DNA of 24,548 nucleotides from a virus (Duplodnaviria; Caudoviricetes): positions 1 to 24,548 of IMG/VR virus record IMGVR_UViG_3300005805_000472. One strand, written 5' to 3'. Made by a program: the position numbers and the translations under genes. A model generated the notes under the pieces. That model made no database searches, was not told where the DNA came from, and saw nothing but the letters and a program-made list of their open reading frames with translations. Shown in pieces: positions 1 through 24,548 of the stretch. Within the stretch, counting starts at the first letter, position 1, and each line of letters starts with the position of its first letter.

Positions 1-1
1 C

Positions 2-884
2 TACGCAGCCATTCAGGATGCAGTGATCGAAGCTAAGAAAATGTACGCTGTCGGTCAGGTCGATCGTGAATCCGTAAAGGCAGCTTCTACCAATGAAGGT
101 GCTTTTATCGAGCTCACCAAGTTCTCGACTCAGAAAGCTGTTGAGAGCTGGATGCGCAACATGAGCCGTTCGCTGTTCAATGATGGATCTGGCAAGCTCG
201 GCGTTTCTACTGCCGCTGCTGCTGGTGGAACAGCTGCTGCTCCTACGATCGTCATCTCTTCTGCGACATGGGTCGAAGCTAACTGGGAGGAGAAGGACTT
301 TGTCATGATCGATTCGGCTACTAATGCCTATTCGACCAGCAATATGTGGGAAGTGAGCTCTGTTGATCCTGCTACCCGCACGATCACCCTTGCTCGTATC
401 TCCGGATCGGTTGACTTGACTGCTGATACTGGCGCGAAGACGGTCTACATGCAGAATTCCAAGGACAATGACCCACAGGGTCTTAAAGGCGTCCTGGATG
501 CTACTTCTGGATCGCTCTACAGCGTCACTGTTGGACGTCGCTGGCAGGCTGGATCTCAGATTGCTGCTGGTGGTGCAGGTATCACCCCAGACGTTTTGAA
601 TCAGGCTATGATGGAGATTCAGCGTAAGTCTGGTAAGGTGCCTAACCTCATCATCACCAGCTTCACGCAGTTCCGTAAGTTGCTGAACATCCTCGAAGAC
701 CAGAAGCAGTATCTTCTCGACCCACGCGCAAGCGATCTGGTTGGAAAGATCAGCTTTAAAGGGATAGAATTCATGAGTGCAGCTGGCGCAATTGGGGTCT
801 TCCCCGAGCGTTTCTGTCCAGACGATCGAGTCTATCTCTTGAATGACAACTTTATTTCAATCTATCATCGTCCCGATTTTGGAT
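2..884 (+). CDS. Major capsid protein, exon 1 (5'-truncated by window edge)
   Basis: Frame is open from nt 2 (YAAIQDAVIEAKKMYA...). Capsid-like content (DPQGLKG, LNQAMMEI..GKVPNLIITS, PDDRVYLLN). First gene of the structural operon. Coding continues in 1152-1282 after intron removal. Confidence 0.85.
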
Positions 885-1151
885 CACATCGGAAGGTCCA
901 ACTCGCCGCGTAAGCGGGAGATATAAAACTGGAGTATATCGGTGAACCCTGAAATGGGAATACCGAGAGCCAGACTCAAGGATGAGTCGGTTTGTAACGC
1001 GTAGAGGCCAGGAATAAGATGCCTCCAAGAGTCTCCGGCAACCGAGAAGTAAACGGTTGAAAATGTACGCTGAACTCACTGGAAACAAACGGTGAGAACT
1101 ATCGGATAAAAAGCCGGTAGGGTAACATCTAAGTAGTTGAAACTACTTATG
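885..1151 (+). ncRNA. Group I self-splicing intron, ORF-less, 267 nt (IA-like, has P7.1)
   Basis: 5' exon ends in U884, intron ends in G1151. P1: UUGGAU 879-884 pairs with GUCCAA 896-901 with a U.G wobble at the splice site. P10: CAUCGGAAG 887-895 pairs with 3' exon UUUUCGAUG 1152-1160. P3: CUGGAG 929-934 / CUCCGG 1033-1038. P7: GCGUA 999-1003 / UACGC 1066-1070. P2 (GUAA loop), P7.1 GAGGC/GCCUC, P8 CAACCG/CGGUUG and three P9-type hairpins are also visible. Removal restores ...HRPDFG-F-FDDDGTVF... Confidence 0.93.
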
Positions 1152-1282
1152 TTTTCGATGATGACGGGACAGTATTTTTAAGAGATGCAGGGTCAGATAG
1201 CTATAGCTTCAGATATGGAGGCTATTGCCAAACCTATGTGGTCCCACCTTACCACGGTGTGATCTCTGGTCTCGCGACCTAA
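1152..1282 (+). CDS. Major capsid protein, exon 2 (C-terminus)
   Basis: In frame after splicing: (F)FDDDGTVFLRDAGSDSYSFRYGGYCQTYVVPPYHGVISGLAT*, a typical capsid C-terminus ending HGVISGL, followed by TAATAA and a hairpin. Not in the ORF track. Confidence 0.9.
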
Positions 1283-1289
1283 TAAAACT

Positions 1290-1321
1290 TGAGGGGATGG
1301 GGTAACCTGTCCCCTCATTTC
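1290..1321 (+). terminator. Stem-loop after capsid gene; probable leaky intrinsic terminator or mRNA stabiliser
   Basis: TGAGGGGATGGG-GTAA-CCTGTCCCCTCA forms a 12-bp stem with a GNRA loop and only a short TTTC tail. Confidence 0.7.
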
Positions 1322-1338
1322 AATCCCACGGAGGATCT

Positions 1339-1665
1339 ATGTTAAGAGAAATTAAAGCTACTCAACGTCTCCCACGTCAGCTTGCTTTCAAGGTAACTGG
1401 CACTGGCACTGCGGCGATCTCCATCGGTCAGTTTGATGGAACGCTTGCAGATAATGGCACTGGTGATTACACGATCACCTTTGCAAAGCCATTTGCTCGC
1501 GCACCTATTTGCGTCGCATCTTGCCAGACGGCAACTTGCTATGCTGAAATTGCAGCTGCTTCGTCTACTTCTGTTCAGGTTCTCACGAAATCAAATGCTA
1601 ATGCGGCTACTGATGCCGTGTTTCACTTGATCGTGCAGGGCTACGACGCTGCTGACGAAACATAA
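1339..1665 (+). CDS. Small virion protein, probable head decoration/cement
   Basis: GGAGG RBS, directly after the capsid gene; beta-rich 108 aa with GTGDYTITFAKPFARAP motif. Confidence 0.6.
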   Translation: MLREIKATQRLPRQLAFKVTGTGTAAISIGQFDGTLADNGTGDYTITFAKPFARAPICVASCQTATCYAEIAAASSTSVQVLTKSNANAATDAVFHLIVQGYDAADET

Positions 1666-1674
1666 ATCGGGATC

Positions 1675-1754
1675 GCGCCGATACCTCAGTGGCAGAGGAC
1701 TTCTGACCGAAGATCAGGCAGAAGAAGACGTGGGTTCGATTCCCTCTCGGCGCT
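1675..1754 (+). ncRNA. tRNA-like cloverleaf with non-canonical 25-nt anticodon arm
   Basis: Acceptor GCGCCGA/TCGGCGC; TA at positions 8-9; D arm CCTC-AGTGGCA-GAGG; arm CTTCTG-N13-CAGAAG; 5-nt variable loop AAGAC; T arm GTGGG-TTCGATT-CCCTC (one mismatch); discriminator T then CCC, no encoded CCA. Confidence 0.75.
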
Positions 1755-1770
1755 CCCTTTAAGGAGACTT

Positions 1771-2109
1771 ATGGCAAGCGTGAACAAGTTACTTTTATGG
1801 AGCGGAGCCATCAGCGGAGATACAGTCGGGACCTCTTACAGTCTCGGACTGCTCGATACTGATTTCTCTGGCTATCTGGACCTAACAGCTCTTAGCGCTA
1901 CTAACGTCGTGGTAAAGATTCAGCGCTCACCAGATAACATCATCTGGTTTGACTGGATCACCTTTTCTACTGCGACTGGTACCGGCTCACAGCTTGTGGA
2001 TGCGTCTACAAACGGGATGAGCTATGCTAGAGCCAACTTCGACTTCACTGGTGGAGCTGAAACTGCGACTGCAACAGTTAGTCTTCACTTCGATAAGAAG
2101 AGTAAGTAA
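1771..2109 (+). CDS. Virion structural protein (small beta-sandwich)
   Basis: AAGGAG RBS; VKIQRSPDNIIWFD motif common in small phage virion proteins; operon context. Confidence 0.6.
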   Translation: MASVNKLLLWSGAISGDTVGTSYSLGLLDTDFSGYLDLTALSATNVVVKIQRSPDNIIWFDWITFSTATGTGSQLVDASTNGMSYARANFDFTGGAETATATVSLHFDKKSK

Positions 2110-2399
2110 TGAGTAGGGTAGACTTATACCCGACTAAGAACTCGTCCCCTGCCGATGCTCAGATTCAGACCGGAACTGTGTCTGGAACAAAGGTAGGGGC
2201 CGATGTTCAAGTGCTCGGTGGAAGCATCATCACTGGCTCAGCAGCTATTCCAGTCAGCTACGATAACGGAACCCTGACGCTCCCAAGCGCTACACAGGAA
2301 GTATATAAGTATTACACGGGAGCTACTCTGGTCAGGACGATCACTATCAACTACACTGACTCGACTAAGGCTGTAATTAGCACCTGGACGATTACCTGA
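2109..2399 (+). CDS. Putative virion/tail-associated protein
   Basis: TAATG coupling to the upstream gene; Thr/Ser-rich, QEVYKYYTGATLVRTITINYTD. Confidence 0.55.
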   Translation: MSRVDLYPTKNSSPADAQIQTGTVSGTKVGADVQVLGGSIITGSAAIPVSYDNGTLTLPSATQEVYKYYTGATLVRTITINYTDSTKAVISTWTIT

Positions 2400-2932
2400 T
2401 GGCACTGCAATTTAACCCTCTGACTGGCGAATTTGATCTAGTAGGTGGTGGCGGCGGAGGGGCTCCATCCGGTCCAGCTGGCGGAGATCTATCTGGGACA
2501 TATCCAAACCCCACGATATCGACGACAAAGCAAAACTACCTACTCGACTACACCAACCACACCAATACTCCAGCATCGTCTACAGGAACATTCACGACTG
2601 GAATTAAAACGGCGGTTTTTGCCCTGACTGATGCAGCGACAATCACCACAACAAACGTGTCTAGCTACAACACATTCACTGTTACTTTGGGCGGAAATAG
2701 AACGCTTGGATCTTTCACTACTGCTACCGCTGGTCAAAAGATTGTGATTCAAGTGAGACAAGATGGCACGGGCAACAGAACATTATCGTTTGACTCGACA
2801 TACTGGAATCAAGGAACGGACGCTGTGTGGCTCTCGATCTCACCAACAGCTAATTCCTATTCCTACATTGGTGCAATATACAATTCTGGCACAAGCAAAT
2901 GGGACGTAGTTAGCATTGTGAGAGGTTATTGA
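2399..2932 (+). CDS. Fibre-like virion protein
   Basis: FNPLTGEFD N-terminus, GPAGGDLSGTYPNPT fibre motif, C-terminal TLGGNRTL...QDGTGNRTLSF domain. Confidence 0.65.
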   Translation: MALQFNPLTGEFDLVGGGGGGAPSGPAGGDLSGTYPNPTISTTKQNYLLDYTNHTNTPASSTGTFTTGIKTAVFALTDAATITTTNVSSYNTFTVTLGGNRTLGSFTTATAGQKIVIQVRQDGTGNRTLSFDSTYWNQGTDAVWLSISPTANSYSYIGAIYNSGTSKWDVVSIVRGY

Positions 2933-5808
2933 TGGCTGTTTTAGTATCGGTCGCGACGGGAAATCTCACGGCAGCAACTACTTGGCAGGTCGTTCAAGCT
3001 GGAACATTTCAGACCTTGAGAGCGAATCAAGAAACCGCAGCACAAAACCTAACGACGGGTTTTCAGGCTAGTCCGAATTTTACTGTCGCAGCAAATACTA
3101 CTGTTGATGCTGTTTTAATAAAATTTGGAACAAAGACTTATAATTCTGCGGTTAAACTGTCGGTTGAAATTTACAATTCTACAACAGCAACAGTGCTTGC
3201 TACTGCGACAGTTGACGTTCCAAACGTAGGCAGTGCCACACCCAACTGGATTCAAGTAAAGTTCTCCTCGTCGGTAGTTGTGACTACTGGCAACAACTGG
3301 CAGATCCGACTGAAAAAAGATACAGGAGATGCTCTAAATATCTATAGAAAAAGTGCCACATTATCGGACTGGACTTTTGGGCTTCGCACGACAACAACTG
3401 CCGCTCCGGCAAATGGCGATATTCTTTTGATCGCGCCACAATATACAGCAACAACCTATACAACTTATACGGTAACGAACGATAACACCAATTCTGCATT
3501 ACTTCTTGGAAACGGAACAGCAGGAACAACTGGTCTTGAGGTATCTTATGGCTGCACGCTTCAAAATGCAGTGAGCGCATCAACTAACTATTATCTCAGA
3601 GTTAACAATGACATTTATTTTAATGGGGGGTCTGTTTTTACTTGTGGGACGGTAGCCTCCCCGTTTCCGCAATCTAGCACAGCAACATTTGAAATTTATC
3701 AGCCCGCCGATGCTCGATTTTCTTGGACTTGTAGACAAGTTTCCTCAGCAACAAGCACCTTCACTTGCTACGAAAATCAAACAAATAAACGCTCTCAGCA
3801 AGCAGCACTTTCTGCTCAGGCAACTGCTGGTGCTACATCTTTCACTGTCACTGGTTCGCCAACAAATTGGAGAAGTGGTGATGAAATTGTCATCCCAACA
3901 ACTGAGCGCGACCCAAACCAAGTTGAATATCGCACGATGAGCGCAAATGAATCTGGTGGGACGGTTCAAATCTCATCAGGACTGACATACGCGCACAGTC
4001 AATATCACGACCTGTGGAATATTAAACCTGCTCGTGTGGCGAACCTAACGAAGAACATTAAATTTAAAGGAACAAGCTCGACGCTAAAAGCATCAGGTAT
4101 ATTTTTGGGCAACTACAATGAAGTAACAATCTATGGGGTAGAGTTTCAGTACATCAACACGATTCGCTGGAACAATCTATTCGGAACTGATCCAGCTGGA
4201 AATGAAGTTTATTACTATGTCTCGCTTAATGACATCGTCATCAAAGAGTGCTCGGGCGGTTTGAGGCCGGATACTAACTACGGCACGATTACTGAATTGT
4301 ATCGTGTTACTGGAGCAAAACCATTAGCAGCGGCAAACTTTACTTATACTATCCCAGCTTTTACGCAACCTTTTGCATATAATCAGATTAAAAATATCTG
4401 TGCGGATTTATTTTCTTATGGCGGCTCTGGATATCTTGGTGGCGGTTTTAACTGGTCCGCAGGATCAGCGAATGGAAATGATTTTTCTTTTGAACAAGGT
4501 ACATCAACACTGGGCGGAAATGGAATTGGCATATACCTAAACGGAATAACTCACGGGAATGTCGGATCTGGAACTTGTGCCTTAAGAATATCCGGCGGAA
4601 CAACTATTGATAGCATTGGAAAGTTTTTCCAATTTGACCTTGATGCTGTGGTGGTCGGCACAGGAGTTAACAACGGAACACACGCAGTATCCATCGAAGA
4701 TTCAAACGCATATATTTGGAATTGGTATATCTACGCAATAAGGAATACCCAAAGTGGCATTCAGTTTGATGTTAGTGGGACGCCACTTAATCACGTTGCA
4801 GCTTGGGCGCAGGAAAATGCTATAAACAACATAACTTGGGCTTCCTCTGGAATGCGGTGGAAGTATGAACATACTGATGTTCGAGTTGCTGCAACCACTA
4901 CACTTCCGACGACTAGAAATTTTAACTTATTAAGCGCAGTCAAAGCGAATGTGGTTCTATCTGACTGCATCGGCAATGGGATAGTTCCTACAGCCTCAAG
5001 TTTTATCGCTGTTGTTGCTGGAGCAAATAACAACTACAAAGCCGGTCCACTTAACATCAATGTTGATTGCAGTGCAGTCACAAGCATTCCTATTGTGTTC
5101 ACCAAGGGTCAGCAATCCGGTCAAACCTCGGACCTATACTTAAACAACGAGGGAAGATTGTGGGTCAAAGGAACGGACAATAACTCTTGGACCTACATCG
5201 CTGGCGGAGTTTATTATCGCGACACGGTAAATTACTACCAAACCAGTCCATCCATGGCGATGGAACTAACTACCACGATGGGAACTGTTATTTCCCCTAC
5301 AAAACAATTTATTATCCCAGCAGGTAAAACAGCAACGGTGAGCGTTTGGGTATATATGACTACTGTCGCTCAGTCGGCAACAGCCAAACTTCGGATCGAA
5401 AATACGGATTTCCCGATGGCGTATAGCTATAGTTGGTATGGTTCTACAACAACCTTAAACTCGTGGGTAAAATTGGAAGGACCATTATATGCTTCGCAAG
5501 ATATTTTTCAAGCCGCAGCAATTTCGCTTGAGCCAACTATATATTCCGTTACCCTTCAGAACACTGGCGATACAATAACACTGAACAACCACGGTCTTCA
5601 AAACGGGGACACAGTCGTGTTTACTGCTGTTTCGATCGGATTCTCGGTCTATACTATATATTACGTTGTTTCCGCGACGACCAATACCTTTCAACTTTCT
5701 CTAACATCAGGAGGATCTGCAATTGCGTTTGGAGCAGATGGTACTGGAACCATCTATATACTCGGTGCAACGATTAAGATTAGCGACTGGAGGGTTGAGA
5801 TCACATGA
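2932..5808 (+). CDS. Large multidomain tailspike/receptor-binding protein (G8-associated segment, beta-helix-like region)
   Basis: TGATG coupling suggests start at 2932. WRSGDEIVIPTT...LTYAH...VANLTKNIKFKG resembles G8-domain proteins. N/G/T-rich centre; C-terminal NHGLQNGDTVVF...YYVVSATTNTFQLS module seen in phage tail proteins. Confidence 0.6.
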   Translation: MAVLVSVATGNLTAATTWQVVQAGTFQTLRANQETAAQNLTTGFQASPNFTVAANTTVDAVLIKFGTKTYNSAVKLSVEIYNSTTATVLATATVDVPNVGSATPNWIQVKFSSSVVVTTGNNWQIRLKKDTGDALNIYRKSATLSDWTFGLRTTTTAAPANGDILLIAPQYTATTYTTYTVTNDNTNSALLLGNGTAGTTGLEVSYGCTLQNAVSASTNYYLRVNNDIYFNGGSVFTCGTVASPFPQSSTATFEIYQPADARFSWTCRQVSSATSTFTCYENQTNKRSQQAALSAQATAGATSFTVTGSPTNWRSGDEIVIPTTERDPNQVEYRTMSANESGGTVQISSGLTYAHSQYHDLWNIKPARVANLTKNIKFKGTSSTLKASGIFLGNYNEVTIYGVEFQYINTIRWNNLFGTDPAGNEVYYYVSLNDIVIKECSGGLRPDTNYGTITELYRVTGAKPLAAANFTYTIPAFTQPFAYNQIKNICADLFSYGGSGYLGGGFNWSAGSANGNDFSFEQGTSTLGGNGIGIYLNGITHGNVGSGTCALRISGGTTIDSIGKFFQFDLDAVVVGTGVNNGTHAVSIEDSNAYIWNWYIYAIRNTQSGIQFDVSGTPLNHVAAWAQENAINNITWASSGMRWKYEHTDVRVAATTTLPTTRNFNLLSAVKANVVLSDCIGNGIVPTASSFIAVVAGANNNYKAGPLNINVDCSAVTSIPIVFTKGQQSGQTSDLYLNNEGRLWVKGTDNNSWTYIAGGVYYRDTVNYYQTSPSMAMELTTTMGTVISPTKQFIIPAGKTATVSVWVYMTTVAQSATAKLRIENTDFPMAYSYSWYGSTTTLNSWVKLEGPLYASQDIFQAAAISLEPTIYSVTLQNTGDTITLNNHGLQNGDTVVFTAVSIGFSVYTIYYVVSATTNTFQLSLTSGGSAIAFGADGTGTIYILGATIKISDWRVEIT

Positions 5809-5978
5809 ACTACAACCTCTTCGGAAACTATGCATCTCAAGAGGCTTTTAGAGGTCTTGGAAATTACCTACCAGTCACGACGCACAACCTCTTCGGAAAC
5901 TACGCTTCACAGGAAGCGTTTTCGTTCATGTTTCCGGTAAACTCTGCTTCGGCTAACTTCATCATCATGTTCGAGTGA
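5805..5978 (+). CDS. 57-aa protein with duplicated NLFGNYASQEAF motif (not in ORF track)
   Basis: ATGA overlap with the upstream stop; fills the gap to the next RBS; the two motif copies differ only at synonymous positions. Confidence 0.75.
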   Translation: MNYNLFGNYASQEAFRGLGNYLPVTTHNLFGNYASQEAFSFMFPVNSASANFIIMFE

Positions 5979-5986
5979 GGTGACAA

Positions 5987-6361
5987 ATGAGGACTTGGCT
6001 ACAGATCGACGACGAACTAGAGGCAACTGAATTAGAGATCAAAGCAATTGATGAAGAGTTTAAGCGCAGGTGTGCAAAAATAAAGTGCAAAGAGACAAAA
6101 GCATTTGCACTTGCTGCTAGGGCTGGTCAAATGGACCTAATTAAAAAGCGACATAAACTTCATGTTGAAAAACGAGAAGACTTCGCCAAGGTCCGTACCT
6201 GTGAGGAGTGCAAGGCAACTAAGCGTGGCGTCTTCATTGCACAGGTAGAAAAGAAGACCGTGACCATGTGTCGCGACTGCGGTCTTGGGCGTGGGAAAAA
6301 TAAACTCGGAAAGATTAAGGTTAAACCGCCAAGACCGGTTCCTTCAGAAGAACAAGCATAG
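5987..6361 (+). CDS. Hypothetical basic protein, coiled coil plus CxxC..CxxC zinc ribbon
   Basis: GAGGTG RBS; CEEC and CRDC motifs. Confidence 0.6.
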   Translation: MRTWLQIDDELEATELEIKAIDEEFKRRCAKIKCKETKAFALAARAGQMDLIKKRHKLHVEKREDFAKVRTCEECKATKRGVFIAQVEKKTVTMCRDCGLGRGKNKLGKIKVKPPRPVPSEEQA

Positions 6362-6442
6362 GATGGTTGACCGAATTAGTATGGATAGAATTAGACTTGA
6401 ATAGTTTGAATTTGATGAAAATTTCCATGAGGATATAGAGCT

Positions 6443-8464
6443 ATGCCATCTACAATTTTTTCAGGCAGCGACGTTAAAACGCTGAAAGATAACCTTAGCT
6501 TAAATGATAAAGCGAAAATACTTCCTAGTAATGGTAGCCCTGCCGCTGGCGCTGGTCTGGCTGCTCCTATCGGGTCTTTGGCTCTCGATTACACGAATGG
6601 AAAAACCTATAAGAAAATCGGCGCGCTAGCTACCGACTGGTCAGAGCTTGGCTCTGGTGTGGGTGGGATCAACTATATCACCAACACTGACGCAGAATCA
6701 GGTACCGCTGGCTGGTCAACCTATGCCGATGCAGCTGGAGCTCAGCCTGTAGATGGAACGGGTGGAACTCCTAATGTCACCTGGACGCGATCAACCACTA
6801 CTCCACTGCGCGGTACTGCTGACTTTAACTTTGCTAAGGACGCCGCTAATCGCCAAGGTGAAGGCGTTTCTACTGACATGACGATTAACCTAGCTGATCA
6901 GGCCAAGGTGCTGACGGTTAGCTTTGACTATGAGGTCTTGAGCGGCACTTATGCTACCGGCGACCTGACGGTCTATCTCATTCAAGATCCTGCTGGAACG
7001 CCTGTAGTCATTCAGCCAGCTGGCTATCAGATTCTATCGGCTACCGCTGGCACCAAGATGAAGCAGATTGCCACATTCCAGACGGCTAGCTCTGGACAGA
7101 CTTATCGTCTCTGCTTCCACGTCGCTTCTACCAGCGCATCAGCTTACACTCTTGCGATTGATAACGTCATTGTAGGTCCACAGGTGGTGCAGTACGGCGC
7201 TCCTGTGACAGATGCTACTTCTTTCACTTGTACTGGAAGCTGGACAAGCAACTCTACCTACACAGCCTTTCAGCGTCGCGTAGGAGATCGACTGATAGTT
7301 GAAGGAAAGATTGTTCTATCTGGTGCTCCTACATCCGCTGCTTTGACCATCAATCTTCCTGCTGGATTATCAATCGACACAGCAAAGATTGGAACAGAAT
7401 CAGGAAATGGAACAGTAGGATCTTGGTCTGGAAATGATACCGGACTAATGACTTATTTGGGAGCCATTCGATACAACAACACGACATCAGTGCTTTGCAT
7501 TACTGGTGAGGCTTCTAGCACATATTTAAGAACAGGAGCCGTAGATCAAGCCACCCCATTTACTTGGGGTAGTACTGATTATCTGAACTTTAAATATGAT
7601 GTCCCCATCCTCGGCTGGTCTTCCACCGTCCAGATGTCTAATGACACGGATACTCGCGTAGTATCTTTTGTAGGATCAGTTGGTAGTGGACAGGTTCTTA
7701 CTGGCGCGACAACAAATGTCTCAGTTACTTCTATTAAAGACTCTCACGGAGCGTGGAGCGGATCGGTTTATACGGTCCAAGTTCCTGGAGACTATGTTGT
7801 TAGTGGAGAGCTTTACACAAACGCCGCTGCTCAGACACCACAAGCATATAAAAATGGAGCTGCGGTTTCTTTTGGCACTTGGTCAACAGGTAGTTCAAGC
7901 GTAACAGGAGCGGGATCAATTCTAATCCCGAATTGTGTCGCTGGAGATACAATTTCTTTACGGTCAACACAAAATGGCACCGTGACCAGTGCGTATCTGT
8001 CAATTTATCGTCTCTCCGGACCCTCTGCCATCGCTTCTAGTGAGACGGTGGCTATGAGGGCCTTTAAAACGACTGGATCACATACGAACAATGGAGATTA
8101 TCAAACAGTAGCATCGTGGAATGCCGCGCCTTTTGATACTCATGGAGCGTTTAATGTGACGACAGGAGAATATACGCTTCCAATTTCAGGAACCTTTGAA
8201 GTCTCTTGCAACATTGCGTTTGCTGCAAATGCAACCGGACTTCGTGGTCTTAGGATTCAACTCGATGGTTCGAGTGTTGCAGGTGGTAATATCACAGCTC
8301 CTGGTACAGCATCTTTTGAGCCTGGTCTTGTGACGTCTTCGCTTGTTCGAGGTACTGCTGGTCAAAAAATCACAGTCATTGCTTATCAAAGCTCTGGCGG
8401 AAACTTAGCTTACGCTTCTGCGACAAATTTCAACCAACTTTCTATTCATCGAGTAGGTAACTAA
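6443..8464 (+). CDS. Tail fibre / receptor-binding protein with two C-terminal C1q-like modules
   Basis: G/S/T-rich 673 aa; DSHGAWSGSVYTVQVPGDYVV and DTHGAFNVTTGEYTLPISGTFEV repeats; followed by a chaperone-like ORF. Confidence 0.7.
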   Translation: MPSTIFSGSDVKTLKDNLSLNDKAKILPSNGSPAAGAGLAAPIGSLALDYTNGKTYKKIGALATDWSELGSGVGGINYITNTDAESGTAGWSTYADAAGAQPVDGTGGTPNVTWTRSTTTPLRGTADFNFAKDAANRQGEGVSTDMTINLADQAKVLTVSFDYEVLSGTYATGDLTVYLIQDPAGTPVVIQPAGYQILSATAGTKMKQIATFQTASSGQTYRLCFHVASTSASAYTLAIDNVIVGPQVVQYGAPVTDATSFTCTGSWTSNSTYTAFQRRVGDRLIVEGKIVLSGAPTSAALTINLPAGLSIDTAKIGTESGNGTVGSWSGNDTGLMTYLGAIRYNNTTSVLCITGEASSTYLRTGAVDQATPFTWGSTDYLNFKYDVPILGWSSTVQMSNDTDTRVVSFVGSVGSGQVLTGATTNVSVTSIKDSHGAWSGSVYTVQVPGDYVVSGELYTNAAAQTPQAYKNGAAVSFGTWSTGSSSVTGAGSILIPNCVAGDTISLRSTQNGTVTSAYLSIYRLSGPSAIASSETVAMRAFKTTGSHTNNGDYQTVASWNAAPFDTHGAFNVTTGEYTLPISGTFEVSCNIAFAANATGLRGLRIQLDGSSVAGGNITAPGTASFEPGLVTSSLVRGTAGQKITVIAYQSSGGNLAYASATNFNQLSIHRVGN

Positions 8465-8465
8465 A

Positions 8466-8789
8466 ATGAAACAGGTAAAGATAAGAAGTCTGATTTATCA
8501 TGATCCGGCAATTAACTGGGACTTTGAATCAGAAAATCCAGACCAAAAAATCAGCGAGTTAATAGCTTCTGGTGTTCTTGGAAATGAGTCTGAATATACG
8601 ATTGAGATAAAAGACATCTCACACGATCACGCTATGGCTGAGTGTCTAGCGGCAAGGAAAGCCGCTTATCCATCTCCTGAAGAGTTCTTAAATGCATTCT
8701 TTGACGGTGGTCAGGATGCTCTAAACGCTCTTCAACTTAAACGACTAGAAATCAAGGCGGCTCATCCGAAGCCGGTTAAGGAGTCATAA
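8466..8789 (+). CDS. Putative tail fibre assembly/chaperone protein
   Basis: Follows the fibre gene; RKAAYPS...IKAAHPKP C-terminal motif typical of fibre-associated small proteins. Confidence 0.6.
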   Translation: MKQVKIRSLIYHDPAINWDFESENPDQKISELIASGVLGNESEYTIEIKDISHDHAMAECLAARKAAYPSPEEFLNAFFDGGQDALNALQLKRLEIKAAHPKPVKES

Positions 8790-9340
8790 TGCCATACACG
8801 ACGCTTAATCTTGGTCTTCAGCTCACTATCCCTACATCAGGGACTAGAAATTGGGCGGCCACACTCTATTCCACCACATGGACTAAAATCAGTCAGCACA
8901 AGCATACCGGATCAGGAGATGGAGCTCAGCTGATCACTGCTTCTTATTCTGATCTATCTGTCACTACTGCAAAGCTAGCAGCTAATGCTGTCACCAGTGG
9001 AAAGCTGGCATTGAACATCGCGCTGGCTCAGGCAGCTACCTCTACTCCTACTGGCACAACACAGACAGTAGATTGGGACACTGGAAACACTCAGAAGGTC
9101 AATCTAGGATCTGCGTCTGGGAATGTTACTCTGACTCTTTCTAATCCTCAGACTGGCGGACTCTATCGTATATTTCTAATCCAGGGTGCTACGGCTCGAA
9201 CGATCACTTGGCCGGCTACGGCTAAGTGGCCGCAGGGAGTAGCAGCTATTCTTTCTACTACTAACGGAGCAGTAGATATTGTTGATCTCTATTGGGATGG
9301 GTCGGCTTACTATGCCGATTGGAATGTGGGGTGGGCGTAA
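8789..9340 (+). CDS. Tail/fibre-associated structural protein
   Basis: TLNLGLQLTIP N-terminus, HKHTG, repeated VT(T/S)xKLA, C-terminal IQGATARTITWP..KWP domain. Confidence 0.65.
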   Translation: MPYTTLNLGLQLTIPTSGTRNWAATLYSTTWTKISQHKHTGSGDGAQLITASYSDLSVTTAKLAANAVTSGKLALNIALAQAATSTPTGTTQTVDWDTGNTQKVNLGSASGNVTLTLSNPQTGGLYRIFLIQGATARTITWPATAKWPQGVAAILSTTNGAVDIVDLYWDGSAYYADWNVGWA

Positions 9341-9561
9341 TGGATCCTGTTTCAGTCAGCATTCTAGTTGGAACACAGCTTTTAGGTGGTCTTCTCGGTG
9401 CTAAGTCTCAGGCTGAGATGGCAAAGCGTCAGCAGGCTCAGCAAGCTCTGGCTACTCAGTTTGGATTAGAGCAGCAAGCCATGCAGCAAGGTCAACAGGC
9501 TCAGCAGGCAGGACTTTCAAACTTGGTCGAAGCGTATCGTTCTGCGCTTCTGGGTGGGTAA
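9340..9561 (+). CDS. Small Gln/Ala-rich putative ejection (pilot-like) protein
   Basis: TAATG coupling gives start MDPVSVSILVGTQLLGGLLG; hydrophobic N-terminus then Q-rich helix. Confidence 0.6.
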   Translation: MDPVSVSILVGTQLLGGLLGAKSQAEMAKRQQAQQALATQFGLEQQAMQQGQQAQQAGLSNLVEAYRSALLGG

Positions 9562-9562
9562 T

Positions 9563-9844
9563 ATGGACAAAAATGCTTTAGCGGCTATGGGAGTTCAGGA
9601 GCAGAAGGTACTAGAAACTCCAAAGGTGGACATGACTGGAGCTGGAGTGCAGGCTGCTGGAAATCTACTTGGTGGACTACTTGCTACTCAGGCAGCTCAG
9701 CAAGCTCAGATGAGGGGTCTTGAATCTGAAGCAGCAAAGATGGCTGTAGAAGAACAGGCTAAGGCTCGCATGGAAGCTCAAAAAAGCCAGCAAGATGCGC
9801 TTAGTCGTTTGATGGGATCGTTCAAATCAGCATTAACTTCTTGA
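9563..9844 (+). CDS. Small Gln/Ala-rich putative ejection protein, paralog of preceding gene
   Basis: LLGGLLA...QQAQ...LSRLMGSFKSAL matches the upstream LLGGLLG...LSNLVEAYRSAL. Confidence 0.6.
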   Translation: MDKNALAAMGVQEQKVLETPKVDMTGAGVQAAGNLLGGLLATQAAQQAQMRGLESEAAKMAVEEQAKARMEAQKSQQDALSRLMGSFKSALTS

Positions 9845-9851
9845 GGAAAAT

Positions 9852-10097
9852 ATGGACAATAAAGACATGGAAATCAGTGCAAAGGATAAAGCTAAGGTCG
9901 CATCGGCTCATTCAGTGATCATGGATATCGCTGATAAGTACGAAATGAGCATGGAAGACGTTATCGAAAAGTGCTGCGGCGAAGAAGAAGAAGAAGGCAT
10001 GGAAGAAGAGATGTCTGAAGAAAAGCCTTCTGTCGATAAAGCTAAAATTGCTCTTATCATTGGCAAGATGCGCGGCCATCGTGGTGGCGAAGAATGA
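9852..10097 (+). CDS. Acidic hypothetical protein
   Basis: GAGG RBS; Glu/Met-rich tract; ATGA overlap with the next gene. Confidence 0.65.
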   Translation: MDNKDMEISAKDKAKVASAHSVIMDIADKYEMSMEDVIEKCCGEEEEEGMEEEMSEEKPSVDKAKIALIIGKMRGHRGGEE

Positions 10098-11029
10098 GAA
10101 ATATCGAGCAGCTAATTACAGCTAGCCGTAGGGCTACAAGTAATCTGGACTTTGGCGAGAATGCTGGTGTCCAGGATGAGGAGTTTCTTCAGGCGTTTAA
10201 CGACGCTCAGGAAGAGATCCAGACGCTGCTCAACTCTCTATTTCCTACCATTCTTGTTCGTCAGAAAGTCTTTGCTGGATCTGCAAATGTAGACACTTAT
10301 GACATTCCATCTGATTGCTTTATGGGCACTAGGATTGAGAACCTAGAATATAGCCCATCTGGAAACTCAGAGGATTTCTATGTCATTAAGAAAGGTGCTC
10401 CTAAAGAGCGTATCAATGGCGTCTCTGGAAATCCTTCTTTCTACATTCGTCAGGGCTCACAGCTTATTATTCAACCAGGCCCACAAAGTGGTGGGACGTT
10501 TCGGATTCTGTATCAGAGGATTATTCCGGTTCTCGACAAGCGACGCGCAACGGTTAGTTCGGTGGTTCTCAATACTACTAGCCGGACTATTACAAACCTA
10601 TATCTTGATACGACTGTCGATCTTGATGATGCCGCACTAGTTGAACAGAACTATATCTCGATCGTAGACAAGAATGGCGTCGTAAAGATGCAGGGCATTC
10701 CTGTTGATTCTATTAACACTGGCACTGGTCAGGTTAACGTGTCTGCTGGGTTCGTCTATGAGGCGGGTGAGACGATTGCTTCAGGTGACTACGCTGTAAG
10801 AGGTAAGTACAGCTCAACTCATTCTCAGCTTCCTGATCTGTGTGAGAAGTATATGCTCGAATACTGCAATATGCGTATTTTCGTGCGTGATTCATCTACC
10901 GATCAGGCTGAAGTTGCTGCATTGATGTCAAAGATTGAAGAAACTCTTAAGAGTGCATTTGCACAGCCTGATAACGATCCAGATCGTATTGTGATTATTG
11001 ATCCAAGCTACTTAGGTTACGAATTATAA
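10094..11029 (+). CDS. Head-tail adaptor-like protein
   Basis: EEFLQAFNDAQEEI helix, YDIPSD, GNPSFYIRQGSQLIIQPGP motifs; precedes the nozzle-like gene. Confidence 0.65.
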   Translation: MRNIEQLITASRRATSNLDFGENAGVQDEEFLQAFNDAQEEIQTLLNSLFPTILVRQKVFAGSANVDTYDIPSDCFMGTRIENLEYSPSGNSEDFYVIKKGAPKERINGVSGNPSFYIRQGSQLIIQPGPQSGGTFRILYQRIIPVLDKRRATVSSVVLNTTSRTITNLYLDTTVDLDDAALVEQNYISIVDKNGVVKMQGIPVDSINTGTGQVNVSAGFVYEAGETIASGDYAVRGKYSSTHSQLPDLCEKYMLEYCNMRIFVRDSSTDQAEVAALMSKIEETLKSAFAQPDNDPDRIVIIDPSYLGYEL

Positions 11030-11039
11030 CGGGGGCTAG

Positions 11040-13583
11040 ATGGCGACTAACTACCAGTTCGTCAAACGCTATGAGAACTTCCAGGGCGTTGACTACAAGT
11101 CTAGCGATCTCAAGTTCCCTGAGCTCAATGCTACAGAGCTCCAGAACGTAGACTTTACTCAGATAGGTAGCATCCAGAAGCGAAAAGGATTTCAGGCTAT
11201 TGCTCCTAGTGTAGGTGGGTGCGGCATTTTCACCTATCGAGGCTACTCTTCGACTGGTGCTGAGGAAATTGAAGTTATCGAAGTAGATACTGGTTTATGG
11301 AGGATGGGAGAGAGCACTCTCACTGTCACTTATACTGGTGCTGCTACTAGCGCATCTATCTCGATTTTCTATGACGTAGCCACGTCTCAATACCGATGTC
11401 AGATGCAGGAGGGCACCACTCAGGTTTTAGACTATGCTCTTGGTGTCGGAGTAGATGAAGCATCTCCTGTGACTGTAGCAAACTTAATCACGCAGATTAA
11501 CGCTGTCACTGGATTCACGGCATCAGCATCTGGAGCAACTACTTCTCCAGCGGCGTTTTTAGACATCGTTCCAAGCCATAACTTAATCACTTCAGCGATG
11601 ACGTCTATCTCGCGTTACTGGACAGCGATTTACACTCCAATAACGCTTCTTCCTGGCAACTCTACTTACAAAAATGACGTCGAATTTGAGAACACATCAG
11701 GAGTTCAACTTCAAAACTGCATCTATCTAGCAAACGGATACGATGAAGTTATTAAATACGACGGCCACATGGCATACCGCGCAGGGATTCCAGAGCCGGT
11801 AGCCTTTACCTATTCTACTGCTAACTTTGCTGGTGGGATTAGGGGAAGCAACTACTCTTATAAAGTTCAATATATCCAGAAGGATCATCAGCGTAATGAA
11901 TGCGCTGGAAACTATACCATGCCGACAAATTCTGTCGGTGGGAGTATATACTGGACCAACGCTACTGACCAGCAAGTGACTCTAGTTGTTCCACAAATTG
12001 GATCTACTACAGGATTCAACACAAACTGCGCCATCGTAAACGGAGCTCAGTCATTAGTTACTACCATTACAGTAGACACTAATGGAGCCCCAGGGACGCA
12101 CACGCTTCAGGTAGGAGATACCGCCTATTTTTATGACAGCGTCAGCGCTGCTCATGTAGAGCGAGAAATTACAGCTAGAACCAACACTAACATTACTATC
12201 GCCGGAGCTGCTGTCACTGTTGCAGACAATGCAGTTATCTCGAATAATCTCAGAATCTTAATTTATCGTTCTAAAGATACTGGAAGCGCTACAGTGTTTC
12301 CTACTGTCTGGTATAAGGTAGACGAGATTCCCAACAATTCTTTTGTCAGCACTGCTAACTATCTCGATGCAAAGGCAGACACTAACCTCGGCGCTATTTT
12401 TCTTGAGCCTCTGACTGATAGGTCACCGCCTGTAAAGGGTCGATATGTTTCAGCTTTCCAGAATCTCATGGTCACATCTGGAAATTTATCTAACGTAAAC
12501 GAGGTTAGCGTTTCTGACTCTGAGAATGCTGAATACTTCCCTGTCCCAGATAATCAGTTTCTGGTGAATGATATCTTTGGAGATAAGATCACTGGAATTA
12601 GCCCATCTAACGAGCTTTTCGTCGTCTTCCAGCGGCGTGGTATTCATGTGATCTCTGGAGAAATTGCTAACGGTCAGTTCCGAGTAGACCAGATTGCTAA
12701 TGACGTAGGATGCGCATCTCATGCATCTATCCGAGATATTCGCGGATCTTTGTTTTTCATGAGCTTGTCTGGCCCTAGAGTGCTTCAAGGTGGTCAGATT
12801 CCACAGGGTCTCGGTCGATATGAGCAGAATCCATATATATCTCGTATTGATCCAGTGTTTGACCAAGCAGATGAAATTGATTCAACTAAGATTTATCAGC
12901 TGAAACGCGCTATAGGATTTCACGATCGTATCGGTCAGCGCTATGCCTGCTTTGTCCCATGCGAAACAGTCACGACTGGGCTGCGATATGCCAATAGTAA
13001 CTCTAAGGTATTCGTATACGACTATCAACGAGATGCATGGCTAGAATGGACAAACATGAACATGAGCGGTGGAGTTGCCGCTCTGAACGATTATATCTAC
13101 TTTGACGAGAGACGATTCTCTAGCGTCACAAGCACAGTCAGAACCTACACCTATAAGGTTCATAATACTGGCACTTACATGGACTATGCTGACAACACCG
13201 CAGCACTTGATGCATACTGGAAAAGCCCGTGGGACTTCATGGGTGAGGCAAGCATCCTAAAGAGCTTTTTAGCAATCAGAATCTTTTCGACTGAAGAAGT
13301 TGAGAATGAGTATACCATTACTCTTAAAACTGAACGCGATTGGATTAAGGATACCGAAACAGAAGTCACTGTAGATGTTGGTGCTGGCGGTTATGGTGTC
13401 GATCGTTGGGATCTTGACGCTTATGGATCTCCAGCTGATCCTACGACCACTAAAAAGCTTAATAATAATAGAATTAAAGCTCTGCGAGTCATCTTCCAAA
13501 ACTCGGAGATGCAGAAGAACTTTCTGGTGAGTGGTTATGAGTTAGAGGTAGCCGCGCCGTATAAACCGAGGTTCGTACAGTGA
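11040..13583 (+). CDS. Tail nozzle / DNA stabilisation protein (P22 gp10 / tubular protein B-like)
   Basis: 847 aa; ELQNVDF..GSIQKRKG N-terminus, propeller-like ITGISP..LFVVFQRRGI, VGCASHASI, VFVYDY....W, YWKSPW motifs. Confidence 0.7.
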   Translation: MATNYQFVKRYENFQGVDYKSSDLKFPELNATELQNVDFTQIGSIQKRKGFQAIAPSVGGCGIFTYRGYSSTGAEEIEVIEVDTGLWRMGESTLTVTYTGAATSASISIFYDVATSQYRCQMQEGTTQVLDYALGVGVDEASPVTVANLITQINAVTGFTASASGATTSPAAFLDIVPSHNLITSAMTSISRYWTAIYTPITLLPGNSTYKNDVEFENTSGVQLQNCIYLANGYDEVIKYDGHMAYRAGIPEPVAFTYSTANFAGGIRGSNYSYKVQYIQKDHQRNECAGNYTMPTNSVGGSIYWTNATDQQVTLVVPQIGSTTGFNTNCAIVNGAQSLVTTITVDTNGAPGTHTLQVGDTAYFYDSVSAAHVEREITARTNTNITIAGAAVTVADNAVISNNLRILIYRSKDTGSATVFPTVWYKVDEIPNNSFVSTANYLDAKADTNLGAIFLEPLTDRSPPVKGRYVSAFQNLMVTSGNLSNVNEVSVSDSENAEYFPVPDNQFLVNDIFGDKITGISPSNELFVVFQRRGIHVISGEIANGQFRVDQIANDVGCASHASIRDIRGSLFFMSLSGPRVLQGGQIPQGLGRYEQNPYISRIDPVFDQADEIDSTKIYQLKRAIGFHDRIGQRYACFVPCETVTTGLRYANSNSKVFVYDYQRDAWLEWTNMNMSGGVAALNDYIYFDERRFSSVTSTVRTYTYKVHNTGTYMDYADNTAALDAYWKSPWDFMGEASILKSFLAIRIFSTEEVENEYTITLKTERDWIKDTETEVTVDVGAGGYGVDRWDLDAYGSPADPTTTKKLNNNRIKALRVIFQNSEMQKNFLVSGYELEVAAPYKPRFVQ

Positions 13584-13924
13584 AGTTTCTTAATTTTAAG
13601 CTCTTTCGATCTGGAAGCAGCCTAGAGGATGTTCTTCAGTACCTATCGCTGGACCTAGCAAGCGGTCTGAGAGATATTTATACAGGATTAACCAAGCTCA
13701 GTTTCGCTGATAACTTCCAGAGCTTTAGGGCAGATATTACCTTCACCGGAGCTCAGGAAGTAGCGATTCGACACAATCTGGGGGCAATCCCTAGCAGTCG
13801 GATCATAGTCAGGGCTACGGCATCTGACATAGTTGACGGTGATACTGCTTGGAACGAGAATAACGTCTATATGAAAAAGACTGGTGTGGGTGCAGCTACC
13901 GCGACAGTCATATTTTTGAGGTGA
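13580..13924 (+). CDS. Small tail-associated protein
   Basis: GTGA overlap; LSFADNF and IRHNLGAIPS motifs. Confidence 0.55.
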   Translation: MKFLNFKLFRSGSSLEDVLQYLSLDLASGLRDIYTGLTKLSFADNFQSFRADITFTGAQEVAIRHNLGAIPSSRIIVRATASDIVDGDTAWNENNVYMKKTGVGAATATVIFLR

Positions 13925-13927
13925 ACT

Positions 13928-14815
13928 ATGGGGCTTAGTGGACAAGAAAGCGGCTTTAGACAGCAAAGAAATCGAATTGCTAGAGAGCAAGCTCAACAGC
14001 AACAACAACAGACGCAAACGATTTCAGACCTTCAAAGCCAGGTCAGAGCTCTACAGACAGAAAGAGCTCCTCTTACTACCGAAGAACAGATCGCTTCTGA
14101 GCTTCCAAGAGTTACGACTGAGCGTCTAGGTGCTCCAGAAGAACAGGCTGCTAGGTCAATTTTGGCTCGTCAGCTGATGGAACAGCAGCAAGCCGCTCAG
14201 AGACAACTTGCATCCCAGCAGGCTCGGTCTGGAGTTAGGGGTGGTGCGGCAGCCGCTCAGCAGGCTAGACTGGCTCGTCAATTAGAAACAGAAAGAGCAT
14301 CACAAGAGCAGGCAGCTTTCTTAGGTCAGAGACAATTTAACATTCAACAAGCTCAGCGTGAGCAGTTTGCTAATCTCGCCGCTGAACTTGCTCGCCGCCA
14401 GATCCAAGCTGGACTTCGTGGTCAAACACTCATGAGTCAGGCAGCTAAAGAATATGGGCAAGCTCAACTAGCAGCGTCTCAGCAGGGTGGAAAGGTTATC
14501 TGTGCTGAGCTTGGAAGACAGGGCTATCTCGACGCTAAAACACTGAAAGCAGATGCTGAGTTTGGTCGCATCATCTTCATGACTGAGCCTGAAGTAATGC
14601 ATGGCTATTGGAAGCTAGCTATTCCAGTCGTCGGACTGATGAAGAAATCAAAGGCTTTCACTTGGGCTGTTAGCCTCATCGCTAAGCCTTGGGCTAGGTA
14701 TATGGCCTATATGATGGGCGCATCAGAAAAAGGAAGTTTCTTTGGCATGGTAATCCATACTGTTGGAAAGCCTGTCTGCCGTGCATTTGGAAAGAAGGTT
14801 ATCGTATATGGCTAA
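13928..14815 (+). CDS. Putative ejection protein: Gln-rich coiled coil plus C-terminal VIC(A/T)EL domain
   Basis: Q/A/R-rich N-terminal 190 aa, then GGKVICAELGRQG...GYWKLA hydrophobic domain. Confidence 0.55.
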   Translation: MGLSGQESGFRQQRNRIAREQAQQQQQQTQTISDLQSQVRALQTERAPLTTEEQIASELPRVTTERLGAPEEQAARSILARQLMEQQQAAQRQLASQQARSGVRGGAAAAQQARLARQLETERASQEQAAFLGQRQFNIQQAQREQFANLAAELARRQIQAGLRGQTLMSQAAKEYGQAQLAASQQGGKVICAELGRQGYLDAKTLKADAEFGRIIFMTEPEVMHGYWKLAIPVVGLMKKSKAFTWAVSLIAKPWARYMAYMMGASEKGSFFGMVIHTVGKPVCRAFGKKVIVYG

Positions 14816-15749
14816 TCCTACTTTAGCTGAGCTGCTTAACTTTCAAAAAGCAGTGGAAACGGCTTCTGCTCCAGAAGCAACTGCGGCGGCTAAACCTAGT
14901 CAGAATGAGATGATAGCTCAGGCTATCTTGGGTCTAGCTCCTATTCTGGCCGGTGCTGCTCTTGGTGGAGCTAGAGGTGGTGCTATCGGTGCTGAAGCTG
15001 GACTGACTGGCCTAAAGACTCTTGAAGCTCAGAAGGAAAGAAGCAAAGAAGCTGCAAAGAAAGAGAAGGAAGCTCAGGCGGCATCTATTAAGATGGCCAT
15101 TGAGCTAGCTAAGGAACAGAGAGCAGAACAAGCTGCTCAACGTGCTGCTGGCAGAGAAGTCGAAAAACTCGGACTTGAGAAACAAAAATTAGAGATCGAA
15201 CGCGGTAAAGCAGCTAAAGAAAAAGCTCCGGCTGCTGGACAGTTTCAAGCAGGATTATTTGCGCGTAGATTAGAACAAGCAGAAAGTGCTTTTGATAAGC
15301 TTGAAAAAGCTGGTTTTGATCGCTCTCAGATGGCTATTGGTTTTGAATCAAACTTACCACAAGCGCTAAAGAGTGCGCCGCTTCAGGCTCAAGAACAGGC
15401 TGAGAAGAACTTTGTTAATGCAATCCTTCGTAGAGAGTCTGGAGCAGCTATCGCATCTAGCGAGTTTGAGAATGCTCAAAAGCAGTATTTTCCAAGAGCT
15501 GGTGATTCTCCAGAAGTCATTGCTCAGAAAAAAGCGAACAGACTGCAAGCTATTGCTGGACTTAAAGCTGAAGCTGGTCCTGCACTTGAGCAGATTCCTC
15601 TTGTTAAGGTGAAAACTCCGGTAGTTAAGGCTCCAAAGTCATTTGGTGCTGGTGATGCGGTCGCAGCACCAGCCGGATTCTTTGGAAACTCCATTATGCA
15701 GAACGGCATAGAGTATAAATGGAATGAAGATCTTGGGAGATACGAGTAA
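14808..15749 (+). CDS. Putative ejection/internal virion protein
   Basis: Start MANPTL overlaps the upstream stop; Gly/Ala hydrophobic segment, coiled coil, NFVNAILRRESGAAI..SEF....QYFP motif recurrent in phage internal proteins. Confidence 0.6.
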   Translation: MANPTLAELLNFQKAVETASAPEATAAAKPSQNEMIAQAILGLAPILAGAALGGARGGAIGAEAGLTGLKTLEAQKERSKEAAKKEKEAQAASIKMAIELAKEQRAEQAAQRAAGREVEKLGLEKQKLEIERGKAAKEKAPAAGQFQAGLFARRLEQAESAFDKLEKAGFDRSQMAIGFESNLPQALKSAPLQAQEQAEKNFVNAILRRESGAAIASSEFENAQKQYFPRAGDSPEVIAQKKANRLQAIAGLKAEAGPALEQIPLVKVKTPVVKAPKSFGAGDAVAAPAGFFGNSIMQNGIEYKWNEDLGRYE

Positions 15750-17899
15750 TGGCTAAGCCAGTCTTTGATCCATCAAAGCCGTTTGAGAGTGTAAAACCAG
15801 CATTTGATCCCTCCCAGCCATTTAAAGTGGTCGCGGAGCAGGGACCGTCTGAATTTGAGCAGATTGAGACAGCTGGACGATCGCTTCTTGAAGGTGTATC
15901 TGCCGGAGTTTCTGAGCCTATTGTATCTGGTGTAAATGCCGTATTAGGAAATTTAATTGATTCTGGATTTGATGCTGATTCGTTAAAGGACTTCTTTTCA
16001 AAATCTATTGATGCAACCCGTATTGAGAAAGAATTCCAGCGCGATGTTGAGCGCAGAAAGGGTTTAGAAACAGCTCTGCCAGGAACTGCTATTGCCGCAG
16101 AAGTAGCCGGTGCACTTAGTCCTGTCGGTCTTCCGGCTAAGATTGCCAAAGTAGCTGGCACGGCTCTTAAGGGGATTGAAAAGGCGCCTATTGTCGGAAC
16201 GATTCTTAAAGGTGCAGCCGAAGCTGGTCTTGCCACTGGAGCCGCTGAACAAATTAAAGAGTTGGCACAAGAGCCCACTGGTTTCATTGCTGAAGGCGCT
16301 GCTCCGGCTCCTAGTGAATCTGCTAAAACGGCCGCCAAGATTGGTGCGGCCATTGGCACGCTTCCAGTGATTGGAAAAGCTGTTGGATATGCCGCGCCTC
16401 GGGTGCTTTCTGCTTTCGGTGGTGTGAGCCCAAAGATTATTCAAGACTATCTGAAGCGCGAGGCTCCGATCGCTCCTGTTAGCTCTGAGCGCTTAAAGGA
16501 AGCCGTGGAAATTGCAGCACAGAACGTGCAAGATGCACTGTCCACACAGAAAAGCGCTACCGCTGATGACTTGGTTACGGCGGTTCAAGCGCTTAAGCAG
16601 AAGGTGATTAACGGATCTGATGAAGCATTTCAGATACTTGAGCAGGCTTCTGCTGCCGGCCAAGATGTCGCTATTCCGCTGGCAACGATCGAAAATAACA
16701 TTTCAAAATCACTTCAGGATCTTAGGGCTGGTGCCAAAGCTTTAACTCCTGTCCGCGAGGCGGCGGCCTCTTATCTTGATGACCTGCTGGCTAGATTTCA
16801 ATCTAGGGCTGTAGATGGAAAGATTGACCTAGTAACTGCCAAGGAAATGATCCAAGCGATTGACGAGGTTAAGAACTACACGATCAGCGCTGGCGCCTTT
16901 AGCAGTAGCCTCGACCGTGCTCTTGGCTCACTTCGATCGGCCATTGATGAGCCTCTTAAGGCCATTAAGCCTTATGCAGAGAAGATGAAAGAGGTCTCTG
17001 ATGCATCAAGGCTTCTAGGACAGGCTAATGACTATTTTGGTGAAGCTGGAAAAGCCTTTAAAAATGTCGATAGGCTTGTCATTGGAAAAGATCCTTATAT
17101 CACCAATACAGCTAATCAACTTGAGCGCGCTACTGGTATTCAAATCAATAAAGGACTTGAATCTCTTAATGAGCTTCGTCCGGTGCAAAACATTCTTCCT
17201 GACACAGCGGAGACTTTTGTTAAGGAAGTTATAAAAGGAAAATCTGATATTGTTCAAAAGCGTCTCGGAATTCTTAGCAAGATGTCTGATGAGGATTTAG
17301 TAGAGCTTGGAAAAAAAGCTGAGCTTACTAAAGAATTTGAAAAGCTAGTCCAGAACGGATCTAGAGACGTTAATTTCTGGAAAGAGATATTTGGAGCATC
17401 AGGTGCTCTTGGAGCTTTAGGTGGTGGTGTTATTGGTGGTCCTGTTGGTGCCATGACTGGTGCTACTATCGGATACATGGTTAAGTCCTATGGAGCCCCA
17501 GCTACTAAGCTGATTTTGGATTCCATGATTAAGGTTCGTGGCTACCCGACTGTTCAGAAGCTAAATCAAGCGATGAGTGCTGTAAGTCCAGAGATTCGCA
17601 CTCGCCTAATCCAAGGCTTTGTCTCTGCTACCGCTAGCAGGTTTGATGATCCTAATAATAAAGTGATAAATATCGAGCCTGAACAAGTTGGATCTATGTA
17701 TCAAGAGGTAAAGACTAGCGATCTTGATGCGACAACTAAAGCTAAATCACTTGAGTCACTTAGTCGTTCTGGAAGCATGGACGCTCAGGCCCTTAAAAGA
17801 ATGACTATTGGTGAGATGCCAAAACAAGGAGCAATCGTAACGCCAGTTTCAAAAGAGGCTTTAAAAGAAGATCGACCAAAGGCGCTGATTAAGCGATGA
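15749..17899 (+). CDS. Large ejection/DNA-transfer protein
   Basis: 716 aa, helical and Ala-rich; N-terminal FDPS(K/Q)PF twice; glycine-zipper GALGALGGGVIGGPVGAMTG; last gene before the lysis cassette. Confidence 0.6.
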   Translation: MAKPVFDPSKPFESVKPAFDPSQPFKVVAEQGPSEFEQIETAGRSLLEGVSAGVSEPIVSGVNAVLGNLIDSGFDADSLKDFFSKSIDATRIEKEFQRDVERRKGLETALPGTAIAAEVAGALSPVGLPAKIAKVAGTALKGIEKAPIVGTILKGAAEAGLATGAAEQIKELAQEPTGFIAEGAAPAPSESAKTAAKIGAAIGTLPVIGKAVGYAAPRVLSAFGGVSPKIIQDYLKREAPIAPVSSERLKEAVEIAAQNVQDALSTQKSATADDLVTAVQALKQKVINGSDEAFQILEQASAAGQDVAIPLATIENNISKSLQDLRAGAKALTPVREAAASYLDDLLARFQSRAVDGKIDLVTAKEMIQAIDEVKNYTISAGAFSSSLDRALGSLRSAIDEPLKAIKPYAEKMKEVSDASRLLGQANDYFGEAGKAFKNVDRLVIGKDPYITNTANQLERATGIQINKGLESLNELRPVQNILPDTAETFVKEVIKGKSDIVQKRLGILSKMSDEDLVELGKKAELTKEFEKLVQNGSRDVNFWKEIFGASGALGALGGGVIGGPVGAMTGATIGYMVKSYGAPATKLILDSMIKVRGYPTVQKLNQAMSAVSPEIRTRLIQGFVSATASRFDDPNNKVINIEPEQVGSMYQEVKTSDLDATTKAKSLESLSRSGSMDAQALKRMTIGEMPKQGAIVTPVSKEALKEDRPKALIKR

Positions 17900-18408
17900 A
17901 CATGAATCGAGTGTGGATCACTAGACTGCCCTTGGGAACTATTCGAGAGGTAGCCTCAGAGACTAACATTCCATGGAATTTGCTAGCTGCGATCGTTCAA
18001 ACTGAAAGCGGTGGCAATCCATATGCAGCTAGGTTTGAGCCTGACTATAAGTATTATTTCAAAGTCAAAGAGTTCGCTAAGCAGAATCAAATTACTGACA
18101 TCACCGAGACAGTGCTACAAAAAACATCCTGGGGACTTTGTCAGCTGATGGGTGGGCTATGCCGTGAGTTAGGTCATACAGGCTCATTACTTGAGGTACT
18201 AGATCAAGAATTGAATCTGAAACTCTGTGCAAAGCATCTAGTGAATTTGATTAAGAAACATCCTGAGCGTGATGCAATGCTAGCAGCCTATAATGCTGGC
18301 AGTCCGATTAAGGATCTCAAAACTGGCAAGTATAGAAATCAGGACTATGTTGATAAGGTGCTTGGATATTTTTCCGAGCTGAATGAAACTTTTGGGATTA
18401 AAATTTAA
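17896..18408 (+). CDS. SLT-family lytic transglycosylase (endolysin)
   Basis: AIVQTESGGNP (catalytic Glu), SWGLCQLM, AAYNAG and YVDKV motifs. Confidence 0.9.
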   Translation: MNMNRVWITRLPLGTIREVASETNIPWNLLAAIVQTESGGNPYAARFEPDYKYYFKVKEFAKQNQITDITETVLQKTSWGLCQLMGGLCRELGHTGSLLEVLDQELNLKLCAKHLVNLIKKHPERDAMLAAYNAGSPIKDLKTGKYRNQDYVDKVLGYFSELNETFGIKI

Positions 18409-18420
18409 CTGGGGGTAATT

Positions 18421-18564
18421 ATGGGCGAAAAGATTGTGTTGATTCTGTCTGTGGCTCTTGGTGTGAGCGAAGCGCTTGCATTGATTCCAGTAGTGAAAGC
18501 TAACGGGATCATTGACGGCGTGATTAAGGTTCTCAAGGCACTTCTGTCTAAGAAGGATGTCTGA
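18421..18564 (+). CDS. 47-aa putative holin (not in ORF track)
   Basis: GGGGG RBS; MGEKIVLILSVALGVSEALALIPVVKANGIIDGVIKVLKALLSKKDV; hydrophobic with basic tail; lies between endolysin and spanin-like genes. Confidence 0.65.
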   Translation: MGEKIVLILSVALGVSEALALIPVVKANGIIDGVIKVLKALLSKKDV

Positions 18565-18769
18565 GATCCTAGCTTTTCTCCGAGTGCTTCCTGAGCTGAT
18601 AAAGCTACTCATTGGCTTATCGAAGCTCATTAAAGAGCAATTCGGGGATAACCCTGAGAAGTTTATCTTAGATTGTCATGAAGCGTTTGGAGCGCTTAAA
18701 GCGGCTAAGACTAAAGAAGAGAAAAGAGATGCGGCTCGCTCTATTGCTGATCTTATCAAGCGCCTTTAA
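18557..18769 (+). CDS. Putative inner-membrane spanin-like protein
   Basis: Hydrophobic N-terminus and charged helix; overlaps the lipoprotein gene. Confidence 0.45.
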   Translation: MSEILAFLRVLPELIKLLIGLSKLIKEQFGDNPEKFILDCHEAFGALKAAKTKEEKRDAARSIADLIKRL

Positions 18770-18956
18770 TGGCTGTGCTAGTGGTCCTAAAGTCACTGTT
18801 TGCGTAGTGGACGCTAATGGTAATACTCTAGAGTGCTCAGCTCCAGATGGATCTCAATACTCAAAGCCAGTTAGTGAGTCTGATAACTACTTGTGTCTGT
18901 CGCCAGATGATGCTCAAACCTTATTCAACTACCTGAAGTCTAGGTGTAAACCATGA
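18729..18956 (+). CDS. Lipoprotein, putative outer-membrane spanin
   Basis: Start MRLALLLILSSAFNG-C gives a signal peptide II with lipobox-like cysteine; overlapped arrangement as in Rz/Rz1. Confidence 0.6.
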   Translation: MRLALLLILSSAFNGCASGPKVTVCVVDANGNTLECSAPDGSQYSKPVSESDNYLCLSPDDAQTLFNYLKSRCKP

Positions 18957-19144
18957 GCGTCCAGCAGCTAATTACCACCTTGACTGCTGTGATTATGGGC
19001 TCTGTCTCGGTGGTGGCTTGGGCTTATGATCGCTTTGAAACGAAAGAGACGAGTCGGGAACGTATCGAGAGAATTGAAATCCGCCTCGACCGTATCGAAA
19101 ATAAGATCGACAGAATCCTTGAGCGAAAAGCAGATCGAAACTGA
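18953..19144 (+). CDS. Small membrane protein with coiled coil
   Basis: One TM segment then RIERIEIRLDRIENKIDRIL heptads; ATGA coupling. Confidence 0.6.
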   Translation: MSVQQLITTLTAVIMGSVSVVAWAYDRFETKETSRERIERIEIRLDRIENKIDRILERKADRN

Positions 19145-19475
19145 GATCCTCTTTCGCTTAAATCAAATCAAAGACTGTTACGCTTGGAAAAATCACACAA
19201 CAGGCATCTTCGATCCTAGGCGCGGAGTGTTCCGCAAGCTAGGAGGTTATGCCATTAAAGGTGTAAGTGACATTATCGGGATCTATAAAGGCAAGATGCT
19301 TTGTCTTGAGGTTAAATCAGCGACAGGGAAGCTACGTCCTGAGCAGCAAAAGTTCTTAGAAAGAATGAAGGAGCTTGGAGCTGTTACTGGCGTTGTAAGA
19401 TCTTGGCCCGAAGCGCAGCGCGTTTTGGATGAGATAACTGGCGACACTCAGCGCACTCAGGCTGAAACTTACTAG
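19119..19475 (+). CDS. VRR-NUC domain nuclease
   Basis: SEKQIETEI, KGVSDII, LEVKSATGKLRPEQQKFL, VVRS motifs; probable TTG start at 19119. Confidence 0.88.
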   Translation: MSEKQIETEILFRLNQIKDCYAWKNHTTGIFDPRRGVFRKLGGYAIKGVSDIIGIYKGKMLCLEVKSATGKLRPEQQKFLERMKELGAVTGVVRSWPEAQRVLDEITGDTQRTQAETY

Positions 19476-19611
19476 ATAAGGTCTTCTCGCCACACCAGTG
19501 ACAAGAGACCATTCTGCAACTCTTGCAGCATCCACTCAGATGAAGAGTGCATACGATGCCGCAAGAGTCACAAATCATTTGAGTGCTACTTAGTCTTTTT
19601 CTTGGAGACAA
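19384..19611 (-). CDS. Cys-rich zinc-finger mini-protein (paralog A1)
   Basis: Four CxxC pairs with spacing identical to 23504-23731. Confidence 0.7.
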
Positions 19612-19774
19612 CTTTGCGTGCCTTTTTAGCGGTTTTCTTTGCTTTCATTTTCTTACTCTTTCCTGCCTTGGATAAGGCAATAGCAATCGCCTGAGGCTGA
19701 GCATAACCCTCACCCATAAGCGTGCTGATGTTTTTACTAACTACTTTCTGTGACTTCCCTTTTTTCAGAGGCAT
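19586..19774 (-). CDS. Small Lys-rich phage protein (MPLKKG...QAIAIALS type)
   Basis: Recognisable widespread phage motif; start at MPLKK (19774). Confidence 0.75.
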
Positions 19775-19814
19775 AATTTCAGAAAGCATAAGTCTGACAG
19801 AATTGCTACAGTTT

Positions 19815-20768
19815 TTAGCAGTAGGGAATAAACCGAGGACCCCATTTGTCGATCCATGCCCATCCTAGTGTCCAGCCAGTCGTTCGAGTAGCTGTGTAGG
19901 TAAGCCCTGGAGCTTCCACATCGCCAGCAAGACCGGCGTTAAGCTCGAAGAAAGTTCTACCGCGAAAAGAGCGAAAAGAAGCGCCGCCGGTATGAGTGTG
20001 GCCGCATACTACATTCGTTAGAATATGATCTCGGTGAGCTCCTAATCCTAAGCGATAGCCGTGAATGAAAGTGATATCTGCGATCATATACTCTTCACGA
20101 GTGTCCATGACAGTATGGACATCCTTAAAGCTCAGATACTCTGTTAGATATTTCTCAGCCCAATGCTCGATTGTAGGCACTGATTCAAGTACGCGCTTAA
20201 TTGGACGGATTCCGTGATTTCCAATCAGCATGACTCGTTTAGCGCCTGGTGCTGCTAAAGCTAGCTCTGACCAGAACTTCTCTAGGTTCTCTCTAGCTAG
20301 CTGCTCTTCCTGCTTTGGAGTGAAGATATTGTGTGAGCGCGGAAACTTAGAATGACTGTAGAAATCAACAGCATCACCGACCTGTACGATCCATTCAGGC
20401 TGATGCTCTCGACAAAAATCAATGAAAGAGCTTTTTAGTTTAGCGTGGCTAAAGGGCTCATGCATATCTCCGAGGATTGCAATCTTTGGCCATACTGATT
20501 TCTCAATCTGTTCTCTAGGCTTATAGTCAGCTAGGTGCGAGACGATATCCTTCTCGAATATCTGATTAGTGATCTTAGGAAGCCTACGAGTCACATAGGT
20601 GTTCAGTCCAGCAGCTTGCTGTACGATTGCGAAGCCTCCGACAGTCGCAAGTTTCCTATGCGCTCCATGTACTTTTGCTTCAAATTCAGCTCTGGTCGGA
20701 CATCTTCCAAATTCAGTAGCGATGCTCTTAAGAGCAGCCACGAGCTCATGAAGCACAGTATTGTCCAT
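19815..20768 (-). CDS. Calcineurin-like metallophosphoesterase with short N-terminal helical module
   Basis: GDMH, GDAVD, GNH, HG and GHTH motifs; N-terminal [17 protein letters not shown] resembles the homing-endonuclease-associated repeat. Confidence 0.88.
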
Positions 20769-20774
20769 GCTTCG

Positions 20775-20802
20775 ATGCTAAAGCTTTTCGGCTAGACGTC
20801 AA
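20775..20802 (-). promoter_or_regulatory. Sigma70-like promoter, probably giving a leaderless mRNA
   Basis: TTGACG-16 nt-TAGCAT-6 nt-ATG, with no Shine-Dalgarno sequence before the ATG. Confidence 0.45.
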
Positions 20803-21088
20803 CCTCTAGTCTATGTCGTGGTGCGGTACAGACCTTGGGACTGTATCTAGCCTCAAAATCAAAGCTCCTGCGATTAGTGAGAAGCTGAGAATAATTTTCT
20901 ACTAACTTTTCAATACGCTTCAGATCATCGCAGAAGAAATGAGACTGCATCGAAGCTACTAGCTCTTTGTGGTGAGCCTGAGCAATGATTCCAATGAAGC
21001 GCTTAGCCCACTGCCGTTCAGTAAGTCTGACGCCGTTTTTAGAGGTAATGTAGTTATATTGATTTGGTTTTTGATCTGAGTTTTTCAT
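20792..21088 (-). CDS. Hypothetical protein (98 aa)
   Basis: Start MKNSDQ chosen from ATGA overlap with the upstream 51-aa ORF. Confidence 0.55.
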   Translation of the reverse strand: MKNSDQKPNQYNYITSKNGVRLTERQWAKRFIGIIAQAHHKELVASMQSHFFCDDLKRIEKLVENYSQLLTNRRSFDFEARYSPKVCTAPRHRLEVDV

Positions 21089-21240
21089 TCGTTTGATTGA
21101 TAGATATCGTAACGACTCCATCCAGTGCAGCAAGTAGGACAGGTCTCTCGAATTAGTGGATCAGTTTTAACTGTGACAAAGCCCTTCCCTAGGCAAGTCA
21201 GACAGTCTGGAGCCCCAGCTGGTTCAAAATCAAGGTACAT
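21085..21240 (-). CDS. 51-aa DnaJ-type zinc-finger mini-protein (not in ORF track)
   Basis: MYLDFEPAGAPDCLTCLGKGFVTVKTDPLIRETCPTCCTGWSRYDIYQSNE; CxxCxGxG...ETCxxC; overlaps the ERF stop and the next start. Confidence 0.7.
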   Translation of the reverse strand: MYLDFEPAGAPDCLTCLGKGFVTVKTDPLIRETCPTCCTGWSRYDIYQSNE

Positions 21241-21922
21241 CGGAATCCTTATCGAAGCTGAAGACTTCTTCGTATGTTTTTGAGGTGACGGTGTTGGTGA
21301 AGTTCATGAGTTCTGGAAGCGTCAATGCATTGGCATCAGCTTTACCGAAATACATTTTGGCATAGGTAGAGAGCTGGTCTCTAGTCCATGCTGTCGCTTT
21401 GATCTTATCGAAATAAGGCTTCTTAGCCGCTGTAGGCGTTTTTCCATCATCAGCAGGCTTAGGCTCTGTTTTGATCGTAGGAGTTGGCTGTGAGGCAGTT
21501 ACAGGGGCTGTAACAGGCTTTGCGTTAGGCGCTCTAGCCTGAGCTGCTTCCGCATCGTCATCGGTCTGATAAACGCCTACGATGGCAGCGAGGGAGTAGC
21601 GCCTTGCGTATGATGTCGCTGAGCCTATTGCCTGGGGATCTCGCTTTAATGCGATAATAGGAAATCGACCTTCAATCCATTGACCGGATGAGTGGGCAAG
21701 AGTGGTCACTAGTTCAAGATGTTCTGGAGTAGCCGCCTCAGTCGTCTGAATGACTGCTAGGCCGTTCTTCGATAATGGCTCGCGGATCGCATCCCAGACG
21801 CTCTGGAGATCGGCGTAATTGCTTTTAAAGAATGGATTAGCGCTATCTTTGACAGCGCCTTTAATTTCGGCCTGAGCTTTGGCTAAGGCTGTAGCTAATT
21901 TGTCGATTTGTTCTGATTTCAT
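21230..21922 (-). CDS. erf: ERF-family single-strand annealing protein
   Basis: KDSANPFFKSNYADL, LAHSSGQW, QAIGSATSYARRYSLAAIVG..DDDA signature; AAGGAG RBS. Confidence 0.93.
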   Translation of the reverse strand: MKSEQIDKLATALAKAQAEIKGAVKDSANPFFKSNYADLQSVWDAIREPLSKNGLAVIQTTEAATPEHLELVTTLAHSSGQWIEGRFPIIALKRDPQAIGSATSYARRYSLAAIVGVYQTDDDAEAAQARAPNAKPVTAPVTASQPTPTIKTEPKPADDGKTPTAAKKPYFDKIKATAWTRDQLSTYAKMYFGKADANALTLPELMNFTNTVTSKTYEEVFSFDKDSDVP

Positions 21923-21963
21923 GGTTTCTCCTTTGGGTGAGGAGTTGGCTATAAGAGAGCCTT

Positions 21964-21997
21964 AAAAAAGTAAAGGGACAAGTTGCCCTGTCCCTCT
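21964..21997 (-). terminator. Intrinsic terminator
   Basis: On the - strand AGAGGGACAGG-GCAA-CTTGTCCCTTT followed by ACTTTTTT. Confidence 0.75.
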
Positions 21998-22045
21998 ACA
22001 CCCAATGTGAAACCAGAAATGACTAGAAAGGAATAGCACTAGAGC

Positions 22046-22216
22046 TTATTCAGCGCCAGCCTGTTTCTTCTGATTTTCAATACCAGCCTTGGAGTAAGAA
22101 GCAAGGTCTTTGCCCTTTACATCGCCCATGGCGTCGATCTTAGACGACTTAACGCCCATTTTTGATTTATCAGACGACTTAGCCTCAGCTTTGCCGCCGT
22201 AGTTTTGTTCTTTCAT
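22046..22216 (-). CDS. 56-aa Lys/Gly/Ser-rich hypothetical protein
   Basis: GGAGG RBS before MKEQNYGG; followed by the terminator. Confidence 0.65.
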   Translation of the reverse strand: MKEQNYGGKAEAKSSDKSKMGVKSSKIDAMGDVKGKDLASYSKAGIENQKKQAGAE

Positions 22217-22297
22217 GTTGGAGCCTCCAAACAAACAATAACACAGCTAAAAGCCTTTAAGGTCAATGCTAGGATAAAATCGGGAGCAGGGCGCGAA

Positions 22298-22516
22298 CTA
22301 ACCGTTACCGTCACCGGAACCGGAACCGTTACCGTAGCCGTAACCGTCACCGGAACCGTCACCGTTACCGTAACCGTTACCGTAACCGTTACCGTTACCG
22401 TAACCGTAACCGTCACTGACACCGGAACCGGAACCGGAACCGTCACCGAAACCGTAACCGTAATCGAAACCGGAACCGGAACCGGAACCGGAACCGTCGT
22501 GCGCTACACTTTCCAC
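22298..22516 (-). CDS. Gly-X repeat protein (GSGDGYGYGNG)
   Basis: Overlaps the upstream gene's end; stop codon falls exactly at the end of the repeat; GTG start uncertain. Confidence 0.55.
   Translation of the reverse strand: MESVAHDGSGSGSGSGFDYGYGFGDGSGSGSGVSDGYGYGNGNGYGNGYGNGDGSGDGYGYGNGSGSGDGNG
22301..22498. repeat. Degenerate hexamer tandem array (NNC-GGT)n on - strand, about 33 units
   Basis: + strand units accgga/accgta/accgtt/accgtc/accgaa. Confidence 0.95.
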
Positions 22517-22803
22517 GATGGAACTCCTTGAATTGCTTTCATTGCTTCATTTGTACACTCCGCAATTTCAAACCCTTGTGGGCTGATGATCGTTGTTCTA
22601 GGGACTGGCATTCCAAACCGATTATCACCTTGCGTTGGGCCTGTAACTGCAACTTGCGAAAGGCTCGCTCCGTACCAACGCCACAGACGTATTGATTGAG
22701 TCAAAACGACTTGATCTTTTTTGATGGACTCCAAGTAACCGGCGTGAACTCCGGCAGTATGGGACCTAACAATAACATACTTCTTTTTTGTTTTTTTCTT
22801 CAT
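22504..22803 (-). CDS. Conserved phage protein (DUF6948-like, by recall)
   Basis: YVIVRSHTAGVHAGYL...IRLWRW.GASLSQVAVTG; this family is often next to Gly-X repeat ORFs. Confidence 0.75.
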   Translation of the reverse strand: MKKKTKKKYVIVRSHTAGVHAGYLESIKKDQVVLTQSIRLWRWYGASLSQVAVTGPTQGDNRFGMPVPRTTIISPQGFEIAECTNEAMKAIQGVPSWKV

Positions 22804-22816
22804 AGTTTTTCTCTGA

Positions 22817-23218
22817 TCAGAAAGGCACGTCTTCATCTGTGATGTTCGACTGAGGCAGATCCTGCTCTGGTCGCCACGGCAACCGATCGCTCTGTGGATG
22901 CTCTACGATGGGCTGAGCTGGCGCTGAGATGATGCTGATCTTTCTAGCGATGCACTGAAGCGTGCCAGTCGGTTTACCCATCTTATTCGTATAAGCACTA
23001 GCCTCTGGGGTGCCTTGTACTTCGATCACCATTCCGGTGAATAGTTTATGCTCGAACTCATTGGCGAGCTCATTGAAAGCTGTGCAATAGACCTTGCTCG
23101 GCCATCGTCCCTGTGGAGCTGGGATCTCGATCTGGAACTTGAGGTAGGGAGTACCCTTAATCGAAATCTTCTTCTCGGGATACTTATTGAGAGTTCCTTT
23201 TGCGGTCATGTATAGCAT
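22817..23218 (-). CDS. ssb: Single-stranded DNA-binding protein
   Basis: OB-fold pattern (GTLNKYPE, CTAFNELA, IEVQG, YTNKMG) and acidic DEDVPF C-terminal tail. Confidence 0.85.
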   Translation of the reverse strand: MLYMTAKGTLNKYPEKKISIKGTPYLKFQIEIPAPQGRWPSKVYCTAFNELANEFEHKLFTGMVIEVQGTPEASAYTNKMGKPTGTLQCIARKISIISAPAQPIVEHPQSDRLPWRPEQDLPQSNITDEDVPF

Positions 23219-23426
23219 GGCGTTTTGCCTCCAGTTTCATTTGGTGTTCAGCCAGTGTTTTTAGCACTGCTTCGATTGGGTTTAGACCTTGATGGGGTGT
23301 CGAATAGTTAGACACTCGCTCGACTCCATTCCAGTGACAGGACGTACAAGTCTCAGAGGTCTCTATTCCTGAGGTGTGGTCAAAGTATAGAAGCTCACCA
23401 GTACCACCACATTTTCGACAGATCAT
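23184..23426 (-). CDS. DnaJ-type zinc-finger mini-protein
   Basis: CRKCGGTG...ETCTSC; AGGA RBS. Confidence 0.7.
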   Translation of the reverse strand: MICRKCGGTGELLYFDHTSGIETSETCTSCHWNGVERVSNYSTPHQGLNPIEAVLKTLAEHQMKLEAKRHAIHDRKRNSQ

Positions 23427-23503
23427 TTCGGTCCTAACATATTGAAATCATTAGACTTCGGTTATCGGGTTAGGAACTAGATATACAACTAGGGACGATC
23501 TGT

Positions 23504-23731
23504 CTACAGCTTTTGCAGTACCTTGAGTCTAGCTTGGCGCTCAGCTGCGGTGAGGTCAGTGCAAGCGCTGCATATTGCTGGGTTTTTCTTACTGGTAGTG
23601 AGCTCCTGACAGTAATGGCACTTAACGGAGCGGCATTCCTGACAAAGGCCGGTGGAGTTGCTATTGCACTCTTTCTCGCACTTAATGCATAGATCGCGCA
23701 GGTAATTCTTTCTAACTCTCTTCGTCGTCAT
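23504..23731 (-). CDS. Cys-rich zinc-finger mini-protein (paralog A2)
   Basis: GAGG RBS before MTTKRV; four CxxC pairs. Confidence 0.72.
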   Translation of the reverse strand: MTTKRVRKNYLRDLCIKCEKECNSNSTGLCQECRSVKCHYCQELTTSKKNPAICSACTDLTAAERQARLKVLQKL

Positions 23732-23828
23732 AACCAGCCTCAATTATCAGATAATAGCAAAGCGCGCCTGTTACAAACCCTAAAAACCAGCAGATCAACT
23801 TCTCCGCAATGGGGTCGGTTACTTGCAT
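23712..23828 (-). CDS. 38-aa single-pass membrane peptide (not in ORF track)
   Basis: MQVTDPIAEKLICWFLGFVTGALCYYLIIEAGYDDEES; start overlaps the HNH stop and end overlaps the next gene. Confidence 0.65.
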   Translation of the reverse strand: MQVTDPIAEKLICWFLGFVTGALCYYLIIEAGYDDEES

Positions 23829-24274
23829 CGCCAGCGTTTTTTAGAATTATCGGAAGCTGTCAACCATTGGCAATTTTCTGGACAATAATTTCCATCATTA
23901 TCAATTCTGTCGATTGTGGCTTTTGGAAACCAATCTAAAAGAGCCCATTTTTTAAACACTGCAAAACTATGCCATTCCTTACAAACAGAAATGCCTCTAC
24001 CTCCATAGCGGTGAAATTTCTTATTTGATGGGCAATAACAACGATTCATCATTTGTTCCCAAGTGTTTTTTATTGGAGTTCCACGCTCTTTTTCATGTCC
24101 AGACCATCGATTAAGTTGATTTTTTTTTGCAGTACATAGCTTACATCTAAACTCTGGAACTCTTTTAACTCTATACCGATCTCTGGTTACAAGAATTCCA
24201 CAACCAATGCAGTTGTCTTGCAAAAAAAGTCGTTTTCTATTTCCAATAAAAACTTCTACTACTTGCATCGCCAT
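23819..24274 (-). CDS. Free-standing HNH-type homing endonuclease with N-terminal zinc ribbon
   Basis: MMNRC, YGGRGISVCKEW, TIDRIDNDGNYCPENCQW; CIGC..CKLC; visibly AT-richer than flanks; start at 24274 or 24268. Confidence 0.88.
   Translation of the reverse strand: MAMQVVEVFIGNRKRLFLQDNCIGCGILVTRDRYRVKRVPEFRCKLCTAKKNQLNRWSGHEKERGTPIKNTWEQMMNRCYCPSNKKFHRYGGRGISVCKEWHSFAVFKKWALLDWFPKATIDRIDNDGNYCPENCQWLTASDNSKKRWRCK
23820..24273. repeat. 14-bp direct repeat TACTTGCATCGCCA flanking the HNH gene
   Basis: Exact copies at 23820-23833 and 24260-24273. Confidence 0.92.
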
Positions 24275-24522
24275 CTTTGTAAACTTGCTCCTTTAGGAGT
24301 CATCTTCCCGCCCTTAGAGGTAGGGCCTGGCACCCCTGCCATACGAGCACAAAAGGATCTACGTCTAGCTGCTCGAGCCTCGCTTGGATTCTTCTCTGTT
24401 ACAGGCGCTTGGAGGTTAGAGCCATGTTCGCGGTTATACCGTTTCCTAGCTTTCTCGTTTAGTCCGCCAGTTCTAGCGTGTTTCTTCTTGTTATAGCCTA
24501 GGAATGGTTTCTTAGATGCCAT
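24259..24522 (-). CDS. Small basic conserved phage protein (DUF6321-like, by recall)
   Basis: GGLNEKARKRYNR..GSNLQAPV, ARRRSFCARM, terminal RWRC motif. Confidence 0.78.
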   Translation of the reverse strand: MASKKPFLGYNKKKHARTGGLNEKARKRYNREHGSNLQAPVTEKNPSEARAARRRSFCARMAGVPGPTSKGGKMTPKGASLQRWRCK

Positions 24523-24548
24523 GCGCTTAGCATGAATGAGCTTTCATA

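Follow-up and report, generated by a model that had tools for sequence, protein, structure and literature searches.

The group I intron in the major capsid gene of a freshwater phage closes the unspliced reading frame with Leu-Ala-Ala and a stop codon. This ending is conserved as protein sequence, and it probably acts as an ssrA-like tag that would direct the truncated product to ClpXP or another protease of the host. The window, by which we mean the whole stretch of DNA analysed, comprises 24,548 nt (positions 1-24,548 of IMG/VR record IMGVR_UViG_3300005805_000472, Caudoviricetes).

The capsid gene and its intron

The features of the locus, all on the + strand, are as follows.

2..884, +: exon 1 of the major capsid protein gene, its 5′ end outside the window, terminating in GGA-T
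879..901, +: P1, with a U884.G896 pair at the 5′ splice site
884..913, +: nine-codon tail SHRKVQLAA plus TAA, a predicted ssrA-like C-terminal degron
885..1151, +: group I intron of 267 nt without an endonuclease ORF, terminal G1151, z −6.1
887..901, +: internal guide, of which 887-895 also takes part in P10 with exon 2
887-895 with 1152-1160, +: P10, nine pairs between guide and exon 2
902..920, +: P2 hairpin, GUAA loop at 910-913, G905 bulged
902-910, +: Leu, Ala and Ala codons, in the 5′ strand of P2
911-913, +: stop codon TAA, inside the GUAA loop of P2
929..1071, +: catalytic core, with the P3-P7 pseudoknot, the P4-P6 domain and P8
929-934/1033-1038, +: P3, core helix
939-944/961-966, +: P4, core helix (P5 also lies in the core)
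967-993, +: P6/P6a, core
997-1003/1066-1071, +: P7, with bulged C998 and the G-binding G-C pair G999-C1070
1039-1059, +: P8, core
1076..1151, +: three P9-region hairpins and the terminal G, from the fold
1152..1282, +: exon 2, the final 43 codons of the capsid protein, with the spliced end ...ISGLAT

Exon 1 scores 27.4 bits against the Pfam profile PF17236 (SU10_MCP), above the cut-off of 24.1, and the capsid exon sequence retrieved 980 homologs. The Atlas places a full-length capsid homolog among viral clusters at 0.98-0.99, one of which is named as a major capsid family. The capsid profile found no matching PDB chain, and exon 1 no cultured phage. By profile and homology the intron-bearing gene is an SU10-type major capsid gene.

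Deleting 885-1151 from the sequence rejoins HRPDFG to FFDDDG, followed by 43 further residues counted in exon 2. At the insertion site 45 of 47 related viral loci read through uninterrupted, the other two terminating earlier, and in a contig from run X4 position 884 is linked to 1248 by 96 letters, the exact intron-free length. The intron is also present in a relative from runs X2 and X3, where base pairs are preserved by compensatory changes at 933/1034, 968/992, 970/990 and 978/983. The Rfam group I families gave no match at E ≤ 1 over the whole window or at E ≤ 10 over 860-1180; the intron anatomy was assembled by hand. By this anatomy and these boundaries the 885-1151 insert is a group I intron of the self-splicing type.

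Translation of the frame 2-913 yields ...HRPDFG-SHRKVQLAA-stop, that is, nine non-capsid residues past the capsid sequence (counted on sequence alone) and a free C-terminal Ala-Ala of the LAA type. Translation and fold together bear out the sequence-only reading of this DNA, which had described nine added codons ending at a TAA in the P2 GUAA loop, and its statement that the tail nucleotides double as IGS, P10 and P2 is equally borne out (P1 at 879-901, P10 at 887-895/1152-1160, P2 at 902-920).

Elsewhere in the window, a GC-rich inverted repeat at 1289-1318 (+), directly 3′ of the capsid stop codons, looks terminator-like by eye. A tRNA-like gene at 1675-1756 (+) lies directly past the gene downstream of the capsid (Rfam tRNA, 49 bits; tRNA-Phe by ARAGORN) and has an anticodon loop of 15 nt rather than 7; the X2 and X3 contigs part from the window near it, at ~1665. 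A low-complexity repeat occupies 22205-22531, where a minus-strand 72-codon ORF (22298-22516) rich in Gly, Ser, Tyr and Asn lies behind a 110-codon ORF.

Ala-Ala endings among intron-bearing genes

Homologous capsids were searched for with the exon as the only query, one search being length-limited to exclude intact capsids. Besides the window, 20 homologous proteins were short of at least 30 C-terminal residues. Thirteen of these depart from the capsid sequence 42-45 residues before its end, and 11 of the 13 end in LAA and two in AEA. Their tails have 8, 10, 13 or 15 residues, against 9 in the window, and start at slightly differing points, the frame nonetheless being kept. Relatives that retain P2 and lose the LAA-stop or its frame, the outcome the sequence-only reading had named as contrary to a degron, are not the pattern observed, with LAA ending 9 of the 11 same-site clusters. 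The seven other truncated homologs, which are known as proteins alone, stop at scattered sites, none with Ala-Ala (0/7). For one same-site relative (L600) the DNA is available, and its intron has an LAA end for which both Leu and Ala use different codons, P2 having been re-paired; another relative (L303) has two introns elsewhere in this capsid family, both ending IAA. The two same-site proteins ending in AEA (P0131 and P0159) may reflect another tag or protease in their host.

We surveyed introns with scans keyed on the P4-P6 core that left the tail untouched, obtaining 530 validated hits in 340 clusters. The host frame was the longest upstream open frame, named via Pfam, PHROGs and BLAST, and the host-frame counts omit 104 clusters classed as short and 47 classed as tRNA. 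A metagenome scan contributed six loci, one of them a same-site intron; an exon-plus-P4 scan of viral contigs (120 loci) found zero capsid introns and is excluded from all counts.

Capsid host frames end in Ala-Ala in 18 of the 37 capsid introns (the window being one of the 37) and in a nonpolar residue followed by Ala in 25; 19 do not end in Ala-Ala, of which 12 also lack the nonpolar-Ala end. The off-frames of the same introns end in Ala-Ala in 1 of 74 cases (Fisher p = 1e-9, where, as in all Fisher tests here, clusters at 75% identity are counted as independent and significance is overstated). The ending is found in 2/43 endonuclease ORFs, 1/22 terminase genes and 2/36 enzymes and others (the last two jointly 3/58), 1/16 other virion genes and 6/35 unnamed long frames. 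The contrast of capsid with other genes has a naive p of 9e-7. Frames named later fit this distribution: a tail-tube gene ends in CPLAA and two capsids in ELAA and GEVA, and the motif is missing from a helicase, a dUTPase, an exonuclease and one virion gene. On these counts, phage group I introns do not in general carry the Ala-Ala tail. The enrichment that the sequence-only reading proposed to look for holds in part, namely for related capsid introns, which retain both the LAA-stop and its frame, and not for phage introns at large.

Introns near capsid codon 20 (about four sites) end in Ala-Ala in 1/9 cases (p = 0.06), only a hint of an effect of product length on the ending. In close relatives (L017, L022 and L086) another intron interrupts this capsid gene early, at codon 19, with an unspliced product of ~20 residues that ends YGK or YGS and so lacks Ala-Ala.

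Several individual introns are worth recording. Five lie in tail-tube-like genes with an ELEVTAMG motif and end in CPLAA or CPVAA (L076, L123, L140, L144 and L150); the first of these genes is named as a major tail protein and ends in CPLAA. The endonuclease ORFs of L312 and L124 themselves end in Ala-Ala (CGLAA and GSMAA), where a degron might cap the level of the nuclease. In L354 a group I intron interrupts a microvirus capsid (F protein) gene, and the unspliced frame ends SVNA within the core.

Peptide end, RNA fold and descent

The ending could in principle be a by-product of RNA structure: P2 and its GNRA loop would be kept for folding, the stop would halt ribosomes, and LAA would be incidental to a GC-rich stem. 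Such loops do offer stop codons free of charge, since 99 of 323 P2 loops are of the GUAA/GUGA type and supply UAA or UGA, and an in-frame stop by the 5′ splice site is already known (PMC3073962, PMC3984707, in the portions of these papers available). The use of the stop, as opposed to its presence, is what goes with Ala-Ala. Where the host frame stops in a GUAA/GUGA loop, Ala-Ala precedes the stop in 9 of 14 cases, the window being one of the 14; where the host frame leaves the loop's stop unused, it does so in 0 of 75 (p = 3e-9). This comparison omits ten clusters, nine of them short or unclear with at least 28 open codons (three ending in Ala-Ala) and the tenth L076, misfiled as tRNA and ending in CPLAA. 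GCNGC is absent upstream of stop-free GNRA loops (0/98), and of the P2 stems that served as controls, each capped by a GNRA loop, 0/171 would give Ala-Ala, including 0/23 GC-rich stems, so that the caveat of the sequence-only reading, that a GC-rich P2 might yield LAA by chance, fails.

The codons themselves point the same way. Over the last two codons of 33 capsid introns, first and second positions hold 0.64-1.05 bits, against 0.05 and 0.19 bits at the third positions, which are thus unconstrained; all four Ala codons occur, and the stops are TAA (n = 16), TAG (n = 12) and TGA (n = 5). In the window, G905 is bulged in P2, yet as the first base of an Ala codon it is required for Ala. The 18 capsid Ala-Ala stops, placed by offset from P4 as automated 5′ splice-site finding proved unreliable, fall at −59, −35 to −33, −27 to −24, +61 and +160; because these offsets vary, the motif must occupy different RNA elements, and it is found in P1 and P6 loops too. 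The 18 cases span at least five capsid groups. Six of the 18 overlap with the guide, in which the exon dictates GCC in part, a point in favour of an RNA origin; without those six, Ala-Ala still ends 12 of 31 frames (p = 8e-7 versus off-frames). We regard the by-product account as the least probable of those considered here. Conservation in these introns tracks the frame that is read and not the fold of the RNA, and comparison of the sequences gives good support for selection acting on the end of the peptide.

Descent offers a different account, in which a few motif-bearing intron lineages spread among capsid genes and the tag is now functionless here. Near-identical 5′ ends (KQxCRLAA, CPxAA) in capsid, terminase and tail-tube genes are what such spread would leave, and the link to capsid genes does not reach significance when six pairs independent by phylogeny are compared (median p = 0.63, or 0.25 with the broader motif), a test that is underpowered. 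In a tree of 83 intron cores, built with P2 excluded and with bootstrap values unsettled, the 18 Ala-Ala rows are distributed across both main groups, a single Ala-Ala clade is rejected (AU p = 9e-61; 15 changes required), and the intron of the window and the same-site intron of L600 are non-sisters. The last 12 nt are distinct in all 18 capsid cases, and a functionless tag would hardly explain a frame maintained through varying tail lengths, or the relative in runs X2 and X3, which has 34 differences from the window over 682-1210, none of the 33 listed falling within 885-932. An inherited relic is very unlikely on this evidence.

A role of the peptide end or its codons outside proteolysis, such as efficient termination and ribosome release, fast refolding of P2 once a ribosome has melted it, or mimicry of the native capsid end, has somewhat more to recommend it, and we consider it unlikely. 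Any translation-linked role predicts the motif at used stops only, as found, and intact homologs of the capsid family have nonpolar ends (LAT in 99/170, LAV in 46/170). None of these 170 ends in LAA, which fits avoidance of a tag, although mimicry of the native end competes with that view. For P2 refolding, Gly, Arg or Pro codons would serve and third positions would not be free; a termination role should hold equally for endonuclease ORFs and the genes of enzymes, in most of which the motif is absent; and the same end has been reached convergently by tail-tube genes and by capsid families with no relation to each other.

A proposed degron and its known counterparts

Statements from the cited papers here refer to their accessible portions. 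If the ending is a degron, ribosomes trailing RNA polymerase would arrive at the intron ahead of splicing and halt in the P2 loop, which would keep them from the core. The capsid subunit released would be short of its final 43 residues, and the free Ala-Ala carboxyl end on its nine-residue extension would be bound and the subunit degraded by ClpXP or a related protease. A terminal Ala-Ala-COO− is the main determinant for ClpXP, for which a five-residue extension is enough (GFP-yalaa; PMC7652416), and bacterial tags mostly end in LAA, with LVA, AAV and SVA as used variants (PMC9382460). Proteins that are made in great abundance and assemble themselves (capsid, tail tube) would gain most, as cases where one faulty subunit could spoil a whole particle. 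As a broader proposition, the balance of the comparisons tilts towards phage group I introns having repeatedly and independently evolved an ssrA mimic in their 5′ helices, one that would destroy the truncated proteins read from unspliced mRNA.

It has long been asked how self-splicing introns survive in essential genes that are heavily translated while still being transcribed, and the usual answer is the in-frame stop codon alone. A conserved degron would be a second layer, and would predict which genes can host introns. One stretch of sequence would carry three codes simultaneously: splice guide, RNA helix and protease signal. If the proposal is true, the tag would be to bacteria what nonsense surveillance is elsewhere, and an adaptation enabling introns to enter the genes for capsid and tail tube, in which a truncated subunit would poison assembly. 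In practice, over-short capsid calls ending in Ala-Ala may signal an unannotated intron.

Capsid introns, early stops, ssrA-like degrons and a yeast intron-encoded degron are each already known separately. A stop shortly past the 5′ splice site is thought to exclude ribosomes from the core (PMC3073962, PMC3984707, PMC8565351), and T4 td and other bacterial and phage group I introns have, like the window, an in-frame stop just inside the intron. Those introns are described for the stop only, the fate of the truncated protein going unmentioned in the accessible portions of the three papers, whereas here the preceding codons are conserved as Ala-Ala. Group I introns in major capsid genes are reported for crAss-like Delta and Zeta phages (PMC7886860); there too a capsid gene is the host, but of a different capsid family, and the accessible part of that paper has nothing on the tails of unspliced products. 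In SIBR-Cas (PMC8565351) an engineered ssrA tag is proposed that is added after splicing, the reverse of the arrangement in the window.

The tmRNA ssrA tag and natural Ala-Ala C-degrons of ClpXP likewise place LAA at the C-terminus of an incomplete protein (PMC7652416, PMC9382460). The window's tail, unlike ssrA, is encoded in cis by the intron, without stalling or trans-translation, and it lacks the portion that precedes LAA in E. coli, given in those papers as AANDENY. A tmRNA tag proper is ruled out, as the tail is encoded in cis and its last three residues alone match; no tmRNA gene was found in the window.

The sequence-only reading knew of no description of such an arrangement. For phage introns this stands, as the literature searched (mostly papers outside subscription, supplements excluded) yielded no degron within group I introns of either bacteria or phages; the logic itself has a precedent in yeast HAC1. 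There the protein made from unspliced mRNA (Hac1u) has an intron-encoded C-terminal tail that hastens its degradation in a Duh1-dependent manner (PMC5114014, PMC8002603), and the unspliced product in the window shares the intron-encoded tail, here a predicted degron. HAC1 is eukaryotic, spliced by Ire1 and a single regulatory gene, whereas the phage introns combine a ribozyme of the self-splicing type with a bacterial motif, occur in many unrelated structural genes, and have the putative tag overlapping working RNA helices.
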